This document shows, piece after piece, positions 1-64,000 of a stretch of DNA of 64,000 bases. The stretch covers positions 40-64,039 of the forward strand of contig JAUPTX010000002.1 in NCBI GenBank assembly GCA_030917865.1. The letters are read 5' to 3'. Numbering within the stretch: position 1 is the stretch's first letter; each line of letters starts with the position of its first letter. This DNA comes from Patescibacteria group bacterium. Its GTDB lineage: Bacteria; Patescibacteriota; Minisyncoccia; Phycocordibacterales; CSBR16-119. The notes below the pieces were generated by a model, which saw only the letters and a program-made list of their open reading frames with translations, did no database searches and was not told the origin of the DNA. A program made the translations under genes and the position numbers.

Positions 1-1123
1 CTGAATTCATATAGTGAACAAAGACTCCGCCCTTTAGCGAGTTATTTCTTCTGATAGAGCCGACAGCAATGTCTGGCACCCCGTCGTTGTTTAAATCACC
101 AACTCCTTCTAAAGATGTTGCATAATTGTAAACAGTACCAAGACCAGTTGCGCCATTGGCGGTGTCTTTATCTATTTTTACACTAGAATCAATTGACCCG
201 TCGGTGTTCATAAAGTGAATATAAAAATAACTTCCAGTTGAGTCAGATATACTATCTGCGCCAACAGCAATGTCTGTGACCCCGTCGTTGTTTAAATCAC
301 CGATGTTTGCAACCGCCCCTCCGTAACCATCTGCAGCAAGTGTTGTTGGTCCATTTGTTGTAGAGCCATCGATTTTTACAGTAGAATCTATAGACCCGTC
401 AGTGTTCATAAAATGTATGAATGCTGCACCTCTAGCTGAACCACCAGCAGAATCAAAAGACGCACCAACGAGAAGGTCCGCAACCCCATCGTTGTTTAAA
501 TCACCAATACTATCTATGGAAGAACCATAGTGGTCATTTCCGTCTATGTTTCTAGTTGTACTAGGGCCATTTGCTGTATTTCTGTCTATTATAGAGGTTG
601 AATCAATTGACCCGTCGGTGTTCATAAAATGAACAAAAACCCTTCCTGTGTAAATTGAACTGTTATTAAAATAAGAAAGTGCGCCAATTGCAATATCACG
701 AACTCCATCGTTATTCAAATCGCCTATTCCAGCGACAGACCAACCATACCTAAAGTTATCAAAACCAAGAGTTGCACCATTGGTTGTTGTTCCATCCAAC
801 TTAATAGTGGACTTAACAGAGCCGTTATTATTCATAAAGTGAATATATGCTGCACCGTAATTTGCACCTCCAGTGTCGTCAACAGGAGCGCCAACTAAAA
901 TATCGTCAACATTGTCACCATCTAAGTCACCAATATTTGCAATAGAAAATCCGTATATTTTAGTTGTAACATCTGGGACATTTGTAGTAGATGAATTTAT
1001 CTTAATAACATCTAAAGAATCAATCGCCGCAAATATTTTTTTATCAACAAAAACAAAATACGATACGACAATAAGAGCCAAAGAAAGCAACGCCAAAATA
1101 TAAGAATGTTTTTTTCTTACCAT
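1..1123 (-). CDS. FG-GAP (integrin-alpha type) repeat protein with N-terminal signal/TM segment; 3' end cut by the window edge, so absent from the ORF track
   Basis: Manual minus-strand translation from the ATG at complement(1121..1123) gives MVRKKHSYILALLSLALIVVSYF... followed by at least five repeats of the type GDLNNDGV(x)DIAVGA...FIHFMNTDGSIDS. These DxNxDGxxD loops are typical of FG-GAP/VCBS repeats. No stop codon before position 1. Confidence 0.75.
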   Translation of the reverse strand, partial: MVRKKHSYILALLSLALIVVSYFVFVDKKIFAAIDSLDVIKINSSTTNVPDVTTKIYGFSIANIGDLDGDNVDDILVGAPVDDTGGANYGAAYIHFMNNNGSVKSTIKLDGTTTNGATLGFDNFRYGWSVAGIGDLNNDGVRDIAIGALSYFNNSSIYTGRVFVHFMNTDGSIDSTSIIDRNTANGPSTTRNIDGNDHYGSSIDSIGDLNNDGVADLLVGASFDSAGGSARGAAFIHFMNTDGSIDSTVKIDGSTTNGPTTLAADGYGGAVANIGDLNNDGVTDIAVGADSISDSTGSYFYIHFMNTDGSIDSSVKIDKDTANGATGLGTVYNYATSLEGVGDLNNDGVPDIAVGSIRRNNSLKGGVFVHYMNS

Positions 1124-1147
1124 CTTGATAATTATACCAAGAAAAAA

Positions 1148-2269
1148 TTAATTACTTTTATTTTTTGTGGAGAAAGATATTTCTACCATCTCTGGGGTGT
1201 TTAGAAGTCTTATTGGCGGACCAGAAGTTCCGACACCGCTGGTTGTTATTACACTTAAATCCTCAAAATCATTTAAACCATAATGATATTTTCCATAAAT
1301 AGCGCGAGTTATATATCTAAGTGGCCAAAACTGCCCCCTGTGTGTGTGGCCTGAGAACATTAAATCAAAGCCTATTTCTTCCGCTTCTTCATAGAAAATC
1401 GGTGCGTGGTTTAAAAGTATTGAAAAATCGGTTAATTTATTTTCAAAATTTTTAATAACAGGTAAAGCTTCATCTATTTCATCTTTTGACCTATAAACAA
1501 TTCCAACCACTGAAACATCTTCGTACGATCCAAGCCCGTCTTCAAGAACAATAAAACCGGATTTCTCTGCTGAATCTAAAAACTTTTCATAATTTCCGTA
1601 TTCTTCGTGGTTGCCAGGTATAAAAAATACCGGAACTTTTTCTGAAAGTTTCTTCCAGCTATTTTCTATTTCTTCTGTGGAAACATCTGGGCCGTCAAAA
1701 AAGTCCCCGGCTAAAAACACCACATCAGGATTCTTCTCTATTATTTTATTCACCAAACGATTTGCAGCTTTTTTATGATTAACCAAACCGTAGTGAGTAT
1801 CAGAAACTAAAATTATCTTTTTATCTTCCAAAGAAGCAGGGATATTTTCTTTTTCTACCACATAGGAAATTACTTTTAAATCTCTGGCTTGCACAAAAGC
1901 AAATACAGAAATAAAACAAGAAATAACAAAAGCACCAATTGGTATAAATGACGGCAACGGCTTTCTTATTATTTTAAAAACAAGATAAGCTAAAGAAATT
2001 AAAATCGCACCAACCAAAAAGTAGAAAGCAAGCCCCGCTCCAATACTCATCAAAGAATAAATATATTTTACAAACTCAAGATTTGAAGACCGACTTAAGG
2101 CGTTTGCAAAAATAAACAGAAACGGAAAGAGAAATCCTAAAACCCGCACAATATATGCTAGCTTTTGATTCATTTTAATAGTTTTCGTATAAACAAAAGC
2201 TGTAAAATACGAAAGTGCCAAAGTTGTAAGACTTACCGAAAGTAAAAATAAAAGCGCTTGTTTTGTCAT
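1148..2269 (-). CDS. membrane-anchored calcineurin-like metallophosphoesterase
   Basis: About 150 aa of hydrophobic helices at the N-terminus, then phosphoesterase motifs DTHYG, GDFFDG, GNHE and GHTHRGQ. Confidence 0.75.
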   Translation of the reverse strand: MTKQALLFLLSVSLTTLALSYFTAFVYTKTIKMNQKLAYIVRVLGFLFPFLFIFANALSRSSNLEFVKYIYSLMSIGAGLAFYFLVGAILISLAYLVFKIIRKPLPSFIPIGAFVISCFISVFAFVQARDLKVISYVVEKENIPASLEDKKIILVSDTHYGLVNHKKAANRLVNKIIEKNPDVVFLAGDFFDGPDVSTEEIENSWKKLSEKVPVFFIPGNHEEYGNYEKFLDSAEKSGFIVLEDGLGSYEDVSVVGIVYRSKDEIDEALPVIKNFENKLTDFSILLNHAPIFYEEAEEIGFDLMFSGHTHRGQFWPLRYITRAIYGKYHYGLNDFEDLSVITTSGVGTSGPPIRLLNTPEMVEISFSTKNKSN

Positions 2270-2318
2270 AGATTAAATATTACCACATTTATTACAAACA
2301 AAGACTTTTTACCACGTA

Positions 2319-2346
2319 TTGCAAAAAAATCATAAATAGGTAAAAT
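2319..2346 (+). promoter_or_regulatory. sigma70-like promoter for tRNA-Ala (-35 TTGCAA, 16-nt spacer, -10 TAAAAT)
   Basis: TTGCAA at 2319-2324 and TAAAAT at 2341-2346, 11 nt upstream of the tRNA 5' end. Confidence 0.4.
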
Positions 2347-2357
2347 GTATATCACTT

Positions 2358-2430
2358 GGGCCTATAGCTCAGTTGGTAGAGCAGTCGCTTTGCAAGCGAA
2401 AGGTCAGGAGTTCGAATCTCCTTAGGTCCA
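2358..2430 (+). tRNA. tRNA-Ala (anticodon TGC)
   Basis: Hand-folded cloverleaf: acceptor GGGCCTA/TAGGTCC with the G3:U70 wobble diagnostic of tRNA-Ala. D-arm GCTCAGTTGGTAGAGC, anticodon loop TTTGCAA, T-arm AGGAGTTCGAATCTCCT, discriminator A. No encoded CCA. Confidence 0.9.
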
Positions 2431-2435
2431 CAACT

Positions 2436-2470
2436 TAAATAGCGGCGCCCGCAGGGCGCCGCTATTTAAT
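2436..2470. terminator. bidirectional intrinsic terminator between tRNA-Ala (+) and ddl (-)
   Basis: Near-perfect palindrome ATAGCGGCGCCC-GCAG-GGCGCCGCTAT flanked by A/T runs on both sides. Confidence 0.6.
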
Positions 2471-3477
2471 TATCTATCTAATTTTCTTCTTATTAAATGG
2501 TCTATCCAGACATGATCTGGGCAACCAACTTCAGACATCATAGAAGGTAATATCTCCCCTTCGCCAAGTATCGGCTGACTGTCGACTTCGATAACATATA
2601 TTCCGCCCTTTGGAGAAATTATCAGGTTCGCTGTTGAATAATCCTTTAAATCAAACTCTTTGTGTAAAGTTTTAATTATGTCGTTTATAGCATCTTTATG
2701 CTCTTCTAATTTATTGTTTAAAATTTTAAGAGAATGCTTTTTGTTAAACCTCGTTTCATAGTCGAGTATTTTTCCAGGCTTTTGAATTTCAAAAGGAGGT
2801 AAAACATATTCTTCCTCACCACGAAGCCCATTTATTATTCCAGAAACGACCTCTGTTCCTTCTATGTATTCTTCGACAATTATTTCATCAAATCTGTCAG
2901 CCAAATCATTTAAAAGATAAATTAATTCTGAAAAAGTCGTAACCAGATACGTAAAAGTAGAAGCAGATCCAAGTATCGGTTTTACAACCCAAGGCGGATT
3001 TATTTTCTTGAAAATCTCCATAGCCTTTTTACGCATAAATTCAATCTGTTCTTTTTCATCCTCCATCTTAAGAAGACCTTGTAAAATAAAATATCTAGGC
3101 GTTTTAAGTCCAATATCTTCTAGTCTTTGTTTCTTTTTTTGCTTATTAGCTGTCATTGAAGAAGAAAAAGGATCAGAGCCAACATATGGAACACCGAGCT
3201 CGTCTAAGAAATCTTGGAGCTTTCCATCTTCACCATAAACACCGTACAAGGTATTAAAAACAACATCAACATATTTTTTTAAATCCCTTGGCTCCATTGG
3301 TAGACCTTTTTTGTGCCAAGTTCCATCTTTTGTAATCAAAATATCAACAGCCTCATATCTGTCTTTTGGAATGTGATTTAAAATATATGATCCAGCCGCA
3401 AGTGACATGTAGTATTCAGGAGTCACTCCGCCACGTATAACACCAACACGAATTTTAGAATTAGAATCCATATCCAT
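2470..3477 (-). CDS. ddl: D-alanine--D-alanine ligase-like ATP-grasp enzyme
   Basis: N-terminal KIRVGVIRGG...E..VSL motif, central ATP-grasp block (VVKP, EIIVEEYIEGTEVVSGII) and C-terminal EVDSQPILGEGEILPSMM segment resembling the Ddl C-terminal domain. Confidence 0.65.
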   Translation of the reverse strand: MDMDSNSKIRVGVIRGGVTPEYYMSLAAGSYILNHIPKDRYEAVDILITKDGTWHKKGLPMEPRDLKKYVDVVFNTLYGVYGEDGKLQDFLDELGVPYVGSDPFSSSMTANKQKKKQRLEDIGLKTPRYFILQGLLKMEDEKEQIEFMRKKAMEIFKKINPPWVVKPILGSASTFTYLVTTFSELIYLLNDLADRFDEIIVEEYIEGTEVVSGIINGLRGEEEYVLPPFEIQKPGKILDYETRFNKKHSLKILNNKLEEHKDAINDIIKTLHKEFDLKDYSTANLIISPKGGIYVIEVDSQPILGEGEILPSMMSEVGCPDHVWIDHLIRRKLDR

Positions 3478-3516
3478 ATTTTACACGAAAATATTTTTAT
3501 ACGTTTGTGGATTAAA

Positions 3517-4725
3517 CTATTTCTTTCCCAAAAACTTCTTCCCCCTCAAATCCTTATGATATTTAATAGAAAATCTATGGGCTTCAGCATTTACTAAAAC
3601 TATCGCGTCTTCTCTTCCTTTTATATAATCTTTTCCGCCCAAAATAGCTTTTGGTTTATGTCTTTCGTCTTTTACCACAGCCACAACTGGTATCACCGCG
3701 CCGATTTCATTTAACACTTTTTCAGCCGCGCGCTTTTGAGCCACAGACCCATCGACAACAATCATATTTGGATAGACCCATTCTGTATGAGCAAAACGCC
3801 GTAAAAGCATCTCACGAAGAGCGCCGACGTCGTTAGATTTATCAAATCCTTTTATTTTAAATTTTCGATACTCACTATTTTCTGGCACACTGTTTGTGAC
3901 AACGGTCATAACCCCCACCATCTCGCTTCCGCCAGTATGAGAAACATCGTATCCTTCAATACGAAAAGTTTTTTCTCTGTTTTCTATTCCCTCTTTTTTA
4001 ATTAAGGAAATATCTTTTATATGATCAAGTGCAAAAATTCTTTTCTTTAAAACATTTGCTTCTTCAAATCGTTCCTCTTTTGCGAGCTCCATCATTTCTT
4101 TTTCGAGTCTTTTTACAACATCTCTTTTTTTACCCTTAAAAAACAAAATCAGGTTCTCTATATTCTGTTCATAGGCTTTTATAAAATTAGAATCAGAAGA
4201 ATCTGGCGCAAGACCGATTTGTCTGTAAAATTCTTTTTGATCTTTCTTTATAGAATTTTCATCTTGAAACGGGAAAATCCTTCGGATTATCCTCATCGCT
4301 TCGCGTATAACAGAACCGTTTGGAAAAGGTCCAAATGTTGTTTTGAATTTCAGCCCCAGCTTTTCAACTTCTCTTTGGCGAACAGTCAAAACTTTTGGAA
4401 TATCTTCTTTAGTTATGCCGACGACATAAAAACTTTTATCATCTTTCTCTTTTGTGTTAGCTGCCGGCTGGTGTTTTTTAATTAGATTCGCTTCAAGTAT
4501 CAAAGCTTCGAGAACAGAGTCCGTCTCAAAAAATTTTACTTCGTCTGACTTTGTCACCATATCCAAAATAACAGGTCCGCGAGTATTAAATAAATCTTTT
4601 CCAAAATAACTTTTTACACGAGAGTGGAGTGAGGTTGCTTTTCCGATATACAAAATCTGCCCCTTTTCCAGGAACATATAAACACCCGGAGAATCTGGTA
4701 ATTTAGGCAAATCTTTACTTTTCAT
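3517..4725 (-). CDS. uvrC: excinuclease ABC subunit C (short form: GIY-YIG + UVR + RNase-H-like endonuclease domain; no C-terminal helix-hairpin-helix pair)
   Basis: GIY-YIG N-terminus (PGVYMFLEKGQILYIGKATSLHSRVKSYF), a UVR motif (EEANVLKKRIFALDHI), and a C-terminal block GYDVSHTGG...MIVVDGSVAQ...VVAVVKDERH typical of the UvrC 3'-incision domain. Only 402 aa. Confidence 0.8.
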   Translation of the reverse strand: MKSKDLPKLPDSPGVYMFLEKGQILYIGKATSLHSRVKSYFGKDLFNTRGPVILDMVTKSDEVKFFETDSVLEALILEANLIKKHQPAANTKEKDDKSFYVVGITKEDIPKVLTVRQREVEKLGLKFKTTFGPFPNGSVIREAMRIIRRIFPFQDENSIKKDQKEFYRQIGLAPDSSDSNFIKAYEQNIENLILFFKGKKRDVVKRLEKEMMELAKEERFEEANVLKKRIFALDHIKDISLIKKEGIENREKTFRIEGYDVSHTGGSEMVGVMTVVTNSVPENSEYRKFKIKGFDKSNDVGALREMLLRRFAHTEWVYPNMIVVDGSVAQKRAAEKVLNEIGAVIPVVAVVKDERHKPKAILGGKDYIKGREDAIVLVNAEAHRFSIKYHKDLRGKKFLGKK

Positions 4726-4761
4726 AAAATAAATATATCATAAATTAAAACCCCAGCACCC

Positions 4762-4983
4762 ATGAAAGACCAAAAGGTTCACAACAAAGAAAAGCTTAAG
4801 GCTTTCGACCAGCAAGATTGGATAACTGTAGCAATTCTTATTTTGGCCTTTATCTTAGTATACGTGAGCATCTCTGAAGAATACGAACAAGAAGAACCAA
4901 AACAAGAGATGAAAAGCGAATGGAGATCGCCCACACAAGAAGATACAGTGTATTATGAGATCGCACCATCGCCCCCGCTCTAA
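4762..4983 (+). CDS. hypothetical small membrane protein (73 aa, one predicted TM helix)
   Basis: ORF with hydrophobic core ITVAILILAFILVYVSI, followed by a GC hairpin plus T-run. Slightly GC-richer than its neighbours. Confidence 0.35.
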   Translation: MKDQKVHNKEKLKAFDQQDWITVAILILAFILVYVSISEEYEQEEPKQEMKSEWRSPTQEDTVYYEIAPSPPL

Positions 4984-5006
4984 TAAGAGTCGGGGGTTTA
5001 TTTTTT
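4972..5006 (+). terminator. intrinsic terminator (hairpin CCCCCGCTC..GAGTCGGGGG + TTTATTTTTT)
   Basis: Seen directly; overlaps the 3' end of uvrA on the opposite strand. Confidence 0.5.
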
Positions 5007-7646
5007 AATCTTCTTCATTGCTCTCTTTGTCTTTAGTAAGGTTTTTCGAAGATACTGACCTGTAAACGACTTTTCATTATCGGCAACTTCTTCTGGAGTC
5101 CCCTTTGCAATAACCCTACCTCCATTTTGCCCTCCCTCTGGACCCAAGTCTACGATATAATCAACCACTTTTATAAGGTCCAAGTTGTGTTCGATAACCA
5201 CAACAGTATTTCCCTTCTGAACCAATTTATCTAAAACAGAAATCAAATTCGCCACATCATCGTAGTGAAGTCCAACCGTTGGCTCATCAAGTAAATATAT
5301 TGTTCGCTCTGTCATAGGTCTATAAAGCTCTGAAGAAATTTTTACACGTTGAGCCTCCCCACCAGATAGAGTTGTTGCGGGCTGGCCAATTTCCAAATAA
5401 CCAAGACCAACATCAGAAAGAGTTTTTAGTCTGTCATAAATAGCTGGAATATCTCCAAAAAATTCTATTCCTTCTTCCACCGTCATACGCAAAACCTCGT
5501 AAACGTTTTTGCCTTTGTATTTTACTTTTAGAGTCTCTTTATCAAATCTTTTTCCATCACAAACATCACAAGTCACATACACGGTCGGCAAAAAGTGCAT
5601 CTCTACAGCCTGTAGACCTTTTCCTTCACAGGCCTCACATCGTCCACCTTTTACGTTAAAAGAAAATCTATTTGCTTTCCACCCCCGAAAACGCGCTTCG
5701 TCTGTAGCCGCAAACATATCTCGAATATGACCCCATGCGCCGGTATAAGTCGCCAAGTTTGAACGTGGTGTTCGACCGATCGGAGACTGATCTATCAAGA
5801 TCGCACGTGACAAATTTTCTGTGCCGGAAAATTCAGCACAGTTAAAAGTTTTTGCGCTTCTGTATTTTCTTTCAAATCTTGCTTGTAAATTTTTATGCAA
5901 AACTTCGTAAAGGAAAGAAGATTTTCCAGAACCAGAAACTCCAGTAATAGCAGTCATACGACCCAAAGGTATTTCTGCGTTTATATTTTTTATATTGAAT
6001 ACTTTTGCACCTTTTATTTTTATCCAACCCTTGTTCGTATCGCGTCTTTTTTCCGGCAAAGGAATAACTTCTTCTTCTCTTAAATATGAAATTGTTCGAG
6101 AACCGCTTTTATCTTCTTTTCCTGACAAAAGTTTATCAAGATAATCAGCAACAACAATCTGACCGCCATGAACTCCGGCCTTTGGACCAATATCTACAAT
6201 ATAATCAGACGCATAAATAGTATCTTCATCGTGCTCAACCACAATTATAGTGTTTCCAAGGTCTCGTAAATCCTCTAAAGTTTTGATCAGCCTATCGTTA
6301 TCTCTTTGATGAAGTCCGATTGTCGGTTCGTCGAGCACATATAGTGCGCCCACAAGCCTGGACCCTAGCTGCGAAGCAAGTCTGATACGCTGCGATTCAC
6401 CACCAGAAAGCGTGCTTGCTTTTCGATCAAGAGTTAAATAATCTAGTCCAACATTTAACATGAACTTTAGCCTATCTTCTATTTCTTTTATAACAGAAAC
6501 AGAAATCTCGGTTTCTTTTTTAGAAAGTTTTAAACTTGTTATAAAATCATATGCATCTTTTATAGACTGATCTGTAAATTTCACAATATTCATTCCTTTT
6601 GATCTGTCGCCCAAAAACACATTTAAAGCCTCTTCACGAAGTCTGGCCCCACCACAAGTATCACAAATCTCATCCCCAAAGAAATTTTTAGTACCAAGCC
6701 CGTTACAATCAGGACACGCACCATATGGAGAGTTAAAAGAAAAAAGTCTTGGCTCTATTTCAGGAAAAGTATATCCGTCATCTGGACAAATAAGTTTAGC
6801 GGAAAGTAAAATATTTTCTAGATCTTCACCCTTATTATGAAAATCAGAAACAACGATTCTAATAAATCCGTCAGATTCGTTTATGGCTCGCTCTATTGCT
6901 TCTGACAAACGCATATCAAAATCCTCGCTAGAATTTATTGCCTCACTAAAAGAAAAAGAATCGATTAGTAAATCTATCTCATGTTTTTTTGTTTTTGAAA
7001 GAGTTATAGAGTCACGTAAATTTTTAACAGCGCCATCAACACGCACTTTCGAATACCCCTTTCCTAAAAAGTCGTAAAGCATCTGATAGTATTCCCCCTT
7101 TCTTCCGCGAACAACAGGTGAATAAATATGCACAGAATCTTCTGTGTACTCTACACCCATCACTTCTTTTTTATTTGGAGAATTTTTCAAACCTCTGATT
7201 TTATTTTTTACAAATTCAGAAATTTCTTGATTTGAAAGTTTCTTAATTTCTTTTCCAGAAATAGGACTGTAAGGCCTGCCAATACGCGCATAAAGAACAC
7301 GCAGATAGTCGTAAATTTCTGTTATTGTGGCAACGGTAGAACGAGGGTTATTTGACCTTGATTTTTGATCAATAGAGATTGCTGGTGAAAGACCGGTGAT
7401 TTCATCGACGTCAGGCTTTGGCATTTGAGAAAGAAATTGACGCGCATAAGAAGAAAGCGACTCTACGTAACGACGTTGACCTTCTGCGAAAATTGTATCA
7501 AAAGCAAGCGAAGACTTTCCAGAACCAGAAAGACCAGTAAAAACCACCATTTTATTTCTTGGCATTTCAACACTTATATTTTTAAGATTATGAGTTTTTG
7601 CCCCACGAACCACTATTTTCCCCGCCTCAAATTCTTGTTTTTTCAT
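4998..7646 (-). CDS. uvrA: excinuclease ABC subunit A
   Basis: Two ABC ATPase modules with Walker A motifs GLSGSGKSS and [12 protein letters not shown] signatures LSGGESQR and LSGGEAQR, and zinc-finger cysteine clusters ([16 protein letters not shown]). Confidence 0.95.
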
Positions 7647-7752
7647 AAATATTTATAAATACGCTAAATCCCCCTCCGGATGACCTTTGGGGTTTACAGG
7701 AAGACTATACCACACTTTATAAAGATAATTAATAGGCAATATTTTTCCACAT

Positions 7753-7781
7753 TTGACAATATCACAGCTTCAGGCTATGAT
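7753..7781 (+). promoter_or_regulatory. near-consensus sigma70-type promoter (-35 TTGACA, 17-nt spacer, -10 TATGAT) driving the small GC-rich ORF pair
   Basis: TTGACA at 7753-7758 and TATGAT at 7776-7781. Shares the context tTTGACAAt with four other cassette promoters in this window. Confidence 0.5.
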
Positions 7782-7847
7782 ACCAATCCGCCACAAACGG
7801 CAAGTTCTTTCAATAGACCGATCACAAACAAAAACCTTAAACACTGA

Positions 7848-8024
7848 ATGCACCTAACATTGGACTTCTTGAACGGATCACTTGGCTTACTAGCAATAGT
7901 GGCTGTGATCCTAGCGATGTGGGCAATCACACCTAGCGACAAAAAGCGAAGTGCGCGGATTGCCGAATTCAAACGAGTAGCACTCAGGGCACGAATTGGT
8001 TTCTACAACATCATTTCACGATGA
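7848..8024 (+). CDS. hypothetical small membrane peptide (58 aa); not in the supplied ORF track (under 60 aa)
   Basis: Manual translation gives MHLTLDFLNGSLGLLAIVAVILAMWAITPSDKKRSARIAEFKRVALRARIGFYNIISR*. One hydrophobic helix. Lies in a visibly GC-rich patch. The stop codon overlaps the next start (ATGA). Confidence 0.35.
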   Translation: MHLTLDFLNGSLGLLAIVAVILAMWAITPSDKKRSARIAEFKRVALRARIGFYNIISR

Positions 8025-8170
8025 AAGCAGAGCTGATTCTAACCATAGTACTACTCGTAGTCGGAACCATTGCATGCTTGGCATACAAGTATACCTTGTG
8101 CAACCCGATGAAGTGGAGGAGGAAGGTTGTTCACTGGAACAACAAACTCTTCAAGGAAAAGGCTGCGTAA
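8021..8170 (+). CDS. hypothetical small membrane peptide (49 aa), translationally coupled to the upstream ORF
   Basis: Manual translation gives MKAELILTIVLLVVGTIACLAYKYTLCNPMKWRRKVVHWNNKLFKEKAA*. A hydrophobic helix followed by a basic tail. A 4-nt ATGA overlap couples it to the previous ORF. Confidence 0.35.
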   Translation: MKAELILTIVLLVVGTIACLAYKYTLCNPMKWRRKVVHWNNKLFKEKAA

Positions 8171-8249
8171 CCAATCGACGCAGTGGAAAAGTTTGTGTGA
8201 TCCTCACTGGAGGAAGCACGAGTCTTACACCAAAGTGCAAGATCGCGAA

Positions 8250-8283
8250 GGCCGTCACGGGAGTGACGGCCTTCATTATTTTT
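8250..8283 (+). terminator. intrinsic terminator (GGCCGTCAC-GGGA-GTGACGGCC + TTCATTATTTTT)
   Basis: Perfect 9-bp GC-rich stem followed by a T-rich tract, closing the small-ORF cassette. The tail overlaps the uvrB stop on the other strand. Confidence 0.7.
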
Positions 8284-10306
8284 ATTCTTCTTTTATTCCC
8301 TCAAATTTCTCCCGTAAAACTTTTATTTCATCTCGAAGTATTGCTGCAGTTTCAAAATCTAATTCTTTCACCGCTTCATTCATTTGTTTTTCTTTTAACT
8401 TAATCAACTTTTTAGGATTTTCTGCAAAAAGTTTTTCATCTATCTCAAGTTCTTTTTTCACCGCTTTTTTATGCTGTGAATCCATCGCCTCTGTAATATC
8501 TTTTATTTTTTTGATAATAGTTTTTGGAGTTATTTTATGCTTTTTATTATACGCTTCTTGAACAGACCTTCTTCTGTTTGTCTCGTCTATAGCCTTTTTC
8601 ATGGAATTCGTCACAGAGTCAGCATATAAAATAACGCGACCGTTTACATTTCTAGCTGCACGTCCGATTGTTTGTATTAAAGAAGTTTCAGATCGCAAAA
8701 AACCTTCTTTATCGGCGTCGAGTATACCAATCAAAGAAACTTCTGGTAAATCTAATCCCTCGCGAAGCAAGTTCACTCCAACCAAAATATCAAAATCACC
8801 TTTTCTAAACTCTGTTAAGATTTTTATTCTATCGATAGTCTTAACATCTGAGTGAACATACTCGGCTTTTATTCCTTCATTTTTTAAATATTCAGACAAA
8901 TCTTCTGCCATTTTTTTAGTTAAAGTCGTCGCGATAACTCGTCCGCCTTTTTTAATCTCAGCCTTTGCTTCGCTAATAAAATCTTGGACTTGTCCCTTAT
9001 ACTTTTTACCTTCTATAACTGGGCGGATTTCAAGCGCCGGGTCGATAAGCCCAGTTGGACGCACAATCTGCTCGACTATTTGCTGGCTATTTTCTTTTTC
9101 TTGGTCCGACGGCGTCGCGGAAACATATATCATCTGACCGACACGCTGATTAAACTCTTCATATCGAAGAGGTCTGTTATCTTTTGCAGAAGGTAAACGA
9201 AAACCGAAATCAACCAAGTTTTGTTTTCGAGAAGCGTCACCTCCATACATCGCCGAAAGTTGCGGCAAAGTCACATGCGACTCGTCTATAACAGTTAAAA
9301 ATTCTGGATTGCCATCTTTGTCGTGTGGGAAATATGAGATAAGCGTATCAGGCGCTTCACCAGGAGATTTACCCGAAAGATGTCTTGAATAGTTTTCAAT
9401 ACCAGAACAATATCCAACCTCTTTTATAAGAGCCAGGTCATATTTTGTTCTTCTTTTTAATCTTTCAGCTTCTAGAATTTTTCCTTCTTTTTCTAAAACC
9501 CTAAGTCGGTCTTTTAATTCTGCTTCGATAGACCTTATTGCATTTTCTTTTTTCTCGTCATTTGTTAAAAAGTGTTTTGCTGGGAATATAAAAATATTTT
9601 CTGGTCTGCCTGTAATTTTCGAAGAAACAGGATCGATCTCAATAATCTCAGAAATCTTGTCTCCGTTAAAATTTATCCGGTACATATAGTTTTCTGAAAT
9701 CGGCATGACCTCTACCATGGATCCAATAGCGCGAAACTGTCCTGAATTTAAGTCAGCATTTGTTCGGTCGTAGTGGATAGAGATTAGCCGACGCATGAGT
9801 TCGTTGCGCCCAATTTCTGAACCAACAGAAAGCATCAAATTATTTTGCCTGTATTCTTCTGGACTTCCTAAACCATAAATACAAGAAACCGATGCGACTA
9901 TTATCACATCGTCACGCGTCAAAAGCGACTGTGTTGAAGCATGTCGGAGTCTGTCTATCTCTTCATTTATCTGCGCATCTTTTTCTATATATGTATCGCT
10001 CGCCGCCATGTATGCTTCTGGCTGATAGTAGTCGTAGTAAGAAACGAAATAATGCACAGCGTTTTCTGGGAAAAATTCTTTAAACTCGCTGGCAAGTTGC
10101 GCAGCAAGAGTTTTGTTATGAGCTATAACAAGAGTTGGCTTTTGCACCTTTTCGATAACATTCGCAACAGTAAAAGTTTTTCCAGAACCAGTCACACCTA
10201 ATAAGGTCTGCTTTCGCATACCTTTTTTAAGACCATCCACTAACTTTTTAATAGCTTCTGGCTGATCTCCGGCTGGTTTGTATTCAGACTTAAGTTTGAA
10301 TTTCAT
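8282..10306 (-). CDS. uvrB: excinuclease ABC subunit B
   Basis: N-terminal KPAGDQPEAI...GVTGSGKTFT, helicase motifs, and a C-terminal UVR domain (ETAAILRDEIKVLRE). Confidence 0.95.
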   Translation of the reverse strand: MKFKLKSEYKPAGDQPEAIKKLVDGLKKGMRKQTLLGVTGSGKTFTVANVIEKVQKPTLVIAHNKTLAAQLASEFKEFFPENAVHYFVSYYDYYQPEAYMAASDTYIEKDAQINEEIDRLRHASTQSLLTRDDVIIVASVSCIYGLGSPEEYRQNNLMLSVGSEIGRNELMRRLISIHYDRTNADLNSGQFRAIGSMVEVMPISENYMYRINFNGDKISEIIEIDPVSSKITGRPENIFIFPAKHFLTNDEKKENAIRSIEAELKDRLRVLEKEGKILEAERLKRRTKYDLALIKEVGYCSGIENYSRHLSGKSPGEAPDTLISYFPHDKDGNPEFLTVIDESHVTLPQLSAMYGGDASRKQNLVDFGFRLPSAKDNRPLRYEEFNQRVGQMIYVSATPSDQEKENSQQIVEQIVRPTGLIDPALEIRPVIEGKKYKGQVQDFISEAKAEIKKGGRVIATTLTKKMAEDLSEYLKNEGIKAEYVHSDVKTIDRIKILTEFRKGDFDILVGVNLLREGLDLPEVSLIGILDADKEGFLRSETSLIQTIGRAARNVNGRVILYADSVTNSMKKAIDETNRRRSVQEAYNKKHKITPKTIIKKIKDITEAMDSQHKKAVKKELEIDEKLFAENPKKLIKLKEKQMNEAVKELDFETAAILRDEIKVLREKFEGIKEE

Positions 10307-10334
10307 GTTCGGATTATAACCTTAATTTAAAAAC

Positions 10335-10362
10335 TTGACAATATTTTAAACTTATTATAAAT
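10335..10362 (+). promoter_or_regulatory. sigma70-type promoter (-35 TTGACA, 15-nt spacer, -10 TATAAAT) for the 77-aa GC-rich ORF
   Basis: TTGACA at 10335-10340 and TATAAAT at 10356-10362. Same cTTGACAAt context as the 7753 promoter. Confidence 0.4.
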
Positions 10363-10380
10363 TATAAAAAACAAAATTCC

Positions 10381-10614
10381 ATGGCACAAGAAAAGAAGGA
10401 GCCCACAATGCTCGAAAAGTGTGGAATACTTTTCATTGCCTATAGTGTTGGCGAAAATCTGCCAACACCTAGGACGCTCAACAAGATCATCGGCGAGCTC
10501 GAAGCGGTGAGCGGTCTCACATCAGAAGAGATCCGACAGGTTTATCGCTACGTACAAGAAGAGGCATTCAAGATGTATCTTCCCAAAGAACGTAGAGGTG
10601 TCGGATTCAAGTAA
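10381..10614 (+). CDS. hypothetical small protein (77 aa), GC-rich cassette
   Basis: Complete ORF (MAQEKKEPTMLEKCGILFIAYSVGENLPTPRTLNKIIGELEAV...) bracketed by the promoter above and a GC-hairpin terminator. No family recognised. Confidence 0.4.
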   Translation: MAQEKKEPTMLEKCGILFIAYSVGENLPTPRTLNKIIGELEAVSGLTSEEIRQVYRYVQEEAFKMYLPKERRGVGFK

Positions 10615-10637
10615 GATGGTTCCCTGACACCACACCA

Positions 10638-10668
10638 AGAGCCCCGCATCGCAGGGCTCTCTTTTTTA
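10638..10668 (+). terminator. intrinsic terminator (AGAGCCC-CGCATCGCA-GGGCTCT + CTTTTTTAC)
   Basis: Seen directly. Confidence 0.6.
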
Positions 10669-10711
10669 CAAATACATCTCTTTTACTTTCTCTTCGAGTT
10701 TTTACCCTGAT

Positions 10712-11941
10712 TTATTTTATAGAGTACCCTTTTATAAACTCCTCCTTAAACTCGAAAAATTTATCCTCCAAAATCGCTTCGCGGATTTTGTGAACTAGGT
10801 TTACGATAAAATAAACATTGTGAACTGAAGCTAAAGTGTTAGCCAAAATTTCTTTTGCATGAAAAAGATGCGCCAAATACGCTTTCGTATAATTTTGACA
10901 AGTGTAACACTGGCAACCCTCTTCTATCGGCGAAAAGTCTGCTCTGTATGCAGCGTTTGTAATATGTATTGGTCCGTTTTTTGTATACAAAGATCCGTTA
11001 CGAGCAACACGTGTCGGAGCTACACAATCGAAAAGATCGCATCCATTTTCAACTCCCAAAAACACATCTATCGGGTCTCCGATACCGAGGAGATGCCTCG
11101 GCTTTTCTTCTGGCAGAGATTCATTCACCCACGCCACCGCTGTGCCCATATCGTCTTTGTCAAAAGATCCACCGATTCCAAATCCGTCGAACATGCTTCC
11201 GTTTTCTGTTTTCATTTCCGCTAAAGCTTTCGCAGACTCTTTTCGTAAATCTTCATGTCGTCCACCCTGAACCACCCCAAAAAGAGCCTGGATGTTTTCA
11301 GGATCTAATTTTTCATGAGCAACCAAACTTCTCATCGCCCATCTGTGAGTTCTGTCCATCGCTTCTTTTTGATACTCATGTGTTGCTTGCGGGCTCGTGC
11401 ATTCGTCGAATGCGAAAATCATATCAGCACCTAAATCCCACTGCACTTGCATCGAAGACTCTGGTGTAAATCTGTGCTGGTCGCCGTTTATGTGCGAACG
11501 AAAAGTCACACCATCTTCATCTATTTTTGCTAATTTATTTTTGTTTCCAGTTCCACCATCTTCTACCTTTTTTCTATTTTCATCTCCTGCTTTTGCAACC
11601 TTACTCACATGTTCACCGAAAGCGGCGCCCAATGAAAAAACCTGAAAACCTCCAGAGTCTGTCATTGTCGGACCTTGCCAACCCATGAATTTAGCGAAAC
11701 CTCCCGCCTTTTTTACAAGTTCATTTCCTGGCTGAAGATACAGGTGATATGTATTCGCCAGTACAACTTGTGCACCGAGACTTTTAAGCATTTCTGGCGT
11801 CATCGCTTTTACCGTGGCCTTGGTTCCCACTACAACAAAAGAAGGCGTATTGATTTCGCCGTTTGGAGTAGTTATTTTCCCTGCTCGCCCGAGTTTACCC
11901 GGAAGCTTTTTTTCAATTTTAAAATTAAAATTTTCTGACAT
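10712..11941 (-). CDS. tgt: queuine tRNA-ribosyltransferase (tRNA-guanine transglycosylase)
   Basis: N-terminus GRAGKITTPNGEINTPSFVVVGTKATVKAMTPEM...LANTYHLYLQPG and the zinc site CQCYTCQNYTKAYLAHL. Contains a roughly 40-aa insertion (GDENRKKVEDGGTGNKNKLAKIDEDG). Confidence 0.9.
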   Translation of the reverse strand: MSENFNFKIEKKLPGKLGRAGKITTPNGEINTPSFVVVGTKATVKAMTPEMLKSLGAQVVLANTYHLYLQPGNELVKKAGGFAKFMGWQGPTMTDSGGFQVFSLGAAFGEHVSKVAKAGDENRKKVEDGGTGNKNKLAKIDEDGVTFRSHINGDQHRFTPESSMQVQWDLGADMIFAFDECTSPQATHEYQKEAMDRTHRWAMRSLVAHEKLDPENIQALFGVVQGGRHEDLRKESAKALAEMKTENGSMFDGFGIGGSFDKDDMGTAVAWVNESLPEEKPRHLLGIGDPIDVFLGVENGCDLFDCVAPTRVARNGSLYTKNGPIHITNAAYRADFSPIEEGCQCYTCQNYTKAYLAHLFHAKEILANTLASVHNVYFIVNLVHKIREAILEDKFFEFKEEFIKGYSIK

Positions 11942-12424
11942 TTAAAAATCTTTTATTATAATCTCCGGTAAATCTTTTTTTGAAACTTGTATATACATTA
12001 CTGGTTCAATTTCTTCATAAGACACGGATTCATTGAAATTTATTTCTTTAAAATTTTCTTTTTCAAAAACATATACATAACCAAAAGCATCGTCTCCTAT
12101 TTGATCCATTGTTTCTTTTGTAGCACGAAATTCAAAACTTCCATTATTATTAGAAGAAAAACCGGTTCTCGATTCAAATGGTGCATTTTTTCCATTCATT
12201 ACCGCCATAAATATTGCCGTTTTAGCAAAAGGAGAAGTAAAAACCGCCGGCTCACCATCTGGGATTTTTTCATACTCGCCATTATCTTTTTTTATATGAT
12301 TAAAGGCTTGTCTTGGTTCAAATTTATTAATCTTAAAAGGCGAACCATGAAAAACATATCTTCCTGTTTTTTCAAGATTTTCTAAAATTTGTTTTGGTGT
12401 TTTTTCAAAATTTATATTTTCCAT
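11942..12424 (-). CDS. hypothetical protein (160 aa, soluble) between mreC and tgt
   Basis: Complete ORF tightly packed between mreC and tgt. No recognisable motif. Not MreD-like (not hydrophobic). Confidence 0.5.
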   Translation of the reverse strand: MENINFEKTPKQILENLEKTGRYVFHGSPFKINKFEPRQAFNHIKKDNGEYEKIPDGEPAVFTSPFAKTAIFMAVMNGKNAPFESRTGFSSNNNGSFEFRATKETMDQIGDDAFGYVYVFEKENFKEINFNESVSYEEIEPVMYIQVSKKDLPEIIIKDF

Positions 12425-12426
12425 TT

Positions 12427-13212
12427 TTATTTATCAATTCTCACCTGCACCCATTTTAACTCTTGGATATTTACTGCACTTCTAAACAAAACTGTTTTGT
12501 ATGAATCTCGTGGATCAAAAACAACTTTTTCTACCACACCCACGACGTAGTTGTTAATACTTGGATACAAAAATAGCTGACCTTCTTCTATTTCAAGTTC
12601 TCTTGGAAACTGAATTTCAAAATCCCCCGCACCGCGACCCTTTGCATTAAAATATCTCCCTGTGTTTTCTAGAGTCACCTGAGAAATATATCCTGGAGCA
12701 GAATACAAAACCACTTTTGAGGAATTTTTATCAACACTTTCTATCTCGCCGACAACAACGTTCCCCATAGCAAAAACCAAATCTTCAGGCTTCACGCCGT
12801 CTTCTTCTCCGATATCAATAATTATAGTTCCATATGGCGACCTTGTTGGTTTTGTTAGAATAGTTCCGATTATATTATTATCACCCACAGATCTTAAGAA
12901 AATTTCTTTTAGTGATTCGTTTTCTTTTTCTAATAAAGAAAATTGTGCGAGCTCTATCTTCGCTTCTTCTAGACGACTTTTTAGAATTTCATTTTGTCTG
13001 ATTAAATCTTTTTTTGATGTAAAAACTTCTTTTAAGAAAACATCTCTAAAAGCTATTTCTGTTTTCCAAATTGGTGTAACACTTCTTTCAAAAAAATTTG
13101 ATAAGAAAATTAGCTTACCTTCTCTAAACATAAAAAATAAAAAAACCAAAACCGCGATTAAGATAATCGCAGTATTTCTTTTTTTGTATTTTCTATCTAG
13201 GCGGTAATTCAT
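12427..13212 (-). CDS. mreC: rod shape-determining protein MreC
   Basis: N-terminal TM helix, coiled-coil segment (LKSRLEEAKIELAQFSLLEKENESLKE) and a C-terminal beta-rich domain. Sits immediately downstream of mreB. Confidence 0.8.
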   Translation of the reverse strand: MNYRLDRKYKKRNTAIILIAVLVFLFFMFREGKLIFLSNFFERSVTPIWKTEIAFRDVFLKEVFTSKKDLIRQNEILKSRLEEAKIELAQFSLLEKENESLKEIFLRSVGDNNIIGTILTKPTRSPYGTIIIDIGEEDGVKPEDLVFAMGNVVVGEIESVDKNSSKVVLYSAPGYISQVTLENTGRYFNAKGRGAGDFEIQFPRELEIEEGQLFLYPSINNYVVGVVEKVVFDPRDSYKTVLFRSAVNIQELKWVQVRIDK

Positions 13213-14242
13213 ATTGAGTATCGACTAATATATCTTTATATTTTTCTAAATTCTCTAATATAACTCCAGTACCACGAGCAACGGCGGTTATTGGGTCTTC
13301 GGAAATATGCACCGGCATCTTGATATGCTTTTGGATTAAAGTCGTAAGACCTTTGATCAAAGATCCGCCACCAGTAAGTATTATACCTCTATTCATAACG
13401 TCGGCTAATATTTCAGGAGGAGTTGTTTCCAAAACCTCTTTAACACCTTCAACCAAAATATTTATCGAAGCAAAAATTGCTTCTCGTATATCAGAATCAG
13501 TCACAACAACTTGTCTTGGTAGACCTGTCACCAAATCTCTACCACGAACTTCTATCTCTACCGGTTCTGGAAGAGGCAAAACAGAGCCTATGGCGATTTT
13601 AATATTTTCAGCAGTTTTTTCTCCAATCAAAAGTTTGAATTCATTTCTGAAATATGAAGAGATATCATTATTTAATTTATCACCAGCAATTATTAGATTT
13701 TTAGATTGCACGATACCTCCCAAAGAGATAACAGCAATATCTGTTGTTCCACCACCAATATCAACAATCATAGAACCCACAGGATCATGAACAGGTAAAC
13801 GTATCCCCACAGCCGCGGCCATTGGTTCTTCTACGACGTACACTTCTCTTGCTCCTGCATTTTTCGCAGCATCATAAACAGCTCGAACTTCAACGGAGGT
13901 TATACCTGAAGGCACGCCAATAACAACACGAGGTCTAAAAAACTTTGGAGACATTTTCTCAACTTTATTTAAAAGATAAGAAAGCATTTCTTCTGTTATT
14001 TCAAAATCAGAGACAACTCCATCCACCAAAGGTTTAACGGCTTGAATATGTGGAGGTGTTCGGCCGAGCATTTGTTTTGCTTCGGCACCAATAGCGACTA
14101 TCTGCCCTGTTTTTTTATTAACAGCAACAACAGAAGGCTCTGATAGTACAATACCTCGGCCTTCTAGATAGACCAAGGTGTTGGCTGTACCCAAATCAAT
14201 ACCAATATCGTTTGAAAATAATTTATAAAGTTTTGAAAACAT
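13193..14242 (-). CDS. mreB: rod shape-determining protein MreB (actin homologue)
   Basis: IGIDLGTANTLVY, DIGGGTTD and the actin-fold motifs of MreB. Confidence 0.95.
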   Translation of the reverse strand: MFSKLYKLFSNDIGIDLGTANTLVYLEGRGIVLSEPSVVAVNKKTGQIVAIGAEAKQMLGRTPPHIQAVKPLVDGVVSDFEITEEMLSYLLNKVEKMSPKFFRPRVVIGVPSGITSVEVRAVYDAAKNAGAREVYVVEEPMAAAVGIRLPVHDPVGSMIVDIGGGTTDIAVISLGGIVQSKNLIIAGDKLNNDISSYFRNEFKLLIGEKTAENIKIAIGSVLPLPEPVEIEVRGRDLVTGLPRQVVVTDSDIREAIFASINILVEGVKEVLETTPPEILADVMNRGIILTGGGSLIKGLTTLIQKHIKMPVHISEDPITAVARGTGVILENLEKYKDILVDTQYELPPR

Positions 14243-15479
14243 AATCTTTTAATTCTGAAATTAACTCTTCTTTTGAAACAATTCTTCCTTTTTCATCTTT
14301 TCTGTATTTTATTTCATACCCTCCCTCTTCAAGACTTCTTTTACTTACAACAACACGAAGAGGAATTCCAAACAAATCAGAATCTGCAAATTTTTCTCCA
14401 GCCGGAGCTTCTCTGTCGTCTAGCAACACTTCTACACCAGAAGAATTAAGCTCGTTGTAAATCTCTTCTGCTTTTTCATTTTCCCCTAAAGAGATTAAGT
14501 GAACATGAAAAGGACTAACTTCTTTTGGCCAGATTATTCCTTTTTCGTCAGATAAAACTTCTACGATAGTTCCCATAAGTCTTGAAGGTCCAATCCCATA
14601 CGAACCCATAAAAACTTTTTGCTCTTTTCCTTCTTCATCTTTGTAAACAAGATTTATAGGATCTGAAAATTTTGTTCCAAGTGTAAAAATATTTCCAACC
14701 TCTACCGCTTTTTGTTCAACCAAATTTTCACGACTCACACCAAGATCAGACAAAACCTCTTCGTTTAAAACTTCTTGGTTGATCGCAATACCCTTATCTT
14801 CATCAACATAAATAGTATCTTCTCCTGCAGAAGTTATTGTTTGAAATTCATGAGAGTACTTTGAAAAAGTTCCACCCGAAGCAAATGTCATATAAGTCAA
14901 ATGACCTATTCCAAGTCTTTCATAAACTTTTTTGTAAGCTTTTTGCACTTTTTCATAAAAAGAATTGTGCTCTTCTTCGTTCTTTGAAAAAGAATACATG
15001 TCTTTCATCAAAAATTCTCTTCCACGCATTACGCCAGATTTAGCACGAGCTTCATTTCGAAACTTTGCTTGAATTTGATAAACACAAACAGGCAAATCTC
15101 TATAAGAGTTTATGTGATTTTTTAACATTTCAGTTATCGGCTCTTCGTGAGTAAAGCCAAGCCCAAGCTCTGTTTCATTTTTAAGTTTTGTTTTAAACCA
15201 ATTATCCACCACATCGTCAGACCAGCGTCCAGACTTTTGCCAGACATCAGAATCCTGAAGAACCGTCATTTTGATTTCTTGTCCGCCGACAGCGTCCATC
15301 TCTTCACGAACGATATTTGAAATTTTATTCATCACGCGAAGTCCAAGTGGTAAATATGAATAAACCCCAGCCATCTCTTTATTAATAAATCCACCTCTGA
15401 TTAAAAGCTCAGCGTTTTTTGACACTTCGTCGGCTGGAGCCTCTTTTCTTGTTTTTATAAATAGTTTTGATTGTTTCAT
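14223..15479 (-). CDS. proS: prolyl-tRNA synthetase (short form without an insertion/editing domain)
   Basis: The N-terminus (KLFIKTRKEAPADEVSKNAELLIRGGFINKEMAGVYSYLPLGLRVMNKISNIVREEM) aligns to the ProRS N-terminus. Class II motifs and a C-terminal anticodon-binding domain. 418 aa. Confidence 0.85.
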   Translation of the reverse strand: MKQSKLFIKTRKEAPADEVSKNAELLIRGGFINKEMAGVYSYLPLGLRVMNKISNIVREEMDAVGGQEIKMTVLQDSDVWQKSGRWSDDVVDNWFKTKLKNETELGLGFTHEEPITEMLKNHINSYRDLPVCVYQIQAKFRNEARAKSGVMRGREFLMKDMYSFSKNEEEHNSFYEKVQKAYKKVYERLGIGHLTYMTFASGGTFSKYSHEFQTITSAGEDTIYVDEDKGIAINQEVLNEEVLSDLGVSRENLVEQKAVEVGNIFTLGTKFSDPINLVYKDEEGKEQKVFMGSYGIGPSRLMGTIVEVLSDEKGIIWPKEVSPFHVHLISLGENEKAEEIYNELNSSGVEVLLDDREAPAGEKFADSDLFGIPLRVVVSKRSLEEGGYEIKYRKDEKGRIVSKEELISELKDYVFKTL

Positions 15480-15480
15480 C

Positions 15481-15600
15481 CGGTTAGAGGCAGGTCACGG
15501 TCACCCGATTTTCTGCCATAGGTTAATTTATAATAAAACTTTAATTTTCTAATTCCAGTTTAGAGTTTATATTTTAGTGACCGCGGCCTCTAACGGGATT
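15481..15600 (-). promoter_or_regulatory. long imperfect inverted repeat in the proS leader whose downstream arm abuts the start codon (possible regulatory structure)
   Basis: Arms CCCGTTAGAGGC-CGCGGTCAC and GTGACCG-TGACCT-GCCTCTAACCGG separated by about 75 nt of AT-rich loop. The downstream arm ends 0 nt from the proS ATG. Confidence 0.3.
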
Positions 15601-15643
15601 CATAAGGCTTATAATACTTTAAAATTCCTTTTTTTGCTATATT

Positions 15644-15672
15644 TGACAAAACACTATTTATATGATAATATA
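15644..15672 (+). promoter_or_regulatory. sigma70-type promoter (-35 TTGACA, 17-nt spacer, -10 TAATAT) for the 77-aa ORF at 15700
   Basis: TTGACA at 15644-15649 and TAATAT at 15667-15672, in the context aTTTGACAAa. Confidence 0.4.
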
Positions 15673-15699
15673 TAGAAGAACCTGAACAAATTAGAAACA

Positions 15700-15933
15700 A
15701 TGAGCTACTACTCCTTCATCTTTCGCATTCAGTACCTGTCTGCCCAAAAAGTGGTCATGACTGAGTTTACGTCCAACACCTTAAAATCAATTGATTGCTC
15801 AACGCTATCACATCTAAGAGATATGATAGCCTTGGAGCTTGGATCAACTGAGAAAAGGGCGTCAGCCAGTCAAAGAATTGGAAAAATGGTTGACAAGGTG
15901 GAGGTTGATCTGGTCAGCCACTGCAAGATCTGA
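15700..15933 (+). CDS. hypothetical small protein (77 aa), GC-richer cassette inside the 680-bp proS-rpsB gap
   Basis: Complete ORF MSYYSFIFRIQYLSAQKVVMTEF... with its own promoter and terminator. No family recognised. Confidence 0.35.
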   Translation: MSYYSFIFRIQYLSAQKVVMTEFTSNTLKSIDCSTLSHLRDMIALELGSTEKRASASQRIGKMVDKVEVDLVSHCKI

Positions 15934-15953
15934 ACATGTGAACCATTGAAGTA

Positions 15954-15986
15954 GACCTCGGCCAAGCGCTGGGGTCTTCTTTTTTA
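15954..15986 (+). terminator. intrinsic terminator (GC hairpin ending GGGGTCTTCTTTTTT)
   Basis: GACC..GGTC stem with a CCAAGCGCTGG core, followed by TCTTCTTTTTT. Confidence 0.5.
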
Positions 15987-16161
15987 CCCCTTGAAAAAAA
16001 CCTCATTTTGTAGTAAAGTATCGTTTGTCTGTAAGTAATCCGCCTTGGTCAAAAACCCCGGCAGATGCCCTCCCTAGTCAGGAGCGGTCAAACGAAAGCA
16101 ATTAAAATAACAAAGCTTTTGTGCAGATATAGAGCCTAAATTACAGGGTAAATTACAAATT

Positions 16162-16833
16162 ATGTCAAAACAAAATCTACAAGAAATGATTGACGCTGGT
16201 GTACACTTCGGATACACAAAAACTCGAAGACACCCAAGCGCAAAACCTTTTATTTTCGATACGAAAAACAAGGTTGATCTAATCGATATAAACAAAACAG
16301 AAGAAATGCTTAAAAAAGCTTCTGAGTTTATGGCGTCTCTAGGAAAAGACGGAAAGAAAGTTCTTTTCGTTGGAACAAAAGCTGAAGCTAAAGATTTAGT
16401 TAAAAATTCAGCAGATAAACTAAGAATGCCTTTTGTTATAAGCCGATGGATTGGTGGAACATTAACAAACTTTGGAGAAATCAAAAGAAGAGTTGATGTT
16501 TTAACAGATCTTAAAGAAAGAAAAGATAAAGGTTTACTTGAAAAATACACAAAGAAAGAACAATCTGATTTCGGAAGACAAATCAACAAAATGGAAGGAT
16601 ACTTTGGAGGCCTTGTTGGTATGGAAAGAAAGCCAGACGCTATCGTGATCATCGATGTTAAAAAAGAAATAAACGCTTTCAGAGAAGCAAAACAACTAAA
16701 AATCCCAGTTATCTCAATCTCAAGCACAGACTGTGATATCAGTGAAGTTGATTATCCAATATTGGCTAACGACGCAGCTATCTCAAGTCTAAAACTTCTG
16801 CTAGACAAACTAACAGAAAGTTATTCTGCCTAA
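16162..16833 (+). CDS. rpsB: 30S ribosomal protein S2
   Basis: MIDAGVHFGYTKTRRHPSAKPFIF...LFVGTK...ISRWIGGTLTNF. Confidence 0.95.
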   Translation: MSKQNLQEMIDAGVHFGYTKTRRHPSAKPFIFDTKNKVDLIDINKTEEMLKKASEFMASLGKDGKKVLFVGTKAEAKDLVKNSADKLRMPFVISRWIGGTLTNFGEIKRRVDVLTDLKERKDKGLLEKYTKKEQSDFGRQINKMEGYFGGLVGMERKPDAIVIIDVKKEINAFREAKQLKIPVISISSTDCDISEVDYPILANDAAISSLKLLLDKLTESYSA

Positions 16834-16841
16834 CTTTAAAT

Positions 16842-16871
16842 ACCGTCTTTCGTGTTAAAATGAAAGACGGT
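16842..16871 (+). terminator. 10-bp perfect hairpin after rpsB (ACCGTCTTTC-loop-GAAAGACGGT); attenuator or terminator before tsf
   Basis: Seen directly, followed by a T-rich stretch. Encloses the ORF-track start codon at 16860. Confidence 0.45.
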
Positions 16872-16907
16872 ATTTCAAACATTAAAAATAGTTCATTTAT
16901 TTTATTT

Positions 16908-17675
16908 ATGACAACAGAGTTAATTAAACAATTACGAGACGAGACTGGTATTTCTGTAATGCAATGTAAAAAAGCGTTAGAAGAAGCTGGTGGAGATGTA
17001 GAAAAAGCGAGAATCATCCTTAAAAAGAAAAGCGGTGTCGCTGCTTCTAAAAAAGCTGACAGAGAGCTCGCTTCTGGATTTATTGCGTCAGCAGCAGGAG
17101 AAGGAAAAGTTGCTATCGTTACTCTTTTCTGCGAAACAGACTTCGTTGCAAAAAATGAAGACTTTATAAAGGTTGCAAAATCTATCGCAGAAAAAGCTAT
17201 AACTGAAGGAGAATCTGCAAAAGAATCTTCTTCTGATACGGTAAACGAATTGATTCAAAAAATCGGAGAAAATATCAAAATTGGTGATATTAAAATCGCA
17301 GAAGGAAATGCTGGATCTTATGTTCACAATGGACAAATCGCAGCCGTAGTAAACCTAAAAGAAAAGAACGATGAACTGGCTCGCGATATCGCAATGCACA
17401 TAACAGCAATGCGACCAGCTTTCATGAACGAATCTGACATCGACGAAACAGCAAAAGAAAATGCTAAATCTATTTTCAGCAAAGAAGTAGAAGAACAAGC
17501 AAAAGACAAACCTGAAGAGATGAAGACTCAAATCTTAAACGGCAAACTTGCATCTTTCTTTAAAGATCAAGTTTTAATGAAGCAATCTTTCGTAAAAGAT
17601 CCTTCTAAAACAATAGAACAGCTTGTTAAAGAAGCAAATAACGAAATAGTGTCTTATACACTAGAACAAATATAG
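16908..17675 (+). CDS. tsf: elongation factor Ts (start moved to the internal ATG at 16908; the ORF track begins at 16860)
   Basis: MTTELIKQLRDETGISVMQCKKALEEAGGDVEKA matches the conserved EF-Ts N-terminus. The 16860 ATG lies inside the rpsB hairpin. Confidence 0.9.
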   Translation: MTTELIKQLRDETGISVMQCKKALEEAGGDVEKARIILKKKSGVAASKKADRELASGFIASAAGEGKVAIVTLFCETDFVAKNEDFIKVAKSIAEKAITEGESAKESSSDTVNELIQKIGENIKIGDIKIAEGNAGSYVHNGQIAAVVNLKEKNDELARDIAMHITAMRPAFMNESDIDETAKENAKSIFSKEVEEQAKDKPEEMKTQILNGKLASFFKDQVLMKQSFVKDPSKTIEQLVKEANNEIVSYTLEQI

Positions 17676-17678
17676 TTT

Positions 17679-18110
17679 ATGCAAACTCTTCTTATCATAT
17701 TTGGAATATCTTTAATTGGAATTCTGGTAATGATATACCGCGGTGTTTCTCATGTTCGAAGAAATGGCTTTGAACATGAGGAAGACGGTGTCCACCCTGT
17801 TGCGAAAAACCTAAATTCCATACTAAAAAAGATTGGAATAATTTTCACTTACATAATGCATGTGATAGCGGCATTTCTTTCAAGGATCTGGGCCAGGATA
17901 ACCCACAAGATTTCAAATATCTACAAGAAGATTGTAAACAAGCTAGAAGACTACTTCAAACACAAACACGAGAACAATATAAACAAAGATATAAAAACAC
18001 AGTCAATACTTCTAACCACAATAAAGGCCTATAAAAAAGAAATAAAGAAACTAAACCAAAAAATAGAGCCTGACCAGATGCGACCAAAAGACAATACAAA
18101 AGTGGAATAA
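17679..18110 (+). CDS. hypothetical membrane protein (143 aa) immediately downstream of tsf
   Basis: Two hydrophobic segments (LLIIFGISLIGILVMIY and IGIIFTYIMHVIAAFL), then a lysine-rich tail. Starts 4 nt after the tsf stop. Confidence 0.5.
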   Translation: MQTLLIIFGISLIGILVMIYRGVSHVRRNGFEHEEDGVHPVAKNLNSILKKIGIIFTYIMHVIAAFLSRIWARITHKISNIYKKIVNKLEDYFKHKHENNINKDIKTQSILLTTIKAYKKEIKKLNQKIEPDQMRPKDNTKVE

Positions 18111-18184
18111 CAAGGGTTGACTTTATGTCAGAAAAAAATAAAATAGAGTAAGTTTTTGAAATATAGAACTGAAATATTTTATAC

Positions 18185-18260
18185 GCCGTCTTAGCTCAGT
18201 TGGTAGAGCAACCGCCTTGTAAGCGGTAGGTCCCGAGTTCAAATCTCGGAGACGGCTCCA
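18185..18260 (+). tRNA. tRNA-Thr (anticodon TGT), CCA encoded
   Basis: Hand-folded: acceptor GCCGTCT/AGACGGC, D-arm GCTCAGTTGGTAGAGC, anticodon stem ACCGC/GCGGT with loop CTTGTAA, T-arm CCGAGTTCAAATCTCGG, then TCCA. Confidence 0.9.
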
Positions 18261-18261
18261 A

Positions 18262-18294
18262 ATAAATAAACCCCGTAAGGGGTTTATTTATTTG
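18262..18294. terminator. bidirectional terminator (AAATAAACCCC-GTAA-GGGGTTTATTT)
   Basis: Perfect palindrome with A/T-rich flanks, between tRNA-Thr (+) and the convergent minus-strand gene. Confidence 0.7.
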
Positions 18295-19528
18295 GAGGGT
18301 TTATGGAGTTTCTTATTTTTTTAGCCAAAATCTGACTATAGCTCATATTTTTACCATCAACAACTTCGTCTTTACCAACACTCTTATGTTCAATATCTAT
18401 ACCAAAAAATTTTTCCGCAACCGCCAAAGCAAGTCTTGCATCTTCTTCCGAAGCACCATGCATAACAACCTGATCATTTAACCTAACACCCTGTTCTGAC
18501 ATGTCTTGAAAAATTTTAATATCGCCATTGTATCCTGAATCCCTAAGAGATTTCATAAAATCAATAAACCTTTCTGGGGTTAGCGTATTTAAATCTTTTA
18601 AAGAAAAATATGATTTATAAGTCTCCTGTCCCACCTCAGCTGCACCATTATTTATCCCAAAAAATAACCACGAATCAGATTTTTGTGTTCCTTGTCTTAC
18701 TCTTATATTTTCAGAAATAAATCGATTTTCTTCACCGGCCTTTTCTTTCATAAGATAAGAAAATCTTGCAAACTCTTTTTCAGACTCTGGTTTTATACGT
18801 GCTTTTATTTTTCTATTCTCTAAAACAATCTCATTCACTGAAGTGCCCATACGCTGCCAAGGAGCAAGCCTTAACTGGTCATCATCAATAGCTAAATGAT
18901 TTTTAATAGCAAAATCAACGTAATCTTCTCGAGAAATTTTTGACAAGTCTACACCTTGGTATTTTGCAATTTTTGCCAACTCATAACTGGCAGACCATCC
19001 ACTTAATTTTTTTCTCTCTTCAATATTTAAAAATTCAACATCTTTATTAGACGAAGGGGCATCAATAGTTTCGCCTTGTGTTTCAGCATCTTTGGCAAAT
19101 TCTTCAATCCCAAGAAGACTTCTTATTTCTTTAATTTTTTTATTATCTTCGACTTTTCTTTCTGTTATTTTATTATGTTTTTCTTCTTGTTTCTTTAGGG
19201 CGGCAACACATCTAGCTTTCCATTCTTTTATTTTTCTTGTTTTATCTTCATCTATATATTCAGGGATTGTCCAAATAAAATCTAAAGTTTCAGAATCAAT
19301 ACCATCAAACGCATATTTTGAAGGAATTGTATCCATCTCATTATCTTTATTTTCTTGAGATATTTCAGATAATCTTTTTTCAAGAGCAGAAGTAAATGAA
19401 GGAGGTAAACCTTGAAAAATAGAATCTCTTGATTCACCGTTTTTAATACGCTCTACATATTCTTCTATCTTTTTTTCTGCAGCAGATATATTTAAATTGT
19501 CTCTCTGAGATTCCATAAACAAATACAC
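18284..19528 (-). CDS. hypothetical acidic protein (414 aa); the true start may be the second Met (MESQRDN)
   Basis: Long complete ORF with protein-like composition and no recognisable motif. Confidence 0.6.
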   Translation of the reverse strand: MYLFMESQRDNLNISAAEKKIEEYVERIKNGESRDSIFQGLPPSFTSALEKRLSEISQENKDNEMDTIPSKYAFDGIDSETLDFIWTIPEYIDEDKTRKIKEWKARCVAALKKQEEKHNKITERKVEDNKKIKEIRSLLGIEEFAKDAETQGETIDAPSSNKDVEFLNIEERKKLSGWSASYELAKIAKYQGVDLSKISREDYVDFAIKNHLAIDDDQLRLAPWQRMGTSVNEIVLENRKIKARIKPESEKEFARFSYLMKEKAGEENRFISENIRVRQGTQKSDSWLFFGINNGAAEVGQETYKSYFSLKDLNTLTPERFIDFMKSLRDSGYNGDIKIFQDMSEQGVRLNDQVVMHGASEEDARLALAVAEKFFGIDIEHKSVGKDEVVDGKNMSYSQILAKKIRNSINPPNK

Positions 19529-19563
19529 TTTATCATCTTATTAATTTTTCTACAATATAATCA

Positions 19564-19594
19564 AAAGCCGGAACGCGAAGCGTTCCGGCTTTTG
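19564..19594. terminator. bidirectional terminator (AAAAGCCGGAACGC-GAA-GCGTTCCGGCTTTT)
   Basis: Perfect 10-bp stem with A-run and T-run flanks. Confidence 0.7.
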
Positions 19595-19595
19595 A

Positions 19596-19955
19596 TTATT
19601 TCACCACTCCCCAATCCCCTTTATACAAAATCCCTTCCACCTTATGGTTATCAATCCAAACATAGTTTCCACCGCGAGGTTTATCCATTAGAAGCGCGTG
19701 ATATTTAAATCCATGATCTTTTAGCCACTTCTCTGTTACCTCTCGATGATCTTTATTTGATCTTGAGGTAAAGAAGGTCACAATGTGCCCAGCTTCATAA
19801 AGAGAATTGATTTTCTCTCTTGCGCCAACATACTCTTTAGAGGTCACCATTCGCTCTGGCTCCTCATTCGGAATATCATCGCAGATGGTTCCATCTATAT
19901 CTATTAGATAATTTATCTTACCTTCTGGTAAAACAGGGCTTACGTTTCCTGACAT
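19596..19955 (-). CDS. small HAD-superfamily phosphatase-like protein (119 aa)
   Basis: DxDGT motif I (LIDIDGTICDD), T/S motif II (FFTSRS), Lys in MDKPRGG, Asp in WIDNH. Confidence 0.55.
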   Translation of the reverse strand: MSGNVSPVLPEGKINYLIDIDGTICDDIPNEEPERMVTSKEYVGAREKINSLYEAGHIVTFFTSRSNKDHREVTEKWLKDHGFKYHALLMDKPRGGNYVWIDNHKVEGILYKGDWGVVK

Positions 19956-19961
19956 TTTATT

Positions 19962-20690
19962 TTAATTAGTAGAGTCTTTTTCTGATTCTTTCTTCTCTGC
20001 CTCTTCTAAAGCTTTTTTCTCAGCTTCTCTTTTTTCCTTTATCTTCAAAAGCTCTGGCATTATTGTCTCTATATCTTCGCGAGATTTAAATCCTTTATAG
20101 ACTCTTTCGTTTATTATAAGAGCTGGAAGATTTTGATCTATTTGATAAATTGATTTTAGTGCATCGATAGCAGAAAGATCCATATAGTAATCGAAAGAAT
20201 AAACTCGAAGCTCAGGATACTCTTGTCTTAGATCTGTTAAAACATATCCTTGCTTACCACAATCCTCACAGTCTTCTCTTCCATAAAAGTATATTATAGA
20301 TTCAATATTTAGATTACATCTTTCTGTTGCTTTTTGCATTAAAAGAAAGTCTTTTATCTGTAGTAGAGAATAATATTTTTTAAGACTTAAAAGTTCACCA
20401 TCTAAGTCGAAATTTTTCTCTCCGTATTCTATCTTGCTTGCAAGCTCGTTTAACTCTTTAGATAAAATAGAGTCTGTAATATTTTCACAAGAAAGTTCTT
20501 CGAATAAATCAAATTGAGTTTCCAGAGAAAGAATGTCTATAGATATGGTATCTTCTATCTTTCTGATTTCTTCTAATTTACTGTTGTTTAGATTATTAGA
20601 AATATAGAAAGCAGTAGCAAATATAAAAATGGTTATAAAAAACACTATAATATACTTCTTCCAATCATTTTTTTCTTCAATATTTTTCAT
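19962..20690 (-). CDS. membrane-anchored protein with an extracytoplasmic CxxC motif (possibly thioredoxin-like)
   Basis: N-terminal TM helix. YFYGREDCEDCGKQGYV segment (CxxC). Lysine/glutamate-rich tail. Tightly linked to the GT2 gene upstream. Confidence 0.5.
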   Translation of the reverse strand: MKNIEEKNDWKKYIIVFFITIFIFATAFYISNNLNNSKLEEIRKIEDTISIDILSLETQFDLFEELSCENITDSILSKELNELASKIEYGEKNFDLDGELLSLKKYYSLLQIKDFLLMQKATERCNLNIESIIYFYGREDCEDCGKQGYVLTDLRQEYPELRVYSFDYYMDLSAIDALKSIYQIDQNLPALIINERVYKGFKSREDIETIMPELLKIKEKREAEKKALEEAEKKESEKDSTN

Positions 20691-20701
20691 AGGATATTAC
20701 T

Positions 20702-21952
20702 TTACCTCCAAGCGGTCTTTTTTGCAAATACTGCGTTATAAATCGCTTTCATAACCCAAAAAGGAGCAATGAAAGAAAATGTAAACATAAATAATATAAT
20801 TCTTAAATCGAATCCATATTTTCCGGTCGCCATTCTTTTACCGATTATGATTGTTGTCATAACAATCAAATAAAGAACAAGTCCTGTGAACACATAAGCT
20901 TCTGTGTTTAGGAAAAATGTATCAAAGTTAGGCATGCCAAAAGTAAAATTGAAATCGAAACCGGTAATGCTAACTTTTTCGATGAATTTAATTATTGCTT
21001 TAATAATTTGAACAAACAAAAGACCTAGAATATATGGCACAGCAATAATAGAAACGAATCCAGCAGGAACAGCAAGTAAAGAAAAAGTTCCGTACTCTTT
21101 TTTAAATAATATGTGCTTATAATCTAGAGTATTCATTATAAATCCATATATCCATCTAAGTCTTTGTTTATAAAGCGCTAAAACATTTTTAGGTCCAGTT
21201 GTATAAACAAAAGCATCGTTACATTGATCAATCTTGTAGTGATTTTTCTGCATACGAAAAGCTATTTCCATATCTTCTGTATTGTGAGCCTTTCTAAAAA
21301 GACCAAGATTTGTGAAGACCTCTCTCCTAAACACAGAAAAAGGTCCAGGTGTAACGTATATTCCACCAAGTATACCTAAAACCTTCTTTAAAAAGACAGC
21401 CCATTCGTATTCAACTTTTTGCAAAACCTGAGTAAAGCTTTTAGGCTTGTCTATTAGAATAGACGGTGCCACAGCCATTGTCTTCGGATCTTTTTGGAAA
21501 TAAGATATTATTCTTCGCAGCGCGTCCGGATCAACGAAAGAGTCTGCATCCAAACAAGAAACGAATTCAGATTCTGAATTTTCTATAGCATAGTTAACAG
21601 CAGTGTGTTTACCACCGTTTTCTTTTTGAATTATTTTTATATTAGGGTATTTTTCAAATTTTTTCAGAACCTGCCAAGTATTATCTGTAGATCCGTCATC
21701 AACAGCGATAATAGTCACCTTGTCTTTTGGATAATCCATCGCAAGCAAAGAATTTAAGGTTTTTTCAACTGTTTTTTCTTCATTCCAACAAGGAACAGCC
21801 ACTGCCACGGTTGGATAATAGTCTAATTTAGTAGTACCTTTTCGATACTGTATCTTTTTTCTTTTCTCAAAAAAGGTAATCAAAAAGAATATCTGCACAT
21901 ACATGGAGATAAAGGCCAAAATATAGAATATTATAGTCGAAACATTATTCAT
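20702..21952 (-). CDS. family-2 glycosyltransferase, processive type (Q-R-x-R-W motif), polytopic membrane protein
   Basis: VAVAVPCWNEE...IIAVDDGSTDNT (DxD region), QRLRW motif, and TM helices at both ends. Resembles PgaC, IcaA and cellulose-synthase-like synthases. Confidence 0.8.
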   Translation of the reverse strand: MNNVSTIIFYILAFISMYVQIFFLITFFEKRKKIQYRKGTTKLDYYPTVAVAVPCWNEEKTVEKTLNSLLAMDYPKDKVTIIAVDDGSTDNTWQVLKKFEKYPNIKIIQKENGGKHTAVNYAIENSESEFVSCLDADSFVDPDALRRIISYFQKDPKTMAVAPSILIDKPKSFTQVLQKVEYEWAVFLKKVLGILGGIYVTPGPFSVFRREVFTNLGLFRKAHNTEDMEIAFRMQKNHYKIDQCNDAFVYTTGPKNVLALYKQRLRWIYGFIMNTLDYKHILFKKEYGTFSLLAVPAGFVSIIAVPYILGLLFVQIIKAIIKFIEKVSITGFDFNFTFGMPNFDTFFLNTEAYVFTGLVLYLIVMTTIIIGKRMATGKYGFDLRIILFMFTFSFIAPFWVMKAIYNAVFAKKTAWR

Positions 21953-22007
21953 TTAGACGTTTGGTATTATACCACAAAATAGGCTGTTTTACAACACTAA
22001 AATATTA

Positions 22008-22262
22008 TTATTTGTGGACGTCGCAAGATCCGTCTTTACAAGAAGCACAAGACCCATTATCGCACTTTTTACACCCGCAATGCCCCATTATTATATAAAC
22101 TGCAGAAACACCGACGAGGGCGTAGATTATGTAAGCCAAACTTCCTGATCCAACAATCAAGGTCACCAAATTTATCTCTCCGCCCAAAAATAAGCCACCC
22201 ACCGCAACAAGCCCCCAATTAAGCGCACCTATTAAAGTTAACCACCATGCTATTTTTTTCAT
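22008..22262 (-). CDS. DUF378-family small membrane protein with a cysteine-rich C-terminal tail
   Basis: LTLIGALNWGLVAVGG matches the DUF378 core. Tail GHCGCKKCDNGSCASCKDGSCDVHK carries 8 Cys. Confidence 0.6.
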   Translation of the reverse strand: MKKIAWWLTLIGALNWGLVAVGGLFLGGEINLVTLIVGSGSLAYIIYALVGVSAVYIIMGHCGCKKCDNGSCASCKDGSCDVHK

Positions 22263-22315
22263 ATAATTATAAAATTTATTTCGTAATAATACTTTAGTAA
22301 AAGTATAGCACAGCT

Positions 22316-23566
22316 CTAATCAAAGTAGTTTCGAAGTCTAGCAATCTTTTCGTTATTTCTTAATTTTTCATGAACCTTGGCTTCGATTTGTCGAATTCTT
22401 TCTCGGGTAACACCAAACTCATGACCCACTTCTTCTAGTGTGTGCTGTATTCCATCCTCTAGACCATAGCGCATTTCTAAAATTTTCTTTTCTTTTGGCG
22501 AAAGCTCATTAAGAACCTCTTTAATCTGGTCAGACAAAATTCTTTGAGCAGAATCTTGGTCAGGACGCGCGATTTTATCATCAGCAATAAATTCTCCGAG
22601 AGTTGATTTGTCTTCGTCTTCACTTATTGGCTTTTCCAAAGATGCAGTGGATTGGCTAATCTTTTCTATAACGTGAATCTTTTCAACCTCAACGCCCATC
22701 TCTGTTGCAACTTCTTCAGCCAAAGGCTCCCTTCCTAAATCTTGGAAAAGTCTTCTGTAAACTTGTTTATATTTTGAAATCGTTTCAACCATGTGCACGG
22801 GTATACGGATGGTTCTAGATTGGTCCGCTAAAGCTCGAGTGATAGATTGTCTGATCCACCATGTTGCATATGTAGAGAATTTGAAACCCTTTGACCAGTC
22901 GAATTTTTCTACCGCTTTGAAAAGCCCCAGGTTTCCTTCTTGAATCAAATCAAGCAAAGTTAAGTCCTGACTTCTTCCAGAATATTTTTTCGCGATAGAA
23001 ACAACCAAACGAAGGTTTGCCCTCGCAAGCAAGTTTTTAGCTTCTTCGTCGCCCGCTTCTATTCTTTTTGCCAAATCTTTTTCTTCTGAAGCCTTAATCA
23101 AAGAATACTGACCAATTTCCTTTAGATACATTTGAATAGAATCTCTACCTTTTTTATCTTTTACATATTTTTCTATTTTATCTTTTGGATCTTCAAAGTC
23201 GAGCAAATTACCACCCTCCAAAACATCGATTCCAGAATCCATCATCTGAGAATATAGATCATCTAAAAAGATAACGTCGTTTTCAATATTTGGAAAAGTT
23301 TTTAGAATTTCATCGTAAGTAATAAACCCTCTTTTCTTACCTTTTTCGATTATTTGATCAGCCTGCTTTTGTTGAATTTCAGCTTTTGTTAAAACCTTCT
23401 TCTCTCTTGAACCCTTTACAAGAGTCTTTTTTATAATCTTCTTTACTTCTTTTTTAACAACCTTTTTAGTAACAGGCTTTTTTGAAACCTTTTTTACAGA
23501 TTTTTTAGCAGCTTTTTTTACAACTTTCTTTACCATCTTTTTATTTGTCTTTTTTGTTTTTGGCAT
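22316..23566 (-). CDS. rpoD: RNA polymerase primary sigma factor (sigma-70 family) with a roughly 50-aa lysine-rich N-terminal extension
   Basis: Regions 1.2 to 4 are present ([65 protein letters not shown]). The N-terminus is KK(x)VKK repeats. Confidence 0.9.
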
Positions 23567-23571
23567 ATTTT

Positions 23572-25284
23572 TTAGTTTGATTTAATGTATCGACTATTAT
23601 TAATTTGATCAATTTCTTTTTGTAATAATTGTTGCTCTTTTAATAATTTATTAGCTCTCTCGTCATCCCTTTCACTATCGGCAAACCGAAGCTCTTCTTT
23701 TATATCTAATAACTTTTTTTGCAAGTAATTTCTTTTGTAATTATCAAATGTTTCTTCAAGTCCCAAAGTGTAATCTCTTTCACTAAAAACAAATTCGCTT
23801 TCTCTGTCTTTGAATTTATCTAAGAGTATTTGGAAACCTCCTTCTCCTGAAACCTCAACTATCTTTTCTTTAATCTTATCATCTTTATCTTTTGCAATAT
23901 ACGCTCCCCATATTTCTTTTTCTATATCACTGACTTTTTCTTCGATATTTTGAAATTCTTTTTTAGGCAAAGCTTCTTTTTTAGGAACAAAATTTGCTGT
24001 GGTGGCTTTTGATAAATCGGATATTATATAGTCTTCTTTGATTCCCGTTATAGAACTTACTTCTTTTATAAAATACGCTCTTTCTATATCACTATTTATT
24101 TTAACAATTTCCGGCAGGACTTCTTCTTTAATTCTTTTTCCTAAATCTCTTTCATCTTTAGCGGAATTTTTTATTTTATGTGTGTAAAATAAAATTAAAT
24201 GCTTTGCATTTTTTAAAATCTTTGACCAAGCATCCTTACCAAAGTCTTTTATAATATCTGCTGGATCTTTTCCACCAAGAACATCTACAATCTTAACGTC
24301 CATGCCTAAAGACATAGCGATAGATGCAGATCTTTTTGCTGCATTAACACCAGCGCTGTCAGAGTCGAAAGCTAAAACCAGATTATTAGAAAGTCTTTTA
24401 ATAACACCAAGATTGTTTACACTTGAATTTTTTCCTGTTGTTGTGTCAGAAAGCGCAGTCCCAGAAACACCCACAGTATTTTTAAATCCAGCCTGATGAA
24501 GAAGAGCTACGTCAAACTGCCCTTCTACTATTGTGGTGAAATTATATTTTCTAATATAATTTTTTGCCTTATCTATACCAAACAAAACGTCACTTTTATT
24601 AAATAGCGGAGTGTCTGGACTGTTAACGTATTTTGCAGATTTGCCATCGTCTTTAAATATTCTTCCAGAAAAAGCTATTGTTCTACCGGACGAATCACAA
24701 ATAGGAAACATTATTCTATCTCTGAAAGTATCATAGTGCCCTCTTTCTGTTTTCTTAATCAAGCCAACCAAAGACAAATCTTTTTCTTGAAATTTATTTT
24801 TTAAATAATCGTATAAATTTCTCCAGCCAGCCGGTGCATACCCAACACGAAATTCTTCTATACTTTTTTCTATAAGACCACGATTTAAAACAAGGTAATC
24901 AGTAACTTCTTTACTTTCTTTTAATTTCAACTGAAAAAACTTTGTAGCCTCTTCCATTATTTCGTAAAGTTTATCTTTTTCTTCTTTTTCTTTTGGATTA
25001 AAGTTTTGAAGAGAGATACCAGCTTTATCAGCCAAAACTTTCAAAGCTCCACGAAAGTCTAATCCCTCCATCTCCTGGACAAAGGTGAACATATCGCCAC
25101 CTTTGCCCGTCGAGAAGCAATGATACAGACCCTTATCAGGAGAAACATAAAAAGATGGTGTTCTCTCCTGCTTAAAAGGAGATTTACCTTTATAATTCTT
25201 CCCAGCTGGAACAAGAGCAACGTATGCTGAAACAACATCAACAATATTTAAACGCTCTTTAATTAAATCAACTGGAGATGTCAT
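23572..25284 (-). CDS. dnaG: DNA primase DnaG (TOPRIM); zinc-ribbon region present but its zinc ligands are substituted
   Basis: N-terminus [51 protein letters not shown] aligns to the CHC2 zinc finger but has S/K/S/T in place of C/H/C/C. TOPRIM motifs (EGQFDV, DSDSAG) are intact. Confidence 0.85.
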
Positions 25285-25316
25285 AAATAAAGGTATTTCT
25301 CTTTTATTTTAAGATA

Positions 25317-28300
25317 TTAAGCCTCTTCTTCATTTACCACTTCCTCTTCTTCTACATAGTCACCTCGGAAACCTGTTCCTGCCGGGATAAGTCTTCCGAT
25401 AATAACATTTTCTTTTAGACCTCTTAGGTTATCAACGCCACCCTTTATTGCATTATTGATCAAAACTCTGTTTGTGTTTTGGAACGACGCAGCAGATAAC
25501 CATGAGGTTGTTGTAAGCGATACTTGAGAAATACCCTCCACTACAACCTCGGCCTTTGCTGGCTTACCACCCTCAGCTACAGTTCTTTCATTTTCTTCTA
25601 TTAGTTCGATATTTTCAACAACATCGTTTGGAGAAAATGTAGTGTCTCCAGCGTCAGCTATTTTTCTTCTTGAGAACATTTGTCTTACGATTATTTCAAG
25701 GTGTTTTCTTGAAATAGGAGCACCTTGTAGTTCGTAAACTTTGTTAATTTCGTCGATAATATAATTTTCTGCCAAATCCTTACCTCCGTATTTAAACACG
25801 TCAGTAATTTTCGCAGAACCGTCTGTTAGAAGTTGACCTTTTGTCACCACTTCTCCTTTTTTAACAGTAGGTGTTCTCTTTAGAGGAACTGGATATTCTA
25901 GAGTGTTTGATTTTCCATCGTTCTTAGAGTCAGACAGAACTACAATCATTCTTTCTTTTCCTTCACCTTTGATTTCTAGAACTTGTCCGTCTACCATACA
26001 TACAACAGCTGGATTTTTAGGATTTCTTCTTTCGAAAACTTCTTCGACACGAGGAAGACCTTGAGTAATATCTGATCCTCCCGCCACACCTCCGGCGTGG
26101 AATGTTCTAAGTGTTAGCTGAGTACCTGGTTCACCGATAGCTTGAGCCGCAATAATACCAACAGCTTCTCCAAGTTTTACTGGTTTATTTCTTCCAAGAT
26201 CAAGACCGTAACAAGCCTGACATACTCCGTGAACAGTCTCACAAGCGATAGGAGTTCTGATGAAAACTTCTTTGATTCCAAGTTTTTCAATTTCTTTCGC
26301 TTCTTCTTTAGTTACAATATGACCTTTTTTGAAAATGGTATTTCCAGAAGTATCTTTCAAATCTTCAGCCAAAGTTCTACCCATTATGTTTTTAGACAAA
26401 GGTATGATAAGTCCTGAAATATTTTCTTCTGTCATAACTCTGCCTTTCTTTGTTCCACAATCTTCTTCTGTAACAACAACGTCTTGTGACACGTCTACAA
26501 GTCTTCTTGTTAGATAACCAGCTGATGCAGTCTTAAGAGCTGTATCGGCCAAACCTTTTCTAGAACCGTGAGTTGTAATGAAATATTCAAGTGGAGAAAG
26601 ACCTTCTTTGAAAGACGGAACAACTGGGAAATCGATGATTCTACCAACAGTGTTTGTCATAAGTCCTTTCATACCTGCCATCTGCACAAGCTGACCCATA
26701 GAACCTCTCGCTTGAGAATTAATCATGTCAGCCGCTGGACCATTTTTGTCCATAGAGCCTGGAATAGCTTCTTGGATTTTCATCTTTGCAGCTTCCCAGA
26801 TAGATATAACTTTTTGATATCTTTCTTCTTCAGAAAGAAGACCGTCGTTGAATTGAGATATAACTTCTGCTTCTTCTTTTCTTGCATTTGCTACAATCTC
26901 AGTTTTTTCTTTTGGAACAACCACGTTGTCCATACTCCAAGTAATACCTGATTTTGTAGAATATTTATATCCGAACTCTTTAATTTTATCCAAAACTGCT
27001 GGAGTCTCGTCTACACCATATTTGTAAATCACATCGTCAACCAACGCAGAAAGTTTCTTCTGTGTCATGTCGTCGTTTACATATGGGAAATCTTTTGGAA
27101 GAGATGAATTGAACATCAATCGTCCAACTGTTGTTTCAAAAACCTTTCCTTCGAATTTTGCATATCGCGGTGAATCAGTTGGAAGAACTTTTACCTTCGC
27201 TCTAAAAGACACTTGTCCGTAATCATAAGCAGTCATCGCCTCATTTGGACTTGCGAAATATTTTCCTTCACCTGTTGCACCATCTACAGTTTTCGTCATC
27301 CAATAACATCCGAGCACAATGTCTTGTTTTGGGTTAACGATAGGGTTACCGTCTTGAGGTTTAAGTAGGTTTTTGTTTGAAGCCATCAAATCTCTAGCTT
27401 CTGCTTGAGCTGCTTCTCCCAATGGAACATACACCGCCATTTGGTCTCCGTCGAAGTCAGCGTTGAAAGCTGAACATACTAATGGATGAACTTGAATAGC
27501 CTTACCTTCGATAAGAACTGGATTGAAAGCTTGAATACCAAGTCTGTGTAGAGTTGGCGCACGGTTTAGAAGTACATATTTGCCTTGAATCACTTCTTCA
27601 AGAATAGCCCAAACTTCTGGCACACCTTCTTCGATTAACTTGTTCGCACCTCTTATGTTAAATGCAAGCTCTCTTGAAAGAATCTTTGAAATAACGAAAG
27701 GTCTGAAAAGCTCAAGAGCCATTCTCTTTGGAAGACCACATTGGTTAAGTTTTAGCTGTGGGCCAACAACGATCACAGAACGACCAGAATAGTCTACTCG
27801 TTTACCTAAAAGGTTTTGTCGGAATAGACCTTGTTTTGATTTAAGGTTGTCTGACAAAGATTTCAAAGCTCGTCTTTGTGTTTGATTCATCGCAGCATCT
27901 GATTTTGCGATAGAGTTATCCAAAAGAGCATCAACGGCTTCTTGCAAGATTCTCTTTTCGTTTCGCAAAATAACATCAGGGGCGTTGATCTCGATAAGTT
28001 TTCGTAGACGGTTATTTCTGTTTATAACTCTTCGATATAGATCGTTAACATCTGAAGTTGCGTGTCGTCCACCCTCCAGAGCAACCATCGGACGAAGTCC
28101 TGGTGGTATAACTGGTAGAGATTTTACGAACATCCATTCAGGTCTAACATTTGAATGAATCATTGATCTAATAAGACCAAGTCTTTTCTTTAGTTTAACT
28201 TTGTCTAGCGCACCAGCCTTTTCGATCATTTCTTCTGTTTCTTTCTTTAGTTTTTCTAAATCAAGATTTGAGAAAAGATTGTAAATAGCTTCAGCACCAA

Positions 28301-28937
28301 TACTTGCTTCAAAAGCAGAAGAATATCTTAGTGAATAGTGATGATATTCTATTTCTGATAGAACTCGTCCAACATTTATATCAGCCAAATCTCTTTTTGT
28401 GTTAGAGAAAAGTTCTTTTAGCTTTTCTTTTGTTTCGTCATCACTTGCTGATTTTACTTTTTGTTTATATTCAGATTCCAAATCTTTTATGATTCGGCTC
28501 TTTTCGTCGTTGTTAACTTTGTGGATCATATATCCAGCGAAATAAACAACTTTTTCAAGATCAGTTAGAGTAATGTTTAGTAAGATGCTCATTCTTGATG
28601 GAACACCTCGAAGAAACCAAATATGAGCAACAGGAGAAGCAAGTTCTATGTGCCCCATTCTCTCTCTTCGTACAATAGATTTTGTTATTTCAACTCCACA
28701 TTTTTCACAAACAATACCTTTGTATTTTACTCCTCGATATTTTTTACAGTAACATTCATAGTCTTTCTCTGGACCAAAAATCTTTTCATCGAAAAGACCG
28801 CCTCGTTCTGAACGACCTGTTCTGTAGTTTATTGTTTCTGGTTTTGTGATTTCACCATAAGACCATTCTTTAACTCTCTCAGGAGAAGCAAGTTTGATAC
28901 TTATTTGATTGAAATCTTTTTCGTCTAAAACTTTCAT
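25317..28937 (-). CDS. rpoC: DNA-directed RNA polymerase subunit beta'
   Basis: Zinc finger CKKYRGVKYKGIVCEKCGVE, the NADFDGD catalytic motif and the trigger-loop region. 1206 aa. Confidence 0.97.
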   Translation of the reverse strand: MKVLDEKDFNQISIKLASPERVKEWSYGEITKPETINYRTGRSERGGLFDEKIFGPEKDYECYCKKYRGVKYKGIVCEKCGVEITKSIVRRERMGHIELASPVAHIWFLRGVPSRMSILLNITLTDLEKVVYFAGYMIHKVNNDEKSRIIKDLESEYKQKVKSASDDETKEKLKELFSNTKRDLADINVGRVLSEIEYHHYSLRYSSAFEASIGAEAIYNLFSNLDLEKLKKETEEMIEKAGALDKVKLKKRLGLIRSMIHSNVRPEWMFVKSLPVIPPGLRPMVALEGGRHATSDVNDLYRRVINRNNRLRKLIEINAPDVILRNEKRILQEAVDALLDNSIAKSDAAMNQTQRRALKSLSDNLKSKQGLFRQNLLGKRVDYSGRSVIVVGPQLKLNQCGLPKRMALELFRPFVISKILSRELAFNIRGANKLIEEGVPEVWAILEEVIQGKYVLLNRAPTLHRLGIQAFNPVLIEGKAIQVHPLVCSAFNADFDGDQMAVYVPLGEAAQAEARDLMASNKNLLKPQDGNPIVNPKQDIVLGCYWMTKTVDGATGEGKYFASPNEAMTAYDYGQVSFRAKVKVLPTDSPRYAKFEGKVFETTVGRLMFNSSLPKDFPYVNDDMTQKKLSALVDDVIYKYGVDETPAVLDKIKEFGYKYSTKSGITWSMDNVVVPKEKTEIVANARKEEAEVISQFNDGLLSEEERYQKVISIWEAAKMKIQEAIPGSMDKNGPAADMINSQARGSMGQLVQMAGMKGLMTNTVGRIIDFPVVPSFKEGLSPLEYFITTHGSRKGLADTALKTASAGYLTRRLVDVSQDVVVTEEDCGTKKGRVMTEENISGLIIPLSKNIMGRTLAEDLKDTSGNTIFKKGHIVTKEEAKEIEKLGIKEVFIRTPIACETVHGVCQACYGLDLGRNKPVKLGEAVGIIAAQAIGEPGTQLTLRTFHAGGVAGGSDITQGLPRVEEVFERRNPKNPAVVCMVDGQVLEIKGEGKERMIVVLSDSKNDGKSNTLEYPVPLKRTPTVKKGEVVTKGQLLTDGSAKITDVFKYGGKDLAENYIIDEINKVYELQGAPISRKHLEIIVRQMFSRRKIADAGDTTFSPNDVVENIELIEENERTVAEGGKPAKAEVVVEGISQVSLTTTSWLSAASFQNTNRVLINNAIKGGVDNLRGLKENVIIGRLIPAGTGFRGDYVEEEEVVNEEEA

Positions 28938-28956
28938 AATAATTGGAGATTATTTA

Positions 28957-31900
28957 TTAATTATCGTCTTGTGTAAGATCAATATCGAGAGCAAGACCTC
29001 TTAGGTAGTTAAGCATCACTTTAAATGAAGCAGGAATATTTGGTTCTTGTATTTTTTCTCCCTTGATAATTGAATCGAAAGTCTGTGATCGACCTAAAAT
29101 GTCATCAGATTTTATTGTAAGCATTTCTCGTAGCGCGTGAGCAGCACCGTATCCTTCTAGAGCCCACACTTCCATTTCTCCGAATCTTTGACCTCCTGAT
29201 TGAGCTTTACCTCCCAAAGGTTGTTGAGTAATAAGTGAGTATGGACCAATAGCTCTGGCGTGAACTTTGTCTTCAACCATGTGGTGAAGTTTAAGCATGT
29301 ACATGTAACCCATCGCAGTCTTTTGGTCGAAAGGCTCACCTGTTCGTCCATCGTATAGTTGAACTTGTCCGTCTTCTGGAAGACCAGCTTTTCTTAATTC
29401 TCCTTTAATCTCATCTACCGTAGCACCGCCGAAAAGTGGAACTATAGCTTGGTAACCAAGTGCATTCGCAGCAAGACCTAAGTGGATTTCAAGGATTTGT
29501 CCAAGGTTCATACGAGACGGAACACCGAGCGGAGTCAGTATCACGTCCACAGGTTCACCATCTTTTGTATATGGCATTTCTTCTTCTGGTAGGATTGTAG
29601 AGATAACACCTTTGTTTCCGTGTCGTCCTGCAAGTTTGTCTCCAACAGAAATATTTCTAAGTTGTGCAACTTCTACAACAACCTTTTTAATAATTCCTGA
29701 TTCTAGTTGGTGACCCTTATCTCTTGAGAAAACCTTTACAGAGATAACTCTTCCGGCACCACCGTGACCAACACGCATAGATGTGTCTTTTACGTCACGA
29801 GCTTTTTCAGCGAAAATTGATCGTAGCAGTCTTTCTTCTGGAGTAAGTTCTGTTTCTCCTTTTGGAGTAATCTTACCAACCAAGATATCGTTTTCACGAA
29901 CTTCTGCACCAACTCGCACGATTCCTTCTTCGTCCAAGTTAACAAGCTTAGATTCTCCAACGTTTGGAATATCTCTTGTTGTCACTTCTGGTCCTAATTT
30001 TGTATCTCGAACAACACAAATAAATTCTTCAACATAAATACTTGAGAAAATACTATTTTTAACAAGTCTTTCTGAAAGAATAATCGCGTCTTCGTAATTT
30101 CGTCCGTTCCATGACATGAAAGCCACACGCACGTTTTGACCCAAAGCCACTTGTCCGTTAACAGTCGAGGGAGCATCAGCTAGAACATCGCCTTTTTTAA
30201 CTTTGTCTCCAACAGAAACAACAGGTCGCTGTCTCATCATAGAGAATTTGTTTGTTCTGATTGCTCCGATCAAATCGTATTCTGTTTTCTTTCCTGCAGA
30301 ATTTTCTACAACGACTTTTTTAGAATCAACATAAGAAATAGTTCCAGCTTCTTCCGCTAAAATAATTCTTCCTGAATCACGAGCGATGAAGTCTTCCATA
30401 CCTGTTGCTACATATGCAGCTTGAGGCACGATACAAGGCACTGATTGCTTTTGCATGTTTGAACCCATGAGCGCTCTGTTTGCGTCGTTGTGTTCTAGGA
30501 AAGGAATCATAGAAGTACCAACAGAGAAAGCTTGATTTGTTGCAACGTCTATAAAGTCGATATCTTCTTTTGGAGCAAGCCCTGGAGAACCTTTCTTTCG
30601 AGCTTCGATCATGTCTCCTAGAAGATTTCCCTTATCATCTCTTTTAACACCTGCGTGTGCGATGTTGTATTTCTCTTCTTCAAGAGCGTTCATATAGATC
30701 ACTTCTCCAGTGATTTTTCCATTCTTAACTTTTACATAAGGAGTTTCTATAACACCAAATTCATTTATTTTTGAATAAGTAGAAAGGTGAAGAACTAAAC
30801 CGATGTTCGGACCTTCTGGTGTGTGGATAGGACAAACACGTCCGTAGTGAGAAGTGTGCACGTCACGAACTTCAAGACCAGCTCTCTCGCGTGTCAGACC
30901 TCCTGGACCTAAAGCAGAAAGAGTTCTTAAGTGCTCGAGTTCTGAAAGAACATTTTCTTGATCCATGAATTGTGAAAGTTGGTTTGTCGTAAAGAATTCT
31001 TTTATACGAGCTTGTAGTGGGCGTTGATTGATGATTGTCACAGGTGTAGCTGTGTCACCATCGATAGTAGACATCCTGTCTTGGATGTTTCTTTTAATTT
31101 GAGTCATACCAACTCGGAATTTTTGTTGTAGAAGTTCGCCTACATATCGAACTCTTCTTCTTCCTAAGTGGTCGATATCATCTGCCTTTGATCCTGGAGT
31201 TGTGTTTAGGTCAAAAACATTTTTTGTAATAGTCACAATGTCGTCTGCATTAAGAGTTAGTCTTGCTAGCTCTGCTTTGTCCATAGACTTTTCAAAACGA
31301 CTATTGAATCTGTGTCGCCCGACAGCAGAAAAATCATATCTTTCTTTGTTAAAGATTGCGTCGATGAATTCTTTTGCGTTGTCAGATGTAGCCATGTCTC
31401 CGTCTCGAAGTCTCTTGTAGATATCTACATATGCTTCTTCTGGAGTCTTTGCACTATCTTTATCTAGAATTTGATTAAGTAGTTTTTCGTGAACTTCGTT
31501 ACCTTTGAAAGCTTTTCTGATCTTGTCATCTGTATCAAGACCCATAACTCTCATAAGTTCAGTCACTGGGAATTTTCTTTTCTTGTCGATTCTGGCATAA
31601 ACAGTGTTGTCTTTGTCAGTTTCGAATTCAATCCAAACTCCTCTGTTTGGAATAATTTTCGCACCGAATTTCTTTCGTCCTTTTACATCAAGCTCTGTGA
31701 AGAAAACACCAGAACTTCTTGTAAGCTGAGGCACGATAACTCTCTCAACACCGTTGATTATGAAAGTTCCTTGCTTTGTCATCAAAGGAAAATCAGAGAA
31801 GAAAACTTCTTGCTCCTTTGTAGAACCATTTAATCTATTCAAAAGCTTTACACGCACCTTAAGAGGAGCTTCGTATGAAAGCTTGTTCTCTTTTGTGTAA

Positions 31901-32133
31901 AGTGGAGTATGTTTTGGTTCTCCCAAAGTGAAAGATTCAAAAGAAAGTTCAAATTTCTTTTCTGAATAATCCTTCATCGGAGAGAACTCTTTTAATGTCT
32001 CCTTTATACCTTCTTTTATAAGCCACTTGTAAGACTCGATTTGAGTCTCAAGAAGGTTTGGCATAGGAACCAAAGGCTCCTTGTATTTAGAGAAATATTT
32101 TTTCTCTAGCGTTTTGTTTTTCGTTTTCGCCAT
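28957..32133 (-). CDS. rpoB: DNA-directed RNA polymerase subunit beta
   Basis: Conserved beta-subunit blocks (GRHGNKGV, SRMNLGQILE, rifampicin-region sequences). 1058 aa. Immediately upstream of rpoC. Confidence 0.97.
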   Translation of the reverse strand: MAKTKNKTLEKKYFSKYKEPLVPMPNLLETQIESYKWLIKEGIKETLKEFSPMKDYSEKKFELSFESFTLGEPKHTPLYTKENKLSYEAPLKVRVKLLNRLNGSTKEQEVFFSDFPLMTKQGTFIINGVERVIVPQLTRSSGVFFTELDVKGRKKFGAKIIPNRGVWIEFETDKDNTVYARIDKKRKFPVTELMRVMGLDTDDKIRKAFKGNEVHEKLLNQILDKDSAKTPEEAYVDIYKRLRDGDMATSDNAKEFIDAIFNKERYDFSAVGRHRFNSRFEKSMDKAELARLTLNADDIVTITKNVFDLNTTPGSKADDIDHLGRRRVRYVGELLQQKFRVGMTQIKRNIQDRMSTIDGDTATPVTIINQRPLQARIKEFFTTNQLSQFMDQENVLSELEHLRTLSALGPGGLTRERAGLEVRDVHTSHYGRVCPIHTPEGPNIGLVLHLSTYSKINEFGVIETPYVKVKNGKITGEVIYMNALEEEKYNIAHAGVKRDDKGNLLGDMIEARKKGSPGLAPKEDIDFIDVATNQAFSVGTSMIPFLEHNDANRALMGSNMQKQSVPCIVPQAAYVATGMEDFIARDSGRIILAEEAGTISYVDSKKVVVENSAGKKTEYDLIGAIRTNKFSMMRQRPVVSVGDKVKKGDVLADAPSTVNGQVALGQNVRVAFMSWNGRNYEDAIILSERLVKNSIFSSIYVEEFICVVRDTKLGPEVTTRDIPNVGESKLVNLDEEGIVRVGAEVRENDILVGKITPKGETELTPEERLLRSIFAEKARDVKDTSMRVGHGGAGRVISVKVFSRDKGHQLESGIIKKVVVEVAQLRNISVGDKLAGRHGNKGVISTILPEEEMPYTKDGEPVDVILTPLGVPSRMNLGQILEIHLGLAANALGYQAIVPLFGGATVDEIKGELRKAGLPEDGQVQLYDGRTGEPFDQKTAMGYMYMLKLHHMVEDKVHARAIGPYSLITQQPLGGKAQSGGQRFGEMEVWALEGYGAAHALREMLTIKSDDILGRSQTFDSIIKGEKIQEPNIPASFKVMLNYLRGLALDIDLTQDDN

Positions 32134-32379
32134 ATTTACCTAGCCCGCTAATAAAAGATATAAAAACAAAAAAGACGACAAGGCCTACACGCCTTATCTT
32201 CTTTTAGATTACTTGTCTTTATTATCTTGTTTTAGCAAAGCAAATCTTGTATTAAACTCCTAATAATACAATTGCTTTAACGCCCATAACTCAATCGCGC
32301 AATTTGTGTGGTAAGTATAGCTGATTTTTGCATTTTGTCAAATATTGATCACCGTCGCAAAATGATCAAATTTGGACTT

Positions 32380-32721
32380 CTACTTCGGCTCAACTTTTAT
32401 AGTATTTATCTCTTCGTCTACCCTGCTCTTTACATTTGAAACCATCTTTTTCACCTTTCCATACAAAGACCAAAAAACTAACTCCAAAATCAAAAACGGA
32501 ATCAAAGAAAACCAAAACAAAAACCTAAAAAACCCCAAAGAATTTAAAATAATTTCTGTAAAACCCAGAACAAAAAACAAAGCAATAAAAAGTCCGCCTA
32601 AAATAGTAAAAAGTATTAGCGGAGCTTTAATAATCTCCAAAAGAGCATCTTGCCCGAAGCCTGTCGGATCTTTTACTCCATTTTTAACATCTTTATAGGT
32701 TTTAAATATTGCGAAAATCAT
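32380..32721 (-). CDS. hypothetical small membrane protein (113 aa) downstream of trmD, in the slot where rplS usually sits
   Basis: Two or three hydrophobic helices (LILFTILGGLFIALFFVLGF and FLFWFSLIPFLILELVFWSLY). Preferred over the overlapping plus-strand ORF 32372..32698, which has low-complexity composition. Confidence 0.5.
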   Translation of the reverse strand: MIFAIFKTYKDVKNGVKDPTGFGQDALLEIIKAPLILFTILGGLFIALFFVLGFTEIILNSLGFFRFLFWFSLIPFLILELVFWSLYGKVKKMVSNVKSRVDEEINTIKVEPK

Positions 32722-32722
32722 T

Positions 32723-33418
32723 TTATTTTTCTTCCCCCTTTTTATACTCCTCTAATTTTTTATGATGCCCTGAAAGAAAGACTTTTGGAACTTTGTATTT
32801 TTTCACTTTCCCTTCTTTTCCTGCTGGTTTGTATTCATAAATTTCTGGACGTGTGTACATTTCTCCGCTTGAAACTCTATTTTCTTCTAAAGATTCAATT
32901 TTACCGAGAACGCCAGGAATTTGTCGAGAAACTGTATCTATCACAATCATTGCTGGGATTTCCCCACCAGTTAACACATAGTCTCCGACAGAAACTTCTA
33001 GCGCCTTTGTTATTTTTTTCACTCGCGCGTCTATTCCCTCGTATCGGCCACAAATTAAAATCAAATCATCGAACTTTTTCGCAGAATTTTTCGCGAAAGT
33101 AGTATCGAGTTTTTCACCACCCGGAGCAAAGATTATTGTTTTTGTTTTTCCTTTGGATTTTTTAACTGCAGATTCCCACGCGCGGATTATAGGGTCGGCG
33201 ATCATCACCATCCCAGGCCCTCCACCATAAGGTTTGTCGTCTATCTTGCTTGAAATATTTCCATCTGGCCAAACCTTTCGGAGTTTTCCACGCACAAAAT
33301 CCCGCGGGTTATAAAAATTAACTTTTATTTTTTTCTCTTTTATCGCCCGCGCCAAAATAGACTCGCCTAGATACGAGTCGAACATGTTCGGGAAAATTGT
33401 TATTACGTGAAATGTCAT
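32723..33418 (-). CDS. trmD: tRNA (guanine37-N1)-methyltransferase TrmD (start moved to the internal ATG; the ORF track extends to 33487)
   Basis: MTFHVITIFPNMFDSYLGESILARA matches the conserved TrmD N-terminus. The 23-codon upstream extension is AT-rich with low-complexity composition. Confidence 0.85.
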   Translation of the reverse strand: MTFHVITIFPNMFDSYLGESILARAIKEKKIKVNFYNPRDFVRGKLRKVWPDGNISSKIDDKPYGGGPGMVMIADPIIRAWESAVKKSKGKTKTIIFAPGGEKLDTTFAKNSAKKFDDLILICGRYEGIDARVKKITKALEVSVGDYVLTGGEIPAMIVIDTVSRQIPGVLGKIESLEENRVSSGEMYTRPEIYEYKPAGKEGKVKKYKVPKVFLSGHHKKLEEYKKGEEK

Positions 33419-33487
33419 GGATAGTTTAAAGTTGTTGGTTTTTAGTTTATAGAAATAGTTTATATTTTTTAGCATAAATTGCAACAC

Positions 33488-33509
33488 AAAACCCGCCGAA
33501 GCGGGTTTT
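33488..33509. terminator. GC hairpin (AAAACCCGC-CGAA-GCGGGTTTT) between the KH-protein gene and trmD; possible internal attenuator or terminator
   Basis: Palindromic with A/T flanks. Confidence 0.45.
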
Positions 33510-33550
33510 GTGATTTACTGTGCCGTGTCGCGACAAGTTTGTTTTTTAAA

Positions 33551-33865
33551 TTAAATTCCCTTTAAATCATTCATCGCAGCATCTACATCAGATGCCATAG
33601 AACCTGCTGGTTTTTGAAATCCTTCTGGTTCGTCGATTTTTAGATTTACTCTTGAGTTATTTTTCATACCGATAACTCGAAGAAGTGTTCTGATTGCCTT
33701 TGCTGTATTTCCTTGGCGACCGATTATTTTACCCATATCGTCGCGAGCGACTGATAGAGTTAACAATACTCCCATCTCATCAACCTTTCGGTCAATCTTC
33801 ACTTCACCTGCGTTGTCTACTAAAGATTTGACAACATACTCAAGAAATTCTTTATCTCTTTCCAT
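33551..33865 (-). CDS. KH-domain RNA-binding protein (YlqC/UPF0109-like), in the usual position between rpsP and trmD
   Basis: GKIIGRQGNTAKAIRTLL is a KH GxxG loop. Size and synteny match the rpsP-KH-(rimM)-trmD operon. No rimM is present. Confidence 0.75.
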   Translation of the reverse strand: MERDKEFLEYVVKSLVDNAGEVKIDRKVDEMGVLLTLSVARDDMGKIIGRQGNTAKAIRTLLRVIGMKNNSRVNLKIDEPEGFQKPAGSMASDVDAAMNDLKGI

Positions 33866-33994
33866 GTGTAAGCATTAAAATAATATTTTAATTTGCAGAA
33901 CTTCTGACTAAGAATTACTGCTTTAAATATTCTACATTGATAAACAAAAAATTACAACTAGAGTTGTAATTTTTTGTGAATAATTTTTAAAAAA

Positions 33995-34291
33995 TTATTT
34001 TTGCTTTCTTTTTGTTGTTTTAGATTTCTTTGGTAGAACGTTTATCTTGTTTCCTTCGATAACTTTTTTATCAACCAAGAAATTGTGAACTGTTCCTGAA
34101 GCTTTTGCACCTTTTGAAATCCAGTACTTAACTTTTTCTTCTTTTAAGTTAACTGTTCCAGCTTTCGGGTCATATGAGCCAAGAACTTCAATAAACTTAC
34201 CGCTTTGAGCTGCGTTTGTGTGCTCACCAACAACAACCCTAAAATGAGGTTCGTTTTTTCTTCCTGTTCTTTGTAATCTAATCTTTAACAT
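33995..34291 (-). CDS. rpsP: 30S ribosomal protein S16
   Basis: MLKIRLQRTGRKNEPHFRVVV. Confidence 0.95.
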   Translation of the reverse strand: MLKIRLQRTGRKNEPHFRVVVGEHTNAAQSGKFIEVLGSYDPKAGTVNLKEEKVKYWISKGAKASGTVHNFLVDKKVIEGNKINVLPKKSKTTKRKQK

Positions 34292-34298
34292 GTTCGAA

Positions 34299-34327
34299 AT
34301 ATTAGCAGATATTCTTTATATAGTCAA
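34299..34327 (-). promoter_or_regulatory. sigma70-type promoter for rpsP (minus strand: -35 TTGACT, 17-nt spacer, -10 TAATAT), 7 nt upstream of the ATG
   Basis: The reverse complement of 34299-34327 reads TTGACT-atataaagaatatctgc-TAATAT, then ttcgaac ATG. Confidence 0.45.
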
Positions 34328-34510
34328 ATGGTCGAGGGCGCAGGCAAAGCCTGCGCCCAAGTTGGCAAATGAGTGACAGATGTAGCCTATTTTCGATGGA
34401 AAAATCGATTAGGCTTTCCTTGGTGGAACTTCGTAGGAAATCCGCGCCTTCCGCGAGCTCTCGCTCCGCCCCCGGCACGTGTGTGTCTGGTTCCACTTTG
34501 ACCACGTTTA
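34328..34510. other. GC-rich, stop-codon-rich, apparently non-coding structured element (candidate small RNA or 5' leader of rnr); class not identified
   Basis: About 180 nt with far higher GC than the flanks. Perfect hairpin GGGCGCAGGC-AAA-GCCTGCGCCC (34335-34359). Nested hairpin AGCCTATTTTCGAT-GGAAAA-ATCGATTAGGCT (34385-34416). Long-range pairing GTGGAAC...GTTCCAC. No convincing ORF. Confidence 0.4.
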
Positions 34511-34583
34511 CTCATGAAGATCTGGATTTGTTTTAATTCTATCAGACTAATAAATCGCGTCCAAATATGCTAAGCTATAATTA

Positions 34584-36512
34584 ATGAAAAAGAAAAAAGA
34601 AAACAAGTTTCGAAAAGAACAAACTGGCGTTATTAGAATCTCTCAAAAAGGTATCGGCTTTATGAAAAGCGATACAAAAGAAGGAATCGAAATACCTCAA
34701 AATCTATTAGGAGTTGCGCTTCACGGAGACACCGTAAAAGTTGCCATAAACTCTAAAAGAAAAGGCGGACCAGAAATAGGAGAAGTTGTAGAAATAGTCA
34801 AAAGAGCTAAAAAGGGCTTTTCTGGAAAAATAGTAAAAGAAGATGGTGAATACTTTTTAATAGCGAGCGACCCTCGTATGCCTTTTAATATTTTAATTAC
34901 AGAAAAAGACAGAAACGGTGCGGAGGTTGGAGACAAGGTTTTCGTAAAGCTTAAAAAATGGACTTCGAGAAAACAAACGCCGTCTGGGGTCGTGGACAGG
35001 GTTTTAGGTAAACACGGAGAACACAACGCAGAAATGGAAGGAATAATTTTAGAAAAAGGATTCGAAAGCTCGTTTCCAGAAAAAGTAGAACAAGAAGCAA
35101 TATATATAAAAGAGAAAAATTACGAAGATGAAATCGCAAAAAGAAGAGACTTGCGATCTGTTCCGACTTTTACTATAGACCCATTCGATGCAAAAGATTT
35201 CGACGACGCGCTATCTTTCGTAAAACTTCCTAACGGAAACTTTGAAGTCGGCGTGCACATCGCAGACGTTGCATTTTTTGTCCGTCCGGGAACAGCTCTC
35301 GACAAAGAAGCTCTCGAACGCGCAACTTCTGTTTATCTAGTAGATCGAACAATCCCGATGCTTCCAGAAGTTCTATCAAATGATTTATGTAGTTTAAACC
35401 CGAACGAAGACAAATTCGCTTTTTCTTCGATTTTTGAATTAGACGAAAAAGGAAATGTTCACAAAGAATGGTTTGGCAGAACTGTTATAAATTCAGACAA
35501 AAGATTTACATACGAAGAAGCACAAGAAGTCTTAGACAAAGGCGAAGGTATTTTCTACGAAGAATTAAATATTTTAAATAACATTGCAAAAGAACTAACA
35601 AAAGAGCGAATAAAAGCCGGCGCTCTTTTGATGGAACAAGACGAAGTTAAATTTATACTAGACGAAAACGGCGTACCGGTAGACGTTTATACAAAAAGAC
35701 GCGGAGACACAAACAAACTAATAGAAGAGTTCATGCTTTTGGCCAACAGACGCGTGGCAGAATTTGGAAGTTTCGATAAAAACAAAAAAGAAAGACTTTT
35801 TATATACCGAATCCACCAAGACCCAGACAAAGACAAAATGAAAGATCTAGCAAACTATCTTAAAATTTTAGGATATAATTTGCCGATTCATAAAGGATAC
35901 GTCGACCCAAAAGAATTAAACAAACTTCTTTTAGCTCTCGAAGGCAAAAACGAAAAAGATACAGTGCAAAGCGTCGTTGTCAGATCAATGCAAAAAGCGA
36001 TCTATTCAACCAAAAACAGATCTGGTCACTATGGTCTCGCATTTAAATACTACACTCATTTCACTTCCCCAATCAGAAGATATCCTGACATAATCGCCCA
36101 CAGAATGCTCGATATATATTTATCCGGAGGAAATATAGGCAAAGATAAACAAAACTATTATGAAGAAATGGCGACACATTCGTCCGAAAGAGAACGCGAC
36201 GCGCAAGAAGCAGAAAGAGGAAGTATAAAATTCAAACAAATAGAATACATGGCAAAAAGACTGGGACAAAAATTCACAGGTGTTGTCACTGGTATAACAG
36301 AATGGGGTATCTACATATCTGAGGAAAAGTCTCATGCAGAAGGTATGATAAAATTAAGAAGTCTTGAAACTGATTACTACACATACGATGAGAAAAATTT
36401 AATGGTTGTCGGACAAAAGACCAAACACATAATCAGAATCGGCGACAAAGTTTCAATAAAAGTCACAAAAGCGGACCCAGAAGAAGGAGTTATAGATTAC
36501 GAATTTGCATAA
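34584..36512 (+). CDS. rnr: ribonuclease R / RNase II-family 3'-5' exoribonuclease
   Basis: RNB catalytic motif (DPFDAKDFDDALS), a cold-shock-like N-terminal region and a C-terminal S1 domain (GVVTGITEWGIYISEE). Confidence 0.9.
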   Translation: MKKKKENKFRKEQTGVIRISQKGIGFMKSDTKEGIEIPQNLLGVALHGDTVKVAINSKRKGGPEIGEVVEIVKRAKKGFSGKIVKEDGEYFLIASDPRMPFNILITEKDRNGAEVGDKVFVKLKKWTSRKQTPSGVVDRVLGKHGEHNAEMEGIILEKGFESSFPEKVEQEAIYIKEKNYEDEIAKRRDLRSVPTFTIDPFDAKDFDDALSFVKLPNGNFEVGVHIADVAFFVRPGTALDKEALERATSVYLVDRTIPMLPEVLSNDLCSLNPNEDKFAFSSIFELDEKGNVHKEWFGRTVINSDKRFTYEEAQEVLDKGEGIFYEELNILNNIAKELTKERIKAGALLMEQDEVKFILDENGVPVDVYTKRRGDTNKLIEEFMLLANRRVAEFGSFDKNKKERLFIYRIHQDPDKDKMKDLANYLKILGYNLPIHKGYVDPKELNKLLLALEGKNEKDTVQSVVVRSMQKAIYSTKNRSGHYGLAFKYYTHFTSPIRRYPDIIAHRMLDIYLSGGNIGKDKQNYYEEMATHSSERERDAQEAERGSIKFKQIEYMAKRLGQKFTGVVTGITEWGIYISEEKSHAEGMIKLRSLETDYYTYDEKNLMVVGQKTKHIIRIGDKVSIKVTKADPEEGVIDYEFA

Positions 36513-36520
36513 AATTCTAA

Positions 36521-39124
36521 ATGTCAAAAAAGATTTTTAAAAACATACTTTGGAGTATTGTACCTATTGGATTAGGTATTGTTTTGACTGCATTTATCTG
36601 GAACAGCGCCGAACAAGCTATCACAAAAGAAAATGCGCCAAGAGAAAGATCTTCTTTTATAACCAAAATTAAAAATATAAATATTAAAATCGGCGAGAAA
36701 AATATTTCTCAAACTGTTTTTAAATTCGACAACACAATCTACCCACCAACTCCTGTTTACATGATTAAAAACCCAGACAAAGAACTCGACATAGGTGCAG
36801 TTTCTTTTGTTGTTGGAGATGTAAATACTGGAGAAATAATCTTAGAAAAAAACAGCGAAGCTGTATTCCCTATCGCATCGGTAACTAAACTAATGACAGC
36901 GCTAGTGTCACTAGAAACATTACCTCAAGAAGAAAAAACAAAAGTTTCAAATCGTGCGGCAAATATCGAAAGTTCTCGTGGAGACCTACGAACAGGTGAA
37001 AATGTTTTAATATCTGATTTACTCTACCCTCTTCTTTTAGTTTCCAGCAACAACGCGGCTGAAGTTCTAGCAGAAACAAAAGGTCGCCCGAGCTTCATGC
37101 AAAACATGAACGAATTTGCAGACAAAATCGGGATGAGCAAAACAAACTTCGATGACCCGAGTGGACTTTCAAGTAAAAACACCTCCACAGCCAAAGATCT
37201 TTTTAAATTAACAACATATCTTGAAAACAATCACAGACTTGTTTTTGACATCTCTACTCTTACAGAATACACAGCGATAGGCAAAGTCTGGAGAAATATA
37301 AATAGATTTTCAAACAATGACAACTTTATAGGAGGAAAAACAGGTTTTACAAGCCAAGCAAAAAGAACGGGCGTAGGTATTTTCTCTGTCTCTTTTCCAG
37401 AATATGAAGACAGACATATAGGTATAATTCTTCTTAGAACAGACGACAGAACTAAAGACATTTATACAATACTTAATTATCTGAGAGAAAATGTCGCTTA
37501 TGGATACGAAGAAGAAATCAAAAACCAGATAGCTGGAGCAAAAACAACAGACGGAGAAGTTTTAGGAGAATCCGACAGCTTATCTTTTTTAAGATTAAAG
37601 AAAAAAGAAAATGACTCGATAATAAACAGAGTTTCTGTTGTAGAGCCAAACAATTGCCCAAAACCAACAGAAGGGTTTCAAGATCTTTCTTTATTTAATG
37701 CATCTAGAGAAAACAAACTACCAACGAACTACATCCCAAAAGACCTGTCTCCGATTAAAAACATAATAGAGACCAAAGGTCGAGATATTTGCCTTACAGA
37801 AAAAGCAAAAGATGCACTCGCAAAACTAAACGAAAACGCTAAAAACGAAGGATTGGAAATTGTCGCCACTTCTGCCTTTCGAAGCGAAGAAACACAAAAA
37901 TGGATTCACGATGAATGGCACAGAAAAAACCAAGTGATAAACGGTGAAGAAGCTATTGCAAAACCAGGACACTCTGAACACCAACTCGGCACAACAGTCG
38001 ACTTCACTGCGCCGGGCGTCGGATATGATTCAGCGGATAGGAATTTTCACTTAACACCAGAATACGAATGGCTTTTAAACAATGCACACAAATACGGCTT
38101 TGTTTTAAGCTATCCAAATAAAAAACAAACTGGATATATTTTTGAACCTTGGCATTGGCGATATGTCGGAATTGAAAACTCATATCATATAAAACTTGCA
38201 GACATAACAATTCAAGAATTTCTTTCTGGCCAAAAACAAGAGTTTAAACCAGAAGAAAAGCAAGAAGTCACCATCTCATTTTTAGGAGACATAATGATGG
38301 ATCGCGGAGTCAAAACTTCTGTGTATAAAAACTACGGAGGCGACTTTAATTCCCTATTTAAAAATTTAGGAGAACTTAAAGATGATGATATAACTTTCGC
38401 AAACCTTGAAGGCCCTGTTTCTGATGTCGGGAAAAATGTCGGCAGCAAATACTCTTTTCGCATGGAAGAAAAAACTTTAGACGCACTTAAAAATGCTTCT
38501 TTTGAAATAGTATCGTTCGCAAACAACCACGTCGGAGACTGGAGTGTAGCCGCTTTTGACGACACCTTAGGAGGATTAAATAGAGTAGGAATAAAATACA
38601 CTGGCGCAGGTAAAAATCTAGCTGACGCAAGCGAGGTCAGAGTGATAGAAGAAAACGGAGTGAAAGTAGGATTTCTAGCTTTCACAGATGTCGGACCAAA
38701 TTGGATGGCCGCTGGAGAAAATAAGTCAGGGATACTTTTAGCAAGCGACCCAAAAAGACTTGAATATATAAAAACTGCAAAAGAAAAAGTAGATGTGCTT
38801 GTCGTATCGTACCACTGGGGCGAAGAATACGTAGCGTTTAATGCTCGTCAAAAAAGTTTAGCTGAAAGCTCAATCGATGCTGGTGCTGATATCATCGCAG
38901 GTCATCACCCACACGTAAGACAAGATACGCTTACATATAAAGATGGGCTGATTATGTATTCACTTGGAAACGCAATCTTTGATCAATACTTCTCAGAAGA
39001 AACAATGAAAGGAGGACTCGTAAATGTCACTGTCACAAAAGAAGGCATAAAAGATTTTGAAGAAAAAGTTTTTACGCTGGATAAGACTTATGTGCCAGGT
39101 GTTCCGGAAAAAAATAAAAATTAA
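36521..39124 (+). CDS. tri-domain exported cell-wall enzyme: S11 D-Ala-D-Ala carboxypeptidase (SxxK/SxN/KTG) + M15B VanY-like D,D-carboxypeptidase + CapA/PGA_cap-like metallophosphatase domain
   Basis: N-terminal TM helix. ASVTKLM (SxxK), SSNN (SxN), GGKTGFT (KTG). Then SAFRSEETQ...GHSEHQLGTTVDF...EPWHWRYVG (M15B signature). Then GDIMMDRGV, ANLEGP, FANNHVGDW, HWGEEY, GHHPHV (CapA-type). Confidence 0.8.
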   Translation: MSKKIFKNILWSIVPIGLGIVLTAFIWNSAEQAITKENAPRERSSFITKIKNINIKIGEKNISQTVFKFDNTIYPPTPVYMIKNPDKELDIGAVSFVVGDVNTGEIILEKNSEAVFPIASVTKLMTALVSLETLPQEEKTKVSNRAANIESSRGDLRTGENVLISDLLYPLLLVSSNNAAEVLAETKGRPSFMQNMNEFADKIGMSKTNFDDPSGLSSKNTSTAKDLFKLTTYLENNHRLVFDISTLTEYTAIGKVWRNINRFSNNDNFIGGKTGFTSQAKRTGVGIFSVSFPEYEDRHIGIILLRTDDRTKDIYTILNYLRENVAYGYEEEIKNQIAGAKTTDGEVLGESDSLSFLRLKKKENDSIINRVSVVEPNNCPKPTEGFQDLSLFNASRENKLPTNYIPKDLSPIKNIIETKGRDICLTEKAKDALAKLNENAKNEGLEIVATSAFRSEETQKWIHDEWHRKNQVINGEEAIAKPGHSEHQLGTTVDFTAPGVGYDSADRNFHLTPEYEWLLNNAHKYGFVLSYPNKKQTGYIFEPWHWRYVGIENSYHIKLADITIQEFLSGQKQEFKPEEKQEVTISFLGDIMMDRGVKTSVYKNYGGDFNSLFKNLGELKDDDITFANLEGPVSDVGKNVGSKYSFRMEEKTLDALKNASFEIVSFANNHVGDWSVAAFDDTLGGLNRVGIKYTGAGKNLADASEVRVIEENGVKVGFLAFTDVGPNWMAAGENKSGILLASDPKRLEYIKTAKEKVDVLVVSYHWGEEYVAFNARQKSLAESSIDAGADIIAGHHPHVRQDTLTYKDGLIMYSLGNAIFDQYFSEETMKGGLVNVTVTKEGIKDFEEKVFTLDKTYVPGVPEKNKN

Positions 39125-39164
39125 AAGTGGTCCCGTACGGCACCACTTTTAATTTTTATATACA

Positions 39165-41390
39165 TTACTTCGCATACCCTTCCGCCTCGGCAAACTTTAT
39201 CGAAAGGAGTTTTGACGCCCCGTCCCCACCGATTGTCACTCCGTAGATCAAATCTGCTCGCGACATCGTCTCTCTGTTATGAGTCACAACGATAAGCTCA
39301 GAATATTTTGAGAGCCTCTCAAGCATATCTCCATATCTTTTTGAGTTAGCTTCGTCGAGTGCCGCATCTGTTTCGTCGAGCACGAGGAACGGTGGCGGGT
39401 TTACCTGACTCATCGCGAAAAGTAGCGCGATAGATGTCAGAGACCTCTCCCCACCAGATAACATCGCCAAATCTTTTACTTTCTTTTGAGGAAGAGACAC
39501 ATTTATGTCTATCCCCTGCTCGAAACTTTTATCTTCTTCAACCACATCAGTCTCATCCATATTCTCGTCTAGCTTTTTTGGCTTTTCTACTACAATAGAA
39601 AGAAATGCCCCTCCGCCACCAAACATCAATTTAAAGAATTCTTCAAACCTCTCGTTTATCTTCGTAAGTCCTGTTTTAAATTCCGTGTCTAGCGTTACCT
39701 TTAGTTCGTCAATTAAAGTTTCTAGACTTTTTATGCTTCCTTCCAAATCCGCTAACTCTTTGATCAAGAAATTATCTCTTTCTGCGGTTTCTTCGTATTC
39801 TTTCAGAACATCAAACCCTCCGCCTGTACCGATATCTTCTAGTTTAATTTTCAATCTCTCGATTTGTCTTCGCAGGTCTTCTTGTTCTTCGTCTCTGAAA
39901 TCAATATTATCGTCACCTTTTTCAAATCCTAAAATATTCTGACCAACCAACACAACAGCCTCTTTCATATTTTCTTCAAACAAAGTTTTTCGTCGCAAGA
40001 AAATTGTATTTTTGTTCTCTATAACTTCCAAAGAAGACGCGACCCTGTTTCGTTCGTTTTCAAGAGTAAATTTTTCTTCGCCTGCTTTGTATCTATCTTC
40101 TTTGTTTTTTGAAATCTCATTTCGAATCAAAGAAACTTTTTCACTCGATTCTTCGATACTCTTGTCTAGCTCTGATATTTTAGAAAGTAATCCTTTTTTG
40201 CTTTCCAAAAGATTATCCAAATCTTCTCTTGAAACTTCGCCTGTTAATTTATACTTTTGTCTAAAACTACTTAAATCGTCTTTTATTTTCTTCAAAGAGG
40301 CTCCGGCAGAAGTTAAATCGCTAGACGACAAAGCGCTGTCGATATCGTCGTGTATTGAATCTATAAAAGAATTAAACTCACTGTTTTTTATTGTTATAGA
40401 CGAATCACCTCTTGAAACTTTCGCTTCTTCAAGCTCCACCAAACCTTCTATTTTACCGAGCGATCTTGAAAGATTTTCTTTTTCAAATCTAAAAGCTCTG
40501 ACTTTTTCTAAAATAGAATCTATCTCAGCGGTTTTTTGGATTTCAAAAGAATTATCATCTTCTATTTTAATATTTGAAATTTTTTGATTAAGAGAATCCA
40601 GTAAATCTTTTAGTCTAGACTTTTCTTTTTTTATAAAAGATTCTTCGTGACCTAAATAGGCATGCTCTCTTTTAAAATACAAAAGATAAAGCGTTGTCAG
40701 TTCCCCACGGAGTTCTTCGCCTTTTTGGATTTTTTCAACTTGCTTTTTAAGGTATCGCAAATGCGGAGCAAGTTCTCTTCTTATACTTTCTATTTCTTTG
40801 ATATTTTCTTTTGTTTTTGAAAGTTTTTTCTCGCTTTCTTTTAATCTGTATTGATATATCTTAAGACCAAGAGCGTCTTCTATCATCCCTCTTCGCTCTT
40901 TTGTGCTAGCTGTCAAAACCCTATCTGCATGACCTTGGGAAATAATATGGTGACCCGAAGAACCAATATTCACAGAAGCTAAAAGCTCAACAATATCACG
41001 AAGTCTGACTTCTGTGTTGTTTATATAGTAACTATTATTTCCGTCCGCAAAAACCTCTCTTTTGATTGAAATTTCGTCGAAGTCTACATTTATAGGAGAA
41101 TCACCACTTGGTAATTTAAAAACTCTATTTTTGTTATCAAAATTTATCGAGACATACGCTCTGTTTTGTTTTTGAACACCAGAAGATCCTTTGAAGATCA
41201 AATCTTTCCCTGATTTCCCTCTTAAAGATTTCATTGACTGCTCACCCAAAACGAAACGAAAAGATTCTACAACGTTTGATTTTCCTGATCCGTTTGGGCC
41301 AACAACACAAGTTAACGGGTGCGTAAAATCCAGCCGGCTCTTTTTGCCGAAAGACTTAAAACCGTTTAGTTCTATAGCTTTTAAATGCAT
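39165..41390 (-). CDS. smc: SMC-family chromosome-segregation ATPase, short form (741 aa)
   Basis: N-terminus LNGFKSFGKK...VVGPNGSGKSNVVESFRFVLGEQS, long coiled coils, and C-terminal LSGGERSLTSIALLFAM...LVLDETDAALD. Much shorter than the canonical roughly 1180-aa SMC. Confidence 0.7.
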   Translation of the reverse strand: MHLKAIELNGFKSFGKKSRLDFTHPLTCVVGPNGSGKSNVVESFRFVLGEQSMKSLRGKSGKDLIFKGSSGVQKQNRAYVSINFDNKNRVFKLPSGDSPINVDFDEISIKREVFADGNNSYYINNTEVRLRDIVELLASVNIGSSGHHIISQGHADRVLTASTKERRGMIEDALGLKIYQYRLKESEKKLSKTKENIKEIESIRRELAPHLRYLKKQVEKIQKGEELRGELTTLYLLYFKREHAYLGHEESFIKKEKSRLKDLLDSLNQKISNIKIEDDNSFEIQKTAEIDSILEKVRAFRFEKENLSRSLGKIEGLVELEEAKVSRGDSSITIKNSEFNSFIDSIHDDIDSALSSSDLTSAGASLKKIKDDLSSFRQKYKLTGEVSREDLDNLLESKKGLLSKISELDKSIEESSEKVSLIRNEISKNKEDRYKAGEEKFTLENERNRVASSLEVIENKNTIFLRRKTLFEENMKEAVVLVGQNILGFEKGDDNIDFRDEEQEDLRRQIERLKIKLEDIGTGGGFDVLKEYEETAERDNFLIKELADLEGSIKSLETLIDELKVTLDTEFKTGLTKINERFEEFFKLMFGGGGAFLSIVVEKPKKLDENMDETDVVEEDKSFEQGIDINVSLPQKKVKDLAMLSGGERSLTSIALLFAMSQVNPPPFLVLDETDAALDEANSKRYGDMLERLSKYSELIVVTHNRETMSRADLIYGVTIGGDGASKLLSIKFAEAEGYAK

Positions 41391-41460
41391 GTTTAATAAT
41401 AGTATTTTAACATAGAATTTTTAATTCAAGATATGTTTATATTACTTTTTATTTACAAAA

Positions 41461-41540
41461 GCCCGGCGCCTTTGGCGCCGGCCCTAAAACCGCAAAAATA
41501 AAATAGGTCGATATATCGACCTATTTTATTTTTAAATTTT
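41461..41540. terminator. two tandem palindromic terminators downstream of rnc (CCGGCGCC-TTT-GGCGCCGG and AGGTCGATATATCGACCT with T/A-run flanks)
   Basis: Seen directly at 41461-41484 and 41504-41522. Confidence 0.6.
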
Positions 41541-41580
41541 TAGCTTATGTTCTACATTCTACGATTCACAATCTACATCT

Positions 41581-42273
41581 CTATATCCACTTCTTCTTAT
41601 TCAATGCATTTCTTGCAGCATCTTGTTCAGCTTCTTGTTTTGACTTACCTTTCCCTTCTGCCACCTTTTCTTCGCCAAAATATATTCCTATAGTGAAGTT
41701 CTTATCATGATCAGGTCCTGTTTCTGAAATAACTTCATAAGAAGGAGTAAATCCGACAATTTCTTGCGCCTTTTCCTGAACAAAACTTTTAGAATCTATG
41801 TATGTTTTATTTTTTACAATTTTATCAATTCCAGAAAACAAACTATCAGAGATAAATTTTTTAGAATTCTCATATCCTGAATCTAGATATATCGCTCCGA
41901 CTATTGCTTCAAAAGTGTTGGCCAAAATATAACTTCGCGCTTTTCCTGTATCTTTTGACTCCCCTTTTGAGAGTAAAAGATAGTCATTTGCGCCCCATTC
42001 TCTGGCTGCATCAGAAATACTGTTTGTGTTCACGAGCGCTGCTCTGATAGAAGTCAGCTCACCTTCTGGCTTGTTTGGAAATCTTTCGTACAACTCTTCT
42101 GTTGTCACAAGCTCCAAAACCGCGTCTCCCAAAAATTCTAAACGCTCGTTGTGGCCTGTCACAACTCCTTGATTTTCATTTATGTATGACCTATGAGTAA
42201 AAGCCTGTTTTAACAGGTTTATATTTTTAAACTTTATACCAATCTTTTCTTCAAAACTAGAAAAATCTTTCAT
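41581..42273 (-). CDS. rnc: ribonuclease III
   Basis: RNase III signature ERLEFLGDAVLELVTTEELY and a C-terminal dsRBD. Confidence 0.95.
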   Translation of the reverse strand: MKDFSSFEEKIGIKFKNINLLKQAFTHRSYINENQGVVTGHNERLEFLGDAVLELVTTEELYERFPNKPEGELTSIRAALVNTNSISDAAREWGANDYLLLSKGESKDTGKARSYILANTFEAIVGAIYLDSGYENSKKFISDSLFSGIDKIVKNKTYIDSKSFVQEKAQEIVGFTPSYEVISETGPDHDKNFTIGIYFGEEKVAEGKGKSKQEAEQDAARNALNKKKWI

Positions 42274-42349
42274 TTTTAATAAAAGACTACATACCTTGTG
42301 TAAACAAAGCCAAAGGATTTACTTATACTAAGCATGTATATCTTAGAAA

Positions 42350-43240
42350 TTATTTTGTAATATACTCAACCGATTGTGCTAAAAGTGGCAAGATATCGTC
42401 GTATGTTTTGATATCTTCAAGCTCTGCGAGCGTAAACCACTTTCCGCCATCAAGACCGCCGTTTGTTTTAACGTTCATTTCCACAAATGGCGACTTAACC
42501 AGGTAATAACTTACCTGTTTACGAATTTTACCTTTTTCTGGGTGAGATGCAACATATTCGTTTTCCCCGAGAAGTTTTACAATTTCCGCATCTAAATCTG
42601 TCTTTTCTTTAATCTCTCTGATAGCGCCCTCTTCTGAAGTTTCGCCGTCTTCTACTCCGCCTTTTGCGAGAGTCCAATATCCAAAAACATCGTGGACAAG
42701 ACCGAAATAGAACTGACCGTCTTTTTCAGAAACGATAACACCCCCTGCCTTTTTCTCGACAGGCATGTCTTCTAGTTTAACTTCTTTTACTTTTTTCTTT
42801 CCACTGTCTTCTTTTCCTGGTTCACCCATCTCTTTATACACAGCGCCGAGTACTCCGTTTACGAATTTGCCGGATTTTTCACCACCGAAAGTTTTCGCGA
42901 GTTCGATCGCTTCGTTAATAGCAACTTTTGGAGGAACTTCGTTTTTGTCTGCGAACAAAAGTTCAGCCAAACCAATACGAAGAACATTTCTATCAACCAT
43001 AGAAATTTTCTCAAGAGGCCACTCTGGTGCAGCGCGAGTGATTATTTCATCAATAGATTCTTGTTTATCGAGAACGATTTTTAGCAAGGTCTCCATGAAA
43101 GAGTCCACAGAAAGACCAGGTCCAAATTCAGAAGTGTTATGAAGAAGTTCTTCTGATAGGTCAGAAGACTTGCGACCGTTAAAGTCCCATTCAAAAAGTG
43201 TTTGTAAAACTATAGAACGTGCTAAATGTCTGTTTGCCAT
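42350..43240 (-). CDS. nusB: transcription antitermination factor NusB fused to a C-terminal NUDIX hydrolase domain
   Basis: Residues 1 to about 140 are NusB-like (ARSIVLQTLFEWDF...VDRNVLRIGLAELLF...FVNGVLGAV). A lysine-rich linker follows, then a Nudix fold with the box GGVEDGETSEEGAIREIKEKTDLD. Confidence 0.8.
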   Translation of the reverse strand: MANRHLARSIVLQTLFEWDFNGRKSSDLSEELLHNTSEFGPGLSVDSFMETLLKIVLDKQESIDEIITRAAPEWPLEKISMVDRNVLRIGLAELLFADKNEVPPKVAINEAIELAKTFGGEKSGKFVNGVLGAVYKEMGEPGKEDSGKKKVKEVKLEDMPVEKKAGGVIVSEKDGQFYFGLVHDVFGYWTLAKGGVEDGETSEEGAIREIKEKTDLDAEIVKLLGENEYVASHPEKGKIRKQVSYYLVKSPFVEMNVKTNGGLDGGKWFTLAELEDIKTYDDILPLLAQSVEYITK

Positions 43241-43303
43241 TTTTTCTCAATTAACTATTACAAAGAATATTGTAGCATAAAAAAAGAAAAAGCAAGCAAT
43301 GGA

Positions 43304-43507
43304 TTAATTGCTCGCTTTTTCTTTCTTCGCTTTTTTAGCTACATTTAAAACTTGTCGGCCTTTGTACATACCTGTGTCCAGAGAAACTCGGTGTCTCATG
43401 TGAGCAACTCCTGTTTCTTTATCAACTACAATAGAAGCTGATGGAGCACGGTGGTGTGACCTTCTGTTTTTTGTATGAGCTCTTGTATGTCGCATTCTTA
43501 CTACCAT
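43304..43507 (-). CDS. rpmF: 50S ribosomal protein L32 (start moved to the internal ATG at 43507; the ORF track extends to 43564)
   Basis: MVVRMRHTRAHTKNRRSHHRAP...VVDKETGVAHMRHRVSLDTGMYKGRQV matches the L32 family. The upstream extension (MAVFQRACFLFAFQYTNPY) is not protein-like. Confidence 0.85.
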   Translation of the reverse strand: MVVRMRHTRAHTKNRRSHHRAPSASIVVDKETGVAHMRHRVSLDTGMYKGRQVLNVAKKAKKEKASN

Positions 43508-43572
43508 ATAGGGATTAGTATACTGAAAAGCAAATAAAAAGCAAGCCCTTTGAAATACCGCCAATCTACCGC

Positions 43573-45345
43573 TTGAAGGAGGTTTATGCTAATATTATCC
43601 TTATGGAAAACGAAAAACTATCACACAAAAGACACACATTAGCCCACCTTCTGGCTCAGGCGGTTTTAGAGCATTATCCGTCTGCCCTCCCAACACTTGG
43701 CCCAGCAGTAGAAAACGGCTTTTATTACGACTTTGATTTTGGTGCGGAAAAATTAACAGACGAAGACTTAAAGAAGATCCAAAAATCAATGAAGAAAAAC
43801 CTGAACAAATGGACAGAATTTTCTCACCGAGTCGTCTCAGCACAAGAAGCAAAAGATTTCTACAAAAATAATCCCTACAAACTAGAGCTGATAGAAGAAA
43901 TCGCAAACAAAGGTGAAGATATAACTTTCTACTCTTGTGGAGGATTTGAAGATTTGTGCCGAGGTGGACACTCAGAAAACCCATCAAAAGAAATTTCTGG
44001 CGATGCTTTTAAGCTATCTCACATAGCAGGAGCGTACTGGCGAGGAGATGAAAAAAATAAAATGCTAACTCGTATTTATGGTGTGGCTTTTGAAACGGCA
44101 GAAGATTTGAAAAACTACGAAGACTTTTTAGCAGAAGCAAAGAAGCGCGATCACAGAAAAATTGGCGCAGAGCTAGACCTTTTCACTTTCTCTGATTTGG
44201 TTGGACCGGGGCTACCACTTTTCACACCCAAGGGTACTCTTGTCCGAGATTTGGTAATTGAAAAAATAAGTAAAATCCAGAAAAAATTCGGATATCAAAA
44301 AGTTACAATTCCTCACATCACAAAAGCAGATTTGTATAAAACATCTGGTCACTACGAAAAATACGGCGAAGATTTATTTAAAGTAAAAGGCCGAGGCGAG
44401 ACAGAATTCTGTATCAAGCCAATGAACTGCCCTCACCACACACAAATCTATGCCTCACAAATGAGAAGCTATAAAGATTTACCTCTACGATATGTAGAAA
44501 CAACAACAGTTTACCGAGATGAACAAGCTGGTGAGCTGATGGGGCTTTCACGAGTACGAGCAATCTCTCAAGACGATGGACATATTTTCTGTACACCAGA
44601 GCAAGTAGAAGAAGAAATTAAAAATATCATCTACATAATCAAAGAATTCTACAACTCTTTAGGAATGCTACAAGACGGCAGATATTGGGTTTCTCTTTCT
44701 GTACGCGACCCGCAAAACTTGGACAAATACATTGGAGATGAAAATATCTGGAATACAGCAGAAAAGACCCTCGAAGAAATTTGTAAAAACGAAGGTCTAA
44801 ACTACAAACGAGTCGAAGGCGAAGCAGCTTTCTACGGACCAAAGATAGATTTCCAATTCAAAGACGCTATCGGCCGAGAATGGCAACTAGGTACTGCACA
44901 GCTGGACTTCAATATGCCGAAAAGATTTGGACTAGAATACACAGACAAAGACGGACAAAAGAAAACTCCTGTGATGATCCACCGCGCTATCGCAGGGTCG
45001 CTCGAGAGATTTCTCTCTGTTGCCATCGAACACTTTGCTGGTGCCTTCCCTGTTTGGATGTCGCCTGTACAAGTCGCGATAGTACCAGTGAACGCCGAAG
45101 CTCATGGAGACTATGCAAGGCAGGTTTACGAAAAACTTTTAGAAGCTGACGTGCGCGCAGAGCTTTATGCCGAAAACGAATCACTTGGCAAAAGAGTGCG
45201 ACAAATCAAAACTCAAAAAATCCCTTTTACGCTCGTAATCGGTGATAAAGAAAAAGATTCAGACAAACTGACAGCTGAAGGAAGAAACGAGGAGAAACAC
45301 GAAAATTTGAGTATAGAAGAAATAGTAAAATTAATTAAATCATAA
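43573..45345 (+). CDS. thrS: threonyl-tRNA synthetase (short form without an N-terminal TGS domain); its last roughly 500 nt are visibly GC-richer
   Basis: Second-additional-domain motifs HKRHTLAHLLAQAV and CGGFEDLCRGGH, a class II core, and a C-terminal anticodon-binding domain. Confidence 0.9.
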   Translation: MKEVYANIILMENEKLSHKRHTLAHLLAQAVLEHYPSALPTLGPAVENGFYYDFDFGAEKLTDEDLKKIQKSMKKNLNKWTEFSHRVVSAQEAKDFYKNNPYKLELIEEIANKGEDITFYSCGGFEDLCRGGHSENPSKEISGDAFKLSHIAGAYWRGDEKNKMLTRIYGVAFETAEDLKNYEDFLAEAKKRDHRKIGAELDLFTFSDLVGPGLPLFTPKGTLVRDLVIEKISKIQKKFGYQKVTIPHITKADLYKTSGHYEKYGEDLFKVKGRGETEFCIKPMNCPHHTQIYASQMRSYKDLPLRYVETTTVYRDEQAGELMGLSRVRAISQDDGHIFCTPEQVEEEIKNIIYIIKEFYNSLGMLQDGRYWVSLSVRDPQNLDKYIGDENIWNTAEKTLEEICKNEGLNYKRVEGEAAFYGPKIDFQFKDAIGREWQLGTAQLDFNMPKRFGLEYTDKDGQKKTPVMIHRAIAGSLERFLSVAIEHFAGAFPVWMSPVQVAIVPVNAEAHGDYARQVYEKLLEADVRAELYAENESLGKRVRQIKTQKIPFTLVIGDKEKDSDKLTAEGRNEEKHENLSIEEIVKLIKS

Positions 45346-45346
45346 A

Positions 45347-45408
45347 ATATAGGGCGCCTTCGGCGCCCTATATTTTATTTAAAAGCCCTACCAACTGGTA
45401 GGGCTTTT
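45347..45408. terminator. two adjacent GC hairpin terminators (TATAGGGCGCC-TTCG-GGCGCCCTATA + T-run for thrS; AAAAGCCCTACCA-ACTG-GTAGGGCTTTT, bidirectional, for the murD fragment)
   Basis: Seen directly at 45348-45380 and 45381-45408. Confidence 0.7.
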
Positions 45409-45954
45409 GCACGCAAGACGCGCCACAGAACTTCTGAACTCCCGAGATCTATGCTCATAGTTCGTAAAAAGGTCAAAACTTGCACACGCTGGAGAAAGCA
45501 GAACTGTATACCCGGGCTGAGCAAGCTGCATTGCAGACATAACAGCTTCGTCCATTAAAAGACAGTCCGAGGTAACGGGAACGTCTTGAGAGAAAAAATT
45601 CCTCAGACGATCGTTTACCCTGCCCAAGGCAACGATTGCTTTTACCTTCTTTTCGACAGCAGACAGAAGCACCGAATAGTTATTTCCCTTATCGACGCCG
45701 CCAGCAATCCAAATTATTGGACCACCAGTTTCTTCTAGTGCCCACCAAGCAGAATTCACATTGGTTGAAAAAGAATCATCTACAAAACTGATACCTTCGA
45801 ATAGCCCAACTTTTAGCAGACGATAGTCGAGGACCGGACGAAAACCTTCTCGTATTTCGTCTTTAGTTGGAGAAATTCTACCCTCAATACCAACACCCTC
45901 TCTCTTGTGCCCAGCAATGTTTCCGTTTACTGCGATCTCTATTATGTGTCTCAT
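45388..45954 (-). pseudogene. murD: GC-rich gene fragment matching only the C-terminal domain of UDP-N-acetylmuramoylalanine--D-glutamate ligase (MurD); truncated remnant or captured fragment
   Basis: VDDSFSTNVNSAWWALEE...IIWIAGGVDKGNNYSVL...LSPACASFDLFTNYEHRSREF aligns to the MurD C-terminal domain. The ATP-binding and N-terminal domains are absent (188 aa versus about 440). GC is visibly higher than in neighbouring genes. Confidence 0.55.
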
Positions 45955-46031
45955 GGTGCTGTAATTTGCATATATTATACAACGAAAAAGCCTTGTAATA
46001 GCAAGGCTTTTTCAGAACAACATATTTAATT

Positions 46032-48074
46032 TTATATATCAATATCCGCCAACTTTGCGTTTGTTTGTATAAATGCTTTTCTTGGAGGAACTTCACTTCC
46101 CATAAGCATATCAAAGGTTTTATCAGCTTCGATAGCATCTTCGATTTTAACTTGAAGAAGTATTCTATTGTCTTTATCCATCGTAGTTTCTTTAAGTTCG
46201 TCTGGGTTCATTTCTCCGAGACCTTTATATCGTTGAACAGAAAGTTTTGGCTTCTTTGTCTTTACCTCTTCTTCCTCTTCTACTGGAACACCTTCAGTTT
46301 CTCCAGTTTCTTCAAGATCTGTTTCGGAAACACCTTCTTTCTTTAGGAATTCTTTTTTCTCTTCATCAGAGTAAAGATAGATTTTTTCTTTTCCTTTTGT
46401 CACCTTGTAAAGTGGCGGCTGTGCGATATACAGATATCCAGCTTCTACAACAGGTCGGAAATATCTGTAGAACAAAGTCAAAAGCAAAGTTCTAATGTGT
46501 GCACCGTCAACGTCGGCATCTGTCGCGATGATGATTTTGTGATATCTAATGTCTTCGATATTAAATGTATCGCCGATAGAAGTACCGATAGCAATAACCA
46601 AAGATTTAACTTCGTTTGATGCAAGCATTTTGTCGAGTCTCGCTCTTTCTACGTTTAGGATTTTACCTTTGAGAGGTAGCACTGCTTGAGTTCGTCTATC
46701 GCGACCCATTTTTGTCGAACCACCCGCAGAGTCTCCCTCTACGATAAAAAGCTCTGATTCTTCGGCAGATTTTGACTGACAATCAGCAAGCTTTCCAGGT
46801 AGAGTCATCCCCTCCAAAGCACCTTTTCTCAAAACTGAATCTTTGGCAGCTTTCGCAGCTTTTCGCGCCTTAAGAGCAAGTATCGCTTTGTTGATTATTG
46901 ATTTTGCTTCGTCTGGGTTTTCTTCTAGGAAATTTGCAAATGCATCAGAGAAAACAGACTCAACAGCACCTCGTGCTTCTGGACTACCGAGTTTATCTTT
47001 TGTTTGACCTTCGAATTGGATTTCTGGCATTTTCACAGAAACTACAGCAGTGAGTCCTTCTAGCACGTCGTCTCCAGTAAAGCCACCCTCTTTTTCGTTT
47101 AGGATTCCGTTCTTTTTGTTATAGTTGTTTATGAGTCTTGTCAGTGCGGTTTTAAAACCTGTGACGTGCATACCCCCTCCTGGTGTATAGATATTGTTCG
47201 CAAAAGGAACAATACGAGAAGAAATATCGTCTACATATTGAAGTGCGATTTCAACTGTTATGTCGTCAACTTCTTTTTCAACATAGAAAATTTTATCGTT
47301 AACAGATTTTAGATCTTGGTTGTAGTGAGCAACCATAGAAACAATACCTCCTTCGAAATAAAAAGACATCGAAGGTATTTCAAGACCCAAATCTTTTACA
47401 AAGAAAGTGTCGTCTTCGTTTATCTTTTCTTCGTAGTCCCTAGCATCGTTTATAGTTATACGAAGTTTACGAACTAGGTAAGCCTGCTCTCTGTAGTGGT
47501 TAACAATTCTTTTCCAATCAAATTTAATTTCTTTGAAAATCTCAACGTCTGATTGAAACTTTACGATTGTTCCATTTTCTTTTGAAGATCCGATTTTCTT
47601 AACTTTATATTGAGGTTTACCGATTTTATATTCTTGAACATGCAAGCCACCTTCTCTGTGAACCGTTACTTTCATATGAGTCGAAAGAGCGTTCACCACA
47701 GAAGCACCCACACCGTGAAGACCTCCGGAAACTTTATAACCCTTGTCTTTTCCACCGAATTTACCTCCGGCGTGAAGAACCGTCATGATAGTTTCTAATG
47801 CAGAAACTTTTGTTTTTGAGTGAATACCAACTGGGATACCTCGCCCGTTGTCGGCAACACGCACGTAGTCGTTTGGCAAAAGAGTTATTTCGATATGATC
47901 ACAGTGACCCGCCATCGCTTCGTCGCGAGAGTTATCGAAAATTTCTTTTATAAGGTGATGAAGTCCGTCTGGTCCAGTTGAACCGATGTACATACCAGGA
48001 CGTTTTCTAACAGGCTCTAACCCCTCGAGAACTGAAATGTCATCTGCACTATAGTTACTTGTATCTTTTGCCAT
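46032..48074 (-). CDS. gyrB: DNA gyrase subunit B (type IIA topoisomerase ATPase subunit; ParE cannot be formally excluded)
   Basis: GHKL ATPase N-terminus (LEGLEPVRKRPGMYIGSTG...HHLIKEIFDNSRDEAMAG), a TOPRIM domain and the C-terminal end. Confidence 0.85.
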   Translation of the reverse strand: MAKDTSNYSADDISVLEGLEPVRKRPGMYIGSTGPDGLHHLIKEIFDNSRDEAMAGHCDHIEITLLPNDYVRVADNGRGIPVGIHSKTKVSALETIMTVLHAGGKFGGKDKGYKVSGGLHGVGASVVNALSTHMKVTVHREGGLHVQEYKIGKPQYKVKKIGSSKENGTIVKFQSDVEIFKEIKFDWKRIVNHYREQAYLVRKLRITINDARDYEEKINEDDTFFVKDLGLEIPSMSFYFEGGIVSMVAHYNQDLKSVNDKIFYVEKEVDDITVEIALQYVDDISSRIVPFANNIYTPGGGMHVTGFKTALTRLINNYNKKNGILNEKEGGFTGDDVLEGLTAVVSVKMPEIQFEGQTKDKLGSPEARGAVESVFSDAFANFLEENPDEAKSIINKAILALKARKAAKAAKDSVLRKGALEGMTLPGKLADCQSKSAEESELFIVEGDSAGGSTKMGRDRRTQAVLPLKGKILNVERARLDKMLASNEVKSLVIAIGTSIGDTFNIEDIRYHKIIIATDADVDGAHIRTLLLTLFYRYFRPVVEAGYLYIAQPPLYKVTKGKEKIYLYSDEEKKEFLKKEGVSETDLEETGETEGVPVEEEEEVKTKKPKLSVQRYKGLGEMNPDELKETTMDKDNRILLQVKIEDAIEADKTFDMLMGSEVPPRKAFIQTNAKLADIDI

Positions 48075-48168
48075 ATTTTAGTCGTGTTTTTATTAAAATT
48101 ACCATTATATTATAGCAAATTTTGACACTTTTTACAAAGAAATTTGTGGGAAAAAACAGAGTTTTTGT

Positions 48169-48197
48169 TTGACAAATTAATATAAAATATGTATACT
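48169..48197 (+). promoter_or_regulatory. sigma70-type promoter (-35 TTGACA, 17-nt spacer, -10 TATACT) for the 168-aa secreted ORF
   Basis: TTGACA at 48169-48174 and TATACT at 48192-48197, in the context tTTGACAAa. Confidence 0.45.
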
Positions 48198-48224
48198 TAC
48201 GAGCGAACCAACACAAACAAATAG

Positions 48225-48731
48225 ATGAAAAAACTGATCCTTCTCGCCATCTTTTTCCTGGGCATGATCGCCCAAGAAACATTCGGCCAAACCCGATACG
48301 GATGGGCAAACCCCATACCTGACAGTATGACGTGGAACTTGGACCAGTCGGTCAAAGAGGACTTTATCCTCTCCCCTCCAAGCGGCCAAGGTGACATACC
48401 CTTAGAATCGAGTATCTGGCAGAAACCAGAGAAAGACAAGATGACCGTAAAGATCGTGGCTGTAAGGCCCGCCGATCTCGGATTCGGACTTGGTTACGAC
48501 CACTCCGAATTCATCCTGGCCGCCAAAAAGCTCGGATACCTGCATTGCCCCGAATGGGTCCCAATCCAGGCGTACATGAGCTTTGGAAGGAGCAAGGGTC
48601 ACATCTTCTTCTACACAGGAGAAGCGAAGAAGTACTGGTGCTTTGGCCTATACGGCTACAAAAGCCAAGACCTTTGGAAAAGGACCCTGGACGGCAGACC
48701 TGATTCCATATGGATATTCGTACGAGAGTAA
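48225..48731 (+). CDS. hypothetical secreted protein (168 aa, N-terminal signal peptide), GC-rich cassette
   Basis: MKKLILLAIFFLGMIAQETFGQ signal peptide. The body is rich in aromatic residues and glycine. GC is roughly 50% by eye. A chance ORF of this length at that GC is improbable. Confidence 0.55.
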   Translation: MKKLILLAIFFLGMIAQETFGQTRYGWANPIPDSMTWNLDQSVKEDFILSPPSGQGDIPLESSIWQKPEKDKMTVKIVAVRPADLGFGLGYDHSEFILAAKKLGYLHCPEWVPIQAYMSFGRSKGHIFFYTGEAKKYWCFGLYGYKSQDLWKRTLDGRPDSIWIFVRE

Positions 48732-48744
48732 CAACTCTGGTACA

Positions 48745-48783
48745 AAAACCCCTGAAGCGAAAGCTTCAGGGGTTTCTTGTTTA
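48745..48783. terminator. bidirectional intrinsic terminator (AAAACCCCTGAAGC-GAAA-GCTTCAGGGGTTT + CTTGTTT)
   Basis: Perfect 13-bp stem between the convergent 168-aa ORF and pheT. Confidence 0.7.
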
Positions 48784-50595
48784 TCTTATTTCAAATCCTT
48801 TATCTTTTAATTTTGTGTAAATTTCTTCCATTATCGGAGCAACTTCTTCGTCTGTTAGAGTTTTTTCATGCGACTGAAATACAAGTCTGTAAGCATATGA
48901 AGTCTTGTAATCTTTTTGATACACATCGACAAGTCTCGGCTCTCTTGCTAAAAGATTCGCATCTTTTAAAACTTCTTCTATTTCTTTTTTATCAATCTCG
49001 TTTGGTATCAAAACAGCAATATCTCTTGTGATAAAAGGAAAAGAAGACCATTGTGTAAACTTTTTATTTTCTTTAATCTCATTTTCTGCAAATTTATAAG
49101 AAGAAAAATCTATGTTATTTTCTTTTACAAATTCGTCTAGTGACATTTCTGTCACACCTTTTTTATCCACCAAGGCAATATTTAAAACTTCGGAATCTTC
49201 TGTCGTAAAAACATTTCCGATTTCAAAAAGTTTTACATCATCAAGCCCCAAAACCCCAGCGTTTAATTTATTTATTTCATAAGACTCTTTTATTCCATCA
49301 GAAATATTTGTTCGGAGGTTTGATTTCCCTTTTGGACCACGAGCAACCTCGACCTTACCCTTTTTACCGAAAGTATATGTCATCGTCTCGCTATAGCCTT
49401 CATTTAACAGTTTCAAACGTACGGCAAAAATCTTTGCAAAAGTTTCGTTTATTTTTGGTTTTACAGAAATTTCTGGCATTACTGGCGCAACTTTTTCATA
49501 ACCAATAGTTCTACCAATTTCTTCTACTAAATCTTGCATCATATTTAGATCAAGTCTTTCTCCAGGAACAAAGATTTGGAAAATACCGTTTGTCTCACTG
49601 TAATCAAATCCAAGGGAAAGAACTGCTGTGGTTATCGTCGCGACGTCAAAGTCTACTCCCAAAACCCTGTTTATATCTTTCTGAGATACGACTATTTTTC
49701 TTTTTTCTTGCCACTTTTCTTTTGATTCATAAACGTCGACAATATCTTCAAAAGTTGCATCTGGAAACATTTCAAAAATCAAAGAAGAAAGTTCTGTCAT
49801 ACCGAGCGTCGCGTATTCTGGAGACAAATCATTTTCAAATCTTTTTGTAGAGTCTGTAAGTATGCCAAGTCTTCGTGCTGTCTTTCGCACAGATGAAGGC
49901 GCAAAGTTTGCAACTTCTATAACGATATCTTTTGTATTTTCATCAACTTCGGCTTTTGTTCCGCCTTTTACACCAGCAATAGCGAGAGCGCCTTCTTCAT
50001 CTGCAATAACTAAATCGGTTTCTAAAAGCTCTTTCTCTTCTCCGCCCAAGATTTGTATTTCTTCACCCATCTGAGCATTTCTAATATAGATTGTTTTATT
50101 GTCGGCAATTTTATCATAATCAAAAGCATGCGTTGGCTGACCAACGTTAAACATTACGATATTTGTCGCGTCGACAATATTGTTTATACTTCGCTGCCCA
50201 ATTGATTCTAAGTGCGTTACCATCCACTCTTTAGAAGGTCCGACTTTTACCCCGCGAATAATTCGCGCAGAGTATCTTCGGCAAGCACCTCCTTCTATGT
50301 TTATTTTTAATTCTGTTGGAGCGGATTCAGGAATTTTATATGAGAGTGTCGGATCAACAAAAGGAATATTTAAAAGCCCAGAAAGTTCTTTTGCCACACC
50401 TCTGTGTGAAAGCAAATCGTGCGCTCTGTTTGGCAAAATATTTATATCAAAAATAGTATCTTCTTTTCCATCTTTACCAATAAAAGTTTCTACACCTTCA
50501 ACTTCAGTTAAATGGTATGTGAAAACATCTGCCAATTTTTCAGCAGTCGGAATTTCTGGTATATACCACTTTAGCCAGTTGTAAGATATTTTCAT
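48781..50595 (-). CDS. pheT: phenylalanyl-tRNA synthetase beta subunit (short form, 604 aa)
   Basis: MKISYNWLKWYIP N-terminus, B3/B4 and B5 regions, and a C-terminal catalytic-like domain. Confidence 0.85.
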   Translation of the reverse strand: MKISYNWLKWYIPEIPTAEKLADVFTYHLTEVEGVETFIGKDGKEDTIFDINILPNRAHDLLSHRGVAKELSGLLNIPFVDPTLSYKIPESAPTELKINIEGGACRRYSARIIRGVKVGPSKEWMVTHLESIGQRSINNIVDATNIVMFNVGQPTHAFDYDKIADNKTIYIRNAQMGEEIQILGGEEKELLETDLVIADEEGALAIAGVKGGTKAEVDENTKDIVIEVANFAPSSVRKTARRLGILTDSTKRFENDLSPEYATLGMTELSSLIFEMFPDATFEDIVDVYESKEKWQEKRKIVVSQKDINRVLGVDFDVATITTAVLSLGFDYSETNGIFQIFVPGERLDLNMMQDLVEEIGRTIGYEKVAPVMPEISVKPKINETFAKIFAVRLKLLNEGYSETMTYTFGKKGKVEVARGPKGKSNLRTNISDGIKESYEINKLNAGVLGLDDVKLFEIGNVFTTEDSEVLNIALVDKKGVTEMSLDEFVKENNIDFSSYKFAENEIKENKKFTQWSSFPFITRDIAVLIPNEIDKKEIEEVLKDANLLAREPRLVDVYQKDYKTSYAYRLVFQSHEKTLTDEEVAPIMEEIYTKLKDKGFEIR

Positions 50596-51230
50596 GAGTT
50601 AATTTTATTATATTCTGCTTTATACTCCTCAATATAACGGGAAAACATTTCATTTTTTTGAGAATTAAGTACCTTTAATTTTTCTTCTCTTAACTGTGGA
50701 TCTAATTCTTTCTTATAAAGATCATCTACTTGTGATAAATATATTAGGTTTTGAAATTTAATTTTATTCCAAAGATTATTGTACTCTAACTCCACTAAAA
50801 TATCCTTTGTTTTAGATAAATCAACTACGGTAGAACCCTTATAAAAAATTTTATAAATTTTATTTTGAGTAGAACCAAGCATAGGTAAGCTTATAACCGA
50901 ATTATATGCAGCATGTCTAATCTTATGAACTACTAAAAAATTATTTTCTCTTGATAGATTCATGCAGTATTTGTCTGCATTAGATAAAACGTCATAATCG
51001 TATGTTTTCCCTTCAATATCTGAAAATATTTCTTTTTCTATTAATTTTTTATCTTTATCTAAAATGAAATCTTGTTCATCAAAATCACTTATTTTATCTG
51101 ACAACTCACAAATATACGCAATAAAAACATCGGTCACATTATTAACTATGTATACAGAACTCTCAAACCATTCTTGCTTTTGTCTAAGAAGTGTCCACCT
51201 TTTTTCTTCAAAAATAGATTTACTACTCAT
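50592..51230 (-). CDS. hypothetical AT-rich protein (212 aa) inserted between pheS and pheT
   Basis: Complete ORF starting 3 nt after the pheS stop; its stop overlaps the pheT start by 4 nt. Very AT-rich. No recognised motif. Confidence 0.55.
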   Translation of the reverse strand: MSSKSIFEEKRWTLLRQKQEWFESSVYIVNNVTDVFIAYICELSDKISDFDEQDFILDKDKKLIEKEIFSDIEGKTYDYDVLSNADKYCMNLSRENNFLVVHKIRHAAYNSVISLPMLGSTQNKIYKIFYKGSTVVDLSKTKDILVELEYNNLWNKIKFQNLIYLSQVDDLYKKELDPQLREEKLKVLNSQKNEMFSRYIEEYKAEYNKINS

Positions 51231-51233
51231 AAA

Positions 51234-51929
51234 CTAAAATTGATTTATCCTAATATCCCCCTGATAAAAATATCGCACATCTGGAATTTGCCATTTAACC
51301 ATCGCAACACGATCGAGTCCGCCACCAAAAGCAAATCCTTGAACCTTCTCTGGATCAAGTCCTGCATTTTTCAAAACATCAGGATGAATCATCCCGCCAC
51401 CCATCATCTCGAGCCATTTACCTTTGAACTTTGTGTGAATTTCAACAGAAGGTTCTGTGAATGGAAAAAAGCTCGGGCGGAATTCAACTAAAACATCTTC
51501 ACCTAAAACTTGTTTGTAAAATTCTAAAAGCACAGCTTTTAAATTAGCCAAACTTACTTTTGGTCCAACCATACATCCGTCTATCTGAAAAAATTGCATT
51601 TCGTGAGTCGCGTCTGTTGCTTCGTTTCGAAAAACTTTTCCAACAGAGATAAAAGCGCCTTCACTTTTACCTTCTTCTGCGAGCTTTTTCAAAGACCTGG
51701 CCGTGGAGTTTGTCGCATGAGTTCGCAAAACAAAACCAGGTTTTCCTTTGATATAAAAAGTGTCTTGCATGTCACGCGCCGGGTGATCTTTCGGCACATT
51801 TAAAGCGTCGAAATTGTGCCATTCATCTTCGAGTTCTGGAGCGGTCGAAACCTCAAATCCCATGCGAGAAAAAACACCAATAGATTCGGTCATTAATTTA
51901 ACGAGTGGATGTTCTTTACCTTTTTCCAT
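51234..51929 (-). CDS. pheS: phenylalanyl-tRNA synthetase alpha subunit (short form, 231 aa, catalytic core only)
   Basis: Class II motif 2 (FRNEATDATHEMQFFQIDG) and motif 3 (GFAFGGGLDRVAMV). Confidence 0.9.
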   Translation of the reverse strand: MEKGKEHPLVKLMTESIGVFSRMGFEVSTAPELEDEWHNFDALNVPKDHPARDMQDTFYIKGKPGFVLRTHATNSTARSLKKLAEEGKSEGAFISVGKVFRNEATDATHEMQFFQIDGCMVGPKVSLANLKAVLLEFYKQVLGEDVLVEFRPSFFPFTEPSVEIHTKFKGKWLEMMGGGMIHPDVLKNAGLDPEKVQGFAFGGGLDRVAMVKWQIPDVRYFYQGDIRINQF

Positions 51930-52067
51930 TCCTCAAATATAACAGATTTAACACTGTTTTAAAAGGCATATAAACTTTGACAAACCACATTTTTTTTATT
52001 GGATTTTAAAAACTATAACACTTTAACTTCTAGAATAAATATCGTTTAAAAAATATTTATTAAACAA

Positions 52068-55000
52068 CTATTTTACTTCTGAATCTGTTATCACATAGGG
52101 CTTACATTTTTGTAATCTTATTGTAGCACTACCCTCGTTATTGTTTTGATTTGCATCTGATTGATCGAGATAATGCAGGACGGCAATATTAGTCCTATTT
52201 CCACAAACCTTTGGTGAATTAGGAACTTTCATTGTTATAAATATATGCGTTTGCTGATTAGGAAAAAGTGTTGGAATGTAAAACATATGAACATTGTTGT
52301 TGTATGCGTTCGTGTTAGGTGTTTGATGAGAGTGATATATCAATCCTGGTGGAATTATTTCTTTAACTTGAACATTTGTAGCAGTATTATCTCCTAAATT
52401 TTTTACATCTATCCTCCAAGTTATATATCTATCAAATAAAGAGAGTGATGAATCAACCAACTCTTTTGCAACCCTTATATCTACTTTTCCATCAGTATTA
52501 ACTGGTGGAGTGTCTCCAACCAAAGCAACACCGAAATCTAAGTTTTCTACTGTTTCTCCGTCTTCTAGCGTGACTGTATACATATGGTTGTAATTTATAA
52601 ATGGATCAGTACTTATTCCCGGCTGTGTCACCGATTGATACAAATTTTCACCTATTAAACCGACGTAATACTCTCCGTCTGGAAGGTTTGTGAATTCGTA
52701 TCTACCGAGGTTTGGAATGTCTTCCGTAGTTGTGGTTTGGATTGGCATGTTGTTACCAGCTTGGAAAAGACCCACCGGAATACCTGCAAGGCGTAGCTCG
52801 GTCGATTGTTGAGAGCCGTTTTGGTTTTGGTCTTGATAAATATATCCATGAATAGAAGAAGTTCCTGCTTTTTTTAAACTTACACCATCAATATAAAACA
52901 TAGAGCTTACAAAAATATTACTCGTGTCAGAAATAAATTCGGGATCAAAAGCAATATAATTATACTCTATTCCATTATCTGGAATAGAAAAGTCTAAAAA
53001 GTATTCTTGCCATAAACCTATATTAGGATGTGAATATGAGTTAAGGTTTACAGGTACAGAAAATAACAAATCTGTCTGATTTGACACAAAAGATTCTTGA
53101 AAAGAAGGACTTGATAAAGGCTCTGCTGAAATATAAATTTTTTGATTGACATTAGATATCCCACCACCTCTTAGATATACACCGCGCCAAACCAATCGAT
53201 AACTACCAGGAAGAATGGGCTCTAAAGTCTTTGTTTGAATACTTTCAACATAAGTAGGCAAGCCAATATAATTACCAGGAACAAAAGAATTGGTCCCGCC
53301 AATATATCTGTTATTTGGAATACCATTATATGTTTCTTGAGGCCCAGAATTAGTCCAAGGAAAATCAAAATTTAAATCTCTAGTATATATATCAGTAGAT
53401 GGTCTAAAGTTACACCAACCAAGAAAATCACTTGGGCATAAAAAAGATAACTGACCTGCTCCATTTCCAGCACCCGGCAAATCTCCGATTTCAAAATTTC
53501 CATTACAAATATATTCATCGGGGTCATTAATACTTTCACAAGATGCTGCAGTCTTTATTAAAGCAGTAAATGAAAATCTGTTTGTATTTGAATTCTTGTT
53601 TGTATACCTAAAAACTCTAGTAGAAGTATCGATGGTTGGAATAATGTTTACAGACACAGAACCTGATGAATTTGATTGAATAGATCCAGTACAATTTGAT
53701 CCTGAGAAATACTGTATTACATCTCCAGGATCTGAAGCAACAACCTCAAAAATGTTAATCTTAAGCTGATTAACAGACCCCCCGGGATTAATATCATTAT
53801 CTAGTAAATTAACACACACTGGCTCTGTTCCATTAAACTGAATAAAATCATTCGTTGCTACCGGACTCGGCACTTCACACCCAGCCAATCCCTCCACCAT
53901 ATATCCCAAATGACACAAAACTTCTAGTTCATGTTCGTGGATATCTCTTTCTGTATTTGTTCCAATTGATGGATGCATTACATAAGTCTGTCCTGGGGCG
54001 CGATTCATGTCAAAGTGCGAAAGAGACGAGCCCTGTTGCCAGCTTGTTGGACTGTAAACAGGGCGAACGCCATCCGGAGCAGCGTTTAAAATATTTTTAA
54101 CACCACGGTAAACAACCTGGTTTGTTACAAACCAAGGAGAAGGGGCTCCGACTGGGACGTTTAATAGGTTTGTGACAGCGGTGATAAATCTGTTTTGAAG
54201 ACTTTCATCTTTGTGTGTGTAGTAGTCAAATGTTCCATGATTATAGGAAATATTGGTTTCATTTATAACCGAAGGCAAAAGACCTCTTAAACCAAGTGCA
54301 TGCATCATCTCATGCCACATAACGGTATAGAAGTCATAAGTATTCGCGTTAAGACTTGAATCAACGCTCCAGTTAATACCATTAAAATTTATTATTATGA
54401 AAGCGTCAAAAGACCCTTGTGCTGGGGTTGGGTTTTGTCTTGAGATGATATGTTTGTGAAGAGAGCCGTTGTCAGGGTTAGCAGAGTAATAGCCCAAATA
54501 TGAAGACGCCCCAGCTAGAGCTCCTGGTGGTAAGGGCTGGTCACTTCTTGTAAAAAGAATATCTGAGGTTACGGTAGTCGTATCTATCATTAGAATCTCT
54601 GACATATCTTCTAGAACCTGACAAGCTTCTTCTCTTCTACCATCTCCATATGTAGGGTCATCAAAACCAACGTTAGTGTTTAGTGCCACATCTTCAAAGT
54701 AGGCTTTGAAGTATCCCGTGACAGATGTATTTGCTCTACAGTTATATACTCCTGGATTACTTGTATCTTCATCGTATGCAACTACTTTTTTTGTTTTTAG
54801 GGAATCCAAGAAAGATTGTTTTCTTGGTTCTTCTTTTTTCATGAAAGCGTTTTCTTTTACCGGGTAACCCCAGGCGTCACGAATTGGTCCAAAGTCAACA
54901 TACTCTAATCCATATTCTTGTTTTAGGATAGCTCTTGCTTTTTCTTCGTCAAAAGGAAGTATCGGTAGGTCAAAGTTTGCCTCTTTTTTGTTTACTGGAA

Positions 55001-55217
55001 GCTTTGAGTATTGATATTGGAAATTAAATACTCCTGGAAATTCTTTTGAAGGAGAGATGTTATAGATGTTTTCACTTATTTGCCCAATCAAAGAAGCTTG
55101 GGCCGAATTTTCTATCTGAAGAATACTTGGAATAACAAGCCCTTGCATAGTAAAAAAAGTAAGAAACAAAATTCCCACAGAAATAATAAAATTTATTGAA
55201 GGTTTATATTTTTTCAT
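52068..55217 (-). CDS. large secreted/surface protein (1049 aa): signal peptide, HExxH zinc-metalloprotease-like region, SdrD-B/CnaB-type domain and C-terminal DUF11 repeat domain
   Basis: N-terminal hydrophobic signal. YTVMWHEMMHALGL (HExxH). A second HEHELE motif. GYIYQDQNQNGSQQSTE...GRYEFTNLPDGEYYV (SdrD B-like). VDIRVAKE...WRIDVKNLGDNTATNVQVKEIIPPGL (DUF11-like). Confidence 0.7.
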   Translation of the reverse strand: MKKYKPSINFIISVGILFLTFFTMQGLVIPSILQIENSAQASLIGQISENIYNISPSKEFPGVFNFQYQYSKLPVNKKEANFDLPILPFDEEKARAILKQEYGLEYVDFGPIRDAWGYPVKENAFMKKEEPRKQSFLDSLKTKKVVAYDEDTSNPGVYNCRANTSVTGYFKAYFEDVALNTNVGFDDPTYGDGRREEACQVLEDMSEILMIDTTTVTSDILFTRSDQPLPPGALAGASSYLGYYSANPDNGSLHKHIISRQNPTPAQGSFDAFIIINFNGINWSVDSSLNANTYDFYTVMWHEMMHALGLRGLLPSVINETNISYNHGTFDYYTHKDESLQNRFITAVTNLLNVPVGAPSPWFVTNQVVYRGVKNILNAAPDGVRPVYSPTSWQQGSSLSHFDMNRAPGQTYVMHPSIGTNTERDIHEHELEVLCHLGYMVEGLAGCEVPSPVATNDFIQFNGTEPVCVNLLDNDINPGGSVNQLKINIFEVVASDPGDVIQYFSGSNCTGSIQSNSSGSVSVNIIPTIDTSTRVFRYTNKNSNTNRFSFTALIKTAASCESINDPDEYICNGNFEIGDLPGAGNGAGQLSFLCPSDFLGWCNFRPSTDIYTRDLNFDFPWTNSGPQETYNGIPNNRYIGGTNSFVPGNYIGLPTYVESIQTKTLEPILPGSYRLVWRGVYLRGGGISNVNQKIYISAEPLSSPSFQESFVSNQTDLLFSVPVNLNSYSHPNIGLWQEYFLDFSIPDNGIEYNYIAFDPEFISDTSNIFVSSMFYIDGVSLKKAGTSSIHGYIYQDQNQNGSQQSTELRLAGIPVGLFQAGNNMPIQTTTTEDIPNLGRYEFTNLPDGEYYVGLIGENLYQSVTQPGISTDPFINYNHMYTVTLEDGETVENLDFGVALVGDTPPVNTDGKVDIRVAKELVDSSLSLFDRYITWRIDVKNLGDNTATNVQVKEIIPPGLIYHSHQTPNTNAYNNNVHMFYIPTLFPNQQTHIFITMKVPNSPKVCGNRTNIAVLHYLDQSDANQNNNEGSATIRLQKCKPYVITDSEVK

Positions 55218-55269
55218 ACCCCTCCATTATAGCAAAATATAATTCGTATCGATATTTTAAACAACCTTT

Positions 55270-56313
55270 TTAAAAATTATCAAAATTTTTCCTTAAGTAA
55301 TTTTTTCTATACTGATTTCCATGTTGTTGACGTCTATCTCTTCTAACCAAAAATCTGTTCATTTTAGAAGGCAGTGCGTCGCACAAACGACAAAAGTTAG
55401 AACAATACCCTTTATACTTTTCTAAACAATCATCACAAGACAAATGCAGAACATGACAGTTTTCATTTTTACAATGCCTATGTTCATCTGTTTTGTTTTT
55501 ATCACACAAGTGACACACTGAGATTATTTCATCCCCCACCTTCTCGCCGAGTCTTTCGTCAAAAACGAAATTTTTACCCTTGAATTTATTTGGCAAACCT
55601 TTTTCTTTTACCTGATGAGCGTAATCTATCACTCCACCTTTTATGTGTTTTACATTTTTAAATCCCTTATGCTTCATCCAAGCGCTTGCCTTCTCGCACC
55701 TGATTCCTCCAGTACAATAAAGCAAAACCTCTTCGTCTTTTTTGTCAGAAAACATATTTTCTACTTTTGCGAGCTGTTCACGGAAAGTATCCACTGGCAT
55801 TATCTTTGCATTTTCAAAATGTCCAATTTCAGCTTCGTAAAAATTCCTCATATCTATCACAGTCGCGCCTTTGTCTATCATCTCATTCACCTCTTCGGCG
55901 CTCGCATACGCGCCAGTATTAGCTGGATCAAAAGTAGAGTCATCTAGTCCATCTGCGACAATTTTTGGGCGGACTTTTACAATCAACTTTAGGAAAGATG
56001 ATTTACCTTTTTCTTCTACAGCCACTTTATACGGCACTCCGACAAACTCCGGGATGCTTTGAATAAATTTATCAAAAGCTTCAAAGTTATGTTCTGGAAC
56101 ATTCATCTGCGCGTTTATCCCCTCGTGCGCCACGTAGATACGACCCAAACATCCAAACTTTTCAAAATTAACATACAAAAAATCTCGCATCGTTTTTGGA
56201 TCTGCGATTTTCACATAGCGATAAAAAGATATTGTCTTTCGGCGAAAATCTTCTTTTTCTATCTGTGCCAAAAGCTGCTCTTTTGACTTTCTGTTGTAGA
56301 GTTTTTTAATCAT
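55270..56313 (-). CDS. trhO: rhodanese-domain protein of the TrhO/YceA (UPF0176) family (tRNA U34 hydroxylase-like)
   Basis: Rhodanese active-site loop LYCTGGIRCEKASAWM and a Cys-rich C-terminal tail (CHLCDKNKTDEHRHCKNENCHVLHLSCDDC). Confidence 0.7.
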   Translation of the reverse strand: MIKKLYNRKSKEQLLAQIEKEDFRRKTISFYRYVKIADPKTMRDFLYVNFEKFGCLGRIYVAHEGINAQMNVPEHNFEAFDKFIQSIPEFVGVPYKVAVEEKGKSSFLKLIVKVRPKIVADGLDDSTFDPANTGAYASAEEVNEMIDKGATVIDMRNFYEAEIGHFENAKIMPVDTFREQLAKVENMFSDKKDEEVLLYCTGGIRCEKASAWMKHKGFKNVKHIKGGVIDYAHQVKEKGLPNKFKGKNFVFDERLGEKVGDEIISVCHLCDKNKTDEHRHCKNENCHVLHLSCDDCLEKYKGYCSNFCRLCDALPSKMNRFLVRRDRRQQHGNQYRKNYLRKNFDNF

Positions 56314-56356
56314 AAGATATTTAGATATTAAAACTTTTTTAGGTTTTTAGGAAGGG

Positions 56357-56385
56357 TTGACAAAAATACAATAAAGATGTAATTT
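56357..56385 (+). promoter_or_regulatory. sigma70-type promoter (-35 TTGACA, 17-nt spacer, -10 TAATTT) for the 155-aa GC-rich ORF
   Basis: TTGACA at 56357-56362, in the context gGTTGACAAa. Confidence 0.35.
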
Positions 56386-56419
56386 AACGTTTGAAAGAAC
56401 AAACCTTAAACTCAATAGA

Positions 56420-56887
56420 ATGAGAACAATTGAAACACAAGTGCCAAACTGGCAAGGAGTACCAGCTGTTGGAATGGGGAAACTCATCTTCAACGATGTC
56501 ACGTACATATACTGTGTACTAGATACACGATTGTTAATGAAGCTCGCCACCATCTGCAAAGACGGCATACTGGCGGTAAGTATGGACTACCCAGGCGAAT
56601 ATCGCGAGCTAGCACTGATTCACGAACTCATTGAGTTCTCATCTTGGCAAGAAAAAGACCGAAAAAGAGTCTGCTCCTGCCAAAGTGCACTTCAACAAGA
56701 ATTAAGTATGGCCCAAAATCGTGGAATCGATATGGGTGAATACATAAAGCTTAGGCTTGAATTCTTTGAGGGTGTTGTGAGTTATTACGAAGGAAGGACA
56801 GGTAGCGGAGAAGCCACGGAAGAGGAGTGGGAGATCTTTGAGCACGTTGCACAAAGCCGAGACCATCTGAAAAGCCTGGTCCAATAA
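56420..56887 (+). CDS. hypothetical protein (155 aa), GC-rich cassette
   Basis: Complete ORF followed by a perfect terminator. No recognised family. GC roughly 47% by eye. Confidence 0.5.
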   Translation: MRTIETQVPNWQGVPAVGMGKLIFNDVTYIYCVLDTRLLMKLATICKDGILAVSMDYPGEYRELALIHELIEFSSWQEKDRKRVCSCQSALQQELSMAQNRGIDMGEYIKLRLEFFEGVVSYYEGRTGSGEATEEEWEIFEHVAQSRDHLKSLVQ

Positions 56888-56906
56888 CCAAGGACCATTC
56901 CACCAA

Positions 56907-56950
56907 AGCCCTGCCGGGCATTAACCGGCAGGGCTTCTTCTTTTAAAAAA
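56907..56950 (+). terminator. intrinsic terminator (AGCCCTGCCGG-GCATTAA-CCGGCAGGGCT + TCTTCTTTT)
   Basis: Perfect 11-bp stem and T-tail. Confidence 0.75.
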
Positions 56951-56983
56951 AATATTGTAATATGGCCAAAAACGCAGCACAAA

Positions 56984-57334
56984 ATGTTCCACAAACTTCA
57001 CCTCATACACCCAGGAGAACTTCATGGTGAAAACCACGCAGGAAATTATCATTACAACTTCTTCGCACAGAACAGAGATCAAATACCGAAAGGTATAGTT
57101 ATAGACCGCGTATTCCCCGGATTAAGCCTTATCTTTTTTGGAGATCGCGTGGAGAGAAACGGCAACATCTACGCCCCTGGACTTTATCGCGCCAAAGGAC
57201 TTATCTACTGTTCCTTCGCTGACCCAAGCGGATGGGAGGAATATTGGGTCTGTCTAGATGAAGAAGGAGCACCCGTGGTGAAGTACGGAGGACAGGATCT
57301 TTCCATGTACTACCGATACGTGGTGAAGAAGTGA
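56984..57334 (+). CDS. hypothetical protein (116 aa), GC-rich cassette
   Basis: Complete ORF (MFHKLHLIHPGELHGENHAGNYHYNFF...) with its own terminator. Rich in Tyr, Gly and His. No family recognised. Confidence 0.45.
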   Translation: MFHKLHLIHPGELHGENHAGNYHYNFFAQNRDQIPKGIVIDRVFPGLSLIFFGDRVERNGNIYAPGLYRAKGLIYCSFADPSGWEEYWVCLDEEGAPVVKYGGQDLSMYYRYVVKK

Positions 57335-57348
57335 CGAAGATGTCACGA

Positions 57349-57389
57349 AGCCCCGCAGCCGAAGGCTGCGGGGCTTCTTCTTTTTTATA
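57349..57389. terminator. bidirectional intrinsic terminator (GCCCCGCAGCC-GAA-GGCTGCGGGGC + TTCTTCTTTTTT), shared with the convergent helicase gene
   Basis: Perfect 11-bp stem. The tail is near-identical to the 56907 terminator (GGGCTTCTTCTTTT). Confidence 0.75.
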
Positions 57390-60300
57390 TCCTATTTTTT
57401 ATCTCTTCTACCAGCTCACAATATTTTTCATTTCCCTCGCCCATATCTTTTGGATCACAGGGTGTATCCCAAAATTTTAAGTTCAATATTTCATCCGACA
57501 CACGGATTATCTCTGACTTTAGATTTTCCACCTCCTCATCTGTTGGGGCAAATGTGTGTTTTGTAAATTTACCTTTTTCGTCTGGCTCAACGAATTCCAA
57601 AGATCCTTCGTCCATCACAAACTTTCCATCAGCATAAAGCGAAAGAAGAAGTTTATAGAAAACTATTTGCCTATAGTATGCACCATCAGAATCTTTCGTC
57701 TCTCCGCGCACGAATTTTTCTGATTTTGGCTTTCCTGTTTTATAGTCCACCACTCGCACGTGCCTCTCGCTTCCGTCTATAAACTCCAGCTTATCCAACT
57801 TACCAGTTAAACGAATCTCTGAATTTATATAAACCCCATTTATAGGAAGCTCAACCAAGGCATGTTTGTGTAATTTGCCCTTATTTTCTTCATACCACGC
57901 GTCGAGAGTTTTATATCCCTTGTCGAGCAAATCTTCTCTTTCGCTATCTCGAAGAGTTTCGCCAGAAAGTCTTTCTTCAAATTTTTGAAATAAAAATTCT
58001 TTGCCAGGTTCTTCGTATTTCAAGCTTTCAAAAAAAGCCTGAAGAACAGCATGGATCACGGTTCCATAAATCTGACTTCTGTTTTGTGGTTCTGGTAGCC
58101 GGACCAAATTGCGGTAGAAATAACGCCAAGGAGATTTTAGATAATTGTTTAAAGCTGTCACCGAAAGACCTTGAGACAAAAACTTTTCTCTGACGAAATC
58201 TTTGTATTTTTCTTTGTAATCTTCTTTTGTTGGCTTTACTATTTTTTCTTTAAATAAAATTTCTTTTTCTTTAGAAAAATTTTGCACAAAATTATCAGGA
58301 GAAACTATCTCGATAAAATCTGTATCTATCTCGCCGACAAACTGACTCGGCACACGCTCTCGCCCATCAGAAGAAAAAGATCCGTATGAAATATGTATTT
58401 CTTTTTTCGCACGAGTAAGCGCAACATAAAAAAGTCTTCTTTCTTCGTTGTCATTTTCTCCCGAAGAAGATTCGTCAAAATAATCAAAATCATTTTCTTT
58501 TTTATCTTTTATCAAAGAATAAACCGAAGGAAGAAGTTTTAATATTTCTCTTTTAGATTTGTTGCCCCAGTGCCCGTCGTACGCACCAACGATATAAACA
58601 TTTTCAAACTCAAGACCTTTTGATTTATGTGCAGTCATAAGTCTAACCGCGTCGCCTAAAGGTTTCGCTTTTCTTTTAATAGAAAGTCCGTGTTTTTCTA
58701 TGATGTCTAAATATTCACAAAAATCAGAAAGTCTAGCTGAAGGATTTGTTTTTTCTAAATCCCTTGCTTCTTCAAAAAAAGTGTTGATTACTTCGACTTT
58801 TTCAGGGTTTTCTGAAAGAGCTGTTGTTAAAAGTCCTGACTGCCTTAATATCTTTTCTAAACACTCTACAAGTTCTTCGTTTTTAGACGAGCTCACCCAA
58901 CCGGATAAATTCGCATAAGTTTCTAAAAATGATTCTTTGTTTTCTAGAGGCATTTTATCTAGCATTTTTTCCTTATTTGAAATTATGTCGTATAAGTCAA
59001 ATTTTTTCTTATCTTTTGCACTACGAACAACTCGAATTAAATCGATCGGAGAAATTTTGAACAAATCAAGATGAAGCATTTCAGCCAAAACGTCGTCGTC
59101 GCCAAAATTATTTACCGCTTTGATTATTTTAATAAACTTTCTGATATAAGAGTCACGTAAAATATCCTGATCAGATTCTATAACATAAGGGATCCCAAAA
59201 CGTGCCAACATATCCGCCACAGGAAACGCGTCACCATTATTTCTGTATAAAACAGCACAAGAAGACGCACCATTTCCCTCTTTTATTTTTTCTTGTATTG
59301 AAGAAGCGACGAAATAATATTCACTGGCATCGTCTGGAAAAGTGTAGAAATGTATTTTCTTTTCTTTTTCTTTTATATTTGCAGAAAGCTTTTCTCGTCC
59401 CGCCAAAAGACTGTGTGCCGAGTCTAAAATAGTCTGGGTTGAACGATAATTTTCTGTAAGAGTTATAAGTTTAGCTTCTGGATAAAGATGCTTAAAGTAG
59501 AAAAAGTTTTCTAAAGAAGCACCTTGGAATTTAAAGATTGATTGCTTTTTGTCTCCCACAACAAACAAGTTTGGGCTCTCGTGGAAATTCGCCAAGAGCT
59601 CAAGTATTTTATTTTGAGCATTGTTTGTATCTTGATGCTCGTCAACCAAAATATATTGATGATTTTCTTGGAGACGTAAAAGCAAATCAGAGTCTTCTTT
59701 TAGCATCTTCAAAACCTCCATTATCATATCGTTGTAGTCGTAATATTTTTTCTCTACGAGTTTTTCTTCATATTTTCTATAAACCAAAGCAAGTTCTCTA
59801 TTTTTCTCGATTCGTTTTTTCAAATCTTGATATTCATTTTTAATCTTGCCTTTATAGCGACCTTTTTCGTGATAAAGATCAGAAATTTCTTCAAAATCTC
59901 TTTGCGCCAAGAAAACAATATTATCAAAATCTTCAGGCAAAACTCCCTCTCTTTTTAAATCACTTATCGCAGAATTTATGGCTTTTGTGTAATACAAAGT
60001 ATCGCCAAAAGGTTTAAGCAAGCTTAATTTAGTCTCAATTATAATTTCTTCAATTAGAGAAATTTGAATGCTTTCTGTGATATTTTTAGCGCCAATAATT
60101 CTCGGGAAATTTTCTGGATTGTCGCGAATCACATCGTTTGCAAATCCGTGAAAAGTTTTAATCACAACAGAATACGCCGCAGATCCGATAAAATCTGTTA
60201 ATCTTTTACGCATATTAGAAACTCCAGACTCGGTGAAAGTCAGAGCCAAGATGTTTTCTGGGGCGGTGTCTGTTTGTCTTAGAATATTTGCAATACGAAG

Positions 60301-60435
60301 AGACAGGATTTGAGTCTTCCCTGTTCCTGGACCAGCAACAACCATAACTGGGCCTTCTATGGTGTCCACAGCTTCTTTTTGAGCCTTATTTAGCCTTTCA
60401 TAGCTTTCCAAAAACGCTTTTTCATCTTTTTTCAT
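57385..60435 (-). CDS. UvrD/PcrA-family superfamily-1 helicase fused to a C-terminal RecB-like PD-(D/E)xK nuclease domain (AddA-like)
   Basis: Walker A AGPGTGKTQILSLRIANIL and SF1 helicase motifs. C-terminal nuclease motifs (VVDYKTGK and YRQIVFYKLL, the QhxxY motif). No AddB-like partner is adjacent. Confidence 0.8.
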   Translation of the reverse strand: MKKDEKAFLESYERLNKAQKEAVDTIEGPVMVVAGPGTGKTQILSLRIANILRQTDTAPENILALTFTESGVSNMRKRLTDFIGSAAYSVVIKTFHGFANDVIRDNPENFPRIIGAKNITESIQISLIEEIIIETKLSLLKPFGDTLYYTKAINSAISDLKREGVLPEDFDNIVFLAQRDFEEISDLYHEKGRYKGKIKNEYQDLKKRIEKNRELALVYRKYEEKLVEKKYYDYNDMIMEVLKMLKEDSDLLLRLQENHQYILVDEHQDTNNAQNKILELLANFHESPNLFVVGDKKQSIFKFQGASLENFFYFKHLYPEAKLITLTENYRSTQTILDSAHSLLAGREKLSANIKEKEKKIHFYTFPDDASEYYFVASSIQEKIKEGNGASSCAVLYRNNGDAFPVADMLARFGIPYVIESDQDILRDSYIRKFIKIIKAVNNFGDDDVLAEMLHLDLFKISPIDLIRVVRSAKDKKKFDLYDIISNKEKMLDKMPLENKESFLETYANLSGWVSSSKNEELVECLEKILRQSGLLTTALSENPEKVEVINTFFEEARDLEKTNPSARLSDFCEYLDIIEKHGLSIKRKAKPLGDAVRLMTAHKSKGLEFENVYIVGAYDGHWGNKSKREILKLLPSVYSLIKDKKENDFDYFDESSSGENDNEERRLFYVALTRAKKEIHISYGSFSSDGRERVPSQFVGEIDTDFIEIVSPDNFVQNFSKEKEILFKEKIVKPTKEDYKEKYKDFVREKFLSQGLSVTALNNYLKSPWRYFYRNLVRLPEPQNRSQIYGTVIHAVLQAFFESLKYEEPGKEFLFQKFEERLSGETLRDSEREDLLDKGYKTLDAWYEENKGKLHKHALVELPINGVYINSEIRLTGKLDKLEFIDGSERHVRVVDYKTGKPKSEKFVRGETKDSDGAYYRQIVFYKLLLSLYADGKFVMDEGSLEFVEPDEKGKFTKHTFAPTDEEVENLKSEIIRVSDEILNLKFWDTPCDPKDMGEGNEKYCELVEEIKNRI

Positions 60436-60490
60436 GTAAGTATTATATCACAACCAAAAACGCGTTATAATAAAAACAAAGCACAGAACC

Positions 60491-60730
60491 ATGAATCAAA
60501 TTGGTGGAAAACCCGGCGCCACTATAACAACTTACGACAACAAAACAAACAAAAAAATAATCTTCTCTTTCTTTCATTTCCTTAACGGTCAAATACAAAT
60601 GACAATAACAAAAGGTAATAAAGAAAAAATAGTTGTATTTAGCTCTGAGGAAGATTTCCTCAACCGAGCAGAACGTAGTGGGTTACCGAGCCAATTTATC
60701 CAGACAGTTATTCTAGCCTCTCAGATATAG
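60491..60730 (+). CDS. hypothetical small protein (79 aa)
   Basis: Complete ORF in the 300-bp gap between the helicase and pepF. No motif. Confidence 0.3.
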   Translation: MNQIGGKPGATITTYDNKTNKKIIFSFFHFLNGQIQMTITKGNKEKIVVFSSEEDFLNRAERSGLPSQFIQTVILASQI

Positions 60731-60740
60731 TATTGAGGGG

Positions 60741-62732
60741 CTATTTTTTTATACCAAGGGCTTTAAGAAAAGCTTTATTGTTTGGCTTTCTTCCTAGGAA
60801 ATCTTTCATATATTCGAATTCATCCATACTTCCACCTTTTGACAGAACCTTATCTCTTAATTCTTTTCCTACTTTTTTATTTAAAAGACCAGATTCTTCA
60901 AATCTAGAAAATATGTCGTATGAATAGATCAAAGAAATAGAATACGCATAATAACTCGAAGCATATCCAACCATGTGCCCCCAACTTGCAGGAAAAAGAC
61001 TTTTTGGTGAAGAATCTCTCATTCCATATTTTTTGAATATTTTCTTTGCATAGCCCATTAAATCCTTAATCTTTTTACCATAATGATAATCTAGATCTAA
61101 AACACCAAGTAGCATTGTATAGTGATATTTTTCAGCATTAAAATCCTCTCGTAAAGATTTTATTGATCCAACAATCTCTTCGCTTACTGATTCACCTGTT
61201 TTATAGTGTTTTGATATCTTTTTCATTAACCCTAAATCATTAAACCAATTCTCAAAAAGCTGTGAAGGTGTTTCAACAAAATCAAAATCTGTATCCGTTC
61301 CAGACTGACTCTCAAAAGTTGCCCTAGTTAAAAGAGAGTGACACGAATGACCAAATTCATGAAATAGAGTTCTAACTTCATCACGAGATAAAAGAGACGG
61401 GTTTCCATTTTGACCTTTCGGGAAATTGCCAATAATTGTAGAGACCGGCATGGCGTAGTTTTTGTTTTTTGGATAATCTAAATAATAACCAGGCATAATA
61501 CCCCAAGAACACATATGAGAATATTTCCCATCCCTTGGAAACATATCAAGAATTAAAATTCCAATTTTTTTATTTTTTTCAACCAAATCATATATCATCA
61601 AATCCTCGTGCCAGAGCTTTAATTCTTTATTCTGAAGAAAAGATATGCTAAAAAGACTGCCAAACATATTAAACATTTGATCTAGAACATGGTTAAGTTC
61701 AAAATATTCTTTTATTTTTTGATCATCTAAATTATATTTTTCTTTTTTATACAATTCAGAATAATAGGAAGCGTCGTAATAGGTCGTTTTATCGCCCTTT
61801 TTACCGGTAATAGACGCCTTATAAGAATCTATCAACTTTTCAGACTCTAAATATTTTGGTTTTATTTTCTTCAAACTCTCCTCTAATATAATTCTTACAT
61901 TTTGCGGACTCTTAGACATTCTGTCTGACAAAACAAATTCAGAATAGTTTTTATAGCCAAGTATTTTAGCCTGCTTATTTCTTAACTCAAAAAGTTTTTC
62001 TAAAATTTTAATATTTTCTTTTCCACCCTTTAAACTATTTAAGTCCGCAAGTTCTTTTCTTTTTTTATCACTCTTTGCAAATCTCATAAACGGTCGATAA
62101 ACAGGATACGATGTATCCACTATATATTTCCCAGTCTTTTCATCTTTATGAAGAGAATTTACATATTCAGATGAAAGACCATCTAGATCTTTTTCAGTAC
62201 AAAGAATTTGTTTTTTAAAATTATTAAGATTTGAGCTAAATTTAGAACCCAAACTTATTTGTTCTTTAATAATATTTTTTAGTTCTTTTTGTTTTTCTTC
62301 TGAAAGTTGAAAACCGGCTTTTTTATAAAAATCATTCTGATCTCTATAAAGCTCTTTTTCAGCAGTAGATAGTTTTTCTTTTTTAGGATTATATTCCTTA
62401 AAAGCTCTGTATAGATCTTTATCATAAATCAAATCTGTCATTTTTTCTGAGATTTCAGTAAAATATTTTTTACCTGCCTCCCTTTGTTCTTTGTTTGAGC
62501 TTACATAAAAAAGAACCTCGGCAAAAATAGAATCTATTCCAGAATCTAATTGACCAGCTTTTTCGTAGGCATAGATTGTGTTTAAAAAGTTTCTATCTTT
62601 TTTAGGAATAGATTTTATCTTTTCTAAATCTTGTTTTGTTTTTTCAAAAACCATTTCTAGGTTTTTCTTTATATCTTCAGGACTCCAATTTATCCATTCA
62701 AAATCTTTTTGTGTCTTTGGTATTATTTTCAT
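60741..62732 (-). CDS. pepF: M3-family oligoendopeptidase (PepF-like)
   Basis: Zinc-binding HEFGHSCH (HExxH) within an M3B-like architecture. 663 aa. Confidence 0.8.
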   Translation of the reverse strand: MKIIPKTQKDFEWINWSPEDIKKNLEMVFEKTKQDLEKIKSIPKKDRNFLNTIYAYEKAGQLDSGIDSIFAEVLFYVSSNKEQREAGKKYFTEISEKMTDLIYDKDLYRAFKEYNPKKEKLSTAEKELYRDQNDFYKKAGFQLSEEKQKELKNIIKEQISLGSKFSSNLNNFKKQILCTEKDLDGLSSEYVNSLHKDEKTGKYIVDTSYPVYRPFMRFAKSDKKRKELADLNSLKGGKENIKILEKLFELRNKQAKILGYKNYSEFVLSDRMSKSPQNVRIILEESLKKIKPKYLESEKLIDSYKASITGKKGDKTTYYDASYYSELYKKEKYNLDDQKIKEYFELNHVLDQMFNMFGSLFSISFLQNKELKLWHEDLMIYDLVEKNKKIGILILDMFPRDGKYSHMCSWGIMPGYYLDYPKNKNYAMPVSTIIGNFPKGQNGNPSLLSRDEVRTLFHEFGHSCHSLLTRATFESQSGTDTDFDFVETPSQLFENWFNDLGLMKKISKHYKTGESVSEEIVGSIKSLREDFNAEKYHYTMLLGVLDLDYHYGKKIKDLMGYAKKIFKKYGMRDSSPKSLFPASWGHMVGYASSYYAYSISLIYSYDIFSRFEESGLLNKKVGKELRDKVLSKGGSMDEFEYMKDFLGRKPNNKAFLKALGIKK

Positions 62733-62756
62733 ATCCGCTTATCTTAAAATTAATTG

Positions 62757-62827
62757 TCGGGAAGCCGGGAATCGAACCCGGGCCACACCCACCCCATGGG
62801 TGCACACTACCACTGTGCTACATCCCG
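62757..62827 (-). tRNA. probable tRNA-Pro (anticodon GGG) with non-canonical features (U6-U66 mismatch, short D-stem, no position 26)
   Basis: The minus strand reads CGGGATG-TA-GCACAGTGGTAGTGTG-CACCC-ATGGGGT-GGGTG-TGGC-CCGGGTTCGATTCCCGG-CTTCCCG-A. It has a canonical T-arm (GGTTCGATTCC) and D-loop (AGTGGTAG). The anticodon loop is AT-GGG-GT. Should be confirmed with tRNAscan-SE. Confidence 0.55.
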
Positions 62828-62850
62828 CCCTTTCGGGATTTTGTTTTATT
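62821..62850 (+). other. plus-strand-oriented hairpin with T-run (ATCCCG-CCCTTT-CGGGAT + TTTGTTTTATT) overlapping the tRNA-Pro 5' end; no plus-strand gene upstream
   Basis: Seen directly. Confidence 0.3.
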
Positions 62851-63445
62851 AAGAATTTTTTATGATCTCCTCAACCTTATTCCAATTCACCACATTCCAA
62901 AAATCTGAAACATAGTCAGCTCTTTTGTTTTGATGTTTTAAATAATACGCATGCTCCCAAACATCGATCCCAAGAATCGGGATACCTTTTTCTTTTGCAT
63001 CGTCCATGAGTGGATTGTCTTGTAGAGATGTTTGAACTATTTTCAAAATACCATCTTGTTTAATAAGCCAAACCCACCCAGAACCAAAAAGACTCAGCGC
63101 CGACTCTGTAAATTTATTTTTAAATTCATCGAAACTCCCAAAATCTTTTTCAACTGATTTAGCAAAAATCTCTCCTGGCGCACCACCATATTTTGATAGA
63201 ATCTCCCAAAAGAAAGAATGGTTCCAGTGACCGCCGGCATTATTGCGAACTACTCTTTCAAGCCCTGACACACTCGAGAGAATTTCTTCTATGGATTTTT
63301 GTTCCAATTCTGTTCCCTCTATGGCTCTATTTAATTTATCTACATATCCACCATGATGCTTTGTATGGTGTATTTCAATTGTTTTTGCATCAATAAAAGG
63401 CTCTAACGCATCATATTCATATTTTAATTTTGGTAATTCAAACAT
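62849..63445 (-). CDS. sodA: Fe/Mn superoxide dismutase
   Basis: HHTKHHGGYVDKLN, and metal ligands in the DVWEHAYY motif. Confidence 0.95.
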   Translation of the reverse strand: MFELPKLKYEYDALEPFIDAKTIEIHHTKHHGGYVDKLNRAIEGTELEQKSIEEILSSVSGLERVVRNNAGGHWNHSFFWEILSKYGGAPGEIFAKSVEKDFGSFDEFKNKFTESALSLFGSGWVWLIKQDGILKIVQTSLQDNPLMDDAKEKGIPILGIDVWEHAYYLKHQNKRADYVSDFWNVVNWNKVEEIIKNS

Positions 63446-63497
63446 GTTGCCATTATAACAAAAATCCCAAACCTTTAAAGAGTTTAGGATTTTTTGA

Positions 63498-63914
63498 TTA
63501 TTTTTTAAGAGAGTCTCTTATTTCCATCAATACATCTAATTCTGATGGGCCTTTTGGAGACGGATTTTCTGCCTCTTTTTTCTTTAATTTATTCATCCCC
63601 TTAATAACAAAAAATAGCGCTAGTGCTACAACTAAAAAAGCAATGAATGCGTTTATAAAAGCCCCAAGCGCTAAAACAGAGGCCCCGGCCTCACGAGCAA
63701 CAGATAAAGATGTGAGAGTTTCTCCTGTTGGATTTCTCAAAATCAAGAAAAGATTGCTAAAATCTGGCAACTTTAAAAGACCAGAAATCACAGGCATCAC
63801 AACATCATCAACTAAAGATTTGACCACGGTTCCAAAAGCGCCTCCGATTATAATACCGACAGCCAAGTCGATCATATTTCCCTTCATTGCAAATTCTTTA
63901 AATTCCTTTAACAT
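63498..63914 (-). CDS. mscL: large-conductance mechanosensitive channel
   Basis: MLKEFKEFAMKGNMIDLAVGIIIGGAFGTVVKSLVDDVVMPVI. Confidence 0.9.
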   Translation of the reverse strand: MLKEFKEFAMKGNMIDLAVGIIIGGAFGTVVKSLVDDVVMPVISGLLKLPDFSNLFLILRNPTGETLTSLSVAREAGASVLALGAFINAFIAFLVVALALFFVIKGMNKLKKKEAENPSPKGPSELDVLMEIRDSLKK

Positions 63915-63957
63915 GTGAATATAACTAACTTTTAATAGTTTAATTATACTGAATTTT

Positions 63958-64000
63958 GGAGGCGTCGCATAGCGGTCTAGTGCACCATCTTGGAAAGGTG
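63958..64000 (+). tRNA. 5' part of a type II tRNA, probably tRNA-Ser (anticodon GGA), cut by the window edge
   Basis: GGAGGCG-TC-GCA-TAGCGGTCTAG-TGC-A-CCATC-TTGGAAA-GGTG... It has a Ser-type D-arm (3-bp stem, 11-nt loop xAGCGGTxxAx) and an anticodon loop with U33, GGA and A37. The rest lies outside the window. Confidence 0.5.

Follow-up and report, generated by a model that had tools for sequence, protein, structure and literature searches.

A probable dispensable accessory gene in a recurrently occupied slot between pheS and pheT of a Patescibacteria group bacterium

The window analysed here, a 64,000-nt stretch of DNA from a Patescibacteria group bacterium, carries on its minus strand the gene order pheS, orfX, pheT, which raises the question of why an additional ORF should lie between the two subunit genes of one essential enzyme, and whether it has anything to do with that enzyme, PheRS. 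The flanking genes were identified as pheS by PF01409 (E 1.4e-81) and TIGR00468 (profile positions 67-318 of 324), and as pheT by Pfam B3_4, B5 and FDX-ACB together with TIGR00472 (Table 1). The upstream junction reads TAG-TTT-ATG on the minus strand; both the 3-nt gap after the pheS stop and the ATGA overlap with pheT, described in the initial annotation, could be read directly, and its coordinates were all right, with only the strand left out. With a probability of roughly 0.8, we regard orfX as dispensable, an accessory gene that occupies a recurrent insertion slot, is unconnected with PheRS and is expressed by read-through and stop-start coupling.

Table 1. Features of the pheS-orfX-pheT region (positions in the window)
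Feature	Position	Strand	Description
promoter-like site upstream of pheS	51936..51963	minus	TTTAAA, 16 nt, TATATT, with TG; consensus scan only
pheS	51234..51929	minus	51929->51234, 231 aa, catalytic core only, without N-terminal arm
3-nt spacer TTT	51231..51233	minus	between pheS TAG and orfX ATG
orfX	50592..51230	minus	inserted ORF, 212 aa (51230->50592), GC 0.26
homologous part of orfX	50661..51152	minus	residues 27-190, common to orfX and P0002
C-terminal predicted helical hairpin of orfX	50598..50807	minus	residues 142-211; sole usably confident part of the model
ATGA overlap	50592..50595	minus	orfX TGA stop and pheT ATG start, bases in common
pheT	48781..50595	minus	604 aa; B3_4, B5, core-like, FDX-ACB; N-terminus intact; without B2/tRNA_bind
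G+C-rich hairpin (I12)	48746..48775		perfect 13 bp, between pheT end and convergent 168-aa ORF

orfX is a genuine gene. When its 639 nt were shuffled 5,000 times, the longest runs without a stop, over all frames, had a mean length of 59 codons and a maximum of 161, versus 212 observed; as the shuffles never attained 212 codons, the open frame is more than chance. TGA is a true stop here, because the window's longest ORFs stay open for 1,000-1,200 codons under table 11. Apart from orfX itself, a single homologue in about 15 billion proteins (P0002, L081:361-894; 38% identity, E 1.9e-22) and no other relatives came to light when 5.8 billion clusters were searched by word index, 1.84 billion representatives were scanned in full with phmmer, and a profile of the two sequences was searched in turn; the orfX family has two known members. 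Invariant between them are KIRHAAY and KIYKIF.KG..VDLS.T.D...EL.YN.LW. The homologue is located on a 1.6-kb contig without pheS or pheT, next to a weak HicA-like ORF (PF07927, E 0.017, below the Pfam threshold), and its 38% identity in another context shows that the orfX product is conserved as a protein. No orfX relatives were present in IMG/VR viral contigs, JGI metagenome contigs, GenBank phages or PLSDB plasmids.

Because the window comes from a metagenome-assembled genome and the composition of the insert is deviant, a chimeric join inside the operon, made during assembly or binning, had to be considered. However, the same DNA and gene order recurred in two further assemblies (99.94% identical in a JGI contig, 100% in a Logan contig), one further assembly showing 2 mismatches over 3,284 nt, and this makes a one-off misassembly unlikely. 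With the arrangement in three assemblies, codon-exact borders, both flanking genes intact and analogous inserts in dozens of independent assemblies, the chance of an artefact is negligible.

In composition, orfX is the lowest in GC of the 53 ORFs in the window (0.24-0.27 along its length versus about 0.38 in the flanks); "extremely lysine/asparagine-rich" was somewhat overstated, with K at 11.8%, N at 7.5%, L, S, E and I about equally common, and a pI of 5.4. GC at codon positions 1, 2 and 3 is 0.36, 0.22 and 0.19, respectively; in a ranking of 45 window ORFs with 100 aa or more, GC2 is the lowest, GC1 the second lowest and GC3 tied for second to third lowest. The low GC lies mostly at codon positions 1 and 2, and could reflect weak amino-acid constraint rather than foreign origin. 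A control ORF at 11942-12424, likewise low in GC, tightly packed and hypothetical, had more than 120 homologues and a position conserved in a relative, which indicates that the homology search was not blind to genes of this kind and that low GC alone is not the argument for orfX. Low GC combined with tight packing was accordingly rejected as a mark of recent insertion, the control ORF looking alike but belonging to a large family and keeping its position in a relative.

The absence of a detectable motif in the product, as initially annotated, was borne out by searches of Pfam, NCBIfam, PADLOC and PHROGs: hmmscan against Pfam at E <= 1 gave a chance-level STAT_int match alone (E 0.41), NCBIfam gave no match, and PADLOC and PHROGs gave none at E <= 10. 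A profile of orfX searched against PDB sequences returned only chance proteasome matches (E 0.7). AlphaFold2 modelled the protein with a mean pLDDT of 48 when given no alignment, and of 52 when the two sequences were supplied aligned; within the C-terminal hairpin the means of 10-residue blocks climb from 59 (residues 141-150) to 91 (residues 181-190). Foldseek comparison of the models with the PDB gave nothing with E < 0.3, the best matches being generic helical hairpins. Structure prediction, called for as a check on a tRNA-binding or nuclease fold, therefore assigned no function by fold, yielding the hairpin only. The product is predicted to be a soluble, acidic protein of 25 kDa whose small centre mixes alpha and beta elements and whose C-terminus forms a helical hairpin, and its likeliest role is that of a niche-specific accessory outside aminoacylation.

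Comparison with close relatives revealed what orfX had been added to. The relative L085, whose PheT is 73% identical to that of the window and 96% identical to that of L084, has an empty site reading ...TAG TTT ATGAAAATATCT, at which the window has exactly 636 extra nt, and the TTT spacer between pheS and orfX is identical to the spacer between pheS and pheT in L085. The end of PheS (...NQF) and the start of PheT (MKISYNWLKWYI) are alike in the window and the empty-site relatives, and PheT begins with the canonical MKISYNWLKWYI in all relatives, with an insert or without. At the same nucleotide, L084 carries a 97-aa membrane ORF, and at the same site L001 and L002 carry a nucleoside-deoxyribosyltransferase-like gene; in the window, L084 and L002, unrelated genes start at one and the same ATG, 3 nt downstream of the pheS TAG, while in L001 the spacer is 2 nt long and follows a TAA. 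By tblastn (E <= 1e-3), orfX was present in 0 of 160 related loci fetched by PheT similarity. The window showed no remnants of the relatives' cassettes, and the relatives' junctions showed none of orfX. The initial view that an unrelated gene was inserted in the pheS-pheT operon is thus supported by the empty site in L085 and the 636 extra nt in the window.

These comparisons also bear on whether orfX is a component of PheRS, either a detached domain (the B1/B2 tRNA-binding part of PheT or the N-terminal helical arm of PheS) or a new subunit under stoichiometric co-expression. Its place between both subunit genes with coupling-type junctions would fit such a role, as would the lack of the N-terminal arm in this PheS and of B2 in this PheT, and the two-helix hairpin of orfX, the one part modelled with confidence, superficially resembles the PheS arm. 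However, helical hairpins are generic and the Foldseek matches were non-significant, and the minimal PheS and PheT architecture is common to all relatives, including those with empty junctions or with other inserts. Neither PheS nor PheT is truncated where a detached piece would fit, and Pfam at E <= 1 showed no similarity of orfX to tRNA_bind (PF01588) or to the PheS N-terminal domain (PF02912). A split-off N-terminal part of PheT, which the initial annotation had named as the finding that would overturn an insertion, is contradicted by the intact PheT start and the missing tRNA_bind match, and a lineage-specific accessory factor of PheRS by the absence of orfX from all 160 loci and by its only homologue lying away from pheS and pheT. 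Sequence comparison thus largely refutes a PheRS component, which appears very improbable.

The slot itself proved to be recurrent. We surveyed 154 related Paceibacteria/Nomurabacteria loci (76 from genomes and 78 from metagenomes), counting as an insert at least 130 nt between pheS and pheT; these counts are phylogenetically non-independent, and the metagenome loci include some duplicates of genome loci (L086 = L001). Inserts of 130-1,700 nt were present in 31 of the 154 loci (18/76 genome and 13/78 metagenome loci), and the remaining loci had 5-126 nt between the two genes, all but ten of them less than 30 nt. The initial judgement that an insertion here is unusual therefore needs qualifying, about 20% of genomes in the lineage having something at this junction. 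The contents fall into about 23 unrelated families, many of them ORFans; those with a Pfam match are SET, CTP_transf_like, Peptidase_C39_2, 23S_rRNA_IVP, EamA, AAA_33 and Nuc_deoxyrib_tr (sub-threshold). In each insert, the longest ORFs and every Pfam-matching ORF lie on the pheST strand, and insert GC (0.24-0.36) is always below that of the flanking pheS and pheT. The first inserted ORF begins 1-7 nt after the pheS stop in 15 of the 18 genome loci, and in 10 of the 18 the last one overlaps pheT or ends 1-9 nt before it. The sister genomes L010/L042 and L020/L049, with 82-83% identical PheT, have different inserts, and with L084 occupied and L085 empty at 96% PheT identity, turnover outpaces core divergence. 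Inserts of at least 300 nt were also present at neighbouring junctions, namely 1) pheT>gyrB (24/50), 2) trhO-like>pheS (7/16) and 3) helicase>pheS (14/24), so that these junctions take inserts at least as commonly as pheS|pheT. A search of the literature on genes inserted in pheS-pheT of Patescibacteria found nothing relevant.

A gene so rare, low in GC and mobile-looking might instead be a selfish or defence gene (a toxin, abortive-infection gene or addiction module) lodged where its silencing or deletion harms pheT. The ATGA overlap would make imprecise deletion costly, the homologue adjoins the sub-threshold HicA-like ORF mentioned above, and another slot occupant (L096) is an AAA_33/zeta-toxin-like kinase. 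Nevertheless, orfX stands single, with no partner or antidote gene, has no PADLOC or PHROG match at E <= 10 and has no relatives in the phage, plasmid or viral collections; most of the other genes in the slot encode ordinary enzymes, transporters or small membrane proteins, and clean loss evidently occurs, as seen in the empty L085 beside the occupied L084. The selfish or Abi role proposed initially has thus gained no evidence from the PADLOC and PHROG searches or from a partner gene, and we consider it unlikely.

As to expression, 6 nt lie between the pheS ATG and the second hexamer of the upstream promoter-like site, a leaderless-type geometry seen at 13 of the 27 operon-first genes of the window. 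Promoter-like matches in the region were at chance level (14 found versus 12.4 expected from shuffles), no terminator-like site was found inside orfX, and the G+C-rich hairpin beyond the end of pheT is likely a bidirectional terminator closing the pheS-orfX-pheT operon. A Shine-Dalgarno-like sequence was found near neither the orfX nor the pheT start, and Rfam identified in the whole window three tRNAs only, the nearest being more than 11 kb from the insert, with no T-box or other leader at pheS. Read-through of the operon, as suggested earlier, is plausible, the three genes lying on the same strand with essentially no spacer, no terminator and promoter-like matches at shuffle frequency. Judged by gene geometry, orfX, which seems to bring no regulatory signals with it, would be the second of three genes transcribed together from the pheS promoter, and ribosomes terminating on pheS would reinitiate at orfX and then again at pheT. 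A perfect TATAAT is located 11 nt before the pheT ATG, within the 3' end of orfX; pheT could thus have its own start, in which case coupling would be unnecessary.

A 24-nt inverted repeat (I2, 79% complementary) brackets orfX. A role as a repeat of the insertion site or as a hairpin for coupling was weighed and discarded, both arms lying in conserved pheS and pheT coding sequence and occurring also in insert-free relatives. The I2 hairpin forms weakly in the window's clade (L085, z = -1.7), and 83 uninterrupted pheS-pheT junctions were on average less structured than shuffles (mean z = +0.6).

The same geometry allows that the frame of orfX is kept as a translational bridge, a nonsense or frameshift mutation lowering pheT translation even if the protein itself were useless. 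This would accord with the stop-start junctions at both ends and the want of Shine-Dalgarno-like sequences at both starts; as operon-first genes look leaderless, internal genes may depend on reinitiation, and the lowest GC2 of 45 ORFs together with a high FYINK content would be expected under weak protein constraint. However, the long motifs invariant between orfX and its 38% identical homologue in an unrelated context indicate that the protein is selected at least elsewhere, several other slot occupants are functional domains 72-82% conserved between species, and the TATAAT before pheT could uncouple it from orfX. A role of the frame as bridge alone therefore seems quite improbable.

Concerning the borders of the insert, no direct repeats, target-site duplications or tRNA genes were found there, only the ATGA common to both start codons, and across loci no shared repeat or inverted repeat was found at the cassette borders. 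We also noted that borders so ORF-precise, with no untranslated DNA at either end, are not obviously the product of random illegitimate recombination.

Returning to orfX as a dispensable occupant of the slot, we infer co-transcription, termination-reinitiation, dispensability and, in its history, trimming. Exactly one ORF's worth of DNA (636 nt) would have entered the 3-nt pheS-pheT spacer of this Paceibacteria/Nomurabacteria-type genome, with the orfX ATG taking the former place of the pheT start codon, 3 nt after the pheS TAG, and the end of orfX giving pheT a new stop-start junction (ATGA). The origin may have been an illegitimate insertion or replacement at the level of microhomology, followed by deletional trimming until the ORFs abutted, a trimming step that we assume. 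pheS|pheT, like the neighbouring core-gene junctions, would be a slot of recurrent gain and loss in which many unrelated low-GC genes have landed, and only co-oriented, terminator-free inserts would survive, because others would cut off the essential pheT.

A bolder proposal is that the stop-start junction (TAG-TTT-ATGAA in the window's clade) is a dedicated capture site at which promoterless ORFs are integrated ORF-precisely by an unrecognised site-specific mechanism. In line with it, the window, L084 and L002 have three unrelated genes that start at exactly one ATG. An 8-nt direct repeat (TTTATGAA), of which the empty site of L085 has a single copy, stands on either side of the L084 insert, and an element of about 125 nt with 12-bp terminal inverted repeats lies at the same ATG in L003, L008 and L092. 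Yet a 3-nt spacer forces any viable insertion to this point, ATGA/ATGAA repeats are expected from two AT-rich gene starts, and the neighbouring junctions are equally or more variable, which leaves a dedicated site unlikely. If it existed, it would amount to a single-slot analogue of an integron with neither integrase nor attC, through which tiny-genome bacteria could sample accessory genes at housekeeping expression levels.

orfX itself is ordinary, adding to the uncharacterised accessory genes of an uncultured Patescibacteria lineage, and a PheRS-related annotation of it is unwarranted; the pattern of the slot is more useful and of moderate interest. About one in five related genomes carries foreign ORFs inside the operon for the two subunits of an essential enzyme, an operon that tolerates such insertion repeatedly, and the surviving inserts have a strict architecture, being on the same strand, without a terminator and usually starting in the old coupling position. 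The slot is thus a natural data set on what viable operon-internal insertions look like, and bears on gene expression where leaderless first genes and stop-start reinitiation seem to replace Shine-Dalgarno sites. For annotators, it cautions against "guilt by operon" in these genomes.

Several known systems resemble this arrangement in part. T4 seg and mob are free-standing homing-endonuclease genes between conserved phage genes and, like orfX, are single, precisely intercalated, low-GC ORFs with a patchy distribution among relatives; however, orfX has no HNH, GIY-YIG, LAGLIDADG or other Pfam domain, and the other occupants of the slot are not nucleases. Integron cassettes are likewise promoterless, co-oriented ORFs of diverse and often unknown function that lie, one by one or in short arrays, at one site behind an upstream promoter from which they are expressed, but orfX leaves no room for attC and has no non-coding DNA at its 3' end, and Pfam scans found no integrase among the few neighbouring genes. 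Classical morons carry their own promoter and terminator, whereas orfX has no terminator and, with a 3-nt spacer, no room for a 5' promoter, and it lies in a cellular chromosome rather than in a phage. What it shares with morons is position and deviant composition. Unrelated genes that separate trpB from trpA may, as has been discussed, be "morons" as well (PMC2395257), and there too extra DNA of distinct composition and no apparent functional link lies between genes that are adjacent in relatives.

A further likeness is to be seen in the conserved core genes that flank an interval differing between close relatives, in its many unrelated families with GC below that of the core, and in rapid gain and loss. 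HGT hot spots or "islets" are intervals between core genes whose accessory content varies from one genome to another, and here unrelated accessory genes do occupy one core interval with a turnover faster than core divergence. The slot differs from them in lying inside an operon, between two subunit genes of one essential enzyme, in measuring only 1-20 nt when empty, and in holding single ORFs or short strings of ORFs that lack signals of their own, are co-oriented and are mostly butt-joined to the stop and start codons on either side.

Direct reading of positions 50400-51400 and the ORF listing bore out the coordinates that the initial annotation had given for orfX, the ORF lying between pheS and pheT: the three genes are co-oriented, orfX begins after a 3-nt spacer (TAG TTT ATG on the coding strand), and its stop overlaps the pheT start in an ATGA. 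The identities of pheS and pheT were confirmed with Pfam and NCBIfam. With a GC of 0.24-0.27 against about 0.38 in the surroundings, orfX had the lowest value among the 53 ORFs of the window, and when the 45 ORFs reaching 100 aa were ranked it came lowest for GC2, second lowest for GC1 and tied second to third lowest for GC3. When its 639 nt were shuffled 5,000 times, stop-free runs reached at most 161 codons, the longest per shuffle being 59 codons on average; the 212-codon frame is therefore not due to chance. The same gene arrangement was present in two further assemblies (99.94% and 100% identity). The product is rich in lysine (11.8%) and asparagine (7.5%) as had been claimed, but the word "extremely" mildly overstated this, the protein being acidic (pI 5.4) and hydrophilic.

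Table. Coordinates of the features discussed in the window and in related loci (L-numbers)
Feature	Position	Strand	Remarks
pheS	51929->51234	minus	231 aa; PF01409 (1.4e-81) and TIGR00468
orfX	51230->50592	minus	212 codons
pheT	50595->48781	minus	604 aa; B3_4, B5, FDX-ACB and TIGR00472
Promoter-like site of pheS	51963-51936		most likely source of orfX transcription
Perfect 13-bp hairpin	48746-48775		most likely operon end
Surface- or adhesin-type protein	52068-55217	minus	1,049 aa; SdrD_B and DUF11 domains; between the trhO-like gene (UPF0176/rhodanese) and pheS
Convergent ORF	48225-48731	plus	168 aa; hydrophobic N-terminus; GC 0.51, highest in the window; no Pfam match; between pheT and gyrB
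ORF used as search control	11942-12424	minus	160 aa; GC 0.29, GC3 0.15; abuts mreC (2-nt spacer) on one side and tgt (0-nt spacer) on the other
Convergent small-ORF pair adjoining P0002	L081:875-1519	minus	86-aa member a sub-threshold HicA_toxin match (E 0.017)
PF05635 genes	L064:3582-4000, L068:3579-4000, L103:2072-2416		"23S rRNA-intervening-sequence protein"; between pheS and pheT
Non-coding element, ~125 nt	L003:3869-4000, L008:3870-4000, L092:2879-3000		directly 5′ of the pheT ATG

The PheT of the window shared 71-75% identity with those of loci L001/L086, L002, L084 and L085; for the remaining PheT sequences tested, identity was 50-57%. Comparison of the pheS-pheT junction among relatives, as the initial annotation had proposed, revealed either an empty site or other genes at the same nucleotide. 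The junction of L085 was uninterrupted (...AATCAGTTT TAG TTT ATGAAAATATCTTAC), and relative to it the window had exactly 636 extra nt with ATGA at both ends, which bears out the proposal that a foreign gene was inserted into the operon. At this site L084, having a PheT 96% identical to that of L085, carried a 97-aa membrane ORF bounded by TTTATGAA, of which L085 had a single copy, and L001 and L002 carried a deoxyribosyltransferase-like gene where the window has orfX. Three unrelated genes, in the window, L084 and L002, shared one ATG position 3 nt past the pheS TAG, which is the pheT start position of the empty site. The L001 gene followed a TAA with a spacer of 2 nt. Within this clade the C-termini of PheS and the N-termini of PheT were unchanged with or without an insert, which rules out the split pheT that had been raised as an alternative and shows a recent gain or loss at the site. 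The same unchanged termini, and the lack of any orfX relative in the loci, led us to reject orfX as a PheRS domain.

It was also observed that PheRS is minimal throughout the lineage (window and L001-L163). The PheS of about 231 aa matched TIGR00468 from profile position 67 onward, so that the N-terminal helical arm is missing, and the PheT of about 600 aa, matching TIGR00472 from profile position 157, had an intact N-terminus and no B2/tRNA_bind domain.

A PheT scan of GTDB genomes, one for each species, yielded 80 loci (L001-L080), all from Nomurabacteria, Paceibacterota or Patescibacteria MAGs. The distance between pheS and pheT was 5-79 nt in 58 of the 76 loci with both genes (5-21 nt in 55 of these 58) and 135-1,675 nt in the remaining 18; in metagenome contigs, which formed an independent second scan (L084-L163), it was at least 130 nt in 13 of 78 loci. 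No orfX relative was present in L001-L080, and the idea of a PheRS accessory factor was thus not supported. The inserts were open reading frames, the longest ones and all those with Pfam support being on the pheST strand, with a GC of 0.24-0.36 that was below that of their own flanks in every case. They represented about 23 unrelated families, among them 1) nucleoside-2-deoxyribosyltransferase-like proteins (sub-threshold Pfam match; L001, L002, L086), 2) SET domain proteins (L045, L063, L068, L073, L088, L102, L103, L129), 3) cytidylyltransferase-like proteins (L003, L042), 4) a C39-like peptidase (L003), 5) 23S-rRNA-intervening-sequence (IVS) proteins (L064, L068, L103), 6) an EamA transporter (L061), 7) an AAA_33/zeta-like kinase (L096), 8) small membrane proteins (L043, L049, L138, L084, L036), and 9) ORFans in many loci. 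In a neighbour-joining PheT tree, the occupied junctions fell mostly in one sub-clade, about two-thirds of whose members were occupied, and the sister genomes L010/L042 and L020/L049, with PheT 82-83% identical, differed in insert content. Cassettes common to several species (SET, cytidylyltransferase, IVS protein and small membrane protein) were conserved at 72-82%, against 60-68% for PheT; conservation equal to or better than that of the core flanks shows that they are functional genes, persisting or exchanged.

Some inserts had further features. A second frame of 51-124 codons overlapped the SET gene on the same strand, with BLAST matches between loci (L045, L068, L073, L088, L102, L103, L129), and is probably a by-product of SET conservation and no gene of its own. 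The PF05635 genes were distant from rRNA genes, and those of L064 and L068 lay between imperfect inverted repeats (…agtaggtagtag… / …ctactaactattatctact…) that recall the stems flanking rRNA intervening sequences. The element of about 125 nt opened with a mini-ORF (MNPVR...) at the would-be pheT start position, was bounded on both sides by ATGAA and had 12-bp terminal inverted repeats (CCCGTTAGAGGT...ACCTCTAACGGG in L003, CCCGTACGAAAT...ATTTCGTACGGG in L092), the differences between the two loci being compensatory changes; candidate identities are a MITE-like mobile element and a structured RNA.

The conserved backbone of these loci was helicase-(trhO-like)-pheS-pheT-gyrB, and inserts of at least 300 nt occurred at least as often at the neighbouring junctions (pheT>gyrB, 24/50 loci; trhO-like>pheS, 7/16; helicase>pheS, 14/24) as at pheS>pheT (16/76). 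The window itself had extra genes at both neighbouring junctions, which in relatives measured 50-90 nt (trhO-like/pheS, half of those having the trhO-like gene) and less than 130 nt (pheT-gyrB, about half). These genomes therefore have a general habit of intercalating accessory genes between core genes; particular to the pheS|pheT slot are its intra-operon location and strict architecture.

The initial annotation had reported no detectable motif in orfX, and Pfam, NCBIfam, PADLOC and PHROGs indeed gave no match. Among 5.8 billion protein clusters orfX retrieved only itself (labelled a Patescibacteria MAG hypothetical protein), and phmmer, run over all 1.84 billion representatives, added one relative, P0002 (38% identity, E 1.9e-22). 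Given a TTG start on the 1.6-kb contig of P0002 (L081), the similarity extended over residues 27-190 of orfX and included long invariant stretches (KIRHAAY, KIYKIF.KG..VDLS). A two-sequence profile of both found nothing further in the protein database, PDB sequences, or viral or metagenome contigs, and tblastn with orfX alone found no match in phage or plasmid records. The search was not blind to low-GC Patescibacteria hypotheticals, since the control ORF, which resembles orfX, had more than 120 homologues, all uncharacterised Patescibacteria proteins; of the two relatives examined (L164, L165), that at 76% identity kept the context proS-mreB-mreC-X-tgt, and that at 52% was at a different location. 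P0002 lay away from pheS/pheT, beside an 82-aa ORF and a convergent pair. Conservation across such differing contexts shows that orfX belongs to a real, selected, extremely rare protein family. Structure prediction, which had also been recommended, gave poor AlphaFold2 models (mean pLDDT of 48 and 52) whose sole credible part was a C-terminal two-helix hairpin (residues 142-211), and Foldseek found no PDB match at E < 0.3. Homing endonuclease was rejected on the blank Pfam scan, as was a recognisable defence or toxin gene on the blank PADLOC and PHROGs scans, leaving the suggested abortive-infection-like element without support. We conclude that orfX is an accessory gene of an ordinary kind, though an extremely rare one.

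The first inserted ORF began 1-7 nt past the pheS stop in 15 of the 18 occupied genome loci, and the last overlapped pheT or stopped 1-9 nt short of it in 10; the ORF list of the window shows comparably close spacing for about one in three same-strand neighbours. Several of the loci with a 3′ spacer of 19-41 nt (L042, L061, L045 and the distal part of L003) had in common a TGnTA(A/G)ACT-type box whose end lay 6-7 nt from the pheT ATG. This geometry recurred in the window: of 27 operon-first genes with at least 45 nt of upstream gap, 13, pheS included, had a TAnnnT box (often TGnTAnAAT) ending 5-8 nt ahead of the start codon, as compared with about 1-2 per position at other spacings; examples are 51936-51941 before pheS and those before 60435, 10306 and 4725. 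This spacing suggests that leaderless mRNAs serve to express first genes and are the common mode in this organism. Direct reading found no Shine-Dalgarno-like sequence close enough to serve the start of orfX or of pheT, and the structure of uninterrupted junctions tended, if at all, to be weaker than that of shuffled sequences (mean z = +0.6). A TATAAT box inside orfX, 11 nt before the pheT ATG, could give pheT an independent start. Most likely, however, orfX would be transcribed from the promoter-like site of pheS, and ribosomes would reinitiate on orfX after pheS and on pheT after orfX, with the operon ending at the hairpin. Survival in the slot would then be restricted to co-oriented, terminator-free inserts, which would account for the uniform orientation.

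The slot, which has about 23 different occupants, is a site of recurrent, codon-exact insertion between the two subunit genes of an essential enzyme. Our literature searches on pheS|pheT insertion in Patescibacteria found nothing relevant; the pattern, undescribed as far as these show, is moderately interesting. A site-specific mechanism of ORF capture at the stop-start junction appears very improbable. The inserts are like integron cassette arrays in being promoterless, co-oriented and diverse, whereas the orfX insert has no room for an attC site and no border repeat shared among cassettes was found. The slot has further parallels in phage "morons" and in the unrelated genes described between trpB and trpA (PMC2395257), although the orfX insert lacks the promoter and terminator by which a moron is defined. 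The pheS|pheT slot fits the concept of a hot spot for horizontal transfer between core genes, both defining features of which were tested and found here.

Follow-up and report, generated by a model that had tools for sequence, protein, structure and literature searches.

Introduction

Bacterial chromosomes carry hotspots of horizontal gene transfer, or "replacement" flexible genomic islands, in which one pair of core genes surrounds different cargo in each strain and turnover proceeds by homologous recombination in the conserved flanks; the composition of such regions is deviant and their functions are mostly unknown. These hotspots and islands are reportedly treated in work by Oliveira et al. 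2017 and by Rodriguez-Valera and colleagues. Integron cassettes, in turn, mostly lack a promoter, and their ends are imperfect attC sites that an IntI integrase encoded beside attI and Pc recognises, whereas REP elements are repeats of which a single genome contains many copies. Morons, as described by Hendrix and colleagues, are single genes or small gene sets lying between conserved genes, with their own promoter and terminator, deviant GC content and variable presence, and they form hotspots in which different morons occupy one position (PMC2920897). The locus described here resembles morons in that its units have promoter-like and terminator-like sequences, a GC content of 45-47 % against 36.6 %, and a variable presence among relatives.

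The genomes of Patescibacteria are tiny, and the ways in which genes enter and leave them are poorly understood. In the window, by which we mean the whole 64-kb stretch of Patescibacteria DNA that was analysed, a 1-kb stretch with two small genes separates two housekeeping genes. We propose that this stretch is probably the current filling of an old accessory-gene hotspot of moron-like single-gene units in one Patescibacteria lineage.

Results

The 1-kb stretch between trhO and the gene for a UvrD/PD-(D/E)XK helicase-nuclease consists of two ORFs, A and B, whose coordinates had been read correctly from the sequence. The features of the locus are as follows.

55270 to 56313, minus strand: trhO-type gene, conserved core gene of the left flank (347 aa; UPF0176_N, Rhodanese and Rhodanese_C domains, above the curated Pfam cut-offs)
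56314 to 56364, no strand assigned: conserved intergenic block forming the left border of variable position 1, with the trhO 5' region and the P1 -35 element (…TTTTTAGGAAGGGTTGACAA)
56357 to 56385, plus strand: P1, predicted promoter-like element (TTGACA at 56357-56362, a 17-nt spacer, TAATTT at 56380-56385)
56420 to 56887, plus strand: ORF A, a real gene for a cytoplasmic protein of 155 aa (dN/dS 0.12-0.19)
56906 to 56944, plus strand: T1, intrinsic-terminator-like hairpin followed by CTTCTTTT, right border of position 1
56953 to 56963, plus strand: P2, predicted -10-like element TATTGTAATAT upstream of B, lacking a good -35
56984 to 57334, plus strand: ORF B, a real gene for a cytoplasmic protein of 116 aa (dN/dS 0.20-0.32)
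57347 to 57384, plus strand: T2, intrinsic-terminator-like hairpin followed by TTCTTTT, abutting the stop codon of the convergent helicase gene
57385 to 60435, minus strand: UvrD-type helicase fused to a PD-(D/E)XK nuclease domain, conserved core gene of the right flank (1016 aa)

Pfam domain architecture bears out the names given to the flanks on first reading, with UvrD-helicase, UvrD_C and PDDEXK_1 all above their curated cut-offs in the helicase-nuclease. Both core genes lie on the strand opposite the slot genes, so that the helicase gene converges on them, and both flanks are syntenic across related loci. The wider neighbours (pheST, trhO, helicase-nuclease, peptidase M3 and sodA) have housekeeping functions.

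The two ORFs are GC rich, as had been noticed, but at 45.3 % (A) and 46.7 % (B) against a window average of 36.6 % they fall short of the 47-48 % first given. The island as a whole, at 44.8 %, belongs to the top 0.4 % of 1050-bp windows and holds the GC maximum of the 64 kb. Among the 45 genes of the window, B ranks second in GC3 (0.49) and A third (0.46), against a background of 0.30 with a standard deviation of 0.08. Strand bias was rejected as the source of the high GC3, as GC at fourfold sites is 0.24 in background genes of the same strand and 0.39 in A and B together. Structured RNA was likewise rejected as the source of the composition: transcript z-scores of -4.6 and -4.3 shrank to -1.7 and -1.1 when computed without the terminators. 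A search with Rfam for known RNA families found only tRNAs, all of them elsewhere in the window. A second unit built alike lies at 48.2-48.8 kb of the window, which suggests that further ones exist.

In about a dozen contigs from related Patescibacteria, the same junction forms a slot with two positions. Position 1 is either empty or occupied by A or by any of four unrelated small genes (X77, X98, X85 and X56), and position 2 holds a gene of the B family or nothing. The states seen are A with B, A only (L001, L002 and L008 carry A without B), B only, other small genes with B, and an empty promoter-terminator socket with B; B stands without A in L003, L009, L006, L012 and L096. In L009, P1 runs straight into T1, followed by P2 and B. 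L013 has the same P1 block and a hairpin of the same family together with yet another small ORF, on a metagenome contig that is possibly chimeric. More distant relatives have an empty junction of 26-41 bp or other cargo, among it an IS200-like Y1_Tnp gene in the equivalent junction of L021. The outgroup helicase is only 28-32 % identical, and because of this the loci with empty junctions may flank a paralogous helicase and may not be strictly orthologous sites. The insertion polymorphism that the sequence-only reading had proposed to look for at the trhO-helicase junction is thus present, with slot contents that differ among relatives and include empty junctions. Because relatives carry one gene, the other, different small genes or nothing, the locus appears to be a long-standing hotspot of gene turnover and not a recent foreign insertion.

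In a recent horizontal insertion, the trhO-helicase junction of this genome would have received one foreign GC-rich module with both ORFs and duplicated terminators. Such an event would fit the GC maximum of the window at the island, the identity of the T1 and T2 tails over 14 nt and the empty junctions of more distant relatives. Against it, relatives at saturated synonymous divergence have A, B or both in the same position and show the same GC enrichment there, the tree of A agrees with those of the flanks, A and B are found independently of each other, and T1 resembles the T2 of its own genome no more closely than that of another. Synteny already largely refutes a recent insertion, and we regard it as very doubtful indeed. 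The view of a single, recent, inserted or duplicated module was accordingly dropped, as A and B are separate units that are found apart and differ in their histories, and their synonymous divergence is saturated.

dN/dS is 0.03-0.06 for trhO, 0.03-0.11 for the helicase gene, 0.12-0.19 for A and 0.20-0.32 for B, so that A and B are under purifying selection and yet their proteins evolve several-fold faster than the flanks; synonymous divergence between carriers is saturated. A and B are conserved at the amino-acid level, and the copies in relatives are non-host in composition, two points on which the sequence-only reading would have fallen had they turned out otherwise. In every relative the slot exceeds its own locus in GC by 2 to 12 points, and the GC3 of B is 0.45-0.63 against 0.20-0.37 in the flanks. 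All sister pairs on the flank trees differ in slot content. The A tree agrees with the trees of trhO and of the helicase gene, whereas the B tree and the non-coding flanks of B disagree with them. The conflict of the B tree could instead reflect a rate acceleration in the lineage of L006 and L012.

Position 1 has sharp borders, at the -35 hexamer on the left and at T1 on the right. Alignment columns are invariant through GGGTTGACA in 9 loci, and conservation collapses just past the -35 hexamer, whatever gene comes next. TTGACA-17-TAATTT, first noticed as lying upstream of A, is present in the sequence, and the -35 block is invariant in the 9 relatives; P1 was not listed by a consensus scanner because its -10 matches only 3/6. 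Relatives have TTGACA with a -10-like hexamer 16-17 nt away. At P2, TAATAT or TAGTAT and the flanking A-rich leader are kept in 6 loci. P2 may drive B independently; otherwise B would rely on read-through of T1. Activity of P1, P2, T1 and T2 is predicted at the level of consensus sequences.

T1 has a stem of 12 perfect pairs (9 of them GC) at 56906-56936 with a 7-nt loop and lies 18 nt past the stop codon of A, and T2 has a stem of 14 perfect pairs (11 GC) at 57347-57377 with a 3-nt loop, 12 nt past the stop codon of B. Each ORF is therefore followed by a perfect terminator-like hairpin, as had been reported, with stems longer than the 11 bp given for both. By sequence, T1 and T2 fit intrinsic (Rho-independent) terminators, with a GC-rich stem, a short loop, a 3' T-tract and a position near a stop codon. 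Under strict criteria they are 2 of the 7 strong terminator-like hairpins in 64 kb. In the alignment, T1 is kept whether A, X77, X98 or X85 precedes it, and also in L009, where the socket is empty; hairpins orthologous to T2 follow B in all relatives. The stems show compensatory changes among orthologs.

The origin of this resemblance can be read in two ways. T1 (56931-56944) and T2 (57371-57384) share an identical 14-nt tail, GGGCTTCTTCTTTT, and the motif GCCCYGC-N6-16-GCRGGGC occurs 2 times in the window and 0 times in 100 shuffles. The same design, GCCCCGCCG...CGGCGGGGCTTTT, is found in 29 unrelated GC-rich viral (phage) contigs, and because it recurs there the identical tail is weak evidence for duplication. 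Similarity of T1 to T2 is 0.727 within genomes and 0.726 between genomes, and gene conversion between the two was rejected, the permutation test being flat. What stands of the proposal of a duplicated or common-origin module is one hairpin family restricted to the slot; duplication does not, in view of the generic design and of within-genome similarity that shows no excess. T1 and T2 might instead have converged on near-optimal intrinsic terminators at a place where transcription converges on the helicase gene, as the recurrence of the design in unrelated phage contigs, the lack of excess likeness inside genomes and the different stem of T1 in L096 would suggest. The other five strong hairpins of the window, however, have unrelated stems, and the motif is missing from all flanking sequence fetched: we found no member of the hairpin family outside the slot, either in the rest of the 64-kb window or in the flanks of 92 loci. 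We hold convergence to be possible, with the balance somewhat against it. It concerns the origin of the hairpins only and is compatible with a gene-turnover hotspot.

The hairpins could also be more than terminators. In a dedicated cassette exchange, a recombinase or transposase directed by hairpins, such as one of the Y1/IS200-RAYT type acting in trans, would use the GC-rich hairpins, and perhaps the -35 block as well, as recognition or junction sites and would swap units site-specifically, in place of general homologous recombination. In favour of such a system, the cargo ends precisely at the -35 hexamer on one side and at the hairpin on the other, and the hairpin family is confined to the slot; a truncated half-hairpin beside the full T1 of L012 resembles a junction scar, and the equivalent junction of L021 has its Y1_Tnp gene. 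The slot of L021 lacks such hairpins, however, and Pfam found no recombinase gene within ~6 kb of the slot in any locus of the window clade. The hairpins, moreover, have T-tracts and lie exactly at ORF ends, like ordinary terminators; their design is common in unrelated GC-rich phages, and there are just two copies in 64 kb. Dedicated exchange seems to us distinctly unlikely.

Neither protein resembles anything familiar. ORF A and ORF B match no family at E <= 1 in Pfam, PHROGs, NCBIfam or PADLOC, Pfam gave no match for 57 members of the A family, and profile searches of both families against PDB sequences gave none either. That A and B are unrelated to each other and to recognised families, as had been stated, is upheld by sequence comparison and by these family searches. 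The A family is uncharacterised and comprises ~121 clusters at 50 % identity. The AlphaFold model of A (pLDDT 82, pTM 0.76) shows a beta domain at the N terminus and a four-helix part at the C terminus, and Foldseek found nothing at E < 0.1 for it in PDB or BFVD. H68, E69, C87, E94, Y108 and R112 are near-invariant in alignments of the family, and the His-Glu...Cys...Glu set among them, placed on a helical bundle, suggests a putative metal-binding or small catalytic site. A HEPN-like nuclease (R62-x5-H68 on a helical bundle) was rejected, since the Arg is too poorly conserved and no profile or structure matches. The family occurs in unrelated contexts in other Patescibacteria, and no neighbourhood recurs; a link to copper homeostasis, raised by a gene read as csoR and a copA-like gene beside one homolog, was discarded as absent from three other contexts. 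Fusions (SAM methyltransferase with an A domain, A domain with HTH repeats) give no consistent functional hint. The B family is small and lineage-restricted, and all members with readable context occupy the same slot (P0015, on a 1-kb contig, was left out). Its conserved motifs are GLIYCSFADPSGWE and DLSMYYRYVV, and its structure model (pLDDT 42) is too poor for fold searching.

Small, adjacent, fast-evolving genes in a variable locus are typical of defence islands, and A and B could in principle be the two halves of a single functional system, for instance a toxin-antitoxin or anti-phage defence pair. A occurs without B, though, and B without A; each has its own terminator, one of them lying between the two genes; no PADLOC model matches either at E <= 1, nor does Pfam; and selection is overall purifying, not diversifying. 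A joint system is therefore extremely improbable. Both genes are real and dispensable, and the fast-evolving cytoplasmic proteins that they encode would each act without the other.

Alternatively, the units might have arrived with a phage that infects these bacteria and might be what it left behind, as morons or as a prophage remnant. Units with their own promoter and terminator, deviant GC content and a hotspot with alternative cargo fit the usual description of morons (PMC2920897). The flanks, on the other hand, are housekeeping genes, PHROGs give no match, A, B and X98 have no relatives in 2.9 million viral contigs, and A has no fold match in BFVD. All viral contigs with the hairpin motif are GC-rich and unrelated. 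We consider a phage source very unlikely.

Discussion

Our results lead us to favour an accessory-gene hotspot in which the slot comprises two positions, each a putative self-contained single-gene transcription unit. The predicted order is the -35 block (P1), a variable -10 and leader, gene 1, T1, P2, gene 2 (B family) and T2. The strong hairpins most likely stop each unit and would thus prevent transcription antisense into the convergent helicase gene. Turnover would then proceed by deletion and by replacement. A was presumably lost in the closest relative, L003, and B in L001 and L008, and position 1 of L009 was probably reduced to a promoter-terminator shell. Replacement, most plausibly by homologous recombination via the conserved borders, may have filled position 1 with A, X77, X98, X85 or X56, and in position 2 it would account for B alleles at odds with the flank phylogeny. 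Recombination is inferred here from about ten metagenomic contigs, and such contigs can be chimeric.

The composition signal of the slot does not decay. The GC3 excess is best explained by ongoing exchange with a shared pool of genes that are richer in GC, by GC-biased gene conversion at a site of frequent recombination, or by a combination of the two, and the locus offers a concrete site at which questions of recombination and GC-biased conversion can be asked in uncultivated bacteria. It is a clean and compact case of rapid accessory-gene turnover between housekeeping genes, with regulatory elements as borders. It also flags two uncharacterised protein families, of which A has a confident model with no detectable relative among solved or viral structures. 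The locus alone reveals no new mechanism.

More speculatively, Patescibacteria chromosomes might maintain "sockets", in which a promoter -35 element and a terminator hairpin stay fixed while the single-gene cassette between them is exchanged for others from a shared mobile gene pool of higher GC content. Recombination would take place at the hairpin, perhaps by means of a hairpin-directed enzyme supplied in trans, and the A family would represent a widespread type of cargo whose fold is new. We think this unlikely, but if it were true, ultra-small bacteria would have in such sockets a non-phage equivalent, on the chromosome, of morons and integron cassettes.

Among known systems, integron cassettes share with the slot single-gene units that each have a hairpin-forming end and stand in tandem at one site with variable content. 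The slot units differ in having promoter-like elements and perfect GC stems with T-tracts, and no integrase family was found among the slot neighbours within ~6 kb in any locus, so that they do not qualify as integron cassettes. REP/RAYT and IS200/IS605 elements come to mind through the GC-rich hairpins at gene ends and the Y1 transposase gene in one relative's equivalent junction; in the window clade, the surroundings of the slot contain no Y1 gene. REPs and MITEs are recognised by their many dispersed copies; the slot hairpin family, in contrast, numbers 2 copies within the 64-kb window, both in the slot, and was not found in the flanks of 92 loci, those of relatives included.

The comparison with morons goes further. 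The slot units have their own transcriptional control, at the level of sequence, and a GC content unlike that of the backbone; they are not inserted between adjacent phage genes. They sit in a bacterial chromosome, flanked on either side by housekeeping genes, the searches for viral relatives of the cargo found none, and the units, in contrast to morons, stayed at one locus through long divergence. Like chromosomal hotspots of horizontal gene transfer, the slot has the same core-gene pair around different accessory cargo of deviant composition. It differs from these hotspots in being tiny, since it holds just one gene or two (56-175 aa), in belonging to a Patescibacteria genome that is itself reduced, and in having as its borders a -35 hexamer and a terminator hairpin, not core genes.

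The trhO/helicase slot and its two genes

The junction between trhO and a helicase-nuclease gene, here called the slot, is a long-established hotspot for accessory genes. Its moron-like units each consist of a single gene, their cargo changes rapidly, and the two protein families represented in the window by ORF A and ORF B are uncharacterised.

Features of the slot in the window
55270..56313, - strand: TrhO-type gene, left flank (UPF0176_N, Rhodanese and Rhodanese_C domains)
56357-56385: P1, promoter-like site read from the sequence (TTGACA 56357-56362, 17 nt, TAATTT 56380-56385)
56420..56887, + strand: ORF A, 155 aa
56906-56936: T1, perfect hairpin after A (12 pairs, loop 7), T-rich tail
56984..57334, + strand: ORF B, 116 aa
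57347-57377: T2, perfect hairpin after B (14 pairs, loop 3), T-rich tail
57385..60435, - strand: UvrD-type helicase with PD-(D/E)XK nuclease domain, right flank, 1016 aa

What the sequence-only reading observed is confirmed, save for small numerical corrections. Both ORFs lie where it placed them between trhO and the helicase gene, TTGACA-17-TAATTT precedes ORF A, and GGGCTTCTTCTTTT follows T1 and T2 alike, in agreement with the near-identical 3' tails it described; its figure of 11 bp underestimates the stems. A and B are likewise unrelated to each other by sequence comparison, and it had recognised no family for either, as borne out by Pfam, PHROGs, NCBIfam and PADLOC, none of which gave a match at E <= 1. 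Neither translation contains a signal peptide or hydrophobic segment. ORF A is a 100% match to NCBI MDQ5901401.1 ('MAG: hypothetical protein QG580_116 [Patescibacteria group bacterium]'), while the exact B protein is recorded in JGI and Logan gene calls and absent from NCBI; the GenBank record of the source MAG may lack an annotation for B.

Both ORFs are conserved at the amino-acid level, with six close homologs of A (52-100 % identity) and nine of B (37-100 %), plus one distant B homolog found by BLASTP. Codon-level comparison gave dN/dS values of 0.12-0.19 for A and 0.20-0.32 for B, and of 0.03-0.06 for trhO and 0.03-0.11 for the helicase gene, so that A and B are under purifying selection at a protein rate several-fold above that of their flanks. 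In L003 (6001-6069) and in the homologous proteins P0008 and P0009, the B gene call of 139 aa begins 23 codons upstream, within the conserved promoter block; this long form is probably a mis-call, as the alignment puts the conserved start at the MFEKLH methionine.

Slot content and exchange among relatives

Homolog-bearing contigs share a neighbourhood of pheS/pheT, trhO, the slot, the helicase-nuclease gene, an ~78-aa ORF, a peptidase and sodA.

Slot content in the window and at loci (L numbers) on related contigs
Window: A and B
L007: A and a 121-aa distant B homolog
Contig of the homologous protein P0004: A and an uncharacterised 175-aa ORF
L001, L002, L008: A only
L003, L004, L005: B only
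L006: unrelated 77-aa ORF (X77) and B
L012: unrelated 98-aa ORF (X98) and B
L096-L098: 85-aa membrane-peptide ORF (X85) and B
L009-L011: P1, an orphan terminator and B; position 1 without a gene

Intergenic conservation extends from the trhO start through GGAAGGGTTGACAA, ends just after the -35 hexamer, and returns at the T1 hairpin, its T-tract and the -10-like TAATAT before B (P2), whatever the intervening gene. Because conservation stops at the -35 and resumes at T1, position 1, the place of A, is a socket with regulatory elements as its borders. The P1 -35 of L003 is nearly directly joined to the B leader, as if A and T1 had been cleanly lost, and in L012 a truncated half-hairpin adjoining the complete T1 looks like a junction scar.

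The pheS-trhO interval is likewise variable between loci. It holds a ~1045-aa surface-type protein on the - strand in the window (52068-55217) and in L012 (1252-4386; SdrD_B/CLIPPER in L012), a 647-673-aa + strand ORF with no Pfam match in L001 (2752-4773), L003 (2924-4882), L006 (741-2702) and L096 (1356-3299), and no gene in L007 and L009. Beside trhO, L096 also has a short palindromic MITE-like insertion (4498-4555, CCAGATAGTGAT…ATCACTATCTGG).

In both flank phylogenies, one of trhO and one of the helicase gene, no sister pair agrees in slot state: the window (A+B) and L003 (B), L006 (X77+B) and L012 (X98+B), and L001 (A) and L096 (X85+B). The A tree matches the flank trees, while the B tree conflicts with them. 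The flanks of L009 are the most divergent (77 % identity), but its B still shares 64 % identity with that of the window; L006 and L012 have flanks at 84-93 % and a B at only 47 %. Rate acceleration in one lineage is an alternative explanation for the B-tree conflict. The non-coding P2 and T2 sequences also track the B tree, and since all three disagree with the flanks, which is our main evidence, whole units appear to have been exchanged, not merely lost.

A wider search scanned metagenome contigs with trhO as anchor and found a UvrD/PD-(D/E)XK helicase gene again just upstream of trhO at distant loci. Compared with the window, trhO of L013-L031 is 70-83 % identical and the helicase 28-32 % over its full length; helicase identity inside the window clade is 77-96 %, and the distant gene is possibly an ortholog that has diverged, or else a paralog. 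The uninterrupted junction that the sequence-only reading proposed to look for is seen at five distant loci (L015, L016, L019, L023 and L031; 26-41 bp), with helicase orthology uncertain. The junction is ~130 bp in L025 and L029, with a ~30-aa membrane-peptide ORF, and 0.8-1.8 kb with unrelated cargo elsewhere, including L021. The tiny conserved ORF of L025/L029 encodes a hydrophobic peptide (…LGWLDNGP…) and has a TATAAT-like element upstream. The L021 junction (1788 bp) carries ORFs for a 220-aa IS200-like Y1 transposase (PF01797, E = 2.8e-7) and a 188-aa membrane protein, on the strand opposite to the window-clade slot genes. L013 is intermediate, with the trhO and P1 block of the window clade, a 56-aa ORF and a hairpin of the same family but a divergent helicase, a mix that may reflect a replaced helicase, a paralog or contig chimerism. 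Together, the variable distant junctions and L013 make the junction a recurrent entry point with an empty state, if the helicases are orthologous. L013 also has a ~115-bp palindromic MITE-like insertion between the trhO start and the promoter block, with inverted repeats CCCGTTAGAAGC…GTCACGGTCAC / GTGACCGTG…GCTTCTAACGGG.

Composition and a second unit

The GC content of A (45.3 %) and B (46.7 %) is slightly below the 47-48 % first estimated; that of the window is 36.6 %. The 1-kb A-B stretch holds the GC maximum of the 64 kb (top 0.4 % of same-size windows), and in GC3 B ranks second and A third among 45 genes. The composition is not host-like in relatives either, as slot GC exceeds locus GC by 2 to 12 points in every one, and by at least 7 points except in L007 (44.4 % vs 42.4 %), L008 (43.3 % vs 40.6 %) and L096 (40.7 % vs 37.0 %); the L007 and L008 contigs are short, so that the slot itself forms much of their locus average. 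Across relatives, GC3 is 0.45-0.63 in B and 0.20-0.37 in the flanks. Part of the C3 excess of A and B is a strand effect, C making up 0.51 of NNY codons in + strand and 0.33 in - strand genes of the window, but GC at fourfold sites is 0.39 for A+B, with a background of only 0.24 (+ strand) and 0.22 (- strand). Between most carriers synonymous divergence has reached saturation, by which point the signature of a one-off import should have faded. The lasting excess suggests either ongoing exchange with a GC-richer pool or a recombination hotspot subject to GC-biased gene conversion. RNA structure was rejected as a peculiarity of the A and B coding regions (z = -1.7 and -1.1 only), the strong z-scores of full transcripts being due to the terminators.

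A second unit of like build lies at ~48170-48785, between two - strand core genes.

Features of the second unit
Promoter-like site: TTGACA-17-TATACT
48225..48731, + strand: ORF, 168 aa, GC 50.7 %, GC3 0.64 (highest of 45 genes)
48746-48775: perfect 13-bp hairpin, sequence unlike the slot hairpins

From its signal-peptide-like N-terminus the product looks secreted; it has no Pfam match, and a viral search gave only a weak 23-residue match. The promoter-gene-terminator pattern suggests a habit of the genome rather than a single oddity.

Origin of the terminator hairpins

Two copies of the motif GCCCYGC-N6-16-GCRGGGC are present in the window, against none in 100 shuffles, and strict criteria identify only seven strong terminator-like hairpins in the 64 kb, the other five with unrelated stems. 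Clade-wide, T1 and T2 alike have an AGCCC(C/T)GC...GC(G/A)GGGCT stem with a few compensatory changes and a CTTTTTCTTTT-like tail, and this hairpin family is confined to the slot in all fetched sequence. Shared ancestry of T1 and T2 is plausible but unproven. The same design is present in 29 unrelated viral contigs, every one of them rich in GC (median 62 %), and the likeness of T1 and T2 may instead reflect convergence on a near-optimal terminator. T1-T2 similarity is equal within (0.727) and between (0.726) genomes, with 460/720 permutations as good, so that nothing here indicates a duplication of recent date or gene conversion; the identical 14-mer in the window is a local detail. The interpretation first proposed is supported in part: slot content does vary between relatives and the hairpins do share a design, but this is not a recent, single, duplicated module.

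The A and B protein families

A profile search over 1.84 billion representative proteins (cut-off E <= 1e-3) found 121 clusters of the A family, usually ~150 aa long, with a few members fused to a SAM methyltransferase domain or HTH repeats, and with near-invariant P9, Y31, S54, P58, H68, E69, C87, E94, Y108, R112, F116 and L150. The distant members stand alone, each in a gene context unrelated to the rest; the neighbours of one read as csoR and copA from their translations, and those of others are a nitroreductase with PemK, PNPOx with HIT, and a periplasmic binding protein. Two species-representative genomes, labelled Saccharibacteria and Paceibacterota, carry the family. Our best guess, which we infer from these residues, is that A might be a small metal-binding or catalytic protein acting via His-Glu/Cys/Glu. 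The structure prediction for B is poor (pLDDT 42), and its family is found only in the trhO/helicase slot.

Comparison with known systems

An integron cassette, a REP/RAYT element and a toxin-antitoxin or defence pair were each rejected on testing of their defining feature. Phage morons are usually described as carrying a promoter and terminator of their own, deviating in GC and gathering in hotspots where the cargo varies (PMC2920897). The slot units resemble them in their predicted own promoter and terminator, deviant GC and alternative cargo, but differ in that the backbone consists of chromosomal housekeeping genes; no viral relatives of the cargo were found in PHROGs, viral contigs or, for A, BFVD. 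Overall, the slot units behave as chromosomal HGT hotspots or 'replacement' flexible islands do, at the lower end of their size range.
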